This document shows, in pieces, positions 1-64,000 of a DNA stretch of 64,000 nt. The stretch spans positions 1,216,001 to 1,280,000 of the forward strand of contig OY762492.1 of NCBI GenBank assembly GCA_963665845.2, in the 5' to 3' direction. Within the stretch, counting starts at the first letter, position 1, and every line of letters begins with the position of its first letter. A program made the position numbers and the translations under genes. This DNA comes from Candidatus Poribacteria bacterium. Its GTDB lineage: Bacteria; Poribacteria; WGA-4E; GCA-2687025. The notes beneath the pieces were generated by a model. That model was not told the origin of the DNA. It worked only from the letters and a program-made list of their open reading frames with translations, and searched no databases.

Positions 1-234
1 TTCGACATCGTGAGCGTTTTTTTAGAGAAAACGCTGCCGGGATTCGGCGAGATTTTTCGTTACTTGAGCTACGAGGAGATCGGCTCCGGCGCGATCATGT
101 CGCGGGCGACCGCCGGCGTCGCGCGGGACACGATCGTGTTTTCGATACCCGGCTCTCGAAACGCGGTCGGACTCGCCATGGAAGCGCTCATCTTGAAAGA
201 GCTGCCGCATCTGGTCTGGGAGGTCGCGCGTTAG
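1..234 (+). CDS. moaB: Molybdenum cofactor biosynthesis protein MoaB/MogA family, 5'-truncated by window edge
   Basis: Frame open from base 1. Motifs [28 protein letters not shown] and FSIPGS match the MoaB C-terminal half. Confidence 0.85.
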
Positions 235-268
235 CCGGCGTTAGCGGAAAGAGCGGGGACAAAGGCGT

Positions 269-2218
269 ATGAACCGGGCGGACGAACGCAGCCCCGCGCG
301 GCAGGTCGGGGTGACATGGCGCGCGGTCGCCCTAGGGGCGGTTCTATGCGTCCCAAATGTGTTCTGGGTGCTGGAAGTGGAGGGGATGTGGCACTCTGGA
401 CATCCGACCACCATCTCGCTTTTCTGGAACGTCGTTCTCAACATTTTTCTCCTCATTATTTTCAATTTAACCGTACGCCGATTCCGTCCGGCGTGGGCGT
501 TGAATCAAGGCGAATTGATCACCATCTATGTGATGCTGTCGGTTGCCTCCGGGCTGGCGGGGCATGACGCGCTCGCCCTCACCATACCCGCCATTCCGCA
601 TGCGTTTCAGTTTGCGACGCCTGAAAATCAGTGGGCGGAAATGTTTTTCAGGTATATCCCTGAGCATCTGGTCGTCTTTGACCCTGAAAAGAAGATCATT
701 GACGGATTTTATGAGGGCGACTCGCTTGATCAGTTTTATGCGTGGAAGACGCTGCGCCCTTGGCTGCGGGTGACGCTCTGGTGGACAAGCCTGATTGCCG
801 CGCTGGGGCTGGCGATGGTCAGCATAAACGTCTTTGTCCGCAAGCAGTGGACGGAGCATGAGAAGCTGGCGTATCCGATCATTCAGCTGCCGATGGCGAT
901 CACGGAGAAAGGCGGCGCGTCCGGCTTTTTCAAAGACAAAATACTCTGGATCGGGTTCGGCGCGGCGGCGGCGCTGGACATCCTGAACGGCTTGAATGCG
1001 CTGTTTCCGTTTGTGCCGGGCTTTGCTGTGCGGCATAACCTGCGCACGCTGCGCTTCACAGAGCGTCCGTGGAGCGCGATGGGAGGCGTTCCCGTTCCGC
1101 TTTATCCGTTTGTGATCGGGCTGGGTTATCTGCTGCCGCTGGATCTGTCGTTTTCGATGTGGTTCTTCTTTGTGTTTAAGAAGCTGCAGCAGGTGTTTGT
1201 GTCGGCGACCGGAATGCGCGTCGCGGGCGCTCCGTTTTTGAGCGAGCAGTCGATAGGCGGATGGCTGGCGGTCTTTTTTGCGGCGGTCTGGTCGACGCGG
1301 CGGCATCTGGCGAAGGTCGGAAAGCATCTGGTCGGCGTACAGAAGATGGACGACAGCAAGGAGCCGATCAGCTACCGCGCGGCGGGCGTCATGCTTCTGG
1401 TCTGCTCGGCGTATATTGTGTATTTCTGTTTGAACGCGGGAATGACGCTTGCGATTATTTTGCCTTTTTTCGCCTTCTTTTTTGCAATATCCATCGGCAT
1501 CACGCGGGTCAGGGCGGAGTTTGGACCGCCGGCGCATGAGATGGCCGGCATGGTGAACGCGCAGCAGTTTTTGATCAACATCCTTGGAACGCGCGGGTTC
1601 GGTTTTCAAAATCTAGGCGTCGTTCCATATTTTTGGTTTTTCAGCGGACGCGGTTATCGGGAGCATATCATGCCGCATCAGCTGGAAGGCTTTAAAATGG
1701 CGGAGCGGGCGAATATGAACACAAAGCGGCTGGTGTTCGCCATCGGCGCCGCTCTCGTCATCGGCTCCCTCGCGTCCTGGTGGGCGGGCGTGAGCGAGAT
1801 GTACCGTCTTGGACATGCGCGCGCCGCCCCGTTCGTCGGGCATATCGGTCAGTTCAACTGGGTCGCCGGCCATTTCAGCAACCCTGTCGACCCGAACCGT
1901 CCGGCGATGGCGGCGATGGCGGGCGGGATGATCTTCACATTCCTGCTGATGCTGATGCGCATGAAGTTCATGTGGTGGCCGTTTCATCCGGCGGGGTATG
2001 CGATTTCGATGACGTTTGGAGTGGAGTATTTTTGGTCATGCTTGGTGATCTCATCGGCGTTGAAACTGATCATTCTCAAATTTGCGGGCATGAAAGCGAA
2101 CCGCCGAGCGACCAAGTTTTTCTTCGGAGTGATTTTAGGCGAGTACTGCGTCGGCGCTTTCTGGAGCGCGCTGAGCGTCATTTTACAGGCGAGGACATAT
2201 GATTTTGCGCCAGGTTAA
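269..2218 (+). CDS. DUF6785/DUF6784-like polytopic membrane protein (putative OPT-like transporter)
   Basis: 649 aa with many TM segments. Motifs RKQWTEHEKLAYPIIQLP, TRVRAEFG, WWPFHPAGY, FFFGVILGE. Confidence 0.7.
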   Translation: MNRADERSPARQVGVTWRAVALGAVLCVPNVFWVLEVEGMWHSGHPTTISLFWNVVLNIFLLIIFNLTVRRFRPAWALNQGELITIYVMLSVASGLAGHDALALTIPAIPHAFQFATPENQWAEMFFRYIPEHLVVFDPEKKIIDGFYEGDSLDQFYAWKTLRPWLRVTLWWTSLIAALGLAMVSINVFVRKQWTEHEKLAYPIIQLPMAITEKGGASGFFKDKILWIGFGAAAALDILNGLNALFPFVPGFAVRHNLRTLRFTERPWSAMGGVPVPLYPFVIGLGYLLPLDLSFSMWFFFVFKKLQQVFVSATGMRVAGAPFLSEQSIGGWLAVFFAAVWSTRRHLAKVGKHLVGVQKMDDSKEPISYRAAGVMLLVCSAYIVYFCLNAGMTLAIILPFFAFFFAISIGITRVRAEFGPPAHEMAGMVNAQQFLINILGTRGFGFQNLGVVPYFWFFSGRGYREHIMPHQLEGFKMAERANMNTKRLVFAIGAALVIGSLASWWAGVSEMYRLGHARAAPFVGHIGQFNWVAGHFSNPVDPNRPAMAAMAGGMIFTFLLMLMRMKFMWWPFHPAGYAISMTFGVEYFWSCLVISSALKLIILKFAGMKANRRATKFFFGVILGEYCVGAFWSALSVILQARTYDFAPG

Positions 2219-2228
2219 TGCGGGCTGG

Positions 2229-3278
2229 ATGTATCGAATAGCCGCCGTTCTTCTGTGTTGGACAGGCGCGTCGGCAACGTCGTTTGCGCAGACGGAGGAG
2301 AGCGGCGGCGCCTACGCGCTCGATTTCTTGACGATTGGCGTCGGCGCGCGCGCCGCGGGAATGGGCAACGCTCATACCGCCTTGGCGGAGGACGCGACCG
2401 CCGCCTACTGGAACCCGGCGGGGCTGGCGAACATCGAAGAGCGCGCCTTTGCGGCGCAGCATGGCGACATGTTCCAGCAGTCCGGCGGCTTTCCCCTTGG
2501 ACGCGGGCTGGCGCAATACAACTATCTCGGCGCCGCGATGCCGTTTGAGGGCGGCGTCTTATCGATCAGCTGGATGCGCCTCGGCGTGGACGACATACCG
2601 CGCGTCACCTTCATTGATGTGAACGGCGACGGCATACTCGGCACCTTTAGGGACCTGAACCAAAACGGCGTCAAGGACGACGGAGAAGCGTATATCGACG
2701 AGCCGGTCGTCGCGGAAACCTTCAGCAACTCGGACGACGCGTTCTCCGCCTCCTATGCGCGCCGCTTGACGGAGCGTTTGTCAGCGGGCGGCTCGCTCAA
2801 AATTTTCCGCCAAAGCCTTTTAAACTACGCCGGCGCCGGCGCCGGTTTTGATCTCGGCGGTACGTATCGAATCAGCGGCTCTCTTAAAGCGGGCTTGACT
2901 CTCCAGGATATGTTCGGCTCGCGGGTGAAATGGAACACGCCGACGCGCCCGACGTTTGTCAAGAAGATGAACGCGCGGTTAGGTCTGGCGGGGAAATGGC
3001 AGACGGGAAGGCTGTTTGAGACAGCGGCGGCGGCGGATATTCATCTGAACGATTCGTTTCAGCGCAGCGAAGGCGGCGGCTCGCGCCTGCATGTCGGGGC
3101 GGAGCTGACGGTCTTAAAGACGGTCAGTTTTCGCGCCGGTTTGGACGCGGGCGATTTCACCGCGGGGGCGGGCGCGCGCGTCCCGATCGACGGCGCGCTT
3201 CTCTACGCCGATTACGCTTTTATGACGCATCCTGATCTGGGCGACGCGCAGCGCATCTCTTTGAGCGGGACGTTTTGA
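2229..3278 (+). CDS. PorV/PorQ (UPF0164)-family outer-membrane barrel protein
   Basis: Signal peptide, then FLTIGVGARAAGMGNA..EDATAAYWNPAGLA; ends DYAF...QRISLSGTF (terminal Phe). Start taken at ATG 2229 (ORF track starts 2199). Confidence 0.75.
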   Translation: MYRIAAVLLCWTGASATSFAQTEESGGAYALDFLTIGVGARAAGMGNAHTALAEDATAAYWNPAGLANIEERAFAAQHGDMFQQSGGFPLGRGLAQYNYLGAAMPFEGGVLSISWMRLGVDDIPRVTFIDVNGDGILGTFRDLNQNGVKDDGEAYIDEPVVAETFSNSDDAFSASYARRLTERLSAGGSLKIFRQSLLNYAGAGAGFDLGGTYRISGSLKAGLTLQDMFGSRVKWNTPTRPTFVKKMNARLGLAGKWQTGRLFETAAAADIHLNDSFQRSEGGGSRLHVGAELTVLKTVSFRAGLDAGDFTAGAGARVPIDGALLYADYAFMTHPDLGDAQRISLSGTF

Positions 3279-5206
3279 ACGGCGGCGAATCGAGCCAATC
3301 AGCGGAAAAAGCGCGCGGCGCTACGTCGCGCGGAGTTACATGGCGCGCTGTCGGGCTTGGCGCGGCGCTCATTCCGTTCAACGCCTACTGGATACAGGAC
3401 TCGGCGGGGCAGGGCTATCCGACGACCGTCTCGCTGTTTTTCAACGTCATCTTTTGCCTGTTCTGGATCACGGCGCTGAACGCGGCGCTGGGACGCGCCT
3501 TTCCAAAATACGCGCTCTTGCAGGGCGAACTGCTGACCGTCTACACGATGGTATCGATTGCGTCCGCGCTGGCGGGGCATGACATGCTGCGCGTTCTCAT
3601 TCCGATGATCGCGCATCCGTTCCGCTTTGCGACGCCGGAAAACGAATGGGCGGAGCTGTTCCACCGCTACATACCGGACTGGATCGCCATCAAGGACAAG
3701 GCGGCTCTGGAGGAGCTGTATCAAGGAGAGTCGTCGCTGTACCAATGGAAAAACGCGAAGGTATGGGCGGTTCCCGCGCTGGCGTGGACCGCGTTTTTGA
3801 CGGCGCTGACAACCTTCATGCTGGGAATCAATCTCATCGTTCGCCGGCAGTGGACGGAGAACGAGAAGCTGTCCTATCCGATCATACAGCTCCCGCTGGA
3901 GATGACAGCGGGCGGCGGTTCAAAGGGAGCGCTGCGGTCGGGGGCGTTGTGGGCGGGCTTTGCGCTGGCGGGGGCGGTGGACGCCTTGAACGGGCTGAAT
4001 TTTCTATATCCGTCCATGCCGAGCCTCGGCGGAAAGTTGGTGAACCTTCAGCCGATACTCTTCAACGAAAAACCTTGGAACGCCGCCGGCTGGACGCCGA
4101 TTGGACTCTTTCCGTTTGCGGTCGGGATGGCGTTTTTTATTCCGCTCGATTTAGCGTTTTCCTCCTGGTTTTTCTATCTTTTTTGGAAGGCGGAGCGCAT
4201 CCTCGGCGGCGCGTTGGGATTGCGGAACATTCCGCGTTTTCCGTATGTGGATGAGCAGTCGCTGGGAGCGTATATCGGGCTGTTTTTGATCGCGGCGGTC
4301 GTGTCGCGGCGGCATTTGGCGCATATCGGGCGCGGTCTGCTTCGGCGCGGAGCCGGCCGCGCGGAGGGGGAGCCGTTCACCTATCGGGGCATGCTTTGGC
4401 TGCTGATTCTTTCCGGAGCGGCGCTGTTTGCGTTTTGTAAATTGGCGGGGATGTCGACCTGGGCAATTCTGATGTTTTTCGCCGTCTATTTCATGATCGC
4501 CGTAGCGGTGACCCGCATGCGCGCCGAACTCGGCTCTCCTGTGCATGACCTTCATTTTATTGGTCCGGACGAGATGGGTCCGCGCATCTTTGGAACGCGC
4601 GTCTTGGGTCCGCAGAATCTAACGATGTTCTCCTACTTTTTCTTTTTTAACAGAGCGCACCGCGGACATCCGATGCCGCACCAGCTGGAAGGCTACAAGC
4701 TGGCGGAGCGGGCGGGAAGCGGCAGCCGCCGTTTGACATGGGCGATGCTGCTTGCGGCGGTCGCGGGCATTTTGGCGTCGTTTTGGGCGTATGCGCATCT
4801 TTCGTATGAGGAGGGGGCGCGGTCATGGTTTGCGGGTCATCCGTTCAACAGGCTGCGCGGCTGGCTTGCGTCGCCGAAGGAGCCGGACGCGGGCGCTGTC
4901 GTTGCCGCGGGCGCGGGCTTGGCGCAGACCGTCTTTTTGATGGCGATGCGGATGAAGTATGTATGGTGGCCGTTTCATCCGGCGGGCTTTGCGATCTCAA
5001 GCAGCTGGTCAATCAATGTGTTCTGGTTCTCTATTTTTGTCAGCAACGTACTCAAATGGGTTCTTTTGAAGCAGGGCGGTTTGACGCTGCATCGGCGGGC
5101 GGCGCCGTTTTTCTTGGGGCTGATACTGGGGGAGTTTGTGGTCGGCGGCGTATGGAGCCTTATCGGCGTTCTTTTAAACAGGCCGATGTACCGCTTTTTG
5201 TATTAG
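3275..5206 (+). CDS. DUF6785/DUF6784-like polytopic membrane protein, paralog of 269..2218
   Basis: Shares GVTWRAV, LAGHD, FATPENEWAE, QWTENEKLSYPIIQLP, MPHQLEG and WWPFHPAG with the upstream paralog. TTG start overlaps the PorV-like stop (TTGA). Confidence 0.7.
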   Translation: MNGGESSQSAEKARGATSRGVTWRAVGLGAALIPFNAYWIQDSAGQGYPTTVSLFFNVIFCLFWITALNAALGRAFPKYALLQGELLTVYTMVSIASALAGHDMLRVLIPMIAHPFRFATPENEWAELFHRYIPDWIAIKDKAALEELYQGESSLYQWKNAKVWAVPALAWTAFLTALTTFMLGINLIVRRQWTENEKLSYPIIQLPLEMTAGGGSKGALRSGALWAGFALAGAVDALNGLNFLYPSMPSLGGKLVNLQPILFNEKPWNAAGWTPIGLFPFAVGMAFFIPLDLAFSSWFFYLFWKAERILGGALGLRNIPRFPYVDEQSLGAYIGLFLIAAVVSRRHLAHIGRGLLRRGAGRAEGEPFTYRGMLWLLILSGAALFAFCKLAGMSTWAILMFFAVYFMIAVAVTRMRAELGSPVHDLHFIGPDEMGPRIFGTRVLGPQNLTMFSYFFFFNRAHRGHPMPHQLEGYKLAERAGSGSRRLTWAMLLAAVAGILASFWAYAHLSYEEGARSWFAGHPFNRLRGWLASPKEPDAGAVVAAGAGLAQTVFLMAMRMKYVWWPFHPAGFAISSSWSINVFWFSIFVSNVLKWVLLKQGGLTLHRRAAPFFLGLILGEFVVGGVWSLIGVLLNRPMYRFLY

Positions 5207-5226
5207 CGCCGGCGCTTTCCGCGCCT

Positions 5227-5326
5227 TAAACCCCCCTAGCCCCCCTTTTCAAGGGGGAATCGGACGCCGCGCCCGTCCTCTAAACCCCCCTAGCCCCCTT
5301 TTCAAGGGGGAATCGGACGCCGCGCC
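5227..5326. repeat. Two tandem copies of REP-like element family B (TAAACCCCCCTAGCCCCCTTTTCAAGGGGGAATCGGACGC) between convergent genes
   Basis: Copies start at 5227 and 5281, each with a CCCCCTT-TTC-AAGGGGG hairpin. Further copies near 12979, 22857(-), 28123, 29335(-, degenerate), 39067(-), 57852 and 57975. Confidence 0.85.
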
Positions 5327-6414
5327 TATTCAATATCCCAGATGTAGATCTCGCCGTTTTCGTCAGCGCCGGCGATCGTTTTTCCGTCCGGCGAATAAGC
5401 CATCATGACGATTTGCTTTGATGAATGAGAGAGCGTATGCAGCAGCTCGCCGCTCGCCGCGTCCCATATCCTAACGGCGTTCGGGATGTTTTGGACGAGA
5501 CTCTTGCCGGTCGGCGAATACGGACTCCCATACAGAAGCCTATGGTGTATCTCCATCTTCTCGTTCAGCGTCTTGATCAAGGCGCCCGTGTCGGCGTCCC
5601 ATATCTTAACATTGCGTTCGCTGACGCTGGAGATCGTTTTGCCGTCCGGGTAATACGCAGGATTCAATATTTTGCTGCGATGTCCGTAGAGCATATGAAC
5701 TAAAGCCCCTGTTTCCGCGTCCCAGACCTGGATTCCGCTTTCATAGCTGGCGGTTACGATGCGCTTGCCGTCCGGCGAATATGAGGCATACGACCTGCCG
5801 CTGTGTCCGCCGAGCGTATGAAGCAGCGCGCCCGTCTCAACATCCCATATCTTCGGGGCGGAATTGGGGCCGGCTGTGGCAATGCGCTTGCTGTCCGGCG
5901 AATACATGAAGGAGAACCCGTCTACGGTATGAATTCGCGCGCCTGTGTCGACATCCCAAATAGAGACCGATTTGCCCGAGCTCGCCGTGGCGACTGTTCG
6001 ACCGTTTGGAGAAAACTTGACATGGCCGAGGCCGCGGGTCGCTTCGAGCGTTTTCAATTCGCCTGTGGAGATATTCCACAGAAAAGCATCCTTGAGAGGG
6101 TTCCCTGCGGCAATCAGCCGCTCATCGGGCGATAGAGACGCAAAGACGCCGGGGACGCTCTCTGCATTGAGAAGCCAGCCCGTTTCGACATCCCAAAGGC
6201 GAACGGCGTTGTCCTCGCCAGCGCTAAGGAGCGTCCTGCTGTCCAAAAAAAAGGCGAGCGATGATACGAAACGCGAAGGCGAATGCCCCGGCAAGATGGT
6301 TCGAGGCGGTACCGCCTCTACTTCGTCGCCTTGGCGCAGCCAAAAGAACGCGCCGACCGCCGCAACCAGCGCAGCCGCTAAACCGATCCATACCCAGCCC
6401 TTAAACTTGTCCAT
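5326..6414 (-). CDS. Membrane-anchored WD40 beta-propeller protein
   Basis: N-terminal TM helix; repeated SPDGK..IAT..IWDxETG..LHTL.GH units. Confidence 0.85.
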   Translation of the reverse strand: MDKFKGWVWIGLAAALVAAVGAFFWLRQGDEVEAVPPRTILPGHSPSRFVSSLAFFLDSRTLLSAGEDNAVRLWDVETGWLLNAESVPGVFASLSPDERLIAAGNPLKDAFLWNISTGELKTLEATRGLGHVKFSPNGRTVATASSGKSVSIWDVDTGARIHTVDGFSFMYSPDSKRIATAGPNSAPKIWDVETGALLHTLGGHSGRSYASYSPDGKRIVTASYESGIQVWDAETGALVHMLYGHRSKILNPAYYPDGKTISSVSERNVKIWDADTGALIKTLNEKMEIHHRLLYGSPYSPTGKSLVQNIPNAVRIWDAASGELLHTLSHSSKQIVMMAYSPDGKTIAGADENGEIYIWDIE

Positions 6415-6458
6415 GAATATCCCTCATGCGCGTTAGGCTAGCATCAACAAGGATGGCA

Positions 6459-7574
6459 TCAAGGCGCGGGCTTCGCCTGTTCAATACGCCAGATGTAAAT
6501 CTCGCCGTTTTCGTCAGCGCCGGCGATCGTCTTTCCGTCCGGCGAAAAGGCCAGCCTATAAAAATTCTTTGATGAATGGGAGAGCGTGTGCCGAAGCTCG
6601 CCGCTCGCCGCGTCCCATATCCTGACAGCGTTCCGGATGTTTTGGATGAGATATTTGCCAGTCGGCGAATACGGACTCCCGTACATATGCCTGCCGCCCT
6701 TCACCATCTTTTCGTTCAGCGTTTTGATCAAGGCGCCTGTTTCGGCGTCCCAGATCTTAACGTTGCGTTTGCCGACGCTGGAAATCGTTTTCCCGTCCGG
6801 ATAATACGCGGGCATCAATCCCTTTTCGCGATGTCCTTGGAGCGTATGAACGAAATCTCCTGTTTCCGCGTCCCAGACCTGAATCCCGTATTCATGGCTG
6901 GAGGTTACGATGCGCTTGCCGTCCGGCGAATAGGAGCCGTACGACCATATGGTATGTTCGCCGAGCGTGTGAAGCAGCGCGCCTGTTTTGACATCCCACA
7001 CCTTCGGAGCGGAGTCGTTGCCGGCTGCGGAGCCGGCTGTGAGGATGCGCTTGCCGTCCGGCGAGTACATGAAGGAGAACCCGTCTACGGTCTGAAGCAG
7101 CGCGCCCGTCTCAACATCCCATATGCCAATGGAGTCGTACGATTCCAACGAGGAAACCGTTCGACCGTTTGGAGCAAACATGATCGCCTCGGCAATACCG
7201 CGGCTGGCTTCGAGCGGTGTCGATTTGCCTGTGGAGAGATTCCACAGATAGATTTTCTTCGGAGAATTAAATACAGCAATCCGTTGTTCATCGGGCGATA
7301 TGGTCGCAAAGGAGCCAGGCGCTATTCCTGTATTGAGAAGTTTGCCCGTGTCGACATCCCAGAGGCGAACGACATTGTCGTTGCCCGCGCTGAGGAGCGT
7401 CTTGCCGTCCGGAAAAAAGGCGAGCGATGAAACGGCGGGCGAATTTCCCGGCAAGATGATTCGGGGCGGTACCGCCGCTATCTCCGCCTCATCGCCCTGT
7501 CGCAGCCAGAAGAACGCGCCGACCGCCGCCGCAACCGCCAACCCGATCCATATCCAGCGCTTAAACTTGTTCAT
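6459..7574 (-). CDS. Membrane-anchored WD40 beta-propeller protein, tandem paralog of 5326..6414
   Basis: Colinear and highly similar to the neighbouring paralog. Start set at MNKFKRW (7574) by analogy to MDKFKGW. Confidence 0.85.
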   Translation of the reverse strand: MNKFKRWIWIGLAVAAAVGAFFWLRQGDEAEIAAVPPRIILPGNSPAVSSLAFFPDGKTLLSAGNDNVVRLWDVDTGKLLNTGIAPGSFATISPDEQRIAVFNSPKKIYLWNLSTGKSTPLEASRGIAEAIMFAPNGRTVSSLESYDSIGIWDVETGALLQTVDGFSFMYSPDGKRILTAGSAAGNDSAPKVWDVKTGALLHTLGEHTIWSYGSYSPDGKRIVTSSHEYGIQVWDAETGDFVHTLQGHREKGLMPAYYPDGKTISSVGKRNVKIWDAETGALIKTLNEKMVKGGRHMYGSPYSPTGKYLIQNIRNAVRIWDAASGELRHTLSHSSKNFYRLAFSPDGKTIAGADENGEIYIWRIEQAKPAP

Positions 7575-7714
7575 GGGCATCCTCCCTGTCAAGCATGCTA
7601 GCAGCGGCAAGGATGCGCGTCAAGGAAGGGGATGACAGCGGAAATCGGCGGTACGGTTGACGAAAGCGGGGCGTTGACGTACATTAACCTTAGCAGGCGT
7701 TCGATATTGGCGAC

Positions 7715-8032
7715 ATGGAAAGGATGAGGCGCTTTATGAAAATTTTACTGGCGGCGGTCTGCATTGCCGCATGCGCAATGTATGCCGGATGCGGCGACGA
7801 GACCACCATCATTCACACCACTCAAGAAACGCGCGAGGACGACGAACTCTCATACGGCATGGACTCGGAGCGAACCGCCGAAGAGCCGACAGGCATGGAG
7901 GATGGCGGGTTCGATGCCGACTTTGACAGCGCGCTCGGTCTCTCTCTGGCGGCGCTCCTAGCGGCTGCGGCGGCGGCGGCAGCGCGCATTCGCCGCCGGC
8001 AGATTCGGCTCGCCGCCCCCGCTCTGAAATGA
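7715..8032 (+). CDS. Small putative lipoprotein with acidic linker and C-terminal TM plus Arg-rich tail
   Basis: Lipobox-like YAGC, acidic middle, LGLSLAALLAAAAAAAARIRRR tail. Stop overlaps the next ATG (ATGA). True start may be 7724 or 7736. Confidence 0.55.
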   Translation: MERMRRFMKILLAAVCIAACAMYAGCGDETTIIHTTQETREDDELSYGMDSERTAEEPTGMEDGGFDADFDSALGLSLAALLAAAAAAAARIRRRQIRLAAPALK

Positions 8033-10506
8033 ACCGCCTCGCTTACGCCGCATGCGCGCTGTTGACGGCGCTCTTCAGCTGCGCAGGTACGAAAACGGAG
8101 CTGCCGACTCAAACGGCGGCGCCGGCTGAAGTCGCCGGCGGATATGAAGCGCTCGTCCGCGGCGACTATGCTGAAGCGGCGGCGCTGCTGGAAACGGCTC
8201 TCCAAAAACAGCCCGACAACCTGTACGCGCTCGTCCATTTAGGGTTAGCGTATCAGCAGCTCGGCAGAACGGAGGAGGCGGTCGACGCGCTGGAGACGGC
8301 TCATCAGCGCGACCCAGAGCGGACGCAAAACGGAGCGGCGCTGCTGGACTACTACCTCGGCCTTGCGTATGAGGACGCGGGCAGGGACGGCGGCGCCGTC
8401 AACGCTTACGAACGCCATGCCGAACGCGACCCGACCGACCCGCTGCCGCGCGCGCAGCTCGGCGCCCTTTATGAACGGCGGAACGAGCTGGAGAAGGCGC
8501 GGCGGGAATTCGCGCTGGCGGCGCAGCTGGACCCGTCCAACGAAGCGGCGGCGCAAAACCTTGAGCGCGTCTTGCGCAAGATGCTGGACGCCGGCGCCGA
8601 TCCGTTTCCCGACATCGTCCCCGCCGTGCGCGTTCTGGAAACGGACGCCGCCGAGCGCATCGAAAACGCGCCGCATGCTGACGCGTACCCAAACGAGGAC
8701 GCGGTCATACTTTTCAACCGCTTGGAGCATGAGATTTTATCGGACGGGAGAGCGCGTTTCACAACGCATCTGGCGGTGAAGATCTTGCGCCGCCGCGCGA
8801 TTGCCGACTACGGCGAGATCGCCGTTCCATACAACTCCGCCGCGCAGAATATCCGCGTCAACAAGGCGCTGACCCGCCTCCCGGACGGAACCGCCATGCG
8901 CGTTCAGGACGACGCGATTCGGGACGTGACGCCGCGCGCCGCGCTCGCCTTCAACCTGTACTCCGATACGTTATGGAAGGTGATCTCCTTCCCCGCGCTC
9001 ATGCCGGGGGCGGTGGTGGAGTATCAGGTCACCGTCGAGGACGCGCAGCCGAGAGGAAGCGCGCAGAATATCTGGTTCTGGAACGACGTTCTGCTACAGG
9101 CGAAATACCGGACGCTCTCCGTCGAATACGGGCTGCGGACGCCTGAAGAAGTTGAGATCAAATGGAAGGCGTACCGCGCGGACGTTCAGTTTGAACGGCG
9201 GAAAGAGGGCGAAAACGCGGTTTATATCTGGAGTTACGGACCGGTTCCGCCTTATCTCCCTGAACCGAACAGCCCGCCGGCGGAGGAGACGGCGCCGCGC
9301 TTGACGCTCTCGTCCGTCGATTCATGGGACGCGATACACACCTGGTACCGTAGCCTGTTGAACGGGCGGGCGGATATGAGCGGCGCGCTTGCCAAAGCGG
9401 CGGGGGATGTTGCCGTCTCGCGCGGGACGCAGGAGGAGCGCATTCAGGCGTTGTGCGCATACGCGGCGCGGGAGCTGCGTTATGTGGCGATACAGCTCGG
9501 ACAAGGCGCCTATCAACCGCATACGGCGGTCGATTCGTTTGAGCGGCGTTACGGCGACTGCAAGGACAAGACGAATCTTCTCATATCGGCGCTGTCGCTT
9601 ATCGGGGTGGAGGCGCTGCCGGCGATCCTGAACCCAACCGACGGCGGCGCGGATGTCGACAAGGAGCTGCCGTCGTTGAGTCAGTTTAGCCACATGATAC
9701 TGGCGCTTCCGACCGGCGATGGAGAGTACCGCTGGTTCGACCCGACAAACGACGCGCTGCCCGTAGGCAAGCTGCCGGCGCGGAATCAGGGGCGCATGGC
9801 GCTGATACTGGCGCCGTCCGGCCCGGTCTGGCGGCGGACGCCGATCGACAAGGCGGAGGATAATCGACTTGACTGGACGCTGGAGGCGGAGCTGCGCGGC
9901 GACGGATCGCTGGAGGGGGTGGAAACGTTGATCGGGACAGGCTTGCGCGCGGGAGAGCTGCGCCGTCTCTACCGAACCGTGAATCCGAGCCGCATGCGCG
10001 AATATCTAGAGGAGCGGTTGAGCGGATCGTACCCCGGCGCGCAGGCGCTGGAATGGAGCGTGGACGGGTTAGAGGATGTCCAGGCGCCGATGCGCGTCCG
10101 CGTTCATTTTACGGCGAAGGATTATGCGCGGGTCAGCGGGGACGCCCTGATCGCGCCGATACCGGGCGCCGATCTGGACGCGCAGGCGGAAAGCGCGGCG
10201 CTTCAAACGCGAACAACGGCGTACCATCTGGGCGCCCCGATGGTCATGACGCGGCGCGTCCGCCTCAAACTGCCGGACGGGTTCGCCTTGTCCGCGCCTC
10301 CGCCGCGGTCGATTCAAAACGAATACGCCTCTTTCAAACGCGAATACCGCTTCGACGGACAGACGGCGCAATACGATTTTGAGTATGCCGCCCGTCTGCC
10401 GATGATTCCGCCTGAAGCGTATGCGCCGTTCAAGCGTCTTTTGGAATCGCTGGCGCAGGAGGAGAGCGCCGTTTTTCTGTTGGAGCTACGGGGCGGCGTT
10501 CCTTAA
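8029..10506 (+). CDS. Lipoprotein with TPR + DUF3857 + transglutaminase-like domains
   Basis: Lipobox LFSC, N-terminal TPRs, catalytic-type motifs GDCKDK, FSHMI and WFDPT. Confidence 0.8.
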   Translation: MNRLAYAACALLTALFSCAGTKTELPTQTAAPAEVAGGYEALVRGDYAEAAALLETALQKQPDNLYALVHLGLAYQQLGRTEEAVDALETAHQRDPERTQNGAALLDYYLGLAYEDAGRDGGAVNAYERHAERDPTDPLPRAQLGALYERRNELEKARREFALAAQLDPSNEAAAQNLERVLRKMLDAGADPFPDIVPAVRVLETDAAERIENAPHADAYPNEDAVILFNRLEHEILSDGRARFTTHLAVKILRRRAIADYGEIAVPYNSAAQNIRVNKALTRLPDGTAMRVQDDAIRDVTPRAALAFNLYSDTLWKVISFPALMPGAVVEYQVTVEDAQPRGSAQNIWFWNDVLLQAKYRTLSVEYGLRTPEEVEIKWKAYRADVQFERRKEGENAVYIWSYGPVPPYLPEPNSPPAEETAPRLTLSSVDSWDAIHTWYRSLLNGRADMSGALAKAAGDVAVSRGTQEERIQALCAYAARELRYVAIQLGQGAYQPHTAVDSFERRYGDCKDKTNLLISALSLIGVEALPAILNPTDGGADVDKELPSLSQFSHMILALPTGDGEYRWFDPTNDALPVGKLPARNQGRMALILAPSGPVWRRTPIDKAEDNRLDWTLEAELRGDGSLEGVETLIGTGLRAGELRRLYRTVNPSRMREYLEERLSGSYPGAQALEWSVDGLEDVQAPMRVRVHFTAKDYARVSGDALIAPIPGADLDAQAESAALQTRTTAYHLGAPMVMTRRVRLKLPDGFALSAPPPRSIQNEYASFKREYRFDGQTAQYDFEYAARLPMIPPEAYAPFKRLLESLAQEESAVFLLELRGGVP

Positions 10507-10527
10507 ACAAAACAAAGAAACCGGACG

Positions 10528-11145
10528 ATGAACGCTGTCAATCCGCCCATGGAACCGTCGGAAGTGGAGCTGGACCTGCTGAAGCTCCCGCGCCTGCTCT
10601 CTTGGGAGGAGGCGTTTGGAAACGGCAATCCTGTTGAGCTGGACATCGGCTGCGGGCGCGGGCGATTCATCATAGAGGCGGCGCAGGCGCGCCCGAATGT
10701 GAACTATCTTGGAATCGATGTGTCGGGGAAGTCGCTGCGTCTCGCAAAGCAACGCATCGCCAAGCGCGGCATCCAAAACGCGAAGACGATATGGGGGGAC
10801 GCGCGCCGTTTCATCGCGGAGCGGGTCGGGGACGGGTCGCTTGACGCGGCGCATCTGCTGTTTCCCGACCCTTGGCCGAAGAGCCGTCACCGAAAGCGGC
10901 GCGTGGCGACCCCTGAATTTGCGGCGGAGCTGCGGCGCGTTTTGGGGCGGGGGCGTCCGTTTCATGTGGCGACCGACATCGCCGATTACTTTGACGAACT
11001 GCTGGAAGCGGTTGCGGCGGGCGGACATTTTGAGATCGTCTCGGAGGGCTTATACGATCCCGAACGTCAGTTTTTGACAAATTATGCGGCAAAATATCTG
11101 GAGCAGGGGCGCGAGATGCATTACGCGCGCCTGCGCAGCGTGTGA
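10528..11145 (+). CDS. trmB: tRNA (guanine-N7)-methyltransferase
   Basis: ELDIGCGRG, FPDPWPKSRHRKRR, ATD...YF, TNY..KY. Confidence 0.92.
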   Translation: MNAVNPPMEPSEVELDLLKLPRLLSWEEAFGNGNPVELDIGCGRGRFIIEAAQARPNVNYLGIDVSGKSLRLAKQRIAKRGIQNAKTIWGDARRFIAERVGDGSLDAAHLLFPDPWPKSRHRKRRVATPEFAAELRRVLGRGRPFHVATDIADYFDELLEAVAAGGHFEIVSEGLYDPERQFLTNYAAKYLEQGREMHYARLRSV

Positions 11146-11162
11146 AACCTGGGGCTGCGCTT

Positions 11163-11191
11163 TTGCGTTTTCTCTCTTGTTTATGTATAAT
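11163..11191 (+). promoter_or_regulatory. Candidate sigma70 promoter upstream of DAHP synthase
   Basis: TTGCGT-17 bp-TATAAT in an AT-rich intergenic stretch. Confidence 0.55.
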
Positions 11192-11298
11192 AGAAACGTC
11201 GGGGGTTGCGTCTTTGCGCTCCTTCGGGTTACGATATAGGCTTGTGTGGACGCGGAACCGCGCCGGCGGGGAAAGCGTCAAGAGACAGGAGACAGCCG

Positions 11299-12429
11299 AT
11301 GATTGTCAAAATGCGCAGCGTCGCAACGGATCGTGAAATACACGCCGTTGAGGCGCGGCTAAGCGAACTAGGTTACAACACGGGAAAATTGACCGGCACC
11401 GATCATACGCTGATTGGAGTGTACGGCGACATTTCCCAACTGCCGCATACGGACATTTCCAAAATGTCCGGCGTGGAACAGCTGATTCAGATCTCCCGAA
11501 AATATAAACGGGCGGCTCAAAAAGGGGACCCGCTCAACCTTCACTATTCCTCTTTCAACATCGGCAGCATCCCGATCGGGGACAGCCTCGTCGTCATTGC
11601 CGGTCCGTGTTCGGTTGAAAGCGAGGCGCAGATCATGGAATCCGCGCATATGGCGAAGGAGGCAGGCGCGCACATACTCCGAGGCGGAGTCCACAAATAC
11701 AGGTCTAGCCCCTACAGCGGCTGGGAAGGCATCGGCTCCGAATCGAAACAAGCGCTCAAAGAAGGGCTGGATCTGATTGTCAAGGCGGGCAGAGAGACCG
11801 ATATGCCGACCGCCGTCGAGATACTTGACCATACGACCATCCCGCTGTTTGAAGACTGCGGGGTCGACTGCCTGCAGATCGGAGAGCCGAACAGCCGAAA
11901 CACGGTACTGCTGAACGAGCTGCGCAACACGGAGCTGCCGGTGATCCACAAGCGCGGGCATTCTCTGGACGCCGAAGAGTATCTGCTCTGGGCGGAGCGC
12001 ATGATGGTGCGCGGCAAGGAGAACATCATCCTGTGCGAGCGCGGCATACGCAGCCACACAAAATACACGCGCAACACCCTGGACCTGGGAACGGTCGCGG
12101 CGTTCCATTATCAGCTGACGGGGCTGCCGGTCGCGGTGGATGCCTCGCATGGGTCGGGAATACGCGACCTTGTGCATCCGCTCTCGGTGGCGAGCGTCTT
12201 TTGCGGGGCGAGCGTCCTGATTGCCGAGGCGCATCCGAACCCGATGATCGCCAAGTCGGACGGGTTCCAGGCGCTGTTTCCAGAGCAGCTGCGCAATCTG
12301 ATTCGGGCGGCGACAGACGCTTGGAAGCTGCGCGAGAACATGAAGGACCTGTATATTCCGTCCAGAGCGCTGGAGCAGACCTACGAGAGCCGCGTGGAGA
12401 AGGACGCGGCGCGTTTCTTTGGAGAGTAG
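11299..12429 (+). CDS. aroF: DAHP synthase type I-beta with N-terminal ACT/ferredoxin-like regulatory domain (divergent)
   Basis: IAGPCSVE, KRG, CERGIR, NTLD, DASH, EAHPNP..SDG. AGGAG RBS before ATG 11299. Confidence 0.8.
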   Translation: MIVKMRSVATDREIHAVEARLSELGYNTGKLTGTDHTLIGVYGDISQLPHTDISKMSGVEQLIQISRKYKRAAQKGDPLNLHYSSFNIGSIPIGDSLVVIAGPCSVESEAQIMESAHMAKEAGAHILRGGVHKYRSSPYSGWEGIGSESKQALKEGLDLIVKAGRETDMPTAVEILDHTTIPLFEDCGVDCLQIGEPNSRNTVLLNELRNTELPVIHKRGHSLDAEEYLLWAERMMVRGKENIILCERGIRSHTKYTRNTLDLGTVAAFHYQLTGLPVAVDASHGSGIRDLVHPLSVASVFCGASVLIAEAHPNPMIAKSDGFQALFPEQLRNLIRAATDAWKLRENMKDLYIPSRALEQTYESRVEKDAARFFGE

Positions 12430-12432
12430 CGG

Positions 12433-12771
12433 ATGGGCGTCTCGAAGGTGAGCGCGCTGCGGGAGATACGCCCTTTTGAGGGGGTGTCGCTGCGGGTGTT
12501 AGCGGGCGCGCGGGGCATGCTCTCGTTCGTCTATTTTGAGCCGGACGGGGTTGTCCCGCCCCATTCGCATCCGCATGAGCAGATGGGCGTCGCGCTGGAG
12601 GGTTCGTTTGAGTTGACCATCGGGGATGAAACGCGCGTCGTTCAGGAGGGGGACATCTGGCATATCTTGCCGAATGTTGTGCATAGCGCCCGCGCGCTAG
12701 GCGAAAAAGCGGCGGCGCTGGATATTTTTGTGCCGCCGCGGGAGGATTACGCTGTCCTGGCGAAGCAGTAA
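12433..12771 (+). CDS. Cupin domain protein
   Basis: PPHSHPHEQ ... PNVVHS ... DIFVPPREDY. Confidence 0.85.
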   Translation: MGVSKVSALREIRPFEGVSLRVLAGARGMLSFVYFEPDGVVPPHSHPHEQMGVALEGSFELTIGDETRVVQEGDIWHILPNVVHSARALGEKAAALDIFVPPREDYAVLAKQ

Positions 12772-12788
12772 AACCGCTCTGTTCCCAA

Positions 12789-13017
12789 ATAGCCTGCCCC
12801 CGTGAAAACGGGGTCATTCCCGCGCAAGCGGGAATCTTAGACCGTAGCCAGCGCAGTTGTCGTCTGAACTAGGATTGCCAAGATTGAAAAGATTGCCAGG
12901 AGAATTCTTGCAGACCGTTATCTTGGCAATCTTAGCAATCCTTTAATCCTAGTTCAAAACCGACTCCAACCCGCGCGCTAAAACCCCCTAGCCCCTTTTC
13001 AAGGGGAATTGGACGCG
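12789..13017. repeat. BIME-like mosaic: REP-A hairpin + 92-bp palindrome (12865-12956) + REP-B
   Basis: ATAGCCTGCCCCCGTGAAAACGGGGTCATTCCCGCGCAAGCGGGAATCTTA is near-identical to 57902-57952. Palindrome TGAACTAGGATT...AATCCTAGTTCA. REP-B at ~12979. Confidence 0.8.
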
Positions 13018-13083
13018 CTCCTTGCATGAACAGCCTATGCAGGTGTACACTTTCATGCAAACGGCAAAGGAGCCATCGAACGT

Positions 13084-14331
13084 ATGAAAGCGTCCATTCG
13101 GGTTGTTGTCATCGGCGGAGGGGTGATCGGCGCCGCTTCGGCGTTGGAGCTGGCGCGCGGCGGGCGGTTTCATGTGTCGGTCGTTGAACGGCTGCCGCAG
13201 ACCGCCGCCGGTTCCACCGCCGCTTCGACCGCCATCATCCGCCAGTTCTACCGCAGCGGCGAATCGGTCAAGCTGGCGAGGTCGGGGCTGCATGTCTGGC
13301 GCGATTGGCGCGGCTGGCTCGGCGGCGCGCCCGACCCTCCGCTCGCGCAGTTTCACAACGCGGGCGCGCTCTGGATCTTCCCCGAAACAAGCCGCGCCAA
13401 AGAGACGCCGCATATTCAAGAGTGCATGCGCCTCGGCGTTCAGATAGAGCTTCTGACGCTGGAGCGAATGCGGGAGCGTTTCCCCGTCTTCCATTTTTTA
13501 GACGAACCGCGCGTCTTCGGCATGTTGGAAACGGAAGCGGGTTATGTGGACATGCCGTCGCTGGCGGCGCAAAATATGATGGACGCGGCGCTGGCGACAG
13601 GAAACGCGCGTCTCTATCTGAACGCGCAGGCGGTCGATTTTCCGGAGAACGGCGTCGTCATCAACCAGAACGGAGAGCGGAAAACGATAGAAGCGGACGC
13701 TGTCCTGAACGCGGCGGGTCCGCATTCGTACCATGTGAACGCGCTGGCGGGATGTCCGCTCCCGCTGACGACCGCGCCAAACAGACAGCAGTTTATCGAC
13801 GCGCGCGAGACGAACGCGCTGACGCGTCATCCCGACGCGCCGCTCTGCATCGACCTTCTGAACGGCTTTTATATGAAGCCTGACGCGCGGCGGTTTCGCG
13901 TCGGGGCGATTCTTCCTAAAGACGAGCGCGATTTTATCCCCGATCCTGATCGGTTTGACGAACGTCTGTCAGATGCATTTGCCGAGGAAAAAACGCGCGC
14001 GCTGCGTCGGCGCATGCCGGAGGCGCAGCTGGAAGAGGCGGGCGGAGGAGCCGCTTTATATGACGTAACGGCCGCCGACTGGAAGCCTATCATTGACAAA
14101 ATGGACAGAGAAGGGTATTTTGCGGCGGTCGGGACAAGCGGCGCATGGTTCAAGGGCGCGCCGGCGATTGGACGGCTGGCGGAGCGTCTCATCAGCGCCA
14201 ACCTGCTGGACGGTATCGACACGGACGCGGCGCCGTTGACGATTCCGCTGCCGTACACGGAGCAGGAGCTGGACATGCGCGCCTTTTCGCGCCATCGAAC
14301 CCCAGGACATGAAGGCGGAGTCATCGGATGA
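13084..14331 (+). CDS. FAD-dependent oxidoreductase (DAO/sarcosine oxidase beta-like)
   Basis: VVVIGGGVIG Rossmann motif, GST..S..IIR, NAAGP, YDVTAD..PII, G.WFKGAPAIG. Confidence 0.85.
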   Translation: MKASIRVVVIGGGVIGAASALELARGGRFHVSVVERLPQTAAGSTAASTAIIRQFYRSGESVKLARSGLHVWRDWRGWLGGAPDPPLAQFHNAGALWIFPETSRAKETPHIQECMRLGVQIELLTLERMRERFPVFHFLDEPRVFGMLETEAGYVDMPSLAAQNMMDAALATGNARLYLNAQAVDFPENGVVINQNGERKTIEADAVLNAAGPHSYHVNALAGCPLPLTTAPNRQQFIDARETNALTRHPDAPLCIDLLNGFYMKPDARRFRVGAILPKDERDFIPDPDRFDERLSDAFAEEKTRALRRRMPEAQLEEAGGGAALYDVTAADWKPIIDKMDREGYFAAVGTSGAWFKGAPAIGRLAERLISANLLDGIDTDAAPLTIPLPYTEQELDMRAFSRHRTPGHEGGVIG

Positions 14332-14635
14332 AGCGAGGCGCCATACCGTTGGAGCAGTTGACGATTGACAAAATGGACAGAGAAGGGTATTTTGCGGCGG
14401 TCGGGACAAGCGGCGCATGGTTCAAGGGCGCGCCGGCGATTGGACGGCTGGCGGAGCGTCTCATCAGCGCCAACCTGCTGGACGGTATCGACACGGACGC
14501 GGCGCCGTTGACGATTCCGCTGCCGTACACGGAGCAGGAGCTGGACATGCGCGCCTTTTCGCGCCATCGAACCCCAGGACCTGAAGGCGGAGTCATCGGA
14601 TGAAGCGAGGCGCCATACCGTTGGAGCAGTTGACG
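14092..14635. repeat. 272-bp tandem duplication spanning the oxidoreductase 3' end and queG 5' end
   Basis: 14092-14363 matches 14364-14635 with one mismatch seen (14309 A vs 14581 C). Confidence 0.95.
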
Positions 14636-15775
14636 GAGGCGGCGCGCCGCTTCGGTTTTGACGCCGCCGGCGCGGCGCCTGCCGTTCCGTATCCGCGCGC
14701 CGATTTTCTGGACGAGTGGCTGCGCCAAAAACGGCACGGCTCCATGGAATACCTAGCGCGAACGCCTGAACGGCGCAAAGACCCGCGCCGGATTGTTCCA
14801 AACGCCAAGACGGTTGTCTGCGCCGCGAAGCGTTACCGCCCCGACCTTCCCCCGCAGGAAGAAAACGCCGAAACGGACGGCGGCCTGCGCGGAACGGTCG
14901 CCTCCTACGCCTGGGGATACGACTACCATGATGTCATGCGCAAGCCGCTGCTGGAGCTGCAGACCTGGATTCATGAGCGCGCCGGACCCGACACGGAAAG
15001 CCGGCCGTATATCGACACCGGACCGATTCTGGAGCGGCCGGCGGCGTCGCTGGCGGGGCTTGGATGGATCGGCAAGAACACGCTTCTGCTGAACCGCTCG
15101 CTCGGCTCCTACTTTTTCTTGGGTGAAATCATCACGACCGCCGAGATCGAAACGGGCGCGCCGACTCCCGACCATTGCGGCTCATGCGTCCGCTGCCTTG
15201 AAGCATGCCCGACCGACGCCTTCCCAGAGCCGTATGTCATGGACGCTTCCAAATGCGTCTCTTATCTCACCATTGAGCGGCGCGGAGCGATGCCGCTGGA
15301 GCTGCGGGACGGCGTCGGCGATATGGTCTTTGGATGCGACATCTGCCAAGAGGTGTGTCCCTGGAACCGCCCGTCCAACCGCGAGGCGCCCGACGACGCG
15401 GACGAATACGCCCCGCGCGGCGATGTGCTGCCGGATTGGCCGAACCCGAATCTGGAAGATCTGATGCTTTTAGACGACGAAGACTTCCGCGAGCGGTTTC
15501 GCGGAAGCCCCGTCAAACGAACGAAGCGGCGCGGCTTGCTTCGAAACGCGGCGGTCGCCCTCGGCAACGCGCGCGACCCGCGCGCTGTCCCCGCCTTGAG
15601 AGTCGGGTTGAGCGACGAGGAGCCGCTTGTCCGCAGCCACTCCGCCTGGGCGCTTGGAAAGATCGGCGGAGAGGCTGCCGTCAACGCCCTGAACGAACGC
15701 GCCGAGATTGAAACGGACGCGGAGGTTCAGGGCGAGATCGAACGCGCGCTCACTTCGGCGTCAGCTGCGCGCTAG
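14600..15775 (+). CDS. queG: tRNA epoxyqueuosine(34) reductase
   Basis: YAWGYDYH, IDTGPILER, GWIGKN, CGSCVRCLEACPT, GCDICQEVCPWN and C-terminal HEAT repeats. Confidence 0.95.
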   Translation: MKRGAIPLEQLTEAARRFGFDAAGAAPAVPYPRADFLDEWLRQKRHGSMEYLARTPERRKDPRRIVPNAKTVVCAAKRYRPDLPPQEENAETDGGLRGTVASYAWGYDYHDVMRKPLLELQTWIHERAGPDTESRPYIDTGPILERPAASLAGLGWIGKNTLLLNRSLGSYFFLGEIITTAEIETGAPTPDHCGSCVRCLEACPTDAFPEPYVMDASKCVSYLTIERRGAMPLELRDGVGDMVFGCDICQEVCPWNRPSNREAPDDADEYAPRGDVLPDWPNPNLEDLMLLDDEDFRERFRGSPVKRTKRRGLLRNAAVALGNARDPRAVPALRVGLSDEEPLVRSHSAWALGKIGGEAAVNALNERAEIETDAEVQGEIERALTSASAAR

Positions 15776-16706
15776 TGGAGTCCAACACCTTCAACGCGAC
15801 CCCCGGAAGCCCGATGTCGTCATCCTCTATCATTTCAAACTCCGCATTTAATACCATCCCGCTTTCGTATTGAACCGCCAGACCGGTCGCCGTATCGACG
15901 ATGTAATAGCCGTTGAGGGTTCCGGTCGCCTCTTCATACGTCGCTTCTTGGTCGACGCCTGGGACGTCGGTCTTGACGTCGATTTCGGCGCTGAGCGTTC
16001 CATCGAACTCCACCCGCGCCAGCGCGCCGTCCACCGACGCAAGCGAGTAGGTCAGGTCAGCCATGACGCCCGGCGACGCTTCCCGTTTGCCTTTCCATGC
16101 GTCGCCGACATACATGTTGCTTGGCGCATGCGGCGCATAGAGGGCGCTGAGCGTCAGCTCCCACTGCTTCGCTATTGACGGATCGATGAACGTATCGGCG
16201 GCGTTTTGCTCATCGCCGGACAGGTCTTGCGCCGCTGCCTCCATCGCCTCAAACATCTCGTCGATGCCGTCCCACTCTCCAGGCTGCCCGTTTTCATCGA
16301 TCCGAGCGCTGAAAACCTTGCCGACCAGCGTCTGATAGATCAGGTTGACGAATGCCATCGGCGGCCCGGGCGACCCGTCCGGGAGATGGACGACAGGCGC
16401 GATGGACGCCTCCTTGACCGCGTACACGGCGGAGGCTCCTCCGCCCTCGCCAACGATAAAATCCACATCCAATTTCAGATTGACCTCATGGTCATATGCA
16501 ATCGGCGCGCCGAAGAAGTCGAGCCGAACATTGGTGTCGATGCGGAGGTTCAGCTCATGGCTGGTTCCCAATACCTGTACCGTGTCGAAGCTGTAGTTGA
16601 TCGGACCGACTCGATTTCCTCCGTTGCCGTTGTCGTCTTCTCCGCATCCGGAGGCGGCAACCAGCAGACAGGCGAGCGCGGCGGTCGTCAACGAGCGAAG
16701 TTTCAC
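15750..16706 (-). CDS. Hypothetical lipoprotein (DUF6263-like beta-rich)
   Basis: GTG start at 16706 after AAAGGAG; lipobox ASGC; VGDAWK and G.Y.VD..TG motifs. Confidence 0.55.
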   Translation of the reverse strand: MKLRSLTTAALACLLVAASGCGEDDNGNGGNRVGPINYSFDTVQVLGTSHELNLRIDTNVRLDFFGAPIAYDHEVNLKLDVDFIVGEGGGASAVYAVKEASIAPVVHLPDGSPGPPMAFVNLIYQTLVGKVFSARIDENGQPGEWDGIDEMFEAMEAAAQDLSGDEQNAADTFIDPSIAKQWELTLSALYAPHAPSNMYVGDAWKGKREASPGVMADLTYSLASVDGALARVEFDGTLSAEIDVKTDVPGVDQEATYEEATGTLNGYYIVDTATGLAVQYESGMVLNAEFEMIEDDDIGLPGVALKVLDSTSAQLTPK

Positions 16707-16872
16707 GATGCGGCTCCTTTCAAAGAGCGGGCGGGCGATGTTTCTCGATCTGCATAAAGAACGATAACGGCGCTGGATAGGTTTACCATATTCCAAAACG
16801 CTCCCCAACTAAAGACGTGAGGTCGGAGATGGATTCGTTGCCAATCCGCCGCTTTCGGCATATCATATAGGC

Positions 16873-17634
16873 ATGATCAAACGAAAAAAACCGCGCGACA
16901 TACGCATGATGAAACAGGCGGGCAAGATCGCCTCCGAGGCGCTGCTTGCCGTTGAAGACAAAATCGCCCCCGGCGTCTCCACATATGAGCTGGACGCGTC
17001 CGCCCGGGAAACGATTCTCAAAGCGGGCGCCTACCCGGCGTTTCTCGGATATGAGGGATTCCCCGCCTCCATCTGCGCCTCCATCAACGAAGAGGTCGTC
17101 CACGGCATCCCGTCCAAAGAGCGCGTTCTGAACGAAGGCGACATTGTCGGCATCGATGTCGGAGCCGTCTATAAAGGCTACCACGGCGACAACGCCAAAA
17201 CCTACGCTGTCGGAAATGTAAAGCATGACGCCGAACGCCTGCTCAAAACGACGCGCGAATCGCTCTACGCCGGCATCCACGCGCTCAAACCGAACGCCCC
17301 TCTCGGAGCCTACTCCAACGCCGTTCAGACGCATGCGGAAGGCGAAGGCTTCTCCGTCGTGCGCGTCTATGCGGGGCATGGCATCGGAAAAAATCTGCAT
17401 GAGCCGCCGACCGTCCCCAACTACGGACGCCCTCAAGACGGACCGATCCTGCGCCCCGGAACGATTCTCGCCCTTGAGCCGATGATCAACGAAGGCTCCG
17501 CCGATGTCGAATCGCTCTCGGACGGCTGGACGGTCGTCACCGCCGACCGAAAACTTTCCGCCCACTTTGAACATACGGTCGTCCTGCTCTCGGACGGCGT
17601 CGAAATACTCACGACCTGGGATCAAGCCTTATGA
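16873..17634 (+). CDS. map: Type I methionine aminopeptidase
   Basis: SINEEVVHGIP, IDVG..GYHGD, GHGIG..LHE, LEPM, SAHFEHT. Confidence 0.97.
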   Translation: MIKRKKPRDIRMMKQAGKIASEALLAVEDKIAPGVSTYELDASARETILKAGAYPAFLGYEGFPASICASINEEVVHGIPSKERVLNEGDIVGIDVGAVYKGYHGDNAKTYAVGNVKHDAERLLKTTRESLYAGIHALKPNAPLGAYSNAVQTHAEGEGFSVVRVYAGHGIGKNLHEPPTVPNYGRPQDGPILRPGTILALEPMINEGSADVESLSDGWTVVTADRKLSAHFEHTVVLLSDGVEILTTWDQAL

Positions 17635-18764
17635 ACAGCAAACATCTGCCCATACGCGACGAACGCCTGTTACCCATCCACGAAAAGGCGATGGACGAAC
17701 GCCGACTCTCCTTTGAGGACGGCATGACGCTTTACGACACGAACGACTTGAACGGCGTCGGCTACATGGCGAACATCGTCCGCGAACGCAAAAACGGCAA
17801 CAAGGCGTACTGGGTGCGCAATCAGCATATCAATTACACGAATATATGCGATAAATTCTGCAAATTCTGCTCTTTTTATGCCAAAAAGAACGGACCGAAA
17901 GCGTACACGCTCAATATGGAGCAGATACGCGAGCGGCTTTACGCCCACATTGAACAGCCCATCACCGAAATTCATATCGTCGGCGGCATCCATCCGCGCC
18001 TGCCGTATGAGTATTATCTGGAGCTGCTGGAGACGGTGCGGGAGGTTCGCCCCGACGCGCATATCAAGGCGTTCACGATGATTGAGCTGCAGCAGATTCA
18101 GAAGGTCGCGCAAAAGCCGATGGAGGATATCTTGATAGAACTGCGCGAAGCGGGACTCGGCTCGCTGCCCGGCGGCGGCGTGGAGGTGTTGAGCGACCGC
18201 CTCCACGAAGAGCTGTTCGACCGAAAACTGGACGGGGACGAGTGGCTTGAAACGGCGCGGACAGCGCACAACCTCGGCTTCCGCTCCAATGTCACGATGC
18301 TGTACGGGCATGTGGAGCGCCCTGAAGAGCGGGTTGAGCATCTTGTAAAACTGCGGGAGCTGCAGGACGAAACGGGCGGCTTCTTGACCTTCATACCGCT
18401 CTCGTTCCACCCGGAAGGCACCGACCTGACGCATTGCCCGACCGTCACAGGCTTTGACGATCTGCGCAATATCGCGGTCGGGCGGCTCATGTTTGACAAT
18501 GTTCCGCATGTGAAGTCGTTCTGGATCATGAACACGGCGCCCGTGACGCAGGCGGCGCTCTGGTACGGCGCCGACGACACGGACGGCACCATCCATGAGT
18601 ATGAGATCACGCGCGATCCTGAAACGGATACGCGGCAGGTTCTCACAAAGCAGCAGCTGGTCGAGATGATTGTCGAGGCGGGCAGGGAGCCTGTGGAGCG
18701 CGACACCTTATACAACGTCATCTCAACGGAGGAGGCGCCTGCCGCGGCTGTCTCCGCCTTGTAG
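17631..18764 (+). CDS. mqnE: Radical SAM aminofutalosine synthase (CofH/MqnE family)
   Basis: INYTNICDKFCKFC, HIVGG.HP, HIKAFT..E, PGGG.E, TMLYGHVE, GADD.DGT. Confidence 0.85.
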   Translation: MNSKHLPIRDERLLPIHEKAMDERRLSFEDGMTLYDTNDLNGVGYMANIVRERKNGNKAYWVRNQHINYTNICDKFCKFCSFYAKKNGPKAYTLNMEQIRERLYAHIEQPITEIHIVGGIHPRLPYEYYLELLETVREVRPDAHIKAFTMIELQQIQKVAQKPMEDILIELREAGLGSLPGGGVEVLSDRLHEELFDRKLDGDEWLETARTAHNLGFRSNVTMLYGHVERPEERVEHLVKLRELQDETGGFLTFIPLSFHPEGTDLTHCPTVTGFDDLRNIAVGRLMFDNVPHVKSFWIMNTAPVTQAALWYGADDTDGTIHEYEITRDPETDTRQVLTKQQLVEMIVEAGREPVERDTLYNVISTEEAPAAAVSAL

Positions 18765-18773
18765 GTTCGGTTC

Positions 18774-19598
18774 ATGATTCCCGCGCTTGAGAGAAACCGC
18801 ATCGTTCACGGCGATTCGTGGAAGCTGACGCCGCTGCTGCCGGACGAATCGGTTGACCTCATTGTGTGCGACGGCCCATACGGCGTCACGCGCCATCCGT
18901 GGGATCAGATCGAGAATATCCAGCAGTACAACCTAGACCTCATCAAGAGCTTTGCGCCGAAACTGAAACAGGGCGGCGCGCTGTATCTGTTCGGGAAGCC
19001 GAACTGCATCGACTTCATCGATTACCGCCCCTATCTCAATCTGAAGTCGCGCATCGTCTGGTATCAGCCGAGCAGGTTGTCTCAAGGCAGAATCCGTTTT
19101 ACGAACAATTACGACATTATCTGCTATTTCATCAAGGGCGACCGGCCGCGGCGGTACAACCTGGACGCCATTCGAGTTCCGCAGCTGGTGGAGCTGGAGC
19201 ATCGCCTTCGGTGCGAACAGGTTCCGTCCGTCCGGAGCGGAAAATTCGGCGGGACAAAATTCAACGAAAAAGGCAAAAATCCCGGCGACGTCTGGGGCGA
19301 CATCAAGCAGCTCACCTACAAATCCAAGGAGCTGGCGCGGCGCGACGCGCTCAACACGATTCAGAAACCTGAAAAGCTGATGGAGCGGATTGTGCTGGCA
19401 AGCTCAGACGAAGGCGATCTGGTGTACGATCCGTTCGCCGGCGTCGGGACATGCCCGCTCGTGTGCCAACGGCACGGCAGAGACTTTATCGCGGTTGAGA
19501 TCAATGCGGAGTATGTGGAGTTGGGGAATGATCGGCTGAATTTAGCAAAACCGCTCTTGCGCGAATCTGATCGCGCCAGTCAAAGCTATTTTGAATAA
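18774..19598 (+). CDS. Orphan beta-class N4C/N6A DNA methyltransferase
   Basis: Motif IV variant DGPY near the N-terminus, KNPGDVW, QKPEKL, motif I DPFAGVGT near the C-terminus. Confidence 0.85.
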   Translation: MIPALERNRIVHGDSWKLTPLLPDESVDLIVCDGPYGVTRHPWDQIENIQQYNLDLIKSFAPKLKQGGALYLFGKPNCIDFIDYRPYLNLKSRIVWYQPSRLSQGRIRFTNNYDIICYFIKGDRPRRYNLDAIRVPQLVELEHRLRCEQVPSVRSGKFGGTKFNEKGKNPGDVWGDIKQLTYKSKELARRDALNTIQKPEKLMERIVLASSDEGDLVYDPFAGVGTCPLVCQRHGRDFIAVEINAEYVELGNDRLNLAKPLLRESDRASQSYFE

Positions 19599-19627
19599 AC
19601 GCGCGCCGTTTCTTCAGTCTCAAGGCG

Positions 19628-19793
19628 CTGACATCATGCCTAAAGTTGGGACATTTGAACCGACGATCGCTCTATTCATGGGAAAGGTTCCGCTTACCAG
19701 TCCGTCATTCCCGCGCAAGCGGGAATCCAGAGGCGTCGCAGACGACGTCCGCGTTCGCCTGCCGCCGTGTTCCAACTAGAGACGTAAGGTTAG
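19628..19793 (+). mobile_element. Full-length MITE copy (166 bp) with 6-bp target duplication AAGGCG
   Basis: Left TIR CTGACATCATGCCTAAAGTTGGGACA, right TIR TGTTCCAACTAGAGACGTAAGGTTAG. AAGGCG at 19622-27 and 19794-99. Internal REP-A hairpin. Confidence 0.85.
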
Positions 19794-19856
19794 AAGGCGG
19801 TATGCCGTTCAGGCGCGGCAGGCGCTATAATAGGCTCGTGGGTTTCAGTTCAGCCT

Positions 19857-20549
19857 GTGAGGAGCCGCGCCTTGAAAATTCGTCTCAAAACGCTTATCTT
19901 GCTGTTGACGGCGGCGGGGGCGGTTTTTGCGCTTCTTCAAGAAGGGCGGACGCAAAGGGGAAGGCAGCCCGCGCAAACCTACTCGCCTCCCGCCGAAAAG
20001 ATGACGCCCCAAGGTTACCCAGAGCGGTACAGCATCATCGTTTCTAAAAATCTGTTCAGAAAACTGGGATGGGCGCCGAAGCCGAAACAGGAGTCGATCA
20101 ACCTCACCGGCGTCGTTGTTTCAAGGTCGGGCAACCGCGCGCTGCTCTCCTACAACGGAAAGGCGCTGTATGTGCGGGAAGGCGATTCGGTCGGCTCCGA
20201 CTACAAAGCGGCGTCCATCGCGCGCGGTTCCGTCGTCCTTGAAAAAGAATCGGGCGGGCGGCGCACATTGAAGTTGGATGAAAAGGTGGTGAGCGCCGGC
20301 GCGCCCGCCTCGTCCGTCCCCAAAAGCGTCTCCGCATCGAAGCGAAGCGCTTCCTCCAACAAAAAAAGAACGCGCGACTTCCGCTGGCGTCCGCCCAAAG
20401 GCGCCACCGGAACCGAAATCTTTGAAATGATCATGAAGCGCGAAGGATACACATGGGACGATGTGAAACGCAACCCGCAACTGGGCGGCGAACTGAAGAA
20501 AGAATACAGCTACGTATTTGAAGAGATGTCAGGCGGAGAGAAGAAATAA
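19857..20549 (+). CDS. Hypothetical membrane-anchored protein, GspC/PilP-like domain
   Basis: N-terminal TM; NLF....P..INLTGVV...ALL....YVREGDSV pattern resembles T2SS C / PilP domains. Confidence 0.55.
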   Translation: MRSRALKIRLKTLILLLTAAGAVFALLQEGRTQRGRQPAQTYSPPAEKMTPQGYPERYSIIVSKNLFRKLGWAPKPKQESINLTGVVVSRSGNRALLSYNGKALYVREGDSVGSDYKAASIARGSVVLEKESGGRRTLKLDEKVVSAGAPASSVPKSVSASKRSASSNKKRTRDFRWRPPKGATGTEIFEMIMKREGYTWDDVKRNPQLGGELKKEYSYVFEEMSGGEKK

Positions 20550-20563
20550 ACGGCGGAGCGGCG

Positions 20564-21592
20564 GTAAGCATAAGAGAACGCGCCGAGGCGGACGAAGAGA
20601 AGCGTCTGTCCCCGTTTGCGTCTAAAAGCGGGCGTTCCAAGGGGCGCGCCGTTGTTGAAACGCCCTGCCCGATCCGCACCGAGTTTCAGCGCGACCGCGA
20701 CCGCATTCTGCATTGCAAGTCGTTTCGTCGGCTCAAAGGCAAAACGCAGGTGTATCTGAACCCGTCGGGCGACCATTTTCGCACGCGGTTGACGCACACG
20801 CTGGAGGTTGCGCAGATCGCGCGCACCATCGCGCGCAGCCTCCGCCTGAACGAAGACCTGACCGAGGCGGCCGCTCTTGGGCATGACCTCGGACATGCGC
20901 CGTTTGGACATGCGGGCGAAGAGGCGCTGAACAGCGCCGTCCCCTGCGGATTTAAGCATGACGAGCAGTCGCTGCGCATCGTCGAGACGCTGGAAAAGGA
21001 TGGGCGCGGGTTGAACCTAACCTACGAAACGCGGCGCGGCATACAGGAGCATTCTAAGGGCGGCGGCGCCATTTTTGACGGCGGAGCGGACAACACGCTG
21101 GAGGGGGCGGCGGTGCGCGTCGCCGACGCCATCGCGTATCTGAACCATGACATCGAGGACGCGGTTCGGGCTGGCGCCTTGCGCATGGAGGAGCTGCCGA
21201 AGGAGCCGATGGCGGCGCTGGGGTCAAACCGTTCGATGCGCATCGGGCGGATGGTCGGCGCGGTCATCGAATGGAGCGAGGGGAAAGACGCGGTCGGAAT
21301 GCGTCCGGACATACTGGAAGCGACCGAGGCGTTGAAGCGGTTTATGTATGCGCATGTGTATCCGCCCAGCGGCGGCGGGGGAGGCGAGATTGCGAAGGCG
21401 AAGGCGGTTGTGGCGGCGCTGGCGGAGCATTATATGCGTTTCCCTGAGGAGATGCCGGCGCTGTATCGGCGGGCGGCTGAAGCGGAGGGGCGCGGCCGCG
21501 CCGCCGCCGATTATGTTTCAGGGATGACGGATCGGTTCGCGCTGGAGACGCATGACGCGCTCTTTCGCCCGCGCGTTTGGAGTTCGATTTAG
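20564..21592 (+). CDS. dgt: Deoxyguanosinetriphosphate triphosphohydrolase-like HD protein (start codon non-canonical or uncertain)
   Basis: Frame open from 20522: RTEFQRDRDRILHCKSFRRLKGKTQV, RTRLTHTLEV, GHDLGHAPFGHAGE, DYVSGMTD. Confidence 0.88.
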   Translation, partial: VSIRERAEADEEKRLSPFASKSGRSKGRAVVETPCPIRTEFQRDRDRILHCKSFRRLKGKTQVYLNPSGDHFRTRLTHTLEVAQIARTIARSLRLNEDLTEAAALGHDLGHAPFGHAGEEALNSAVPCGFKHDEQSLRIVETLEKDGRGLNLTYETRRGIQEHSKGGGAIFDGGADNTLEGAAVRVADAIAYLNHDIEDAVRAGALRMEELPKEPMAALGSNRSMRIGRMVGAVIEWSEGKDAVGMRPDILEATEALKRFMYAHVYPPSGGGGGEIAKAKAVVAALAEHYMRFPEEMPALYRRAAEAEGRGRAAADYVSGMTDRFALETHDALFRPRVWSSI

Positions 21593-21614
21593 CGCCGTTT
21601 TTAAGAAAGAGATT

Positions 21615-22676
21615 ATGATGTTGAAATGGAACGCGGGAGCGGCGGCGTTTATCATGGCGGCGCTGTGGACGTTCAGCGGATGCGGGGGCGATTCATCGAC
21701 CAAAACGGCGGCTCTTCATCCGCCGACGAAGGTTTTGACGGGGCATACTGCCGCGGTCGCCGCGGTCGCCTATTCGCCGGACGGATCCGTTCTCGCCAGC
21801 GGAGCCGCTCCCATCGACAACTCCGTTCGGCTGTGGGATGCGCAGACAGGCGACTTAAAAAGAACGTTGAAAGGACATCTGAACGGCGTTCGCTCGCTGG
21901 CATTTTCGCCGGACGGGGAGACGCTCGCCAGCGCGGGCGGCGACAACTCCGTTCGGCTGTGGGATGCGCAGACAGTCGACTTAAAAAGAACGCTCAAGTG
22001 CGGTTTCCGATGCTCCGGATCGCTGTCGTTTTCGCCGGACGGGGAGACGCTAGCGGTCGGAATCGCAGAGGGCATACAGCTTTGGAGCGCTGAAACAGGC
22101 GAGCTGAATAGGACGATACCGACCGACGGAGCGGCAATCGTTGAGTTCTCGCCCGACGGCAAAACGGCGGTCGGAGCCTCCAAGTCTGCGGCGCAGCTTT
22201 GGAGCGTCGAAACGGGCGAAAAGACGGGAGAGGCGAAAGCGCAATTAGCCGGCGGAGAAGAGCTGCGGATAAAAGAGAGTTCAAACAGGACCGTACACGC
22301 TGTTGTCAACCAGATTTGGGCGTATCAGGCGGACGGCATGAAACCGATCTTTGGGACATCAAGCGGGCGGCAGCGCCTGGCGCTTTCTCCTGACAGCAAC
22401 CTGGTTGCGCGGGTGGACGACATGGACGGCTCCATCATTCTTTGGGATCTTTATGCGGTTGCGCGGCGCGCAACGTTGAGGGCGCATGAGGAGGCAAAGG
22501 AGCTTTCCTTTGCATTTTCGCCGGACGGCAAGGCGCTTGCCAGCGGCGGCAAGGACCATGCCGTGCGCATCTGGGATATGAACGATCTGCCCCCCGCTGA
22601 AAACGCGCCGCAAACGGCGCGCGAAAATTGGCCGTCCGCAAGCCGCGTTTTTCCGCCGACGCCGCATGGAGATTAA
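21615..22676 (+). CDS. WD40-repeat lipoprotein
   Basis: Lipobox FSGC; GH..V.S.AFSPDG.TLAS..D..VRLWD repeats; near-identical ~52-bp internal repeats at 21815 and 21941. Confidence 0.85.
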   Translation: MMLKWNAGAAAFIMAALWTFSGCGGDSSTKTAALHPPTKVLTGHTAAVAAVAYSPDGSVLASGAAPIDNSVRLWDAQTGDLKRTLKGHLNGVRSLAFSPDGETLASAGGDNSVRLWDAQTVDLKRTLKCGFRCSGSLSFSPDGETLAVGIAEGIQLWSAETGELNRTIPTDGAAIVEFSPDGKTAVGASKSAAQLWSVETGEKTGEAKAQLAGGEELRIKESSNRTVHAVVNQIWAYQADGMKPIFGTSSGRQRLALSPDSNLVARVDDMDGSIILWDLYAVARRATLRAHEEAKELSFAFSPDGKALASGGKDHAVRIWDMNDLPPAENAPQTARENWPSASRVFPPTPHGD

Positions 22677-23881
22677 CGCCGTTTCAGGAAAAAACCCGCC
22701 CGTCGCCGCATATTGTCGCTACTTGCGTTAGAGGCGGCTTATGATTTTAGAGAGCCGTTTTGGAATGCGGACGCTTTCTGCGAGAACTCTGGATTCCCGC
22801 TTGCGCGGGAATGACAAGGCGGTCAATGACAGCGGGTAGGGCGCGGGTTTCTAGACTCCCCCCTTGAAAAGGGGGGCTGGGGGGGTTTTAGCCGCGCCCA
22901 AAAATAAGGAGACGCCCTATTCAAACAGGGTTTTGTATATCGTCGCCTATAGAGACTGCCTTATTGCATGGCTTGGAGGATTGCTCGCGCTTCGTCTTCC
23001 GCCTCTTTAAATGCCGCGTCCGCTTCGGGTCGGCTGAGCAGTTCATCCCAGGCGGCGTCCATGTTTCGTTCCGCAGCCATGATCGGTTCAAACTCCTCTC
23101 TGTAAAGCGAGGCGTTCAGCCGGACCGCTTTGTAGATATTGTTATGGGCTTTATCGGCGTCGCCGCTTTGGTAATGGATCAGCCCTCTTAAAAGGTATGC
23201 GTCCGCGCATCGATGGTCGATTTCGCATGCTTTTTTAAGATTCAAAAGCGCGTCATCGGACTTGCCGTTTTGTAAATGCGCGACGCTCAAGACGATGTAT
23301 GTCTCTGCAAGCGGACGAAGCTCGCATGATTTTTGAAGATCGCCGATTGCGAGATCCAATGGAAATCTGTTGTTGACGCTGACGTTCCACACCAAACCGA
23401 GAACGCCGCGAAACCCGTAAGAGGTTGCCAAATCCGCCGCATTTTCAGTCCCGCCGACGCTTTCTATAAGGCTAATCGCATACCCAAAATGCGCGTAGGC
23501 GTTTTGAAGATCGATCTCCGCGTCCGGCAGATTGTCTTCCGTATGATGCGCCAAGGCTCTCAAATAAGCGGACTTTCCGCTTTTAATTTTCGACTCGATT
23601 TCCTCGTTCCAGTCTACGACCTGCCGATTTATGATCGGTCGGACATGAAAATCAAACAACGGCAAAGACTCTAGTACGGGCAGAGACTCTGCAACCATTC
23701 CTGCGTCCGATCCCGTTTCAAGCGCCCGTATTTCTAACATCTTTCAAGTTCCAAAGTTGACCGCCATATTAGGCATTTTAACATAGAAACGCTCCGACTG
23801 CAAGGAATAGGCTTGTCCGCCGACGCCGCATGGAGATTAACGCCGTTTCAGGAAAAAAGCCGCCCGACGCCGCATATGGTC
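22652..23881. repeat. 66-bp direct repeats (22652-22717 and 23816-23881) flanking a ~1.1-kb segment
   Basis: TCCGCCGACGCCGCATGGAGATTAACGCCGTTTCAGGAAAAAA... with 3 mismatches. Confidence 0.9.
22961..23740 (-). CDS. TPR-containing hypothetical protein
   Basis: TPR-like helices (AYLLRGLIHYQSGDADKA, ALLNLKKACEID). Confidence 0.65.
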   Translation of the reverse strand: MLEIRALETGSDAGMVAESLPVLESLPLFDFHVRPIINRQVVDWNEEIESKIKSGKSAYLRALAHHTEDNLPDAEIDLQNAYAHFGYAISLIESVGGTENAADLATSYGFRGVLGLVWNVSVNNRFPLDLAIGDLQKSCELRPLAETYIVLSVAHLQNGKSDDALLNLKKACEIDHRCADAYLLRGLIHYQSGDADKAHNNIYKAVRLNASLYREEFEPIMAAERNMDAAWDELLSRPEADAAFKEAEDEARAILQAMQ

Positions 23882-24691
23882 CCGATTCTCTGCCGAGTTC
23901 ACGATTTCCGCCAAAAGATGCTCCCGCGTCTTCCATTCCGCCAGCTCCTGAACGCGAAAACGCTCATCGTCCGACGAGGCGGGGCGGAATAGGACCGCCT
24001 CATACGCCGCCTGCACATATTCCGCGTCCTCTTTCGGGCTGCCGACGCTTTGCCGCGTCCTGTCCATGTTCTCCGCCGAGTTCAACAGCGCTTCAAGCAG
24101 CGTTTCTCTTTCGGTCTGAACGCCCTTGCGCATCTCGTCTTCAGTCGGCGGACGGCGCAGAACGGCGCGGCACAGCGCCTCAACGTTCGCTTCCGCTGAA
24201 TGCTCCTCAAAAAAATCTTCAGGCTCATACGCCAGCTCGCGCAGCGTCTTCAAAAGCGACGCCGCCAGCCACCGCTTCATTGGCGTCGGGTCGCCGAGAG
24301 CCGCAAACGTTTCTTGATATTCGTCCCCTTCGCCCGCCGCCTCCGACTCGTCCAGCCATGCGCGGATCGCCTTCGCATACGCGATAAACCGCTCGCGCCG
24401 CTCCCGTTCAATCTGTTCAAACCGCCATAGGACATCCACCGCGGGCGCGCCTGGATAATCCAACTCGCCGACAGCGTTCAGCAGCAGGGAGAGGTTGTCG
24501 AACGCTTTGTAATGCGCGAGCGACTCAAATCGGCTGATGAGCGCGCGGACTCGCGCCGCCTCGTCTGACGCGCCGCCGAGCGCCTCCTCCATCGCGTTGA
24601 TTCGCTTGATCTCCTTGTCGGGCGCCTCCTCGCATAGAATGTTGCGCCATTGGTCCATATCCGCCTTGAACTCCTGCATTCCGCCCTCCAT
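23837..24691 (-). CDS. Hypothetical protein with two C-terminal DUF4214-like helical repeats
   Basis: VEALCRAVLRRPP...RETLLEALLNSAE and VQAAYEAVLFRPA...REHLLAEIVNSAE. Confidence 0.55.
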   Translation of the reverse strand: MEGGMQEFKADMDQWRNILCEEAPDKEIKRINAMEEALGGASDEAARVRALISRFESLAHYKAFDNLSLLLNAVGELDYPGAPAVDVLWRFEQIERERRERFIAYAKAIRAWLDESEAAGEGDEYQETFAALGDPTPMKRWLAASLLKTLRELAYEPEDFFEEHSAEANVEALCRAVLRRPPTEDEMRKGVQTERETLLEALLNSAENMDRTRQSVGSPKEDAEYVQAAYEAVLFRPASSDDERFRVQELAEWKTREHLLAEIVNSAENRDHMRRRAAFFLKRR

Positions 24692-24789
24692 TCAACATAT
24701 TTCAACACGTCTCATGACAGCGGCGCGCTGGACGCAGTTACATAAAAACGCGATGCAGGTTAAAATGGAGGCGGGCATGGGAGCCGCTT

Positions 24790-25788
24790 TTGACCGCATA
24801 TATTTTGCGCCGCCTCGGAGCGTTATTGATCTCATTATGGGGCGTGTCGCTGCTTCTGTTTATGATGACGCACCTGATACCGGGCAATCCCGCCCGCGCG
24901 ATGCTGGGCGAGCGCGCCAACGCCGAAGCGGTCGCCAAACTGGAGCGGGAGCTGGGGCTTGACCGTCCGCTTTATGAGCAGTACGGGCGTTTTTTGGCGA
25001 ACGCGGTTCGGCTTGACTTTGGGCGCTCCATCAAAACGAAGCGGCCCGTGGCGCAGGAGCTGTGGGCGCGCTTCCCCGCGACGCTGGAGCTGACCATGTG
25101 CGCGATGGTCTTCGCCGTTGTTTTTGGGCTTCTGCTGGGGTCGTTGGCGGCGGCGCGGCGCGGAGGCGCGTTCGACTTCATCAGCATGACCGCTTCGCTC
25201 GCCGGCGTCTCCATACCGATCTACTGCCTCGGTCTGCTGCTGATTCTTCTCTTTGCGAACGGGCTGGAATGGCTCCCGAACGGCGGACGGCACAGCGAGG
25301 CTTACGCTGTCGCCGGGGCGGGGCTGATCGGGTCCCTGTTGAAGGGCGATCTGGGAGCCTTCTGGGACGCCGCCGTTCACCTGATCCTTCCGACCGTCAC
25401 GCTCGGAGCCGTGCCGTTGGCGATCATCAGCCGAATGACCCGCTCCTCGCTGCTGGAGGCGCTGGGGCAGGATTATGTGCGGACGGCGGAGGCGAAGGGG
25501 CTGCGCCCGTCGGTCGTTCTGTTTAAGCATGCGCTGCGAAACGCGCTCATACCCGTCTTGACGATCACAGGGCTGGAGTTCGGCTATCTCCTGGGCGGCG
25601 CCGTCATGACCGAGTCGATCTTCAGCTGGCCGGGCGTCGGGCGGTGGCTATGGCTGTCGGTTCTGGCGCGCGACCTGCCGGCGATACAGGGCGGCGTTCT
25701 GTTTGTCGCGCTGCTGTTTATGACGATCGTTCTGATCATGGATTTGCTGTACGCCGCCGTGGATCCGCGCATACGGGCGGCCGCATGA
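24790..25788 (+). CDS. dppB: Peptide ABC transporter permease (DppB/OppB)
   Basis: YILRRL, PGNPA, LGLDRPL..QY, DYVRTAEAKGL, TESIFSWPGVG. Confidence 0.9.
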   Translation: MTAYILRRLGALLISLWGVSLLLFMMTHLIPGNPARAMLGERANAEAVAKLERELGLDRPLYEQYGRFLANAVRLDFGRSIKTKRPVAQELWARFPATLELTMCAMVFAVVFGLLLGSLAAARRGGAFDFISMTASLAGVSIPIYCLGLLLILLFANGLEWLPNGGRHSEAYAVAGAGLIGSLLKGDLGAFWDAAVHLILPTVTLGAVPLAIISRMTRSSLLEALGQDYVRTAEAKGLRPSVVLFKHALRNALIPVLTITGLEFGYLLGGAVMTESIFSWPGVGRWLWLSVLARDLPAIQGGVLFVALLFMTIVLIMDLLYAAVDPRIRAAA

Positions 25789-26642
25789 AAGGGTCCCCCA
25801 TCTGGCGCCGCATGTTGAAACATCCGTTGGCGCTTGTCGGCGCGGCGGCGCTGGCGCTGTTCGTTCTGGCGGCGCTCGTTTCGTTTGTGTACACGCCGCA
25901 TAACCCGCGCGAAGTGGATCTGGACGTTCAACATCAGAAGCCGCGCCTGATCGACTCCGACAGCCGTTACTGGCTCGGAACCGACAATGTCGGTCGGGAT
26001 ATTTTGAGCCGGACGATGGCGGGGGCGCGCATTTCGCTGCGGGTCGGCATTTTAGTGGTGGTCTGCGCGGGGCTGATCGGAAGCCTTCTCGGCGCGGTCG
26101 CGGGCTACGCGGGCGGATGGATCGACAACCTGCTCATGCGCATACTGGACATCATGATGGCGCTGCCGGGCATCTTGCTGGCGATCGTCATCGTGACGAT
26201 TCTCGGACCGAGCCTTCAGAACGCCATGATCGCGGTCACGATCGTCTCGATTCCGTTATACGCGCGGGTGATGCGCGCCGAGACGCTGCGGGTGAAGTCG
26301 CAGGAGTTTGTGGAAGCGGCGCGCGCGCTCGGCGCCTCCGACTTCCGCATCCTTGTCAGGGCAATCTTGCCGAATTGCGCCGCCCCGCTCATCGTTCAGG
26401 TCACGCTGGGTATGGGAACCGCCATTCTGGAAACGGCGGGCCTCTCCTATCTTGGACTCGGCGACGAGCCGAGCGTCCCTGAATGGGGGCGCATGATCGC
26501 CGAGGAGTTCAAGTACATACGCGAGGCTTGGTGGACGGTCATTCCGCCGCTGGCGTCCATCTCCCTGACGACGCTCGGTTTCAATCTGCTGGGCGACGGC
26601 CTCCGCGACATTCTAGATCCCCGTCTGCGGGGCCGTTCATGA
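25785..26642 (+). CDS. dppC: Peptide ABC transporter permease (DppC/OppC)
   Basis: WLGTDNVGRDILSR, EFVEAARALGAS, LGDGLRDILDPR. ATGA overlap with the dppB stop. Confidence 0.9.
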   Translation: MKGSPIWRRMLKHPLALVGAAALALFVLAALVSFVYTPHNPREVDLDVQHQKPRLIDSDSRYWLGTDNVGRDILSRTMAGARISLRVGILVVVCAGLIGSLLGAVAGYAGGWIDNLLMRILDIMMALPGILLAIVIVTILGPSLQNAMIAVTIVSIPLYARVMRAETLRVKSQEFVEAARALGASDFRILVRAILPNCAAPLIVQVTLGMGTAILETAGLSYLGLGDEPSVPEWGRMIAEEFKYIREAWWTVIPPLASISLTTLGFNLLGDGLRDILDPRLRGRS

Positions 26643-26843
26643 GTTGACAGGTTTTTAAAGAAGAAAAAAGGGTAGTACATACAGGCAATGATATTTATTT
26701 TGGCGCGAAGGCCCGACGATCCATGCTGTCATTCCCGCGCAAGCGGGAATCTTAAAAATAACATCTCCCGCTCAAACGATGTCGCCGCCCGGACGTTTGG
26801 AGAAGAGAAAGAGGCGCTAGCATAACGGAAAAGGAGCAGGTTT

Positions 26844-27152
26844 ATGAACATCACAGCAGACATCTGCGTCGTCCCGATGGGCGTCGGCGCGTCCGTGTCG
26901 GAGCATGTCGCGCAGGCGTACCAGATTCTTGTTGAGGCGGGGCTGGACGCGCGGCTGCATGCGCATGGAACCAATGTTGAGGGAGAGTATGAGGTGGTCA
27001 TGTCGGCGGTGAAGCGGTGCCATGAGCGTATGCATGCGCTCGGCGTTCCGCGCGTCTTGACAACCTTGAAGATCGGATCGCGCATCGACAAACAGCAGAC
27101 GACCGACGACAAGATCGAGGCGGTTCAACGGCTGTCCCAGACAGACGCATGA
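26844..27152 (+). CDS. MTH1187/YkoF thiamine-binding family protein
   Basis: ADICVVPMG..SVS..VA, GTNVEG, R..TTLKI..RIDK. Confidence 0.85.
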   Translation: MNITADICVVPMGVGASVSEHVAQAYQILVEAGLDARLHAHGTNVEGEYEVVMSAVKRCHERMHALGVPRVLTTLKIGSRIDKQQTTDDKIEAVQRLSQTDA

Positions 27153-28033
27153 CGCTGCTGGGCATCGACGGAGGGGGCAGCAGGGTTCGCGCTCTCTTGA
27201 CAAGAAACGGCGCTGAAATCGGACGGGCGGAGAGCGGTCCCGGCAACCCGCTCTCTATCGGCTTTGAAACGGCGGAGGCGAACATAAAACAGGCGGCGGA
27301 GAAAGCCTGTCAAGACGCCGGCGGTCTGCGCGCGGTTGACGCCGCATGCGTCGGGCTGGCGGGAGTCGGGCGTCGGTCCGCCGCCGAGAAGATGCGGGAG
27401 GCTCTGCGCCGCATCGGTTTTCCGTCCAGAACGTTGTTGACGCATGACGCGCGCATTGCGCTCGCCGGCGCGGCGGGACGGGACAGCGGCGTTGTCCTCA
27501 TCGCAGGCTCCGGCTCCATCTGTTATGGACGCGCCGAGTCGGGCGTTGAGACCCGCTGCGGCGGATGGGGCGCGCTTTTAGACGACGCCGGCGGCGGTTA
27601 CGCCATCGGGCTGGCAGGGCTTCGAGCGGCGATGCGGGCGTATGACGGACGGCTCGATTCGCGCGTTCTGTTGGAGTCGGCGCTGGAGTATTGCGGCGTC
27701 GATTCGGCGGAGGAGATTATCATGTGGAAAGGGTTGGTTGAAAAAAGCGCTGTCGCCGAGTTCGCCCCCCGCGTCTTTTCAGCGGCGGAGACGGGATGCC
27801 CCGAAGCGGCGCGCATCGTTCAGGAAGGCGCGAAAGAGCTGGCGAAGATGGCGGCGGTCGCCGCGGACAGATTAGGTTTCGGCGCGTCGGCGCGCGTCTG
27901 GGCGGCGGGCGGACTGGCGACAGCGTACCCGTCCTATGTGGCGGCGGTGGCGGAAGCGTCCAGTTTAAGAGTTTCCCCCGCGCAGAACGACGGCGCTGTC
28001 GGAGCCGTCTTTTTGGCGGGGCGCTTGATTTGA
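27149..28033 (+). CDS. BadF/BadG/BcrA/BcrD-type sugar kinase (N-acetylglucosamine kinase-like)
   Basis: GIDGGGS, GLAG, HDA.IAL, IAGSGS, GGWG.LLDD.G.G..IG. Confidence 0.85.
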   Translation: MTLLGIDGGGSRVRALLTRNGAEIGRAESGPGNPLSIGFETAEANIKQAAEKACQDAGGLRAVDAACVGLAGVGRRSAAEKMREALRRIGFPSRTLLTHDARIALAGAAGRDSGVVLIAGSGSICYGRAESGVETRCGGWGALLDDAGGGYAIGLAGLRAAMRAYDGRLDSRVLLESALEYCGVDSAEEIIMWKGLVEKSAVAEFAPRVFSAAETGCPEAARIVQEGAKELAKMAAVAADRLGFGASARVWAAGGLATAYPSYVAAVAEASSLRVSPAQNDGAVGAVFLAGRLI

Positions 28034-28050
28034 CATCCAACTAAACCGTT

Positions 28051-28168
28051 ATTCCCGCGTCCCCTCCTTGTCATTCCCGCGTAAGCGGGAATTTTAAGCT
28101 TCGCAGGCTCCGTCCGCGTCCTTTAAACCCCCCTAGCCCCCTTTTCAAGGGGGAATCGGACGCCACGC
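28051..28168. repeat. BIME-like REP-A + REP-B composite between convergent genes; inverted copy at ~39060-39180
   Basis: GTCATTCCCGCGTAAGCGGGAAT followed by TTTAAACCCCCCTAGCCCCCTTTTCAAGGGGGAATCGG. Confidence 0.8.
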
Positions 28169-28203
28169 TCCTTCTAGTTATTCCGTCTTCAGGCGCCGCA
28201 GGG

Positions 28204-29265
28204 TTATCCCGCTCTGCCGCCGAGCATTTCGGCGATCTCCGCCGGCAGCGTCACGCCCGTTTCTTTTTCAAACGCCTCCACGTTTTCGTAATGATTCTTG
28301 AAGAACGCGGCGACTATAAGCCGTCTGTTTTCGTCCTCCGCCAGCTCCGATTTCACCTCATCCCATTTCTGAAGCTCCAGCCGCAGTAAAATGCGCCCGC
28401 AGTATATCGGCATCGGCGCTTCGTTGGGCTTCATCTCGATCAACGCCGTCATGTCCGCCTCCGCCTTTTCAGGCATGCCCTTCTCAACGTATGCGACGGC
28501 GCGGGCGATATATGCCTTGGAAAAGCCAGGGTCGATTTCAATCGCTTTGCCGCACTCCTCAATCGTCTTTTCAAACTCGCCCATTCTGAAGTAAGCGTTA
28601 GCGCGGTTCTGATAAGCCATGACAAGGGTCGGGTCGATTTCAATCGCCTTGCCGCACTGCTCAATTGCCTTTTCAAATGCGCCCATTTTGTAATAAGCGA
28701 CAGCGCGGTTTTGATAGGCGAGGGCAAGGGTCGGGTCGATTTCAATCGCCTTGCCGCACTGCTCAACCGCCCTTTCAGGCGCGCCCATTTCGATGTAAAC
28801 GGCGGCGAGGTTTTGATAGGGGAGGGCAAGGGTCGGGTCGATTTCGATCGCCTTGGCGCAGTCTTGCGCCGCCTTTTCAAACTCGCCCATCTTGCGGTAG
28901 ACGACAGCGCGGTTGACATAGGCGTGGGAAAAGTCGGGGTCGATTTCAATCGCTTTGCCGCACTGCTCAACGGCCTTTTCAAACGCGCCCATGTCAACAT
29001 AAACGGCAGAGAGGTTTCGATACGCTTCTGGTAGGGTCGGGTCGATTTCGATCGCCTTGGCGCAGTCTTGCGCCGCCTTTTCAAACTCGCCCATCTTGCG
29101 GTAGACGACAGCGCGGTTGACATAGGCGTTGGCGCGTTTTGAATTGATCGCAATCGCCTTGTTGAAATCGGTGAGGGCGCGCTCCAGCTCCCCTTCACGC
29201 GCAAACTCGATGCCGCGGTTGATATAACCATCCGCTGACATGAACCATCCGCTTCTGCTTCTCAT
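28204..29265 (-). CDS. Multi-TPR protein
   Basis: About 8 34-aa repeats (AY.NRA..Y..MG.FEKA...C.KAIEIDP). AAAGGGAGG RBS before ATG 29265. Confidence 0.9.
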   Translation of the reverse strand: MRSRSGWFMSADGYINRGIEFAREGELERALTDFNKAIAINSKRANAYVNRAVVYRKMGEFEKAAQDCAKAIEIDPTLPEAYRNLSAVYVDMGAFEKAVEQCGKAIEIDPDFSHAYVNRAVVYRKMGEFEKAAQDCAKAIEIDPTLALPYQNLAAVYIEMGAPERAVEQCGKAIEIDPTLALAYQNRAVAYYKMGAFEKAIEQCGKAIEIDPTLVMAYQNRANAYFRMGEFEKTIEECGKAIEIDPGFSKAYIARAVAYVEKGMPEKAEADMTALIEMKPNEAPMPIYCGRILLRLELQKWDEVKSELAEDENRRLIVAAFFKNHYENVEAFEKETGVTLPAEIAEMLGGRAG

Positions 29266-29288
29266 GATCGCCTCCCTTTCTATATGCG

Positions 29289-29316
29289 AGTGTATCGTAC
29301 GCCATTTTGATGTCAA
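29289..29316 (-). promoter_or_regulatory. Candidate sigma70 promoter for the TPR gene
   Basis: Minus strand TTGACA-16 bp-TACACT. Confidence 0.4.
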
Positions 29317-29372
29317 GCGCGCAGGTTCCCTAGACTCCCTTGAAAAAGGGACCGGGGGTTTATTGGCGGCGC

Positions 29373-29431
29373 TTTTCCCATGAATAAAGCGGTCATTCGT
29401 TCAAATGTCCCAACTTTCGGCGTGAGGTCAG
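29373..29431 (-). mobile_element. Truncated MITE copy (left end)
   Basis: Reverse complement of the left TIR plus TTTGAAC...ATTCATGGGAA seen in the 19628 and 46381 copies. Confidence 0.7.
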
Positions 29432-29455
29432 GGAATCTTGACCACATGTCTTTAA

Positions 29456-30799
29456 TTAGGACGCGTCAACGGACAGATGCTGATGGCGCGGCTCCGAGAT
29501 TCTCCATGAAAAGTAGACGCTCAAGAAAAACAGCGCGCCGCATGCGGCAAATACGATCTCATACGCCGACTTTTCATCGGTCAGCGTCTGCAAACCCATT
29601 GCCGCCGCCCCGACGATGACCGGAAAGAGAAGCGTCGCCGCCGGCGCCAAACCGAACAAGCCTACGTATAAGGTCTGCCGTTCGGGCGGGGCGATCTCCA
29701 GGATATAATTCGCCATCACCCGCGCCATGACCGGCAAGCATCCGATCATCCCGTAGAGCGCCGGCAGGAGAAGCAGGCGCGTGCCGTTCGACGGAAACGC
29801 GCCGCCAATCAGAACCGCCGCGATCGGTATGCTGGTCATGGCGGCGCATAATCCGCGCAGAACGACGCGGTTGCCTTTCCAGTCGACAAGCCAGCCGAGA
29901 AGGAGCGACAGCAAGCCGACGACCAGATGCTGCGCCGCCAGCGAATGTCCGAGCGTCCGTCCAAGCGCGGCTTGAAAGGCGGGGTCGGGCGACCACGTTT
30001 TTGCATACGCCGTATAAAACATAAAAAGGTGTATCGACATCGCATGGATCACCGCCGCGCCGAAGAGGCGTCTGAAATCGGCGTCCTCCTTTAAGATGCG
30101 CGCTCCGCTTTTGACAATCTGTTGAAGGGTCAGCCGTTCCAGCGGCTGCGCGCCGGGCGGCTCTTTAAAAAAGGTTTGACCCGTCAACGAGAGCAGAAAG
30201 AACAGAAACGCGCAGCCGAACAGCAGGCTAAAATCGGCGCGGAAGCTGCCGGCGCGGCTCATCAACGCGGCAATCAGCCCCGCGCTGGCGAGAGAGGAGA
30301 ACCGACCGACCGAGTTGCCGATGGCGAAGACGCGCCCCCTGCGTTGAACCGGTATCAGCTTTGCCATCATGACGCGGTTGACGACCCGCTCCACGCCGAA
30401 GCCTGTCCAGCTGACCGCGTAAAGAAGAAAAAAGAGCGCGAGAAGAGCGCCGTCGGAAAGATTATTGCCAAACAGCAGCGCCGCCGCGATGAGTCCCCAT
30501 GCGGCGGTGAAAACAGCGGTGGCGGCAATGAGAAGCGGCGTTTTGCGCGGCGCCCGGTCGACAGCGTCTAGGAACCAGAACTGCGCGAGCGACTGCGGCA
30601 GGCGGGAGAGAATCGGCAGGGCGCTGATGAGCAGCGGGTGGGAGGCGAGGCTTGTAACGAAGCGGGAAACGACAACGCTTTCGGTTTTGAAGACCCAGCC
30701 GATCTGCATGAGCGACTGGTAAAGCGTCATCGCTGCGAAGTTGCGGGGGTAATGCTTCTCCGCTTCTGGAAGCATTCCTTTGTGGAGGTCTTTTTTCAA
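29456..30799 (-). CDS. MFS transporter
   Basis: About 12 TM segments; IP..RRGR.F, GWLVDWKGNR, EIAPPERQTLYVG. Confidence 0.8.
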   Translation of the reverse strand: MKKDLHKGMLPEAEKHYPRNFAAMTLYQSLMQIGWVFKTESVVVSRFVTSLASHPLLISALPILSRLPQSLAQFWFLDAVDRAPRKTPLLIAATAVFTAAWGLIAAALLFGNNLSDGALLALFFLLYAVSWTGFGVERVVNRVMMAKLIPVQRRGRVFAIGNSVGRFSSLASAGLIAALMSRAGSFRADFSLLFGCAFLFFLLSLTGQTFFKEPPGAQPLERLTLQQIVKSGARILKEDADFRRLFGAAVIHAMSIHLFMFYTAYAKTWSPDPAFQAALGRTLGHSLAAQHLVVGLLSLLLGWLVDWKGNRVVLRGLCAAMTSIPIAAVLIGGAFPSNGTRLLLLPALYGMIGCLPVMARVMANYILEIAPPERQTLYVGLFGLAPAATLLFPVIVGAAAMGLQTLTDEKSAYEIVFAACGALFFLSVYFSWRISEPRHQHLSVDAS

Positions 30800-30983
30800 G
30801 CGGCGCGTTTCATGTAGCGGCTGTGTTGCTTGGGCTGCGCGCTCATCATATGCGGTCTAGGCGGGGGGCGCAACTCTTGAAGGCGTTTTAGCGCTGAAGA
30901 CCGTCCTTGCGAAGAACGCCCGAATCAACAAATCTAGACAAATTCGAACGCAGGGGGTATGATCATACCAGTGAACGCATTAT

Positions 30984-32018
30984 GTGGAATGGAGCTTTGT
31001 GAATCAAAGACGTTCGATACTAGGGCCGGAAGCGCCTGAACCGGATCGGTTTCTTGAGATCATCGATACGGCGGGCGAGTTTATTCGTGAGCGCGCCGTT
31101 CCGATCATCTTCGGCGTCGTTGCGCTGATTTTAGCGGTGATTTTAGGCGTTTGGTGGTCGAATCAGCGTCAAAATGCGCGCGTGGATCAGTACGCCGCGC
31201 TGTCTTCGGCGGCAAACGCGATTCAAAATGCGACAGGCTCCGACGATGAGAAGTTGGCGGAGGCGGTCGCGGCTCTGGAAGAGGCGGAGGACGCGCCCGA
31301 AACCGCGTTTCTCAAAGCGAAGGCGAGCATGCTTCAAGAGGATGGCGCGGCGAAAGCGGCGGAGCATTTTCGTCAAACGGCGCAAAAAGGCGCCGCCCCG
31401 CGCGGGCTGTTTGCGCAGGTGAACTACGGCATCGCCCTGGAAAAAGCGGAGCGTCTGGACGAGGCGCTGGCGGCTCTTGAGGATTCGCAGCTGGACAAGT
31501 TCAAAGGCGAGGCGGGTTATGAAAGCGCGTTGACCGAGGCGCAGAAGGCGCGCGCCCGCATTCATGAAACGAAAGGCGACTACGAAGCGGCTTTGACCGC
31601 GCATCAGCGGATCTCGGATCGGTACCTCGCCAACCGCGCCAAGGGGGTTGAGCGGGCGGCGTCTCGGCTGGTTCAGAAAACGCGCTTGCTGTTGAAGACG
31701 CGGGAGGCGGAGTCTTCAGCCGAGAGCGTTGAGGAGGCGTACCGCGATTTGGGCGCATGGGTTTCGCAGGAGGCGCAGAAGCCGGAGACGGATCGGCGGA
31801 GCATGCAGGAGTCGAGCCGCCTTTTGAAAGAGATTGAGGCGCATCGTTCCGCGCTTGCGTCGGCGAAGCGCGAGGAGGCGGAGGGGAAGCATTTGTCCGC
31901 GCTGTATCGGTTGGACTTTACGGCTCGTTCGGGGACGAGAGGATTTTCGCCGCATCTCGAAGATTATCAGCGCGCCTTACATTCCATAGCGGAGATTGAT
32001 CATATTCAGAAGGAATAA
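30984..32018 (+). CDS. YfgM-like membrane-anchored TPR protein
   Basis: Single N-terminal TM followed by TPR-like helices; lies upstream of rpsA. Confidence 0.55.
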   Translation: MEWSFVNQRRSILGPEAPEPDRFLEIIDTAGEFIRERAVPIIFGVVALILAVILGVWWSNQRQNARVDQYAALSSAANAIQNATGSDDEKLAEAVAALEEAEDAPETAFLKAKASMLQEDGAAKAAEHFRQTAQKGAAPRGLFAQVNYGIALEKAERLDEALAALEDSQLDKFKGEAGYESALTEAQKARARIHETKGDYEAALTAHQRISDRYLANRAKGVERAASRLVQKTRLLLKTREAESSAESVEEAYRDLGAWVSQEAQKPETDRRSMQESSRLLKEIEAHRSALASAKREEAEGKHLSALYRLDFTARSGTRGFSPHLEDYQRALHSIAEIDHIQKE

Positions 32019-32193
32019 TTTAGAGGCTGCCCCGCCGTTCGCTTGGCGAGGGCAGACCGTTTCTGCCGATATTCTGGATGCCCGTTCACGCGGGCGCGTC
32101 GATTCGGCAGCCGGAACCTTTTACCCAAGACCAGATCCAAAGGCGTTTTGCGCTTCCATGCCTCCCTATGCGGGGCAGGTTTCGCAAGACGTC

Positions 32194-32223
32194 TTGACAT
32201 ACGCCGCTGGAGCGGGGTATGTT
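32194..32223 (+). promoter_or_regulatory. Candidate sigma70 promoter for the rpsA operon
   Basis: TTGACA-18 bp-TATGTT about 90 nt before the likely start. Confidence 0.45.
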
Positions 32224-32312
32224 AATTTGCAGCGAGTATGTCCGTTTCAGGCACAGTTGAAGGAGAATGCCGGTTTGACGCGGTATGCGCAGCCCGGCGA
32301 TTTGCAGCGAAC

Positions 32313-34364
32313 ATGACAGAACATCCAATCACGCCTTCCGAAAACGAAGAACGCGCGGACGAACCGACAGCGTCCGACAACACACCCGCTCCGCCGGAGC
32401 CGCCCGTCAGCGACGCGGCCGAGCCGGACGCGCCGCCCGCCGGCATCAACGCGGTCAATCTGCCCGACGATATTTCTACGGACGAGCAGCTGGCAGCCGC
32501 ATACGAAGAGACGATGAAAAACATTCAGGAAAGCGAGGTGGTGCGCGGGCAGGTGCTGAAAGTCGCCGGCGATTCCGCGCTCGTCGACATCGGGTACAAG
32601 TCGGAAGGCGTCATTCCTCTCCGTGAATTCCCGTTCGACGCGGACGGCAACCCGCTCGTCAAAGAAGGCGACGAGGTGGACGTCTATATTGTGCGCCTTG
32701 AAGACATGAACGGGTCGCTTGTGCTGTCCAAGGCGATCGCCGACCAGCGGCGAGTCTGGGACGAGATCGCCGCGGCGTATGAAGCGAACCGCCCCGTCAA
32801 GGGGGTTGCGCAGCAGCGCACCAAAGGCGGTTTGCGCGTCGAAATCGACAACATGACCGCTTTTCTTCCGGCGTCGCAGATCGACATCCGCCCCGTCAAG
32901 GACCTTGACCTTTACATCGGGCGCGAGCTGGAGATGCGCGTCATCAAGCTGAACAGGCGCCGGCGCAACATCGTTCTCTCCCGCCGCGCGCTTCTAGAGG
33001 AAGAGCGCGACGCGATGCGCCAAGAGCTGCTCATGACGCTCGCCCCCGGACAGATACGCCGAGGCGTCGTCAAGAACATCATGCCGTTCGGCGCGTTCAT
33101 CGATCTGGGCGGGCTAGACGGGCTGCTTCACCGCAGCGAAATGTCCTGGGGGCGCGTTCACGACGCCTCCGATTTTGTCGACCGCGACCAGGAGCTGGAT
33201 GTGATGGTTCTGAATGTGAACCGCGAATCCGGCAAGGTCTCCCTCGGACTCAAACAGCTGACGCGCAACCCGTGGGCGGATTGCCAAGAGAAATACAAGG
33301 CGGGGCTGGACGTCCAAGGGCGCGTCGTCAACATACTCGAATACGGCGCGTTTGTGGAGCTGGAAAAGGGGGTCGAAGGGCTTGTCCACACCTCCCAGAT
33401 GTCATGGACGCGGCGCGGAAACATTGACCCGTACACGATTCTGCAGGTGGGCGAGGAGGTTACGGTACGCATTCTTGAGGTGGACCCTGAACGGCAAAAG
33501 ATTTCGCTTGGGCTGAAACAGGTTGGGGAAAGTCCTTGGGAGCGTCTTGAGCGGGAGAACCCTGTCGGCTCGCGCGTGTCAGGCAAGGTTCAAAATTTCA
33601 CCGACTTCGGCGTCTTTGTGACGCTGGAGGGCGGCATTGACGGGCTGATCCACGTTACGGACCTGTCATGGACGAAGCGGCTGGAACCGCGCGAAATGAT
33701 GCAGGTCGGGGACGACATTGACGTTGTCATTCTAAAGATTGACCGGGAACGGGAGCGGGTCTCGCTTGGCGTCAAGCAGCTGGAGCCGGACCCATGGCTT
33801 CAGGTTCCTCAAAAATACAAAGTTGGAACCGCGACGCAGGCGCATATCGTTGACATAGTCGACTTTGGCGCGTTCGCCAAACTGGAAGGCGGCATCGAAG
33901 GGCTGATCCACATCTCCGAGTTGAGCGACCAGCATGTGAACTCGCCCGGAGAAGTGGTGCGCGTCGGCGACGTGATCGACGTCAAGGTGATCAATATCGA
34001 CCTCCAGGATCGGCGCATCGGTTTGAGCCGAAAGGCGTATCTGGCGGAGGGTCATCGAATTGACGCTGAAGTTTCTTCCGCCCCCAAAGATTCAACGGGC
34101 AGGCAGGAGCCGAGGCGTCAAGACGCTGACGAACGGGCGCAGCCGACGGGGCGCACTCTCGCAGACCTGGTGGACGAAGCGCAGGCGCGGCGCGACGAAA
34201 GCGACAGCGGCGGCGCGGATGAAGCGCAGGAGGAGCGCGGCGACAACGACAGCGGCGGCGCGGATGAAGCGCAGGAGGACCGCGGCGACAACGACAGCGG
34301 CGGCGCGGATGAAACGCAGGAGGAGCGCGGCGACAACGACAGCGGCGACGACAGCGAAGAGTAG
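32313..34364 (+). CDS. rpsA: 30S ribosomal protein S1 with acidic N- and C-terminal extensions
   Basis: VDIGYKSEG, AFLPASQID and six S1 repeats (GAFIDLGGLDGLLH, ISLGLKQ). Confidence 0.95.
   Translation: MTEHPITPSENEERADEPTASDNTPAPPEPPVSDAAEPDAPPAGINAVNLPDDISTDEQLAAAYEETMKNIQESEVVRGQVLKVAGDSALVDIGYKSEGVIPLREFPFDADGNPLVKEGDEVDVYIVRLEDMNGSLVLSKAIADQRRVWDEIAAAYEANRPVKGVAQQRTKGGLRVEIDNMTAFLPASQIDIRPVKDLDLYIGRELEMRVIKLNRRRRNIVLSRRALLEEERDAMRQELLMTLAPGQIRRGVVKNIMPFGAFIDLGGLDGLLHRSEMSWGRVHDASDFVDRDQELDVMVLNVNRESGKVSLGLKQLTRNPWADCQEKYKAGLDVQGRVVNILEYGAFVELEKGVEGLVHTSQMSWTRRGNIDPYTILQVGEEVTVRILEVDPERQKISLGLKQVGESPWERLERENPVGSRVSGKVQNFTDFGVFVTLEGGIDGLIHVTDLSWTKRLEPREMMQVGDDIDVVILKIDRERERVSLGVKQLEPDPWLQVPQKYKVGTATQAHIVDIVDFGAFAKLEGGIEGLIHISELSDQHVNSPGEVVRVGDVIDVKVINIDLQDRRIGLSRKAYLAEGHRIDAEVSSAPKDSTGRQEPRRQDADERAQPTGRTLADLVDEAQARRDESDSGGADEAQEERGDNDSGGADEAQEDRGDNDSGGADETQEERGDNDSGDDSEE
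34203..34347 (+). repeat. 45-bp in-frame tandem repeat (3 full copies plus partial) in the rpsA tail
   Basis: Units start at 34203, 34248, 34293 and 34338, encoding DSGGADEAQEERGDN. Confidence 0.9.
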
Positions 34365-34400
34365 CGCGCGGCAACGCCGCCATTCAAACTGGGGATTGTT

Positions 34401-35539
34401 TTGGAACACTATTTCACATCGGAATCTGTGACGGAAGGCCATCCCGACAAGATGGCTGACCGCATATCAGACGCTGTCCTGGACGCCGTTCTTGAACAGG
34501 ACGACCAGGGGCGCGTCGCATGCGAAACGCTTGTGACGACCGGCATGGCGATCATCGCGGGCGAAATATCGACCAAGCATGCGTATGTGCATATGCCGGA
34601 CCTGGTGCGCAGTACCATACGGGACATCGGCTATACGGACGCGAATTTCGGGTTCGATTATGAAACATGCGCCGTCATGACCTCCATCGATGAGCAGTCG
34701 CCCGACATCGCGCAGGGCGTTGACACGGGCGGGGCGGGCGATCAGGGCATGATGTTCGGTTACGCCTGCGACGACACGGAGGAGTTGATGCCGGCGCCGA
34801 TTATGTATGCGCACAAGTTGGCGAGGAAGTTGACGCATGCGCGTAAAAGCGGCGACCTGCCGTTTCTCCGTCCAGACGGCAAGACGATGGTCACAGCGCG
34901 TTACCGGGACGGGCGGTTTCTGGATATCGAGACGGCGCTGGTTTCGGCGCAGCATGCTGCAGAGACGTCGAAATCAAAAATAAAAGAAGCGCTGATTGAG
35001 CGCGTCATCAAAGAGACGATCCCAGAGGAGCTGCGGGCGCCCGGCATCCAGTATCTCATCAATCCGACCGGCACGTTTGTTCAAGGCGGACCGAAGGCGG
35101 ACTGCGGTCTCACGGGGCGCAAGATCATCGTCGACACCTACGGCGGCATGGGCAGGCACGGCGGCGGCGCCTTTTCAGGCAAAGACGCGACGAAGGTGGA
35201 CAGAAGCGCCGCCTACGCAGCCCGCCACGCCGCAAAGAATGTGGTCGCGGCGGGGCTTGCCGAACGATGCGAGATACAGATTGCGTACGCCATCGGCATC
35301 GCGGAGCCTGTGTCGATCAATGTGGACTCCTTTGGTACCGGCGCGAAGCCGGACGAACAGCTGGCGGCGGCGGTGAACGATGTGTTCGATTTCACGCCCG
35401 ACGGCATCATTGAGCGTCTTCAACTGCGCCGACCGATCTATAAACAGACCTCCGCCTATGGACATTTTGGACGGAACGAGCCTGACTTTACCTGGGAAAA
35501 GACCGACTTTGTGGAGCGGCTGAACGAACGGGCGCGCGC

Positions 35540-35543
<4 letters not shown>
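34401..35543 (+). CDS. metK: S-adenosylmethionine synthetase
   Basis: [34 protein letters not shown]. Confidence 0.97.
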
Positions 35544-36796
<1,253 letters not shown>

Positions 36797-36853
36797 GAGG
36801 CGCCTGCAAAATCTAGACACACGGAGAGGCGTTATGACGCGCCAACGCGCCGC

Positions 36854-37066
36854 ATGAAGTGGGAATGGATTGAGGGGGCGTTTATGCTTCTATGCGTTGC
36901 GGCGCTGTGGCCGGTCGTCGCGTCGATGCGGTCGGGGGCGGCGCTGCCGAGGGGGTATTCGGCGGTTCTGGCGGTGGCGGCGGCGGGGCTTCTCGTAGTG
37001 ACGGCGCGGCGGATCATTCGCATTCACAAAGCGTTTCAAGAGCAGCAGCGAAATAAAAAACGATGA
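36854..37066 (+). CDS. Small two-TM membrane protein
   Basis: Two hydrophobic helices; stop overlaps the next ATG. Could start at ATG 36833. Confidence 0.5.
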   Translation: MKWEWIEGAFMLLCVAALWPVVASMRSGAALPRGYSAVLAVAAAGLLVVTARRIIRIHKAFQEQQRNKKR

Positions 37067-37971
37067 GCGTTCTGGTCGTCGGAACCGTCGCATTCGATAC
37101 GATCGAGACCTCGTCGGGACGCGCCGAAAAGACGCTCGGCGGGTCGGCGATGTATGCGTCCGCCGCCGCCAGTTTTTTCGCGCCGTCGCAGCTGGTCGGC
37201 GTTGTCGGGGACGATTTTGAGGCGTCCCATCTTCGTTTTTTTGAACGCCTCGGCGTCGATCTTCAGGGACTTGAGCGGCGTCCGGGTAAGACGTTTCACT
37301 GGGCGGGGCGGTATTCGGACGATTTCAGCAGCCGAGAGACGCTTGCGACCGATCTGAACGTGTTTGCCGACTATTCGCCGAAACTGCCAAACGCGCTGCG
37401 GGACGCTGAGATGCTGATGCTGGCAAACATCCACCCGCAGCAGCAGATGGAGGCGCTGTCGCAGGCGCGCATGCCCCGTCTCATCGCCCTTGACACGATG
37501 AACCTTTGGATCGACACTTGCAGGGGCGGTCTGCTGCGCGCGTTGAAACAGATCGACCTGCTCATCTTAAACGACGAGGAAGCGCGGCAGCTCGCGCAAA
37601 CGCCGCATCTGATGAAGGCGGGCGAAGCGCTGTTGAAGATGGGGCCGCGGCGCGTCGTCGTCAAGAAGGGGGAGCATGGGGTCCTTTCTTTTTCTGAAGA
37701 GGGGCTTTTCGGGTTCCCCGCCTACCCGGTGGCGGATGTGGTTGACCCGACCGGCGCGGGCGACTGCTTCGCCGGGGCGATGCTGGGCAGCCTCGCCGGG
37801 GAACGGACGCTGGATGAGAGCGCGTATCGGCGGGCGATGGTGAACGGCGCCGTCCTCGGATCGTTTGTAGTCGAAGGGCTGGGACCGGAAAGGCTGCGCA
37901 GCTTAACCCGAGAAGAGATCGCAGCGAGGCGAAAGGAGCTGCTGCAGTTTGCGGCGGCGCCGAATTTTTAA
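37063..37971 (+). CDS. PfkB-family carbohydrate/nucleoside kinase
   Basis: LGGSA.Y, NDEEA, VVKKGEHG, DPTGAGDCFAG. Confidence 0.9.
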   Translation: MSVLVVGTVAFDTIETSSGRAEKTLGGSAMYASAAASFFAPSQLVGVVGDDFEASHLRFFERLGVDLQGLERRPGKTFHWAGRYSDDFSSRETLATDLNVFADYSPKLPNALRDAEMLMLANIHPQQQMEALSQARMPRLIALDTMNLWIDTCRGGLLRALKQIDLLILNDEEARQLAQTPHLMKAGEALLKMGPRRVVVKKGEHGVLSFSEEGLFGFPAYPVADVVDPTGAGDCFAGAMLGSLAGERTLDESAYRRAMVNGAVLGSFVVEGLGPERLRSLTREEIAARRKELLQFAAAPNF

Positions 37972-37972
37972 C

Positions 37973-39043
37973 ATGAACGGAAAGCGCATGCAAAACATGG
38001 ACGCGCCGCTATACGACTACGCGGGGGCGATACATATCCACTCAAACCTGTCGGACGGAACCGGCGCGGTGCCGACGATCATTGAGCAGGCGCAGCAGGC
38101 GGAGCTGGATTTCATCATCCTCACCGACCATGAGCATCTGGAGGCGCGGGAACTCGGCTATGAGGGCTGGCGCGGCAACACGCTCTGCCTTGTCGGCGAG
38201 GAGATCACGCCGCGCTTTCACAACCACTATCTCGCGTTCAACATCCGCCGGCCGATACGCGGGCGCGGCAACTGGCGGCGTCCGCAGGCGTTCATCGACG
38301 AAACGCGCCGGCAAGGCGGCATCGGTTTCATCGCGCATCCGATAGGCGACGACTACCCTGTGCGCGGGATGGCAAAACCGTGGCTCGACTGGGAGGTGGA
38401 CGGGTTCACCGGCATTGAGCTATGGTCATACATGCATGACTGGGCGCGGAATCTGCGTTGGAAAAACATCGCTCGGGCGCTGCGCGACCCCGATTCGCTG
38501 GTGCGCGGACCGCATCCGAAGGCGCTGAAGCGGTGGGACGAAATCGGAAAGCGGCGGCGCGTCGCGGCGATCGGAACGCTGGATATACACGCGAAACGGG
38601 CGCCGGGGCTGCCGTACGCAAAGATATTGCCGTATCGGCATGCGTTTCGGACGATACGAACGCATGTGTTGACCGAGTATCCGCTGGCGCAGAACGATCC
38701 GTATGAGGCGGGTCGGCAGGTGTATGAGGCGCTTGCGCATGGGCGCGCCTATATCGCGCATGACGGGTTCGGGGACGGCGCGGGGTTTCAGTTTTTCGCG
38801 GCGAAGGGCGGCAGGACGGCGGCGCTCATGGGCGGAGAGACGGCGGCGTCGGCGGGTCTTGAGCTGTATGTCCAGACGCCGGAGAGGTGCAGCGTTGCGC
38901 TCCTGCGGGACGGCGAGCCGATCGCGCAGACGAACGGCAAAACGCTGGAGGCGCCGGCGGACGAGCCGGGCGTCTACCGCGTGGAGGCGCGCAAAGAGGG
39001 GCGGCCCTGGATCTATTCGAATGCGGTGTATGCGCGGGGGTAG
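37973..39043 (+). CDS. PHP-fold (CehA/McbA-like) metallohydrolase
   Basis: HIHSNLSDG, LTDH, GEEI, IAHP, DIH, YRVE...PWIYSN. Start uncertain (37973-37997). Confidence 0.8.
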   Translation: MNGKRMQNMDAPLYDYAGAIHIHSNLSDGTGAVPTIIEQAQQAELDFIILTDHEHLEARELGYEGWRGNTLCLVGEEITPRFHNHYLAFNIRRPIRGRGNWRRPQAFIDETRRQGGIGFIAHPIGDDYPVRGMAKPWLDWEVDGFTGIELWSYMHDWARNLRWKNIARALRDPDSLVRGPHPKALKRWDEIGKRRRVAAIGTLDIHAKRAPGLPYAKILPYRHAFRTIRTHVLTEYPLAQNDPYEAGRQVYEALAHGRAYIAHDGFGDGAGFQFFAAKGGRTAALMGGETAASAGLELYVQTPERCSVALLRDGEPIAQTNGKTLEAPADEPGVYRVEARKEGRPWIYSNAVYARG

Positions 39044-39351
39044 ATATTTGCGGCGGCGCGGCGCGTTCCGATTCCCCCCTTGAAAAGGGGGGCTAGGGGG
39101 GTTTAAAGGACGGGCGCGGCGGCTGCGAAGCCTTAAGATTCCCGCTTACGCGGGAATGACGAGGAGAGGGCGCGGGAATGCATGTCCTCGCGGGCATGTC
39201 CTCGCGGAAGCGGGGAACGTCAGGCGGCGGCGACGCTTTAGGGTCAAAAATGAAGCTCATCGCATGAGCGTACTACCTATGAGAAAAGGCGTTGCGCTCC
39301 GCCGACGCAAGGAGTAAAATAGGGGCGTCATTAAATAAAGGAGGGGATCGT

Positions 39352-40296
39352 ATGTTGCCGCGCAAGATTTACATCGGCGCCGTTCTCTTTGCTGCGCTCA
39401 TTTTGGCGGTGTTTGTTTGGCTGTGGATAGACGCTGAGCGCGGCAGTGGCGCCGCGCTTCCGAATACGATGCCGCCCGAATCTGCCCAGATACAGACTCC
39501 CCCCGTTCCGCGCGCCATCAACGCGGATAAATCTGACGGGGAAGACGAAGAGACGGAGGTCGGCGCGGATGACAGCGGTCGCTCCCAAGATGCGCCTTAC
39601 CAGTTCAAAGATTGGAAGGAGGCGCGCGATAGCTGGGCGAATCTGGTCGCGGAAGAATTCGAGAGGCTGTTGCGCACAGAGTCGTTTAACCACCCATTCG
39701 ATCTGACTGCGACAGCGTATGAAAACATCCTGGAACGCGTCATAGATAAGGAAGATCCGCTCTCTAAGGCTATAACGCCATTCCTCCCCCTAAACGATCT
39801 TCCTGGGCGGATACCGATTGATGACATCGGCCCTGTTCGTTTTCTGATACGGACAGGCCACATGTCCCCCGATGTGTATAAGATTCGGATGAAGCTGCCG
39901 AACGGCGAGATGTACATGGCGGACAACAACGAGCAGGTCGTCATGACTTATCAGGTTTTGCGTCCGCTCTATCCTGTTGAAAAGGAGAGTATAGCGCGCC
40001 TTGAAAAACAGATCTTGGATTTAGAAGCGCGGCTGTTGGCGACTCCCAACGATGCCGCGCTGCAACAAAAGCTCAACGGGAAACGCGCAGAGTTGGAAGA
40101 GATGAAGCAGCCAAGATATGTGACTCACACAAGCGGAGGGGGAGCGACGAACAGGGGTCAGCCCGGCTTTAGAATCACCGAAATGGATTTTGGGATTCTT
40201 AGTGAAGAGGATCTGAATCGGGAGAGTTCAGGTTATCGGGGTAGACTCTGGGGCTTTACGGAAGAGTTTCGGAGGAAGTATCCACATTTGAAATAG
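39352..40296 (+). CDS. Hypothetical membrane-anchored exported protein (paralog of 40957..41826)
   Basis: AGGAGG RBS, N-terminal TM, LPNGE motif, coiled coil. Confidence 0.7.
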   Translation: MLPRKIYIGAVLFAALILAVFVWLWIDAERGSGAALPNTMPPESAQIQTPPVPRAINADKSDGEDEETEVGADDSGRSQDAPYQFKDWKEARDSWANLVAEEFERLLRTESFNHPFDLTATAYENILERVIDKEDPLSKAITPFLPLNDLPGRIPIDDIGPVRFLIRTGHMSPDVYKIRMKLPNGEMYMADNNEQVVMTYQVLRPLYPVEKESIARLEKQILDLEARLLATPNDAALQQKLNGKRAELEEMKQPRYVTHTSGGGATNRGQPGFRITEMDFGILSEEDLNRESSGYRGRLWGFTEEFRRKYPHLK

Positions 40297-40903
40297 GCTT
40301 TGGGGTTTTTGGCGGTAAAGCGGCTTGATCGGTCTGGAGGCTAGTTGTTGGCGCGGGAGACGGCTTTCCATAAAGCGTCGGTCCGATATGCCATTCGCCC
40401 TTATCTTTTCGAGGCTTTACGAATCCAAAGATCGTGTCGGCGCCATGGTTGACTGGCATTTCGGAATTGCAAGACATATACTCAACGATCCTTTCAGCCC
40501 CTTTGTGCTTATGGCGATGAACGGCGCTTTCGATCTCGACCCGCATGCCGCGCAGCGTCGGGACGCCTGTGAAAGCGTACGTTCCATGCTTGGATGTTTT
40601 GACCGTTTGAGAGTAGTTTTTCGCGTAGAGTCGGACCCTGCATTCGTTTTTTACGGCGGTTCCGTCGGGCGGCGTTTCATCGGAGCTCAAAGGCGTCCGG
40701 TCTATCGCGCAGAACACTTTCCCTTTCACCCTAATTTTCTGTTGAGAATTCCACCAAATCTGAACAGAGTCGAAGGTTGACGCGGCGCCGCTCGTCAGAA
40801 TACTCGCGCACAGCAAACCGAGCGGAATCGCTATAACGACAGCGGCGGCTTTGGCGGCAATGTTTTTGACCGATGCGACAGACATGAGCAGCCCGACCTC
40901 CAA
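40256..40903 (-). CDS. Hypothetical exported protein, carboxypeptidase-regulatory-like beta sandwich
   Basis: N-terminal TM; VKGKVF...TVKTSKHGTYAFTGVP pattern. Confidence 0.5.
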   Translation of the reverse strand: MEVGLLMSVASVKNIAAKAAAVVIAIPLGLLCASILTSGAASTFDSVQIWWNSQQKIRVKGKVFCAIDRTPLSSDETPPDGTAVKNECRVRLYAKNYSQTVKTSKHGTYAFTGVPTLRGMRVEIESAVHRHKHKGAERIVEYMSCNSEMPVNHGADTIFGFVKPRKDKGEWHIGPTLYGKPSPAPTTSLQTDQAALPPKTPKPISNVDTSSETLP

Positions 40904-40956
40904 TGCAGATTGTGTTCGGCGGTAAAATGCGCCCGCTAAGGCGCCGCCGCATCAGT

Positions 40957-41826
40957 TTAATGCTCATGATGGGCGACGTCAACAACTCCCAAGTCCAGCT
41001 CGATAATTTTGTATGTGTCCTCCGCCCCCGCCTTAAAGACGCGGGGGGAGGATATTGTCGGCGATTGCAGCGCCGTTATCGATTTTTTGACCTTCTTCAG
41101 CTCCTCAACGACGCTGTCAAACTCCGCATCCGATGCATTGATCAGCGCGGTATACAAAGCAGACTCGCGCCGGCGCAGAGTTTCGGATACCCGCGCCCCT
41201 TCCGCTGTACGAACGCGGGGAGGCGTTCGCGTCCGGTATGCCGCCCGCAGCTGATGATTTTTTTCTAGAGGAAAAACCTCCCCGTTGGGCAAACTGACCA
41301 TAATGTACTGGCTTCCGCCAGGCAACTTCCCCGCCCAGACCATTATCCAACTGGCGCTGCTCCATATTTCCCAGGGTATCGCCGTATCGTTCCAGCGGTC
41401 ATATTTTTCCCGTTCCGCCTCACTCATACCCTTAATCGGAGGGAACGGCATAAACTTCTCCATCGCCTTATTCAATGCGGCTAATTCAGGGTCGTTTCGA
41501 AGTTTCTCGTTAAAGTTAATGACTGCATAGAATTCTGGTTGGGGGCGCCCCTCAGCCTTCAGCCGTTCGCATTCTTCGCCTGCCTGTCGCGCGTACTCGT
41601 TCAGCGCGTCTTGCCATGTCAGAAAGTGATAGGTTTTCTCGGCGGCGGAATCCGCCGTCTCCTGCTCCTTTATATCCGGCTGTTCAGATTCGTTAGAGGG
41701 CGAAGATGCGTCCGCCGGCGCGTCGGGGGCAATCGGATCCGATTCGTCATTCCGCCTCAGCAGCGCGAAGAGAGCGCCAATGATGATGAGCGCCGTCAAC
41801 GCGATGGCCGCATACCGTTTTTTCAT
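40957..41826 (-). CDS. Hypothetical membrane-anchored exported protein (paralog of 39352..40296)
   Basis: MKKRY plus TM; shares LPNGE and C-terminal I.E.D.G motifs with its paralog. Confidence 0.7.
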   Translation of the reverse strand: MKKRYAAIALTALIIIGALFALLRRNDESDPIAPDAPADASSPSNESEQPDIKEQETADSAAEKTYHFLTWQDALNEYARQAGEECERLKAEGRPQPEFYAVINFNEKLRNDPELAALNKAMEKFMPFPPIKGMSEAEREKYDRWNDTAIPWEIWSSASWIMVWAGKLPGGSQYIMVSLPNGEVFPLEKNHQLRAAYRTRTPPRVRTAEGARVSETLRRRESALYTALINASDAEFDSVVEELKKVKKSITALQSPTISSPRVFKAGAEDTYKIIELDLGVVDVAHHEH

Positions 41827-41848
41827 GATTCTCCCGTCCGTTGAGCGG

Positions 41849-42382
41849 CTACCGCGTATTTTTGCTTGCGCGGGAACGGCGGCGCTGTCGGCGGAGCGCG
41901 TCCCACTTTTGGCGTTTGAGACGGGCGGCGGCGGCGCGTTCAATAGCGGCGCGCACCTTCGCGCTCTGAATGCTGGACGCCATCCTTCGAATTTCCGCCC
42001 GCTCCTCCGCGGTCAGCTCCACGTTTTCAAGATCGGGCTTCGGCGGGGGCGGACGGCGGACAGGCGGCGCCTGTTTCGGCGCCGAACCGCTCTTGCCCCG
42101 ATTCTCAATGCGGACGCTTCGAACCGCGTTTTGACCCAGATACTGGTTGACGCGCTCCAGATAGATCGTCTGCGCGAAGGACGCCTCCTGGGCGGCGGGC
42201 GACGACTCCGCCGACAAGAGCAGCGTTCCCTTGAAGAGGCTCACCGGGCGCGCGATCGTCGACTCAGGCGCGCCGACGATCTCATCCCAGCGGTCAAACA
42301 GGTCGCGGACGCTTCGCCCGTGTTTCAGCTCCCGCTCCATCGAAAGCCGCTGGACAATGTCGGATAGAGAGGTGAGTTTCAT
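41849..42382 (-). CDS. DUF721 / DciA-family protein
   Basis: W.EIVG....ARPV..KGTL......AQE..F......VN..LG..V..VR pattern. Confidence 0.75.
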   Translation of the reverse strand: MKLTSLSDIVQRLSMERELKHGRSVRDLFDRWDEIVGAPESTIARPVSLFKGTLLLSAESSPAAQEASFAQTIYLERVNQYLGQNAVRSVRIENRGKSGSAPKQAPPVRRPPPPKPDLENVELTAEERAEIRRMASSIQSAKVRAAIERAAAARLKRQKWDALRRQRRRSRASKNTR

Positions 42383-42417
42383 GCGCGTTTTAAGATTCTC
42401 GCGTCAAGCGCGGGATA

Positions 42418-42576
42418 CTGACCTTGAGTCTTTAGTTGGAACATTCGGCCTGGCGAACGCGGACGGTTTCTGTCGGGACTCTGGATTCCCGCTTGCGCGG
42501 GAATGACAGGGAGAGGGCGCGGGAATGACGACCTGGTTAGCATACTCTTTCCCGTCAATAGAGCGGTCATTCGTTC
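42418..42576 (-). mobile_element. Near-complete MITE copy lacking the left TIR
   Basis: CTGACCTTGAGTCTTTAGTTGGAACA plus REP-A and the reverse complement of the subterminal block. Confidence 0.75.
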
Positions 42577-42595
42577 TATAGGCGCCGCCGCTTGA

Positions 42596-43189
42596 TCAGT
42601 TCGGCTGTATTCCGAACGCTTGGATTTCGCGCAGGCGCGCCGGCGATTCAATGATGATGCGGTAGTACTCGATGAGGCGTCCGGCAACGATGTCGCGGTG
42701 ATAGTCGATGATGATGTCGCCCGGTTCGGGCGCCAGTTTCGTGATGATGATGTCGTCCGCGGTGCGCGACGCCGTAACGCGCAGCCGGTCGGTTTGAATG
42801 TTGATGTTGCGTATGTCGAAACGGGGCTGTATCTGCCGCGCAATCCCTTCCACATGGCGCCGCTGCCGGACAGTTTCTAGGTTCTCCCACATTTCGCGCT
42901 GCGGGTCCCAGTAATCGACGCGGAACCTGTGCAGGTTGTCGTTTTCGATTTTGATGCGCCGGATGCGTTTCACTTCAGGAAATTGAAGGATGAATTCGCG
43001 CGGCTCTTTTGGGCGCGTCTCGGCGACGGTGGAGAATTTGCCGTCGTTCAGATACGGATGATTGGCGGCTGCGCCAAGCTCCGACAGGGCGTAGTTTTCG
43101 CTCCATTCCGTGTGGACGAGCGACGCGCACCCTGCGCAGCACGCCATGAGCGCCAACGCCGCTCCGATCAGCCGGACGCGCGTTCGCAT
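42596..43189 (-). CDS. Hypothetical lipoprotein (galactose-binding/discoidin-like)
   Basis: Lipobox CAGC; ENYAL...LNDG; C-terminal LREIQAFG. Confidence 0.55.
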   Translation of the reverse strand: MRTRVRLIGAALALMACCAGCASLVHTEWSENYALSELGAAANHPYLNDGKFSTVAETRPKEPREFILQFPEVKRIRRIKIENDNLHRFRVDYWDPQREMWENLETVRQRRHVEGIARQIQPRFDIRNINIQTDRLRVTASRTADDIIITKLAPEPGDIIIDYHRDIVAGRLIEYYRIIIESPARLREIQAFGIQPN

Positions 43190-43190
43190 A

Positions 43191-43373
43191 TCAGTTCGGT
43201 TCGCCGATGGAGCCGCCCAGTCCAGCGATTCCGATAAACAGAGCCGCCAGTACCGCCGACGGGAGCGTCAAGGAGAAGCCCATGCCGGCAATCAGCCCGG
43301 CGAGGCATCCGATGGCGGCTCCGTATGCGGCGCCGATGACGGCTCCCCAGAGCGTTGCTTTTAAAGCGCGCAT
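43191..43373 (-). CDS. Small Gly-rich membrane protein
   Basis: 60 aa with two Gly-zipper-like TM helices; closely packed in the operon. Confidence 0.5.
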   Translation of the reverse strand: MRALKATLWGAVIGAAYGAAIGCLAGLIAGMGFSLTLPSAVLAALFIGIAGLGGSIGEPN

Positions 43374-43382
43374 CTCTTTTTC

Positions 43383-43976
43383 CTATTCAACTCGAAAGGC
43401 GGCAACGCGCAATCGATCCAGAAACCGCTGCCAGTAGTAATGGATGCGCCGCCGCTTCCAGTATAACGTAACGAACCCGTACACGATGAAGGCGGAGAGC
43501 ATCGCCAGCGCCGCGACGGGCTGATTTGAGCCGATCGCTTTCAACAGCAGAAGCGGTATCGCCGCGAGCGAGGCGCCGTAAAACAGTGTGCGCATGCCGA
43601 GAACGGCGTTCAGCAGCCAGACGCGGCGTATCCACCTTGGCGCCGTCCATGTGAAGACGCAGTACACGGCGCCGCCGATGAACACCCATGCGGGCAGCAA
43701 GCCCGCCTGCGTCACCGCGAGGCCGGCGGCGGCAAGCATGAACGTGTCGGCGAGCCGTTCCGCCTTCGCTCCAAAGTCGGTCTGCGCTTTCCATCGGCGC
43801 GCCAGGGCGCCGTCCACCCAGTCGGTGATCTGGGCGGCGACCAGCGCGCACAGCGAGGCGATGTAATGCTCCCGAACGGTCAGCCAGTAAAACGCGACCG
43901 AAAGCGGAATGCGCGAGGCGGTGAGCAGATTGGGCGCCCAGCGCCGTAGGTCGGTTCGTTGCGGTGAAACAAGCAT
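43383..43976 (-). CDS. CDP-alcohol phosphatidyltransferase family protein
   Basis: PNLLTASRI and TDWVDGALARR...TDFGA..ERLAD (variant motif). Confidence 0.85.
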   Translation of the reverse strand: MLVSPQRTDLRRWAPNLLTASRIPLSVAFYWLTVREHYIASLCALVAAQITDWVDGALARRWKAQTDFGAKAERLADTFMLAAAGLAVTQAGLLPAWVFIGGAVYCVFTWTAPRWIRRVWLLNAVLGMRTLFYGASLAAIPLLLLKAIGSNQPVAALAMLSAFIVYGFVTLYWKRRRIHYYWQRFLDRLRVAAFRVE

Positions 43977-43992
43977 GGCGTCAATCCTGCGG

Positions 43993-44859
43993 CTATTGAA
44001 TTGTTTTGAGCATGTCTTGTATGTTTTCTAAACAGTAGCGGGACGCCTCTTCGCCCGCTTCGGAAAAAGCGGCGCCGCCGGGGCGGTTCAGGAGCGACTC
44101 GGACAGCGCCTCCTTCGGCCGCCAGTGCGTTTCCAGCGTCAAGTAGCCGTCGTATCCGTCCGCGAGGTAACGTTCAAACTGCCCGCGCCAGTCGATGAGT
44201 CCTTCGCCGACCGGAACGCTTTGCATCTCGCCGTTCTCGTCCGGCGCGCCGTCTTTCATATGCCCGTGAATCATGACATCTTTGAGCGTCTCGTATCCTG
44301 CAGGGTACGGCGTCACGCCGTCTTCGGCGTACAGCTCGTTTGCCGGGTCCCAGATGGCGCGGACGCATGGGCGGTTGATTTCATCGATGAAGCGGCGGGT
44401 GAGAGCCGCTGTCGCCAGCGAAGTGGTGTGTTCATTCTCCATGCCGAGCGTCATTCCTTCGCTTTCGGCGATGCGCAGCGGTTCTTCGAAGGCGTCCAGT
44501 ATTTCGCCCCACCGCTCCTCGGTCTTTCCGCAGTCCCAGAAGGCGAAGACGCGCAGAACGGGGGCGTCGAAGGCTTGAGCGAGTCGGGCGCAATTTCGAA
44601 GTATCTGCAGATGCTCCCTGCGTTCGTCAGGGTCGTCGATCTCGCATTTGTAGAACGGCGTTGCGACGCCGCACACGTCCACGCCGGACCCGTCCAGAGC
44701 CGTTTTCATCTGGGCGATGTCGTCGGCGTCCAGGTCTTGCGGCTGCTTGTTGTTCACAGAACGAATCTCGATGGCGTCCAGACCGTAGTCTTGGCACACC
44801 TTGAGAACTACGTTGAAGTCCTGCGACACTTCGTCGGTGATGATTCCAAGTTTGAACAT
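43993..44859 (-). CDS. Sugar phosphate isomerase/epimerase (xylose-isomerase-like TIM barrel)
   Basis: ITDEVSQD, MENE, WDPAN, HMKD, LETH. Confidence 0.85.
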   Translation of the reverse strand: MFKLGIITDEVSQDFNVVLKVCQDYGLDAIEIRSVNNKQPQDLDADDIAQMKTALDGSGVDVCGVATPFYKCEIDDPDERREHLQILRNCARLAQAFDAPVLRVFAFWDCGKTEERWGEILDAFEEPLRIAESEGMTLGMENEHTTSLATAALTRRFIDEINRPCVRAIWDPANELYAEDGVTPYPAGYETLKDVMIHGHMKDGAPDENGEMQSVPVGEGLIDWRGQFERYLADGYDGYLTLETHWRPKEALSESLLNRPGGAAFSEAGEEASRYCLENIQDMLKTIQ

Positions 44860-44924
44860 AAGCGTCCTTCACATATCATAACGCATCGTAGGGCGTTTGG
44901 CTACATGCTTGCGCGTTTTCGCCG

Positions 44925-46217
44925 TCAAATGAATGCCGGCAGGTTGTCATTTGCGTCAAAAACCATCTCTTCGGGTTCGCTGACGATCTCGATCTCGGTC
45001 CGTTCGCGCAATTCGGGAAGCAGCGCTTCGGAGACCATCGCCTCGGACAGATGCAGCGTCGTCTTGATGCGCGCCGTCCGCGAGCGCTCCGGCGGCGTCA
45101 AACCGATCGTGTCCAGCGCCTTCTCGATCGCCTCCTTATCAGAACGGAACGCGGCGGGTATGCGGACGCCATGCGGCGTGTTCGCCGTAAAAGCGTTCAT
45201 GACGGTCGCATGCATGTCGATTCGATCCACAAGCCGCTGCGTTGTAACATCGGCGAGGCCGATGCCGCATGCGTTTCCGTACGATTTATCGGTCAGATCC
45301 AGCGCGGCAATGCGCAGCGCTTTCGGCGCGTCGGGCGGCATCGGGTACAGGTCGGGATAGAGCGCGCGTCCGATGATGTTGGTGTCCATGCCGGTTCCGC
45401 TGATGTTTTTTCCGATCTGGTCAATGATGAGGCAATCGAGCGGATCGGCGGGCAGTTTGCCCATGAGGTTGCGCGCTTCGGTCAGCAGTTTCTGCTCCGT
45501 TTCGATGATCTCTTCCGGGGCGACCGCATGGAGGCGCGCCGTTTCATCGTAAGCGTTTTCCAGTATCGCCAGCCCGAAGAGCAGCTTGCCTCGGTCGATG
45601 TGCGTCTGCGCGGCTCCGAGGACGGTCGATTCAAAGTCCACATTCAGAAACGCTTTGTGGTAGTAGTCGGCGCCGAGCTGCTTTCCGACGCCGATAGCGA
45701 GCATTTTACACAAGCCGCTTTCGACGCAGCCGTTGAAGTCGGTATGCGGTTTGACGCGGTTGACGACGGCGATATGGTCGGCGTTGTAGGCATGGCGGTC
45801 GCAGTAGACGGGCGTTCCGTTGGAAAGTACGCCGATCTCTACCGCGTCCATTGAGGAGCGTATCGGGCATCCCATGCTGTTTTCGTTGACGCCGTAGCTG
45901 TTGAGTACGTCGATCTGCCCTTGCGCCGCCGCTCCGCCGTGGCTTCCCATGGCGGGGAAAATGAACGGCTTGGCGCCGGCGTCTTTGAGGCTATCGACAA
46001 CGGCGCGCAGGATCTCGGCGATGTTGGCGATGCCGCGGGAGCCTGCGGTTACGGCAACCTCGGCGCCGGGTTGAAGGCGCGTTTCGAGGCGCAGCCGTTT
46101 CAGCTCCTGGACGGCGCCGGCGCGGACATCCGACAGCGCCGGGCGCGGAAATCGATGCCGTATCTTCGCCATTTTAGGGAGGCGGCCGTTGCGGCGCGGG
46201 GTCTGGTTCATCAACAT
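44925..46217 (-). CDS. LarA-like (DUF2088) lactate racemase domain protein
   Basis: TAGSRGI, PAMGSHGG, NRVKPHTDF, ESGLCKM..IG.GK, GKNISGTGMDTN. Confidence 0.8.
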   Translation of the reverse strand: MLMNQTPRRNGRLPKMAKIRHRFPRPALSDVRAGAVQELKRLRLETRLQPGAEVAVTAGSRGIANIAEILRAVVDSLKDAGAKPFIFPAMGSHGGAAAQGQIDVLNSYGVNENSMGCPIRSSMDAVEIGVLSNGTPVYCDRHAYNADHIAVVNRVKPHTDFNGCVESGLCKMLAIGVGKQLGADYYHKAFLNVDFESTVLGAAQTHIDRGKLLFGLAILENAYDETARLHAVAPEEIIETEQKLLTEARNLMGKLPADPLDCLIIDQIGKNISGTGMDTNIIGRALYPDLYPMPPDAPKALRIAALDLTDKSYGNACGIGLADVTTQRLVDRIDMHATVMNAFTANTPHGVRIPAAFRSDKEAIEKALDTIGLTPPERSRTARIKTTLHLSEAMVSEALLPELRERTEIEIVSEPEEMVFDANDNLPAFI

Positions 46218-46233
46218 GCTCCTCTGCTGCGTT

Positions 46234-46309
46234 TGGCGCGCCCGGCAGGAGTCGAACCTGCGGCCTAGTGATTAGAAGTCACTTGCTCTATCCGCTGAGC
46301 TACGGGCGC
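46234..46309 (-). tRNA. tRNA-Arg (anticodon TCT)
   Basis: Minus strand GCGCCCGTAGCTCAGCGGATAGAGCA-AGTGA-CTTCTAA-TCACT-AGGCCGCAGGTTCGACTCCTGCCGGGCGCG-CCA, 76 nt. Confidence 0.97.
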
Positions 46310-46380
46310 TCCTCTGATGCGCTCTTGGCGCGCTCAATTTAAAGTATAGCGGAGCGGCTTTAAAACGGCAACGTTTGGAA

Positions 46381-46548
46381 CTGACCTGACGCCTAAAGTT
46401 GGGACATTTGAACCGACCATCGCTCTATTCATGGGTTAAAGGCGTCATCAACCGGGTCGTCATTCCCGCGTAAGCGGGAATCCAGAGTCTACCCCGAAAC
46501 CGTCCGCGTTCACAACCAGAATTGTCCCAACTCTAAGGGTGTGGTCAG
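46381..46548 (+). mobile_element. Full-length MITE copy (168 bp) with 6-bp target duplication TTGGAA
   Basis: TIRs CTGACCTGACGCCTAAAGTTGGGACA and TGTCCCAACTCTAAGGGTGTGGTCAG. TTGGAA at 46375-80 and 46549-54. Confidence 0.85.
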
Positions 46549-46556
46549 TTGGAAAA

Positions 46557-46641
46557 CTGACCTTACGTCTATAGTCGGGACATGGCGGCGGGCGAACGCG
46601 GACGGTTTCTGCGGCGCCTCTAGATTCCCGCTTACGCGGGA
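46557..46641 (-). mobile_element. MITE copy whose REP hairpin is interrupted by IS110 (resumes at 48188-48200)
   Basis: TIR CTGACCTTACGTCTATAGTCGGGACA...GATTCCCGCTTACGCGGGA, continuing as AATGACGACCTGG at 48188, as in the uninterrupted copy at 42521-42536. Confidence 0.85.
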
Positions 46642-46759
46642 GTATCTGTGTTCAAAGTCAACCATATCTCGTTCTCCGTAGTCCAGAAAGTCGCCGCGGC
46701 GGATCTTTTTCGGCAGTACCGAAGGAGCCGCCGCAGCTGTCTCTCGGAAAGGGTTTTCA

Positions 46760-47958
46760 TCAGCCTTGCGTCCTGTCGCTTGACTGCGGATCGGAAGACG
46801 CCGCCGCCGGCGCTTCTCCAGGCGCCGGCAGCGCCTCCCCGTCAGCCTCATCAGAAGACGCCGCCGCAGACGTTTCGGTCTGACCCGCGACCGACGCATC
46901 GGAAGACCCCGACTCTTCCGATGGCGCCTCAGCCTCAGTGTCATCCTGCTCATCAGAAGACGCCGACTCTTCCGACGAAGCCAACGAATGCAGCTCATCC
47001 AAAGGAACCCAAGGCGTCTCCCGCTTCAGAATCGCGTTCGCAAGAACCGCCAGCTTCCGCATGACCGCCACAAGAGCCGCCTTCCCAGGCTTGCCGTTCT
47101 CCTTCAGACGCTCGTAAAACACCTTCATGTCCGGGTTGAAACGAATCGCCGACATCGCCGACATATACAGAAGCGCCCGAATATCGCTCCGACCGCCCCA
47201 AATGCGGCGCCGACCTGTCGACTTGCCGCTCTCGTGCGCCCAAGGAGCCAAACCAAGCAGGGAACAGATCTGACGGCCGCTCCGCTCGCCCAACTCCGGC
47301 ACAAAAGAACCAGATATGCGGAAATGAGATCGCCGAAGCCCGGAATGCTCTTCAACAGACGGAACCTCTTGTAAAGATCAGGCTTTTCCTTGATCAACGC
47401 CAGAGCTTCCCGCTCCGCCGCCTTGCGCTCCTCTTTCAGAGTGTCGCGCAGCTTTTTGGTCGCAGCCTCCGTCGGCTCGCCTTCCAGTAGATGCAGCCGA
47501 TTGGTCAACTGGGTGGTCATTTTCACCAGCTGCCTGTCCATCGTCATCCAGCAGCGAGCGTCTTTCACGATCGGATCGATCGGCGTTGTCGATTCCAGAT
47601 CGCGGCTCAGCCCATACAGCGCGAGCATCTTGGCGTTCAGCGCGTCGGTCTTGGCGCGGACGCTGTAGGAGCGGATGAAGTTATGGGCAAAGTTTGGATG
47701 GCAGCGGCGGTAAGGGATCTCTGCTTCGGCGAGCAGCGACGCCAGTTTCCGCTCGTATCCGCCGGTCGGTTCAAAGACGACCATGTTGATGTTGGGGTGG
47801 GTCGTCAGGAGGCGTTTGATGAACCGCTTGATGGGGCTCGCGGCGTTTTTAATGGTGGAGGTTTCCCCGCCGTTGATGGAGATTTCAAGCGTGTCTTTGG
47901 ACGCGTCGATTCCGGCGACGATTTTGTTGCTGTTTGTCTTGGTCTGAGTTAGACTCAT
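46760..47958 (-). pseudogene. IS110 recombinase/transposase, frameshifted near 47303-47310 and DEDD->DEDN
   Basis: RuvC-like GIDASK / FEPTGGYE / KTDALNA in one frame. Tnp domain GLAPWAHESGK..GGR..LYM..MRKL in the -1 frame. AGGAG RBS before ATG 47958. Confidence 0.85.
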
Positions 47959-47984
47959 GCTCGTTCTCCTTTCTGGAGAAAAAG

Positions 47985-48175
47985 GACGAGAAGGACCGGC
48001 CTCCCTACTTGTATTCTGCACGAATGCACAACATCTGTCCGGAGCCGCCGGTTCTTCTTGTCTTCTTTGCGCGGCTCTCGATACTCCCGCACGGCGCCGC
48101 TGCGAAGCAACGCGCCCAAGACGGTCTGGAGTCTCACCGCGCTGCCCCTTAAGTATGCGCTTACTCTAGGGGCAA
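47985..48175 (-). ncRNA. Predicted IS110 bridge RNA
   Basis: 5' hairpin (48143-48174), target-binding loop (~48068-48141) and donor-binding loop (~47995-48052), with guides matching target and donor. Confidence 0.8.
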
Positions 48176-48284
48176 TGTCATCATACAAATGACGACCTGG
48201 CTTGCGACGCTCGCTGTTGCAATATCCCGCGCCTCTGCGTATCATGCGTTTCAACATTAAAAGCAACAGCGCGATGGGACGACA

Positions 48285-49517
48285 ATGCCGACTAAAGACC
48301 AGATCCAAGCCCGCTACAACCTGCTCATCGAAGACCTGATGGAGCGCGGCGTTGATGTGAACGACGTTCGACAACGGCTCCAAAACCAGCGCATCGAAAC
48401 GCCCTCATGGGGGTACGGCGATTCGGGTACGCGCTTTGGCGTTTTTCAACAAGAATGGGCGGCGCGCGACACCCAAGAGCGCCTGCAAGACGCCGCCGTC
48501 ACGCATCAGCACACCGGGGTCGCGCCCTCGGTCGCGCTCCATATTCCGTGGGACAAGGTGGACGACTGGGCGGCGCTGAAACAGTACGCCGACGAGCTCG
48601 GCGTCGAAGTGGGAGCCATCAACCCGAACCTGTTCCAAGAGCCGGACTATATGCTCGGAAGCGTCTGCCATCCTGACGCCGAGGTGCGCCAAATGTCCAT
48701 CGACCATCTCCTAGAATGCGCGGAGATCATGCGCATCACAGGCTCCGACATCATGAGCGTCTGGCTCGCCGACGGCACCAACTACCCAGGACAGGACGAT
48801 TTCCGCGAACGAAAGCGGCGGCTGCTGGAATGCCTGCAAGCGGGCTACGACGCGATGCCGAACGACGCGCGCATGCTGGTGGAGTACAAATTCTTTGAAC
48901 CCGCCTTTTACCACACCGACCTGCCCGACTGGGGAACCTCGCTGGTCGTCTGTCAAAATCTGGGCGACCGGGCGCAGGTACTGATCGACACGGGGCATCA
49001 CGCGCAGGGGACGAACATCGAGTTCATCGTCGCCTACCTGCTGGATGAGGAACGGCTCGGCGGCTTCCATTTCAACTGCCGAAAATACGCCGACGACGAT
49101 CTCACCACTGGCTCCATCAACCCGCAGGAACTGTTTCTGATCTACACGGAGCTGGTCAAGGAGGAGAACGACCCGAACTCGACCGCCGACATCGCCTACA
49201 TGATCGACCAGAGCCACAACATCAAGCCGAAAATCGAGGCGATGATTCAGTCGATCATGAACATTCAGACGGCGTACGCCCGCGCGCTCATCGTTCCCTA
49301 CGGCGACCTGAAAGAGGCGCAGCGCGCCAAAGATGTGGTCGGCGCCGAGATGATCATGCAGCAGGCAAACAATACGGATGTGGAGCCGCTGCTTCAGACG
49401 CTGCGCATCGAAGCGGGGCTGGATCCGAATCCGCTGGAGGCGTTTCGGCGCAGCGGCTATCTTGAAAAAGCGGCCGCGGAACGGCGCGAGGGACCGCGCA
49501 CCGGATGGGGAGCCTAA
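48285..49517 (+). CDS. rhaI: L-rhamnose isomerase (RhaI type)
   Basis: IETPSWGYG.SGTRF, ALHIPWD, WLADGTNYPGQ, EYKFFEPAFY.TD.PDWG, YADDDL. Confidence 0.92.
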   Translation: MPTKDQIQARYNLLIEDLMERGVDVNDVRQRLQNQRIETPSWGYGDSGTRFGVFQQEWAARDTQERLQDAAVTHQHTGVAPSVALHIPWDKVDDWAALKQYADELGVEVGAINPNLFQEPDYMLGSVCHPDAEVRQMSIDHLLECAEIMRITGSDIMSVWLADGTNYPGQDDFRERKRRLLECLQAGYDAMPNDARMLVEYKFFEPAFYHTDLPDWGTSLVVCQNLGDRAQVLIDTGHHAQGTNIEFIVAYLLDEERLGGFHFNCRKYADDDLTTGSINPQELFLIYTELVKEENDPNSTADIAYMIDQSHNIKPKIEAMIQSIMNIQTAYARALIVPYGDLKEAQRAKDVVGAEMIMQQANNTDVEPLLQTLRIEAGLDPNPLEAFRRSGYLEKAAAERREGPRTGWGA

Positions 49518-49525
49518 CCCAAACG

Positions 49526-50062
49526 ATGAGCGGAAAACGAACCGCTGTCTTTCCAGCCAGCTTCGATCCGGTGACGAACGGGCATCTGGACATCATCCGC
49601 CGGGCGTTGGCGCTGAACATCTTTGACGAAATCGTCCTGGCGGTCGGCGTCAACCCGGCAAAGCGGAGCCTGTTCTCGCTTGAAGAACGGGTCGCGCTTT
49701 TGAAAGAGGCGGTCGCCGGCTGGGATGGTCAAGAACGCATCCGAGTTCTCGCTATGGAGGGGCTGACAGCGGACTTTGCCCGCGGCGTCCAAGCCTCCGC
49801 CATCCTGCGCGGCATCCGCTCCCCGCTCGACTTTGAGTACGAGGCGCAGATGTATTTTTTAAACAGGCGGCTGGCGCCGGAGATCGACACGATCTTTCTC
49901 TTGGCAGACCCGAAATACGCTTTTTTAAGCAGCGCGCTCGTGAAGCAGGTGGCGCAGATCGGAGGCTCGTTGGACGGTCTCGCGCCGCCGCAGGTTGTGG
50001 AAAAACTGCGCGCGCGGCTTCAAGAAAATCCGATTCATGCAAACGCGCATGACGCCGAATAG
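49526..50062 (+). CDS. coaD: Phosphopantetheine adenylyltransferase
   Basis: FPASFDPVTNGHLDII, RGIRS..DFEYE, SSALVK. Confidence 0.95.
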   Translation: MSGKRTAVFPASFDPVTNGHLDIIRRALALNIFDEIVLAVGVNPAKRSLFSLEERVALLKEAVAGWDGQERIRVLAMEGLTADFARGVQASAILRGIRSPLDFEYEAQMYFLNRRLAPEIDTIFLLADPKYAFLSSALVKQVAQIGGSLDGLAPPQVVEKLRARLQENPIHANAHDAE

Positions 50063-50074
50063 AAACGGGTTCAA

Positions 50075-53000
50075 ATGCCGCGCGACACCGAACTGAACGA
50101 AAAGCAGCGGGAAGCCGTCGAACATGGCGATGGTCCGCTTCTTGTTTTGGCGGGTCCTGGAACAGGAAAAACGCGCGTCATCGCATGTCGAGTCGCGCAC
50201 CTGATCGAGTCGGGGAGATGTCCGGCGGAGGCGCTGCTAGCCATCACCTTCACCAACAAGGCGGCGCATGAGCTGGAGGAGCGGGTATTGAGCTTGATTG
50301 GGTCCAGCGTCGCCGGCGACTCCTGGATCGGCACCTTTCACCACACCTGCGCGCGCATCCTGCGCGAAAGCGGCGGCGATATGGGCATCGACAGCGACTT
50401 CGGCATCCTTGACCAGGACGCCCAGGACGCGCTCATGGCGGACGCGCTGCGCTCCGCGAATCTTGAAGTGGACCCGATCACGCTGAGCAGGCTTCGGTTC
50501 GCCCTCAGCGCGCGCAAAAGCGGAACCGCCGACAACAGAGAGCCGCCGCTCTTTGAAGAGGAGGATGAAGACACAACGGATGAAGCGTTTATCGCCGCTT
50601 TTAAAGAGGCGATCAGCCATTACGGCGCCCGCCTCGCCGCCTACAACGCGCTCGACTTTGACGACCTGATCGCCATCGCTGTAGAAAAGCTGCGCGAATC
50701 GCCGACAGTTTTGAAGAAATACCAGAGCAAGTTTCAGCATATCCTGATCGACGAGTATCAGGACATCAACGGATCGCAGTATGAGCTGATAAAGCTGTTG
50801 AGCGGATCAAGGCGCTGCGTTACAGCCGTTGGCGACGCGAACCAGAGCATTTACAGCTGGCGAGGCTCCAACCCTGAATGGATGCGCCGTTTCCGCGATG
50901 AGTTTCAACCTGAAACGATCGCTCTTGAGGCGCATTACCGTTCCACGCGCACCATCCTTTCCGCGGCGACGGGACTCATCCGCAAGAGCTCTCCGCAAAC
51001 GCGCCTGCGCACCGACAATCCGCCCGGCAACCCGATCCGCGCCTATTTTACACGTTCTGAAGCGGAATCGGCGTATATCGTCAAACGGCTTATTCAGAAG
51101 CTGCATGCGGAAGCGCGCATGCCGTATCGGGACATCGCCGTCTTTTATCGGAATCACCGGACGGCTGAACGGCTTGAAGACTCGCTGCGCCGTTCAAGCG
51201 TTCCATTTCGCCGCGCGCAGCCCGCCCGCGAACTTGTCAACGACGACGCGAACCGCGTTCTCGCATGGCTGCGTTACATCTGCTTTGGGCTGGGGGCGCA
51301 TTTAGCGGACGCGCTCATGTTTCCAAATCTCGTTCTGGACGAATGGACGCGCGTCTGGTTTCAATGGCGGGCGATGCGGGAGGGCAAGTCGTTTAGAGAG
51401 CTGGCGGAAAATCCAGACGAGGCGCCGCCTCTCACGCGCGCCTCTCTGAAACGGGTCGTCGGTCGGATGCAGGATCTGAGGGAGAGGCTGACGCCGCTCG
51501 GCGCCTCCAAAGCGGCTGCCGCTTTTTTTGAGGAGCTGGAAACGCTGCGCAGCCCGTTTCGGCATGAGGAGCTGGAGAAGGCGCCGGAATGGGCTGACTT
51601 TCCGCAGCTGGCCGCTTCAGCGGATGTGATCGCCGCGGCGCTTCAACGGGGCGAAATTCCCAGCCTGACGGAGGACGGCTCAATGGACGCCGTCTGCGCC
51701 AAGCTGATTTTACAAAAAACATTCGAAGATTATTTCGATAAAAATCTGGAGGAAGCGTCCGGCGATTCGGTTCAGATACGGATCGGGAATGTTGAACCTG
51801 CGCAAGAAGTGGAACGCGCCGTTTGGATCAACCCGCCCGACGAAATCGAGACGAACGCGCTTCAGTTGACCGCCCCTGACGGGTCGCCCGCCTGCGCCGC
51901 TTGGATCGCGCATCGGTTGTGTCAGCGTCTGCTTCATTTGGTTGAAAAGACGCCGAACGCGGACGTCGTCGTCTACGATCTGGAAACGACGGGGGCGAAT
52001 CCGCGGCAAGCCGAGATCATTGAATTCGCGGGCGACCGCATTTACGAAAAGCCAGCCTCCATTCTACACCTTTATATACGTCCGAGGGCGCGCATCCCGC
52101 GCCGATCAACCCAGATACATGGCATTGACGCCGATACCGTACGCGACCAGCCGCGCATCGAAGAGCGCATCGGCGAAATACGCGACTTCTTCGGAGACGC
52201 CGTCCTGGTCGGACACAACATCATTGAGTTTGACAACCGCTTTATTGAACGGGAAATGCGCCGGCATCTGCGCGAGACGCCCAACAACCCGTCTTACGAC
52301 ACCTTGAAGATCGCGCGCCGCCTCTATCCGCATGTGAATCACACGCTCACTTCGCTTGCGGAGCGGTTTCAGATCGAGTATGTCGAAAGCCATCGGGCGA
52401 TGCATGATGTGGCGGCGACAGCGAAGTTGTTTGAGCATTTGCGCCGGGAGGAGGCGCGCCGCCGCGCCCAATCGAGCCTGCCGGAACTGCTGCCGTTCTT
52501 GGCGGTCGGGGCGATGTCGAAAGGCGCATGGGAGGACCCGATGTTGGAAGCGCATCGGCATGCGGCAGCCCGCTGGCTCAAAGCGAACAAGCCGCGCGAA
52601 GAGACGCTCATGGCTTTTCCCGAAGAGACGCGCGTCGAGGCGGGGCGCGCCTTAGACGACGCGCGGCGCGCGCCGGCTCCAGAAACGGACGAGGACCGCC
52701 GATGGCAGCTGTTGAAAGGGCGCGTCCTGCGCCGGGCGCAGCGGTATGAGGCGATGCGCTCCGGCGCCTCATTGAAAGATTTTGTGAACGCGCAGTCGCT
52801 GCTGGAGCCGCTGGACAGCATGGACGAAGCCGACGAACCAAGCGACGCCGTCTCGCTCATGACGCTCCACACAGCGAAGGGTACCGAGTTCCGCGCCGTC
52901 CTGATTGTCGGGCTGGAGGACGGGACGCTGCCTTGGTTCCGCTCCATACAGCGTCCCGAAGCGCTGGACGAGGAGCGGCGGCTGCTTTATGTCGGCATGA

Positions 53001-53125
53001 CGCGGGCGCAGGAGCGGCTTTATCTGATCGCCGCCAAGCGCAGAGGCGGACGCGACCTGAAGCCGTCCCGCTTCTTGCGCGAGATTCCGTCCAACCTGAT
53101 GCGCCGCTGGTCTCCTAAGGGTTAG
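50075..53125 (+). CDS. UvrD/PcrA SF1A helicase with inserted DEDDh (DnaQ-like) 3'-5' exonuclease
   Basis: Helicase motifs AGPGTGKT, TFTNKAA, DEYQD, GDANQSIY.WRG, HYRS, TLH.AKG.EF, EERRLLYVGMTRA. Exonuclease motifs YDLETTG, GHN..FD, HRA..DV. Confidence 0.9.
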   Translation: MPRDTELNEKQREAVEHGDGPLLVLAGPGTGKTRVIACRVAHLIESGRCPAEALLAITFTNKAAHELEERVLSLIGSSVAGDSWIGTFHHTCARILRESGGDMGIDSDFGILDQDAQDALMADALRSANLEVDPITLSRLRFALSARKSGTADNREPPLFEEEDEDTTDEAFIAAFKEAISHYGARLAAYNALDFDDLIAIAVEKLRESPTVLKKYQSKFQHILIDEYQDINGSQYELIKLLSGSRRCVTAVGDANQSIYSWRGSNPEWMRRFRDEFQPETIALEAHYRSTRTILSAATGLIRKSSPQTRLRTDNPPGNPIRAYFTRSEAESAYIVKRLIQKLHAEARMPYRDIAVFYRNHRTAERLEDSLRRSSVPFRRAQPARELVNDDANRVLAWLRYICFGLGAHLADALMFPNLVLDEWTRVWFQWRAMREGKSFRELAENPDEAPPLTRASLKRVVGRMQDLRERLTPLGASKAAAAFFEELETLRSPFRHEELEKAPEWADFPQLAASADVIAAALQRGEIPSLTEDGSMDAVCAKLILQKTFEDYFDKNLEEASGDSVQIRIGNVEPAQEVERAVWINPPDEIETNALQLTAPDGSPACAAWIAHRLCQRLLHLVEKTPNADVVVYDLETTGANPRQAEIIEFAGDRIYEKPASILHLYIRPRARIPRRSTQIHGIDADTVRDQPRIEERIGEIRDFFGDAVLVGHNIIEFDNRFIEREMRRHLRETPNNPSYDTLKIARRLYPHVNHTLTSLAERFQIEYVESHRAMHDVAATAKLFEHLRREEARRRAQSSLPELLPFLAVGAMSKGAWEDPMLEAHRHAAARWLKANKPREETLMAFPEETRVEAGRALDDARRAPAPETDEDRRWQLLKGRVLRRAQRYEAMRSGASLKDFVNAQSLLEPLDSMDEADEPSDAVSLMTLHTAKGTEFRAVLIVGLEDGTLPWFRSIQRPEALDEERRLLYVGMTRAQERLYLIAAKRRGGRDLKPSRFLREIPSNLMRRWSPKG

Positions 53126-53198
53126 TCCCCATGGGAAAAGACTCCGCCAACCGGATCGTCCTTCGCGCCTTCTATTCGTCCTTCACGCCTTCTATTTT

Positions 53199-53289
53199 CG
53201 TCATTCCCGCGCAAGCGGGAATCCAGAGTCTACCCCGAAACCTTCCGCGTTCGCCAGGCGGGATGTCCCAACTAAAGACGTGAGGTCAG
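53199..53289 (+). mobile_element. Half MITE copy (REP-A plus right TIR)
   Basis: GTCATTCCCGCGCAAGCGGGAATCCAGAG...TGTCCCAACTAAAGACGTGAGGTCAG. Confidence 0.75.
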
Positions 53290-53354
53290 GCTTCACGCTT
53301 TACACGCCGCGTCAGATGCATTATCATAAACGGACGCTCACGCTTGTGGTTCAT

Positions 53355-54098
53355 ATGACGCACCTTCGCTGCCCGTTCATCGTCAAACTGGTTGAAAGCG
53401 ACGCTGTTTCGATACCGAACGACGTCGGTCAGGGCGTCATGATACCGACGCAAACGCCGGTTGATCTGCCGCTGTACCGCCGAGAGGTGCGCGGTTTCCG
53501 TCAGATGACGCCCGCGCAGCGCGCCCAAAGCCGGCGCAACGCCATCGAAGAAGCGAAACTTGCCTCTTTTGAAAAGTTCATTCTCTCCCTGCAGATTATC
53601 GCCGAATATGAGCCGTACTTGAGCGTCAGCGCGTTGGACGAAAAAGCGCCGCGCCGTTACGCCCTTCTCATTTCCGAGGGGCGCTGGAACCGTCTGCGCC
53701 GTCAAGCGGCTCCGACAGGCGGGCGTTCTCTCCGCGCGCGCGTCGGCGCCCTTGAGTTCGATATACTCACCCATCCGCGCCTCAACGCGAACGAGGCGTA
53801 TCTTGTCGCGGCGGAAAAATATCTGCTTTATCTGCGTCCGAAGCAGGCGGCGAACGGCTATGTGGTCTCCCGCAGCGAATTTATCGACCGGATGCCCGAC
53901 AGCGGTCCGCCGCTTTCCATGCGCCCTGAACGCGCGCTTCGGGAGCTGTTTGAAGCGTCGCAGACCGCGTCGTCCACCGCTGCCGGCGCGGAGAACGATG
54001 TCAACCCATGCCCAGAATGCGGGGGCAAAACGGTGCCGCTCTCCCCAGGCGCCGCCTTCTGTCTAGAGTGCGAGTGGGACAACCTTAAAAAGCTTTAA
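53355..54098 (+). CDS. Hypothetical protein with C-terminal Zn ribbon
   Basis: CPECG...FCLECEW at the C-terminus. Start set at ATG 53355 because the longer ORF begins inside a MITE TIR. Confidence 0.65.
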   Translation: MTHLRCPFIVKLVESDAVSIPNDVGQGVMIPTQTPVDLPLYRREVRGFRQMTPAQRAQSRRNAIEEAKLASFEKFILSLQIIAEYEPYLSVSALDEKAPRRYALLISEGRWNRLRRQAAPTGGRSLRARVGALEFDILTHPRLNANEAYLVAAEKYLLYLRPKQAANGYVVSRSEFIDRMPDSGPPLSMRPERALRELFEASQTASSTAAGAENDVNPCPECGGKTVPLSPGAAFCLECEWDNLKKL

Positions 54099-54102
54099 CC
54101 AA

Positions 54103-54756
54103 TCAAAACCGATGAATCGTTGTGCGGTCGGGTTTGTCCGGCTGGATCCATTTTAAGTAGATAAAACCGACCAAGATCCCGCCGAGATGCGCAAAGTGCG
54201 CTACATTCATGACGCCGTATCCGCGGGCGGTCGCCAAGGCGCGCGCCGTCTCCGCGGCGGCGTAGACCAACACCATGAAACGCGCGGGCAGCGGAATAAA
54301 AATAAAAAGAAGGAGCCGATTTGGAAACATCAGCCCGAACGCCAGCAGAACGCCCGACACCGCCCCGCTCGCCCCAATCAGCCCTGATGGTTTCCATCCA
54401 AGCGCATAGGTCGCCCCCAGATGAAGCAAGGCGCCCCCAACCCCGCATGTGAGGTAGTAAATCAGGAAACGCTTATACCCCCACCGCTCCTCCACCTCCG
54501 AGCCGAGCATCCACAGCGCGAACATGTTCAAGCCGATGTGCATGAAATCCGCATGCAGAAACTGGTAGGTGATGAACTGCCAGAGCCGCAGCTGGCTCAA
54601 TTCTGAATACAACGGCAGATGCCGCTCAATTGCGTTCCATTCGCCGCTTAGCCTAAAGATAGGGGAGAGATACGCCGCGGCAAAGAGCGCAAAGTTCGCT
54701 ATGAGCAGCCATTTGACGACAGGAGGCAGCAAGCCGCGCCGACGGCGGTAGTTCAT
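54103..54756 (-). CDS. Rhomboid intramembrane serine protease
   Basis: WQFITYQFLH..MHI..NM, GASG, AHFAHLGG. Confidence 0.92.
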   Translation of the reverse strand: MNYRRRRGLLPPVVKWLLIANFALFAAAYLSPIFRLSGEWNAIERHLPLYSELSQLRLWQFITYQFLHADFMHIGLNMFALWMLGSEVEERWGYKRFLIYYLTCGVGGALLHLGATYALGWKPSGLIGASGAVSGVLLAFGLMFPNRLLLFIFIPLPARFMVLVYAAAETARALATARGYGVMNVAHFAHLGGILVGFIYLKWIQPDKPDRTTIHRF

Positions 54757-54760
54757 CGGT

Positions 54761-55927
54761 TCATCCGCCTTTCAAAGACTGCGCCCATGCGCTCAACACT
54801 TCCGCGACCTCTTTGCGCGTGAATTCGGGCGGCAGCGGCTCGCCGTTTGAGAGCATCTCCCGCACCTTTGTGCCGGACAGAAACACGCGCTCCTGCGTTC
54901 CGGCGGGGCTGGTCTTTATGGTCGCCATGCTTTCGGTTCGCAGGCAGTAAAACGCATGCTCAAAGCGCAGCGGCTCAATTCCGATTTCCCCCTGCTCAAA
55001 CTGATCAAAGATGCGCTGCGCGTCGTAGGCGCCGTAGTAGTTTCCGACGCCCGCATGGTCGCGCCCGACGATGAAATGCGTACAGCCGTAGTTTTGACGG
55101 GCGAGCGCATGCAGAACCGCCTCGCGCGGGCCGGCGTAACGCATTGCCGAGGGCATTGTGCCGAGCAGGACGCGGTCGGCGGGGAAATAATGTTTGAGGA
55201 TCGTTCGATAACATTCCATGCGAACCTCGGCAGGGATGTCGCCCTCCTGCGTCCATCCGATCAGCGGATGCAGAAACAGCCCGTCCGCAATCTCCATCGC
55301 CGATTTGACGATATACTCGTGCGCTCGGTGAATCGGGTTGCGCGTTTGAAAGGCGGCGACCCGCTTCCATCCGCGCTCCGCAAACGCCGCGCGCGACGCC
55401 GCAGGGGGAAGCTCCGCATCCTCAAACAGCTCGCGCCTGGCGAACCGCAGCGCCGTAATCTCTCCCCCAATCAGCGTCTCTTTTTGGGCGTACAGCTCGG
55501 CGGCGCCTGGGTGCGCCTCTTCTTCGGTCAGAAAAACCTGTTTCGCCTCGCGCCGTTTGTCGTACCCGTATGCTTCTGGTTCTTTTAAAACGCCGAGCAG
55601 CGATCCGTCTGGAGAATGCAGCGCCGCGCCGCCCGCCGATTCAACCGCCCGCGCCTCGGACGCGGAGGCGGACAAAGTGATCGGAATCGGCCATGGCAAG
55701 CCGTCCGCGAGGCGCATGTTTTCAACGACGTTTTCATAGTCGGCGCGGCGCAGATAGCCTGTCAGAGGGCTAAATGCGCCGACGGCGATCATCTCAAAAT
55801 CGCACATTTCGCGGACGCTCAACGTCAAACGGGGCAGCTCCGCCGCTTTCTCTTGGACAGCCTCGGCGTTCCGCCCCGCCGTCCGCTGAACGAGACGGCC
55901 GCCATGAGGAGCGATCATATCGGACAT
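54761..55927 (-). CDS. sat: Sulfate adenylyltransferase
   Basis: PHGG.L, AFQTRNPIHRAHEY, MRYAGPREA, FIVGRDHAGVG, SGTKVR. Confidence 0.95.
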   Translation of the reverse strand: MSDMIAPHGGRLVQRTAGRNAEAVQEKAAELPRLTLSVREMCDFEMIAVGAFSPLTGYLRRADYENVVENMRLADGLPWPIPITLSASASEARAVESAGGAALHSPDGSLLGVLKEPEAYGYDKRREAKQVFLTEEEAHPGAAELYAQKETLIGGEITALRFARRELFEDAELPPAASRAAFAERGWKRVAAFQTRNPIHRAHEYIVKSAMEIADGLFLHPLIGWTQEGDIPAEVRMECYRTILKHYFPADRVLLGTMPSAMRYAGPREAVLHALARQNYGCTHFIVGRDHAGVGNYYGAYDAQRIFDQFEQGEIGIEPLRFEHAFYCLRTESMATIKTSPAGTQERVFLSGTKVREMLSNGEPLPPEFTRKEVAEVLSAWAQSLKGG

Positions 55928-56000
55928 TCGATGCCTTTCTTCGCGCCCATAACCGCTTACAATCTTAACCCCGCAGGCGCCGCTCTTCAAGTCCGGCGTT

Positions 56001-56098
56001 CTAACCTTAGCGCTTTAGTTGGGGCATTCCGCCTGACGAACGCGGATGTCTTCTGCGGCGCCTCTGGATTCCCGCTTGCGCGGGAATGACGGCCTGGA
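56001..56098 (-). mobile_element. Half MITE copy (right TIR plus REP-A)
   Basis: CTAACCTTAGCGCTTTAGTTGGGGCA...GATTCCCGCTTGCGCGGGAATGACGGCCTGGA. Confidence 0.75.
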
Positions 56099-56222
56099 TC
56101 GGCCAGACGTCGCGTAAAAATGAATGTCGTCGCCAGTATGTACTGTCGCCCAACATCCAGCGCTACACAAACGCTGACGAAGCGCTATAATAACTTTTAC
56201 ATACACAGGGAGAAAGCGGCGA

Positions 56223-57836
56223 ATGACAGGCGCAAAACGAACGGTTGAGGTGTGCGACGAAACGCTCCGAGACGGCGGACAAGCGGAAGGCATCGCCTTT
56301 TCGGTTGAAAGCAAACTCATTTTACTGCAAGCGTTCGACGAAATCGGCATTCATTTTGTCGTCGGAGGATGGCCCTATTCAAACCCGCGCGACATCGAAT
56401 TCTTTAAACGCGCCAAAGAGCTGGATCTAAAAACCGCGAATCTCATGCCGTTCGGAAGCACGCGGCGAAAAAATCTGCCCCCGGACGAAGACCCGAACCT
56501 GCTCGCCCTCGTCGACACCAGCTGCCGATACGCGACCATCTTCGGCAAAAGCTGGACATTCCATGCAACCGACATCTTGAGAGTCTCGTTAGAGGAAAAC
56601 CTAGAGATGATCCGCTCCTCGGTCGATTTTTTGACGCAGCGGGGTATGAATGTCCTCTACGACGCCGAGCATTTTTTTGACGGGTACCAGCATGACGCCG
56701 ACTATGCGCTCGCTTCGCTGCGCGCGGCGGCTGAAGGCGGAGCCTGTCGTCTCGTCCTTTGCGACACGAACGGCGGAGCGCTCCCTTCCCAGCTGGCGGA
56801 CGCCGCCGCGCATGTCTGCGAGGCATTTCCCGATTATATCATCGGAATCCACACCCACAACGACTCTGGAACCGCCGTCGCCAACACGCTCATGGCGGTC
56901 GAACAAGGCGTCGGGCATGTGCAAGGGACCTTCAACGGACATGGCGAACGGTGCGGAAACGCCGACCTGTGCGCCATCATTCCGAACCTTGAACTCAAAA
57001 TGGACTGCGATGTTGTCGGGCGGGACAATCTGCGAGAGCTGATGCGCGTCTCGCGGCTTGTGAACGAAATGGCGAACCACGCCCATAACGACAAGGCGCC
57101 GTATGTCGGGCGCTCCGCCTTCGCCCACAAAGGCGGCGTTCATATCGATGCGGCGCGCAAAAACCCGCTTTCCTACGAGCACGTTGCGCCTGAAACGGTC
57201 GGCAACGTCCAGCGCGTTCTGATCTCCGATCAAGCGGGGCGCAGCGCCATTATTGAAAAGATCGAGAGCGACTACCCGCACCTTGACAAACGTTCCCCGG
57301 AGGTTCAGCGCATCTACGAACGGCTGAAGGAGGCGGAACAGCTCGGATATGAGTTTGAAGGCGCGGACGCTTCCTTCCTGCTGCTCGCGCAAAAGGCGAT
57401 GGGGCATTTTCAGTCCGCGTTTGAGCGGGTCGGATTTCGCATCATCGTTGAAAAGTTTCTGACGCGCGACATGCGCTCCGAAGCGACCGTCAAGATACTG
57501 GACCCCAGCGGAGCCGAGGAGCATTCCGCCGCCGAAGGCAACGGACCGATCAACGCGCTCGACTCCGCCCTGCGAAAAGCGCTGGACAGGTTCTATCCGC
57601 AGTTTCAGCATGTGTTCCTTCAAGACTACAATGTGCGCATCCTGGATTCTCAACGCTCCACCGCCGCCCGCATCCGCGTTCTCATCACATCGTCGGACGG
57701 CGAGGACACATGGGGAACGGTCGGCGTCTCTGAAAACATCATCGAAGCCTCTTGGGAGGCGCTGGTCGACAGCTATGAGTATAAGATCTACAAAGATGAG
57801 CGCGAGCGGAAGCGGAACGGGCAGCGGGCAAAATAA
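56223..57836 (+). CDS. cimA: Citramalate synthase
   Basis: DETLRDG.QAEG, GGWP.SNP, FGKSW, YDAEHFFDG, HTHND, AHKGG.H, GVSENIIEASW. Confidence 0.92.
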   Translation: MTGAKRTVEVCDETLRDGGQAEGIAFSVESKLILLQAFDEIGIHFVVGGWPYSNPRDIEFFKRAKELDLKTANLMPFGSTRRKNLPPDEDPNLLALVDTSCRYATIFGKSWTFHATDILRVSLEENLEMIRSSVDFLTQRGMNVLYDAEHFFDGYQHDADYALASLRAAAEGGACRLVLCDTNGGALPSQLADAAAHVCEAFPDYIIGIHTHNDSGTAVANTLMAVEQGVGHVQGTFNGHGERCGNADLCAIIPNLELKMDCDVVGRDNLRELMRVSRLVNEMANHAHNDKAPYVGRSAFAHKGGVHIDAARKNPLSYEHVAPETVGNVQRVLISDQAGRSAIIEKIESDYPHLDKRSPEVQRIYERLKEAEQLGYEFEGADASFLLLAQKAMGHFQSAFERVGFRIIVEKFLTRDMRSEATVKILDPSGAEEHSAAEGNGPINALDSALRKALDRFYPQFQHVFLQDYNVRILDSQRSTAARIRVLITSSDGEDTWGTVGVSENIIEASWEALVDSYEYKIYKDERERKRNGQRAK

Positions 57837-57846
57837 CGCCATCGCG

Positions 57847-58022
57847 CGCGGCTAAAACCCCCCTAGCCCCCCTTTTCAAGGGGGAATTGGACGCGCCCCT
57901 TATAGCCTGCCCCCGTGAAAACGGGGTCATTCCCGCGTAAGCGGGAATCTTAAGGCATCGCAGCCAGCGCGCGGCTAAAACCCCCCTAGCCCCCCTTTTC
58001 AAGGGGGGAATCGGACGCGCGG
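57847..58022. repeat. BIME-like array REP-B / REP-A / REP-B
   Basis: REP-B at ~57852 and ~57975 flanking the CCCCGTGAAAACGGGG + REP-A block. Confidence 0.85.
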
Positions 58023-58116
58023 CGCTGTCATTTGTAACGGACGCCCCTTCGCCTTCGTTTAGTGGATGCAACGCCAATTCATGCGCATCAACGCGCCAAC
58101 GCAAGAGGAGCGACCA

Positions 58117-58512
58117 ATGGGAAACCCAGTTGTCCACTTTGAGTTTTACGCCAAGGACATGAAAGCGCAGAGCGAGTTCTACGCCGGGATTTTTGGATGG
58201 GAAACGACGGCCCATGACGAATCGGGCTACGTCATTTTCAACACCGGCAGCGAGGAAGGCATCGGCGGCGGCGGAATTCAGATGGACGGCGAACATGAAG
58301 GGATGAAACCCTACATCACTTTTTATATTCAGGTGGACGACCTGCAGGCGAGCCTGGCAAAAGTGAACGCGGGCGGCGGACAGACGATCATGCCGCCGAT
58401 GGAGATCCCAGGCTCCAAGGGGGCTGCCAGCATGGCTCTTTTCCTTGACCCAGAACAAAACGTGGTCGGCCTCTACACGGTGAACGATCCCGACGCGGTC
58501 TGCGACGACTAG
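58117..58512 (+). CDS. VOC/glyoxalase family protein
   Basis: MGNPVVHFEF, FY..IFGW, YIQVDDL, ALFLDPEQN.VGL. GAGGAG RBS. Confidence 0.9.
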   Translation: MGNPVVHFEFYAKDMKAQSEFYAGIFGWETTAHDESGYVIFNTGSEEGIGGGGIQMDGEHEGMKPYITFYIQVDDLQASLAKVNAGGGQTIMPPMEIPGSKGAASMALFLDPEQNVVGLYTVNDPDAVCDD

Positions 58513-58530
58513 TCGGATCGATTCGCCAAA

Positions 58531-58603
58531 CTGACCTAAGGCTTTAGTTGAGACATGTCCGCATTGGAAACGCGGACATCTTCTGCTTGCGCGGGAATGA
58601 CGA
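58531..58603 (-). mobile_element. Degenerate, internally deleted MITE copy
   Basis: CTGACCTAAGGCTTTAGTTGAGACA...GCTTGCGCGGGAATGACG. Confidence 0.65.
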
Positions 58604-58612
58604 TGCGGAAAG

Positions 58613-59392
58613 TCAGTCTAAACGGAAAAATCGGCGCGCCGCTTCGGATGTCTTCTGGGCGGCGCGCTCAAACGATTCCCCCCGCGCCGACGCGACCGCC
58701 TCGGCTGCCGCGCGAACATAAGACGGCTCATTTCGCTTTCCGCGCCAGGCTTGAGGCGCCAGCCATGGGCTGTCTGTCTCGACCATGACCCGACCGATCG
58801 GCAGCGTTTCAACCGCCTTGCGCAGTTCGTCCGATTTTGGGTAGGTTAAAATTCCGCCCAAACCGAAATAGCAGCCGATCTCGACAGCGCGCGCCGCTTC
58901 TTCAACAGAGCCGCTAAAACAGTGCAGCAGCGCGGATGAACCCATGCCGACCGCTTCCAGCGCGTCCATCACATCCTCGGCGGCGGCGCGTTGATGAATC
59001 ACAAACGGCAGCCCCGTCTCGGCGGCCAGCTCCATTTGTCCATGAAAGGCGCGCATCTGATCCGTTTTAGAAGCATGGTTCCGGTAGTAATCCAGCCCCG
59101 TTTCGCCGACAGCGACCGCCTTTGGATGTTGAGACAAGGCGCGCAACTCTCGCTTGACCGACTCGCTCCATGAACCCGCCTCATGCGGATGCAGCCCAAC
59201 CGCCGCCCAGCAGATCGCATGCGCTTCCGCCAGCTCCAGCGCCGCGCGCGACGACTCGGCATTGATGCCGATATTGACAATCGCCTCCACCCCCGCCTCC
59301 TCGGCGCGCTGAAGTACCGCCTTCCGATCCTCGTCAAATGCGGGCAGCTGAAGATGCGCATGCGTGTCGATGAGCGTCCATCCGCGCGTCAA
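58613..59392 (-). CDS. tatD: TatD-family nuclease
   Basis: DTHAH, GLHPH, GETGLDY, IH.R, LHCFSG, ETDSP.L.P..RGKRNEP. Confidence 0.93.
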   Translation of the reverse strand: MTRGWTLIDTHAHLQLPAFDEDRKAVLQRAEEAGVEAIVNIGINAESSRAALELAEAHAICWAAVGLHPHEAGSWSESVKRELRALSQHPKAVAVGETGLDYYRNHASKTDQMRAFHGQMELAAETGLPFVIHQRAAAEDVMDALEAVGMGSSALLHCFSGSVEEAARAVEIGCYFGLGGILTYPKSDELRKAVETLPIGRVMVETDSPWLAPQAWRGKRNEPSYVRAAAEAVASARGESFERAAQKTSEAARRFFRLD

Positions 59393-61296
59393 GACACTTC
59401 CGCTCCGTCTGCGATCTCTCGGTCAAACTCGGCAACGACGAGAGCCTCTCCGTCTTTGCCCGCCAACAGCATTCCCTGCGATTCAATGCCGAAGATCTTG
59501 CGCGGGGCGAGATTGGCGACGATCGCAATGCGCTTGCCGACCAGCTCTTCAGGCGCGTAATGCTCCGCGACGCCGGCGACAATGACGCGCGTTTCCTCCC
59601 CGACCTGCGTTGTCAACTTCAACAGCTTGTCCGCTTTCGGGACCCGCTCCGCCGCCGCGACGCGCGCGACGCGCAGATCAATTTTGCGAAAATCGTCAAA
59701 ACTGACGACGCCTGTTTCTTTTTCCGGCGCCTTCGCTTTCGGCTTGCTTTTTGGTTGAGTGGGCGTTTCCGCCTCCGCTTTCACATCTATGCGCGGGAAC
59801 AGCGGGCTTGCTTCGCCGATTGGTTTGCCCGCCTCTAAGCCGCCCCAGACCAGCCCGTCAAAGTTCACTGCCGACACGCCCAGCTGCGCGCGCAGCTGTC
59901 CCGCCGACGACGGAATGAACGGCGCCAGCATCGCCCCCGCCCAGCGCAGCGCCTCCATCGCGTGGTATAGAACGGTTCCCGCGCTGTCCAGGTCTCCCTG
60001 CTTCGCCAGGTTCCACGGCTGCCGTTCGGACAGATACCGGTTCGTCTCCCGTATGAGCGACATCGGCTCGTCCAGCGCCAGATGCAGCTGATACCGATCC
60101 ATCAACGCATGCATCCGTTCAAGCCGCGCCGCCGCAAACTGCGCCAGCGCCTGTTCGCTTTCCCCAGGCTCGTCCGCAGGGGGAGCCGACCCGTTGAAAT
60201 GCGCGTTCACAAGCCGCAGCGTCCGATTCAGCAGGTTCCCCAAATCGTTCGCCAGGTCGGCGTTATACCGCGCCGCAAAGGACTCCCATGTGAAGTCGCC
60301 GTCCTGATCAAACGGCATATTGCGCAGCAGAAAATACCGCACCGCGTCCACTCCGTAGGCCTCCACCGCCGCCACGGGATCGACGAAGATGCCGCGCGTC
60401 TTGCTCATCTTCTCGCCTTTGAGGTGGAGAAACCCATGCACCGCCGCCCGCTTCGGCAACGGCAAGCCGGCGCTCATGAGCATCGCGGGCCAATAGACGC
60501 AGTGAAAACGCCACATGTCCTTTCCCATGATATGTACGTCGCATGGCCAGTACTTCTCGTACATCTGCGGATTGTCGGGAAAGCCGACGCCGGTCAAATA
60601 GTTGATGAGCGCATCGAACCAGACATACATGACATGGTTCTCGTCAATGGGGCATGGAACGCCCCATTGCTTGTCGGCGCGCGTCACGCTGAAATCGTCT
60701 AGACCGCGCTCAATGAACGCGAGAACCTCGTTCCGGCGCGACTCTGGATACACCCAATCAGGACGGTCCCGAAACAGCTGCAGGAGCCGATCTTCGTATT
60801 TTGAAAGGGCAAAAAAGTAGTTTTTTTCTGAAACCCACTCGCATTTTTTCTGATGTTCCGGGCAGTCGGTTCCGCCGACAAGTTCCTCTTCATTGTAAAA
60901 TGTGTTGCATGAGTTGCAGTAGTAGCCTTCATATTCGCCTAGGTAGATGTCGCCGTTGTCGTAAGCGCGCTGAAACATCTCCTGGGAGGCGCGCCAGTGC
61001 CGCGGCTCCGTCGTGCGGAGCATGTCGTCAAAAGAGATGTCCAGCTTCTCCCATGTGTTGCGGAAACCTGCCGCGATCTCATCCAAATAGACCTTCGTTT
61101 CCTTGCCAAGCTCCCGCGCTCTCTTCTCGGAATCCTGCGAATTTTCGTCCAGACCCGTCAAGAACCACACATCTCGACCGCAAAGGCGGTGGTAGCGGGC
61201 GAGCGCATCCGCCGCGGCGAACTCATACGAATGCCCCAAATGCGGCAGTTTGTTCACATACGGAATCGTCGTCGTGATGTAGTAGGTTGAATCCAT
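59389..61296 (-). CDS. metG: Methionine--tRNA ligase with C-terminal tRNA-binding domain
   Basis: YITTTIPYVN..PHLGH, YVWFDALINY, KMSKT, ANDLGNL, ESQGMLLA. Confidence 0.97.
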   Translation of the reverse strand: MDSTYYITTTIPYVNKLPHLGHSYEFAAADALARYHRLCGRDVWFLTGLDENSQDSEKRARELGKETKVYLDEIAAGFRNTWEKLDISFDDMLRTTEPRHWRASQEMFQRAYDNGDIYLGEYEGYYCNSCNTFYNEEELVGGTDCPEHQKKCEWVSEKNYFFALSKYEDRLLQLFRDRPDWVYPESRRNEVLAFIERGLDDFSVTRADKQWGVPCPIDENHVMYVWFDALINYLTGVGFPDNPQMYEKYWPCDVHIMGKDMWRFHCVYWPAMLMSAGLPLPKRAAVHGFLHLKGEKMSKTRGIFVDPVAAVEAYGVDAVRYFLLRNMPFDQDGDFTWESFAARYNADLANDLGNLLNRTLRLVNAHFNGSAPPADEPGESEQALAQFAAARLERMHALMDRYQLHLALDEPMSLIRETNRYLSERQPWNLAKQGDLDSAGTVLYHAMEALRWAGAMLAPFIPSSAGQLRAQLGVSAVNFDGLVWGGLEAGKPIGEASPLFPRIDVKAEAETPTQPKSKPKAKAPEKETGVVSFDDFRKIDLRVARVAAAERVPKADKLLKLTTQVGEETRVIVAGVAEHYAPEELVGKRIAIVANLAPRKIFGIESQGMLLAGKDGEALVVAEFDREIADGAEVS

Positions 61297-61313
61297 GCCG
61301 CCCTTTCCGGTAC

Positions 61314-62762
61314 CTATTTTTCCGACGCGCGCAGCTCAAGGATGTTGAGCGTCTGCAAGACGCCGAACGTCAGCTCCAGCGCCGTGTCCGATTCCAGCTC
61401 GCCTTGGCTTAGCTGAATGCGCCGCGCGTCCGCCGGCGTTTGTCCCAGCGTCGCGTCCAACGCGATCCATTCTCCGACATACGCTTCATGCCAAAAATGG
61501 TAGTAAAACCCGTCCTTCATCCAGACGACGCCGGACGCGATCCGCGCCGGTATGCCCGCCGCGCGCGTCAACGCAACCGCCAGCATCGTATGCTCCGTGC
61601 AGTCGCCCGTCTGCGAATCGAGCGTCTCTTTTGCCGTCGCATAACCTCGGTCGAACCGCTTCTCCTTCACATATTTGTGCGTCCACTCGGAGACGCGCTT
61701 TGCCGCTTCCCAGGCGCCCTCCGCTCCGTCCACAATTTCAGCCGCCTTGGCGCGAATCTCCGGATCGTCCGCCTGAACGTACAACGTTGACGACAAAAAC
61801 GGCGCCAGCTCCGCGCTCTTTATCGGGTAAGGTACGCTCTCCTTCGGCGGCGCGTCTCTCTTCACCTCTAGCGTCATCCAGTCGGAATCGGCAATTGGGG
61901 TCAAGGTTTGGCGGTTCGTGTTCGGCGCCGCGTTGGACAGGTCTTTTTTAAGCAGCCGCGCCTCGGCGGTAAAATGTTCGGGGTCGCTCGGCGGCGCGCC
62001 TTGGAACTCCGCCTTCGTGGAGATCACAATGTCAAAACGCCCTTCAGGGGTCTCCGTCGCCTCCTTCTCGGTCGCGCGCGCCAGACGTATCGAAAAACCT
62101 CCCAGCGGAATGATCGTCTCCAACGCGGCGCCGTCCTTGGTTATGTAGGTCGTCACCTCAATTTGAAGCTGCTCCAGCAGATAGACCGTCGCAAAGGTTT
62201 CTTCGTCCTCCGAATCGATGGCAGAGACGCGGTAGGAGATCGGACTCATCAGGTCGTAGTTGAAAGAGAAATAGGACGCCTTGTCGCCCACTTTAAAGGC
62301 GCGGTCATGCAGCAGCAACGGCAGCGCCTCTTCAAACACCGCGCCCGCCGGCATCCCAACCGTTTTTTCGTACTGCTCGCCGCCGAGCAGAATGGAGAGC
62401 TGCATCTCCTCGCCGACCGCGCGCCCTTCAACCCGTTTCTCGCCGCCCTCTTCCTGACTTATATAAGAAAAGCTGCGCGGCGCAAACGGCGGCTCCGCGT
62501 CAAAACGAACCACCCGAGTCTGTCGAACATCGACAGGGAAGCCGAAGCGGCTCAACTTCATTAAAAACTCGGTCTGTACGACAATCTCCGACTCAACCTT
62601 CTCGCTGCGGATCCACATGCTGCCGACATGGGCGCCCATGATCTCGACGCGGTACCAGTCTTCCCAGTCGACCGGAACCTTCGGCATCGCGTCCAGAGCA
62701 AACGCCGTCTGCCCCGCCCATATCATCGCCATTCCCAACAGTACCGCTGCAGCGTTTCGCAT
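61314..62762 (-). CDS. Exported transglutaminase-like domain protein
   Basis: Signal peptide; GDCTEH, RAAGIPAR, YHFWHE, WIALDAT. Confidence 0.85.
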   Translation of the reverse strand: MRNAAAVLLGMAMIWAGQTAFALDAMPKVPVDWEDWYRVEIMGAHVGSMWIRSEKVESEIVVQTEFLMKLSRFGFPVDVRQTRVVRFDAEPPFAPRSFSYISQEEGGEKRVEGRAVGEEMQLSILLGGEQYEKTVGMPAGAVFEEALPLLLHDRAFKVGDKASYFSFNYDLMSPISYRVSAIDSEDEETFATVYLLEQLQIEVTTYITKDGAALETIIPLGGFSIRLARATEKEATETPEGRFDIVISTKAEFQGAPPSDPEHFTAEARLLKKDLSNAAPNTNRQTLTPIADSDWMTLEVKRDAPPKESVPYPIKSAELAPFLSSTLYVQADDPEIRAKAAEIVDGAEGAWEAAKRVSEWTHKYVKEKRFDRGYATAKETLDSQTGDCTEHTMLAVALTRAAGIPARIASGVVWMKDGFYYHFWHEAYVGEWIALDATLGQTPADARRIQLSQGELESDTALELTFGVLQTLNILELRASEK

Positions 62763-62777
62763 CGTTCTCCCAATCTC

Positions 62778-64000
62778 TTACGGCGTCGATTCGTCATCCA
62801 TCAAGGCGCGGAGCCGCGCGCGCGCCGACACCGCAAACGCGCCCGTCGCGTTCCGCTTCAACAACCGCTGATACGCATCAATGGCGCCCGTTCGGTTTCC
62901 GCTTTCATCGTAGAGCCGCCCCAGCGCGGTCAGCGCCTGCGCGCCTAAATGCCCCTCTTCTTTCGCCAGCGTCTCGTACGCGGCGGCGGCGCGCTCCGCG
63001 TCGCCCGCTTCCATCGCCGTCTCCGCCAGCAGGGAGAGCGCGTCCTGCGCGAGCGGAACCCGCTTCGCCGCCTCCGCAGCCTCCTCGCAGACCGACATCG
63101 CCTCGGTCAGTTTTCCGTTCGCGCGCAGCCGCAGCGCCGCGGCGTAAAGGCGCAGCGCTTCCGCGTTGCCTGCGCCGTTGTGTATCAAGGCGATGCGCGC
63201 CAGAGCGTCGTTCGACGACTCCGATTCAAGATAGGTTTCGGCGACCTTTTCATAAAGCGTTTCCGCCGCTTCATGCTCTCCGTTGAAGAACAGTATCTCC
63301 GCCGTTAGAAACATGCGTTTCGATTCTTTTTCAGGAAAACTGGAGCGGTTCTGAACCAGCGCAACGCCCGCCGACGCAAGATCGCCCAGGAGCAGATACG
63401 CCTCCGCTGTCAGAATCGTCAAATCCTCCAGTTGCGGCTTCAGCTGCGGCAAGGCGGACGCCTCCTGCAGATGCGCCAGCGCCAGATCGGGGCGGCGCAT
63501 TCCGCGCATATACGCCAGCGCCAGCCGCGCGTCCAGATCGGGATCCGACTGCCGAAGCGGGTCGAACTGTATCGCGGAACGGTACGCTTCCGCGCACTCT
63601 TCATACAGCCCTAGCGCCTCCTGCGCCCGCCCGACCATCGCATAACGGCGCGCGACGCCGGGCGCGGTCGGGTTCAGATCGATGGCGCCTTTCAAGAAAC
63701 GCAGAGCCTCCTTCTGCCGCTCCTTTTCGATGAGCGTTTCGCCAAACTGCTCCATCGCCGCAACCGAGTCGATGCGTCCATGGAGCGCTTTTAGTCGGTT
63801 CAAACTTTCCTCGTACTCTTCAGCTAAAAACGCGAAATCCGCCGCTGTCAATTGCGCTGTCAGATCCTGCGAACGGTCCGCCTCCCCGCTCAAACGTTCA
63901 TACTCTTGACGGAGCCGATCCGCCGGCAGCATTTCCTTGACCGCCTCTAAAATCGGGCGGCGCGCCGCGTAGCTGAAACCGAGATGGGGCAGCGAACGCA
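62778..64000 (-). CDS. Large TPR protein, 5' end likely beyond window
   Basis: Serial TPR helices; the frame appears to continue past the ORF-track start at 63932. Confidence 0.75.
   Translation of the reverse strand, partial: RSLPHLGFSYAARRPILEAVKEMLPADRLRQEYERLSGEADRSQDLTAQLTAADFAFLAEEYEESLNRLKALHGRIDSVAAMEQFGETLIEKERQKEALRFLKGAIDLNPTAPGVARRYAMVGRAQEALGLYEECAEAYRSAIQFDPLRQSDPDLDARLALAYMRGMRRPDLALAHLQEASALPQLKPQLEDLTILTAEAYLLLGDLASAGVALVQNRSSFPEKESKRMFLTAEILFFNGEHEAAETLYEKVAETYLESESSNDALARIALIHNGAGNAEALRLYAAALRLRANGKLTEAMSVCEEAAEAAKRVPLAQDALSLLAETAMEAGDAERAAAAYETLAKEEGHLGAQALTALGRLYDESGNRTGAIDAYQRLLKRNATGAFAVSARARLRALMDDESTP

Follow-up and report, generated by a model that had tools for sequence, protein, structure and literature searches.

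The locus described here lies in a 64,000-nucleotide stretch of a Candidatus Poribacteria genome (contig OY762492.1), which we refer to as the window and to which all plain coordinates refer. An IS621-type IS110 element occupies positions 46642–48188 on the minus strand. It is flanked by a tRNA gene (46237–46309) and a gene encoding an L-rhamnose-isomerase-like protein (48285–49517), which are not adjacent to one another in the sister species. An Rfam search of the window returned tRNA only. Between the tRNA gene and the element lie sequences of a MITE that carries a palindrome (REP). The first is an intact 168-bp MITE (46381–46548, plus strand) with an unbroken REP (46459–46482) and a 6-bp target duplication (46375–46380 and 46549–46554); the orthologous site in the sister species is empty, i.e., this MITE copy is absent and its 6-mer is present once. 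The second MITE is represented by its right arm (46557–46640, minus strand), comprising an inverted end (46557–46582) and the right half of a split REP (46624–46640) that includes the right target (46636–46640). The left half of the split REP is found beyond the other end of the element (48190–48201, minus strand); it includes the left target (48190–48196), with a few MITE-like bases and no left inverted end.

At the right junction (46641–46649, minus strand), the left donor half (46643–46649) adjoins a CT core (46641–46642), and this arrangement is identical in all nine full copies of the element in the host genome. At the left junction (48180–48189, minus strand), a TT core (48188–48189) adjoins the right donor half (48183–48187). 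Excising 46642–48188 restores the palindrome, as originally predicted, with one T shared such that the boundary is ambiguous by 1 bp. The sequence that had been taken as the uninterrupted copy (42518–42536) is only half a REP, lacking the second arm of the hairpin, and the proper intact comparison is the REP at 46459–46482. The claim of about a dozen REP copies in the window agrees with the 11 intact copies that we counted. The element had also been placed inside the REP hairpin of a MITE. The right side bears this out, with a split REP and a MITE right arm with its inverted end; the left side, with ~13 MITE-like bases and no inverted end, does not. An IS within an intact MITE would have both MITE ends and a matching duplication around it, and the window copy has the right arm only.

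The transposase gene (46760–47958, minus strand) encodes an IS110 transposase (PF01548 and PF02371) in two frames. In the assembly, it is broken by a frameshift near 47302 and has Asn in place of the fourth catalytic Asp (47635–47637). The Asn allele is absent from the read contigs covering that base; these contigs are collapsed across copies, so neither change is assignable to the window copy. The C-terminus is an ~80-amino-acid, acidic, low-complexity tail of Ser, Ala and Glu (46760–47000), also found in P0006–P0008 and missing from most of the aligned relatives at 40% identity. An intact paralogue, P0001, passes the NCBIfam model NF033542 with 182 bits (cut-off 140). Its D-E-D-D and Ser residues align with those of IS621 (E-value 1e-24 to PDB 8wt6), and it has the DEDD RuvC-like domain and serine-bearing Tnp domain of an IS110 bridge recombinase. 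The reading frame is unbroken in four genome copies. The window copy is probably a non-autonomous remnant, to which the four intact copies could supply recombinase in trans. A search for a named close relative returned none: plasmid matches were all below 60% identity, and the 25 listed were below 40%. Viral contigs held no related locus, and a search of genome contigs returned one distant locus.

Upstream of the transposase gene, in contrast to the downstream guide RNA of the IS1111 subgroup, is a non-coding end that is predicted to have the IS621-type organization, i.e., a 5′ hairpin followed by two looped stems, all on the minus strand. The predicted 5′ hairpin (48144–48175) has compensatory changes in eight of nine pairs. 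The predicted target-binding loop (48069–48142) holds a left target guide (48118–48125), a right target guide with core (48084–48090), and handshake bases (48082–48083); the predicted donor-binding loop (47995–48052) holds a left donor guide (48031–48038), a right donor guide with core (48008–48014), and handshake bases (48006–48007). All four guide motifs were found where they had originally been placed. The left target guide had been drawn over 48118–48129 and does lie there, but only 8 nt of it are in register. Folding models favor the three stem-loops, with a z-score of −4.66 and 1 of 200 shuffles as good. In the consensus fold of 20 homologues, which has compensatory changes in 17 of 29 pairs, the guides are open, consistent with their proposed position in loops. 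By contrast, when the sequence is folded alone, every base of the right target guide is paired, as are some bases of the other three guides; the original prediction itself had named guide matches in paired stems as counting against it.

A further comparison for the guides comes from relatives of the element. Starting from 38 metagenome loci (~33–59% identity), we left out 16 loci without a recognizable left end, one without a right end (L080), one without a left flank (L059), and four duplicates; 16 relatives remain. Among these, the predicted target guides covary with the target: the left guide matches at 104 of 128 positions, compared with 62.0 after shuffling, and the right at 71 of 80, compared with 32.8, with none of 20,000 shuffles as high for either. 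When only the nine distinct targets are considered, matches number 58 of 72 (left) and 37 of 45 (right), and 0 and 1 of 20,000 shuffles, respectively, were as high. The donor is nearly constant among the 16 relatives, and the donor guides match that donor. Thus, all four predicted guides can pair with target and donor halves, with target guides that change as targets change. The apical loop of the inner target hairpin contains a second copy of the left target guide in four relatives (L045, L050, L063 and L064). Over a set of 15 relatives, this second copy has 65 matches versus 53.7 when permuted (p = 6e-4, with kin that are not independent), and it is possible that it is a trace of how guides get rewritten.

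The host genome (G000) contains nine full IS copies, seven at ~90% and two at ~65% identity, and one internally deleted copy. A check proposed with the original prediction was whether all copies split the REP at one bond, and this proved true of all 10. The copies are mosaics of one another with reshuffled flanks, and hence are not fully independent trials. The core reads TT at all 10 left junctions and CT at all nine full right junctions, meaning that the second T is shared and the first base differs in 9/9 full copies; it also differs in 6/6 REP-hitting relatives. The core is CT/CT in all 10 non-REP relatives. The first core base has been described as less conserved (PMC11208158). In the sister species (G001), an initial result of no transposase suggested that the element was missing; it is present, with its copies collapsed at contig ends, where guides are unreadable. 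All eight left and nine right junctions in the sister species are at the same REP bond, the right junctions having been found by a pattern requiring CT. A phylum-wide 12-mer scan gave chance levels outside these two genomes.

Assembled reads give a further view of the element. One contig in each of three runs from one study crosses the left junction. One contig from an RNA run, with a depth of 4 and a possible DNA origin, covers 48080–48195, crosses the left junction, and carries a further guide allele. No end-to-end circle joint was among the 15 joints listed (five more lay beyond these), and contigs drop rare forms. Sequencing runs with small word shares were left out of habitat use. If the ends were joined, a −35 box (46656–46661, minus strand) and a −10 box (48180–48185) would be 17 bp apart and form a predicted circle promoter; 15 of the 16 relatives have an equivalent spacing of 17–18 bp.

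The target is a REP of the CGTC-1/dRS3 type, with a CGTC tag, an 8-bp stem, a 4-nt loop, a short tail and a high copy number, i.e., about 770 full copies in the host genome and 168 in the sister species. The CGTC-1 class includes the Neisseria dRS3 repeats (PMC3733652), and the palindrome is a cosmopolitan REP and no invention of the MITE. Six of the 16 relatives are also inserted in CGTC-type REPs, all with TT on the left and CT on the right. In a phylogenetic tree, from which one relative (L010) fell out, the non-REP members form a single branch (support 100/99) and the REP-hitting members are deeply diverged; the root is not fixed. Because of the six REP-hitting relatives and this deep divergence, REP targeting looks old in the group and not specific to the MITE found here.

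The MITE is 168 bp long, with 26-bp terminal inverted repeats and 6–7-bp target duplications, and is present in many copies. In the host genome, paired 26-bp ends no more than 400 bp apart define 104 elements; a REP is present in 70 of these, and an exact duplication of at least 6 bp flanks 43, compared with 0.5% expected by chance. Ten of the 65 standard 168-bp MITEs have a neighbor at ≥98% identity. A single-copy element of 1,267 bp (L090, G000:C1:561322-562588) has the ends of the MITE, encodes a DDE_Tnp_1 protein of 367 amino acids that falls below all IS4-family NCBIfam cut-offs, and holds no REP. Its shared ends suggest that this DDE transposase probably moves the MITE. A similarly spaced pair of MITE ends is found at G003:C53:1244-2508. 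A 188–190-bp variant of the MITE in the host genome has a 22-bp insert that removes the IS target, and half-MITEs flanked by 31–39-bp direct repeats occur in the sister species (L098/L110 and L099).

The IS and the MITE are associated more often than the abundance of the MITE would predict. A MITE arm adjoins 8 of 10 IS copies, compared with 199 of 768 empty REPs (p = 5e-4, about a threefold excess). The bias persists among sites that match the guide at positions 2–7, where a MITE arm is found at 7/8 IS sites and 99/241 empty sites (p = 0.010). Only 2 of the 10 copies have both MITE ends around them (p = 0.32), neither with a matching duplication; a search for matching duplications across the swapped flanks of the host-genome copies found none that was exact and one 5-of-6 pair. 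In the sister species, a MITE end is found at five of eight left and five of nine right junctions. Three exact, duplication-matched pairs that enclose MITE and IS occur among 25 combinations (0.011 expected), i.e., at three sister-species sites the IS is nested in an intact MITE with both ends and the duplication. Because MITE ends are common there (154 ends for 168 REPs), nesting is shown in the sister species and enrichment is not.

The guides themselves vary. Guide alleles differ at positions 1–2, as do REP flanks, and one copy with a guide T at position 2 occupies a site carrying that T. Position 7 of the left guide is mismatched in 9 of 10 copies, and this guide is 1 nt shorter than those of the relatives. 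In the window copy, the left guide matches its own site at five of eight positions and the MITE consensus at seven of eight. The dominant form of the guide region, which 8 of 10 copies carry, is identical to the MITE consensus across 10 contiguous bases, and the guide-matching flank is typical of the MITE, being found at 35 of 65 intact 168-bp MITEs and 24 of 569 REPs without a MITE arm. The match between the common guide allele and this MITE-typical REP flank would explain much of the MITE bias. Two unrelated relatives, L049 and L063, have the same first six guide bases, and the guide match to the MITE allele may be inherited.

The original prediction was of an element programmed against a hairpin that another mobile element spreads. 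Bridge-RNA targeting of the REP is supported, given the single bond in all 10 copies and the covariation of guides, as are a real REP-carrying MITE and real nesting (p of about 5e-4 in the host genome, and three units in the sister species). The role of the MITE is not supported in the form proposed: only about a quarter of REPs (199/768) have a MITE arm, just two copies are bounded by both MITE ends, and REPs of this type are also targeted by six distant relatives. From sequence comparison, what the element is programmed to hit is a widespread REP, and it favors the allele borne by the MITE. It had also been proposed that the MITE provides a self-replenishing set of "safe" landing sites, which is overstated given that the window site is a synteny breakpoint with only a MITE right arm and a broken transposase. 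In the sister species, a WD40-like gene comes immediately after the tRNA gene that lies beside the window element; in the host genome, the WD40-like gene is ~515 kb away, adjoining another IS copy with a truncated MITE left arm. Judged by gene order, the window site is a rearrangement breakpoint, and the window right arm and the distant left arm may be halves of one original MITE. Either the recombinase or ordinary homologous recombination may have produced the rearrangement.

Three other explanations of the association bear on how the bias is read. The element might be a plain REP-targeting IS110 whose link to the MITE is incidental, arising from later recombination between repeats or from better survival in harmless places. 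REP flanks are visibly shuffled across the host genome (97 REP sites have both MITE arms and 102 have one), six of the eight MITE-linked IS copies have only one MITE arm, and the window site is itself a breakpoint. However, shuffling alone would not raise the share of MITE-linked sites from 26% to 80%, the bias remains among guide-matched sites, and duplication-flanked units of MITE and IS exist in the sister species; we consider this explanation possible but rather unlikely. The opposite view is that the element has adapted to the MITE, with a guide rewritten from a MITE-borne REP and a spread of the MITE that sustains the IS. The dominant guide region matches the MITE even at two bases upstream of the guide that differ in other alleles, over half of intact MITEs but few other REPs carry the guide-matching allele, and at four of five sister-species IS sites that map to the host genome, the host genome lacks a MITE end. 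Nevertheless, roughly three-quarters of REPs have no MITE arm, leaving hundreds of non-MITE sites free; other guide alleles match non-MITE flanks; the REP-hitting relatives are distant and deeply diverged; and the two-base extension has a roughly 1 in 10 chance of matching. We therefore regard such adaptation as unlikely.

A reading of a different kind is that target choice depends mainly on the protein, which would recognize the REP hairpin itself (a structural gate), and less on RNA pairing. A full hairpin is present at all IS sites with an intact right flank, although the 3′ arm is missing from 188 of 821 sites that match the core. In addition, the match of the left guide is imperfect, and a stem-loop requirement has been reported for ISPpu10 (10.64898/2026.03.19.712850). 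Set against this, nine hairpin sites out of nine is a weak departure from a background of 77%, and relatives whose guides differ are inserted at unrelated sequences to which those guides correspond; we consider this reading very unlikely. Associations between REP loop variants and the left or right flanks did not pinpoint a crossover. Left and right REP flanks from at least three repeat families occur in mixed combinations in the host genome.

We consider it likely that the element is an IS621-type IS110 whose predicted bridge RNA steers the recombinase to a CGTC-1 REP, most often a MITE-borne one, through the following cycle. The element ends would join into a circle, creating the promoter with 17-bp spacing. 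The donor loop would read the joined ends, and the target loop would read both REP halves. By analogy with IS621, top-strand cleavage would take place after the shared T and be followed by strand exchange (PMC11208158). Before exchange, the right target guide would wobble-pair with the TT core of the target; after exchange, it would pair fully, over 11 nt in this copy, with the CT core of the donor and the bases upstream, and this better pairing would drive insertion. The fixed sequence would be that of the top strand, so that left junctions all read TT and right junctions all read CT. The MITE, probably moved by the single DDE transposase with the same ends, would meanwhile add new landing sites. 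Top-strand insertion has been reported for CazIS110 (10.1101/2025.10.25.684509), and the junctions described here agree. For IS621, top-strand retention is already implied at positions 6–7; here, it reaches the first core base. Durrant et al. altered the core jointly in donor and target (PMC11208160), and matching cores are a filter in published design rules (10.1101/2025.05.14.653916). The TT/CT pair found here in nature suggests that the first core base need not match between donor and target, and it marks the strand that is fixed after insertion.

The element resembles IS621 from E. coli and IS622/ISCro4 (PMC11208160, PMC11208158) in its DEDD and serine domains and REP target, in its upstream non-coding end with a predicted 5′ hairpin, target loop, donor loop and handshake bases, and in having a predicted promoter across joined ends. 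It differs in its distant protein, CGTC-type REP, TT target versus CT donor core, ~80-amino-acid acidic tail and bias toward MITE-borne sites. ISPpu9, ISPpu10, ISPa11 and ISRm19 (PMC1525189) are likewise IS110/IS1111 elements with all copies at one REP position, and RNA-only copies occur elsewhere in the genome of the ISPpu9 host; these elements use different REP families, and no carrier MITE is described in the accessible parts of the source. An IS110-family transposase of the Neisseria phages Nf1/MDA acts at dRS3 (PMC7058167, PMC1797815), a target of the ATTCCC-N8-GGGAAT class with hundreds of copies, and has been proposed to drive repeat-anchored recombination. Unlike the element described here, which cuts the left stem arm, that enzyme is phage-borne, and the CT motif lies in the central 8 bases of the Nf1 subtype. 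IS4321/IS5075, at Tn21 ends, and ISKpn4/ISPst6, at attC sites, are RNA-guided and target another mobile system (PMC11187229), but are of the IS1111 type with a downstream RNA; here, the REP is only sometimes carried by a MITE. The CGTC-1 REP family shares the CGTC tag, 8-bp stem, 4-nt loop and short tail, and the study describing it detected no transposase associated with CGTC repeats (PMC3733652); here, some are in a MITE with a candidate DDE partner.

Thus, REP targeting by IS110 elements, targeting of sites in other mobile elements, and an IS110 enzyme at dRS3 are all known. A search of the openly available literature, at listing level for most hits, returned no report of an IS110 element that favors CGTC REPs borne by a MITE, nor of a TT/CT core pair occurring in nature. 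The new features are the apparent three-layer nesting, the natural core mismatch (target TT, donor CT), a putative orphan bridge RNA and excision-like scars. More broadly, an RNA-guided element can keep a supply of targets by using a cosmopolitan palindrome with hundreds of copies that are partly renewed by another mobile element. Specificity is directly testable in this system, which offers about 770 mapped targets, four intact copies and several guide alleles.

The orphan bridge-RNA-like sequence (L041, G000:C1:2788107-2788330) lacks both a transposase and the ends of the element. At positions 2–8, its left guide agrees with the REP, and the inner target hairpin has been lost. That this RNA is conserved is unsupported, since it was found in none of seven family genomes. 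A more elaborate, three-tier arrangement can be envisaged, in which a DDE transposase spreads a REP-carrying MITE, the IS110 guide was copied from the MITE allele, and the TT/CT-core recombinase, possibly with the orphan RNA in trans, also acts on REP and IS junctions by recombination, and thereby shuffles repeat arms and rearranges the chromosome. We consider this quite unlikely; if true, it would represent an RNA-guided version of the recombinase acting on specific repeats that has long been proposed for dRS3 arrays.

Several sequences resemble products of side reactions. The internally deleted IS copy ends at an internal donor-like CT, and the same joint is present in read contigs. Three REPs in the sister species (L097, L099 and L101) have an identical 12-bp left-end remnant ending at a donor-like CT, reflecting either independent events or spread by the MITE. 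The deleted copy and the 12-bp remnants are likely traces of side reactions, and similar products with imperfect boundaries have been described (10.64898/2026.08.31.748434; 10.64898/2026.08.14.744561). A possible isolated left junction of 6 bp, which may be due to chance, is found near position 523376 of G000:C1, and an isolated right junction with about 10 bp of the element is found near 3739046 (L042). Lastly, two REPs in MITE arms, near positions 630784 and 2683231 of G000:C1, have the last four bases of the donor in place of the normal five, and resemble a bottom-strand excision product that is one base short.
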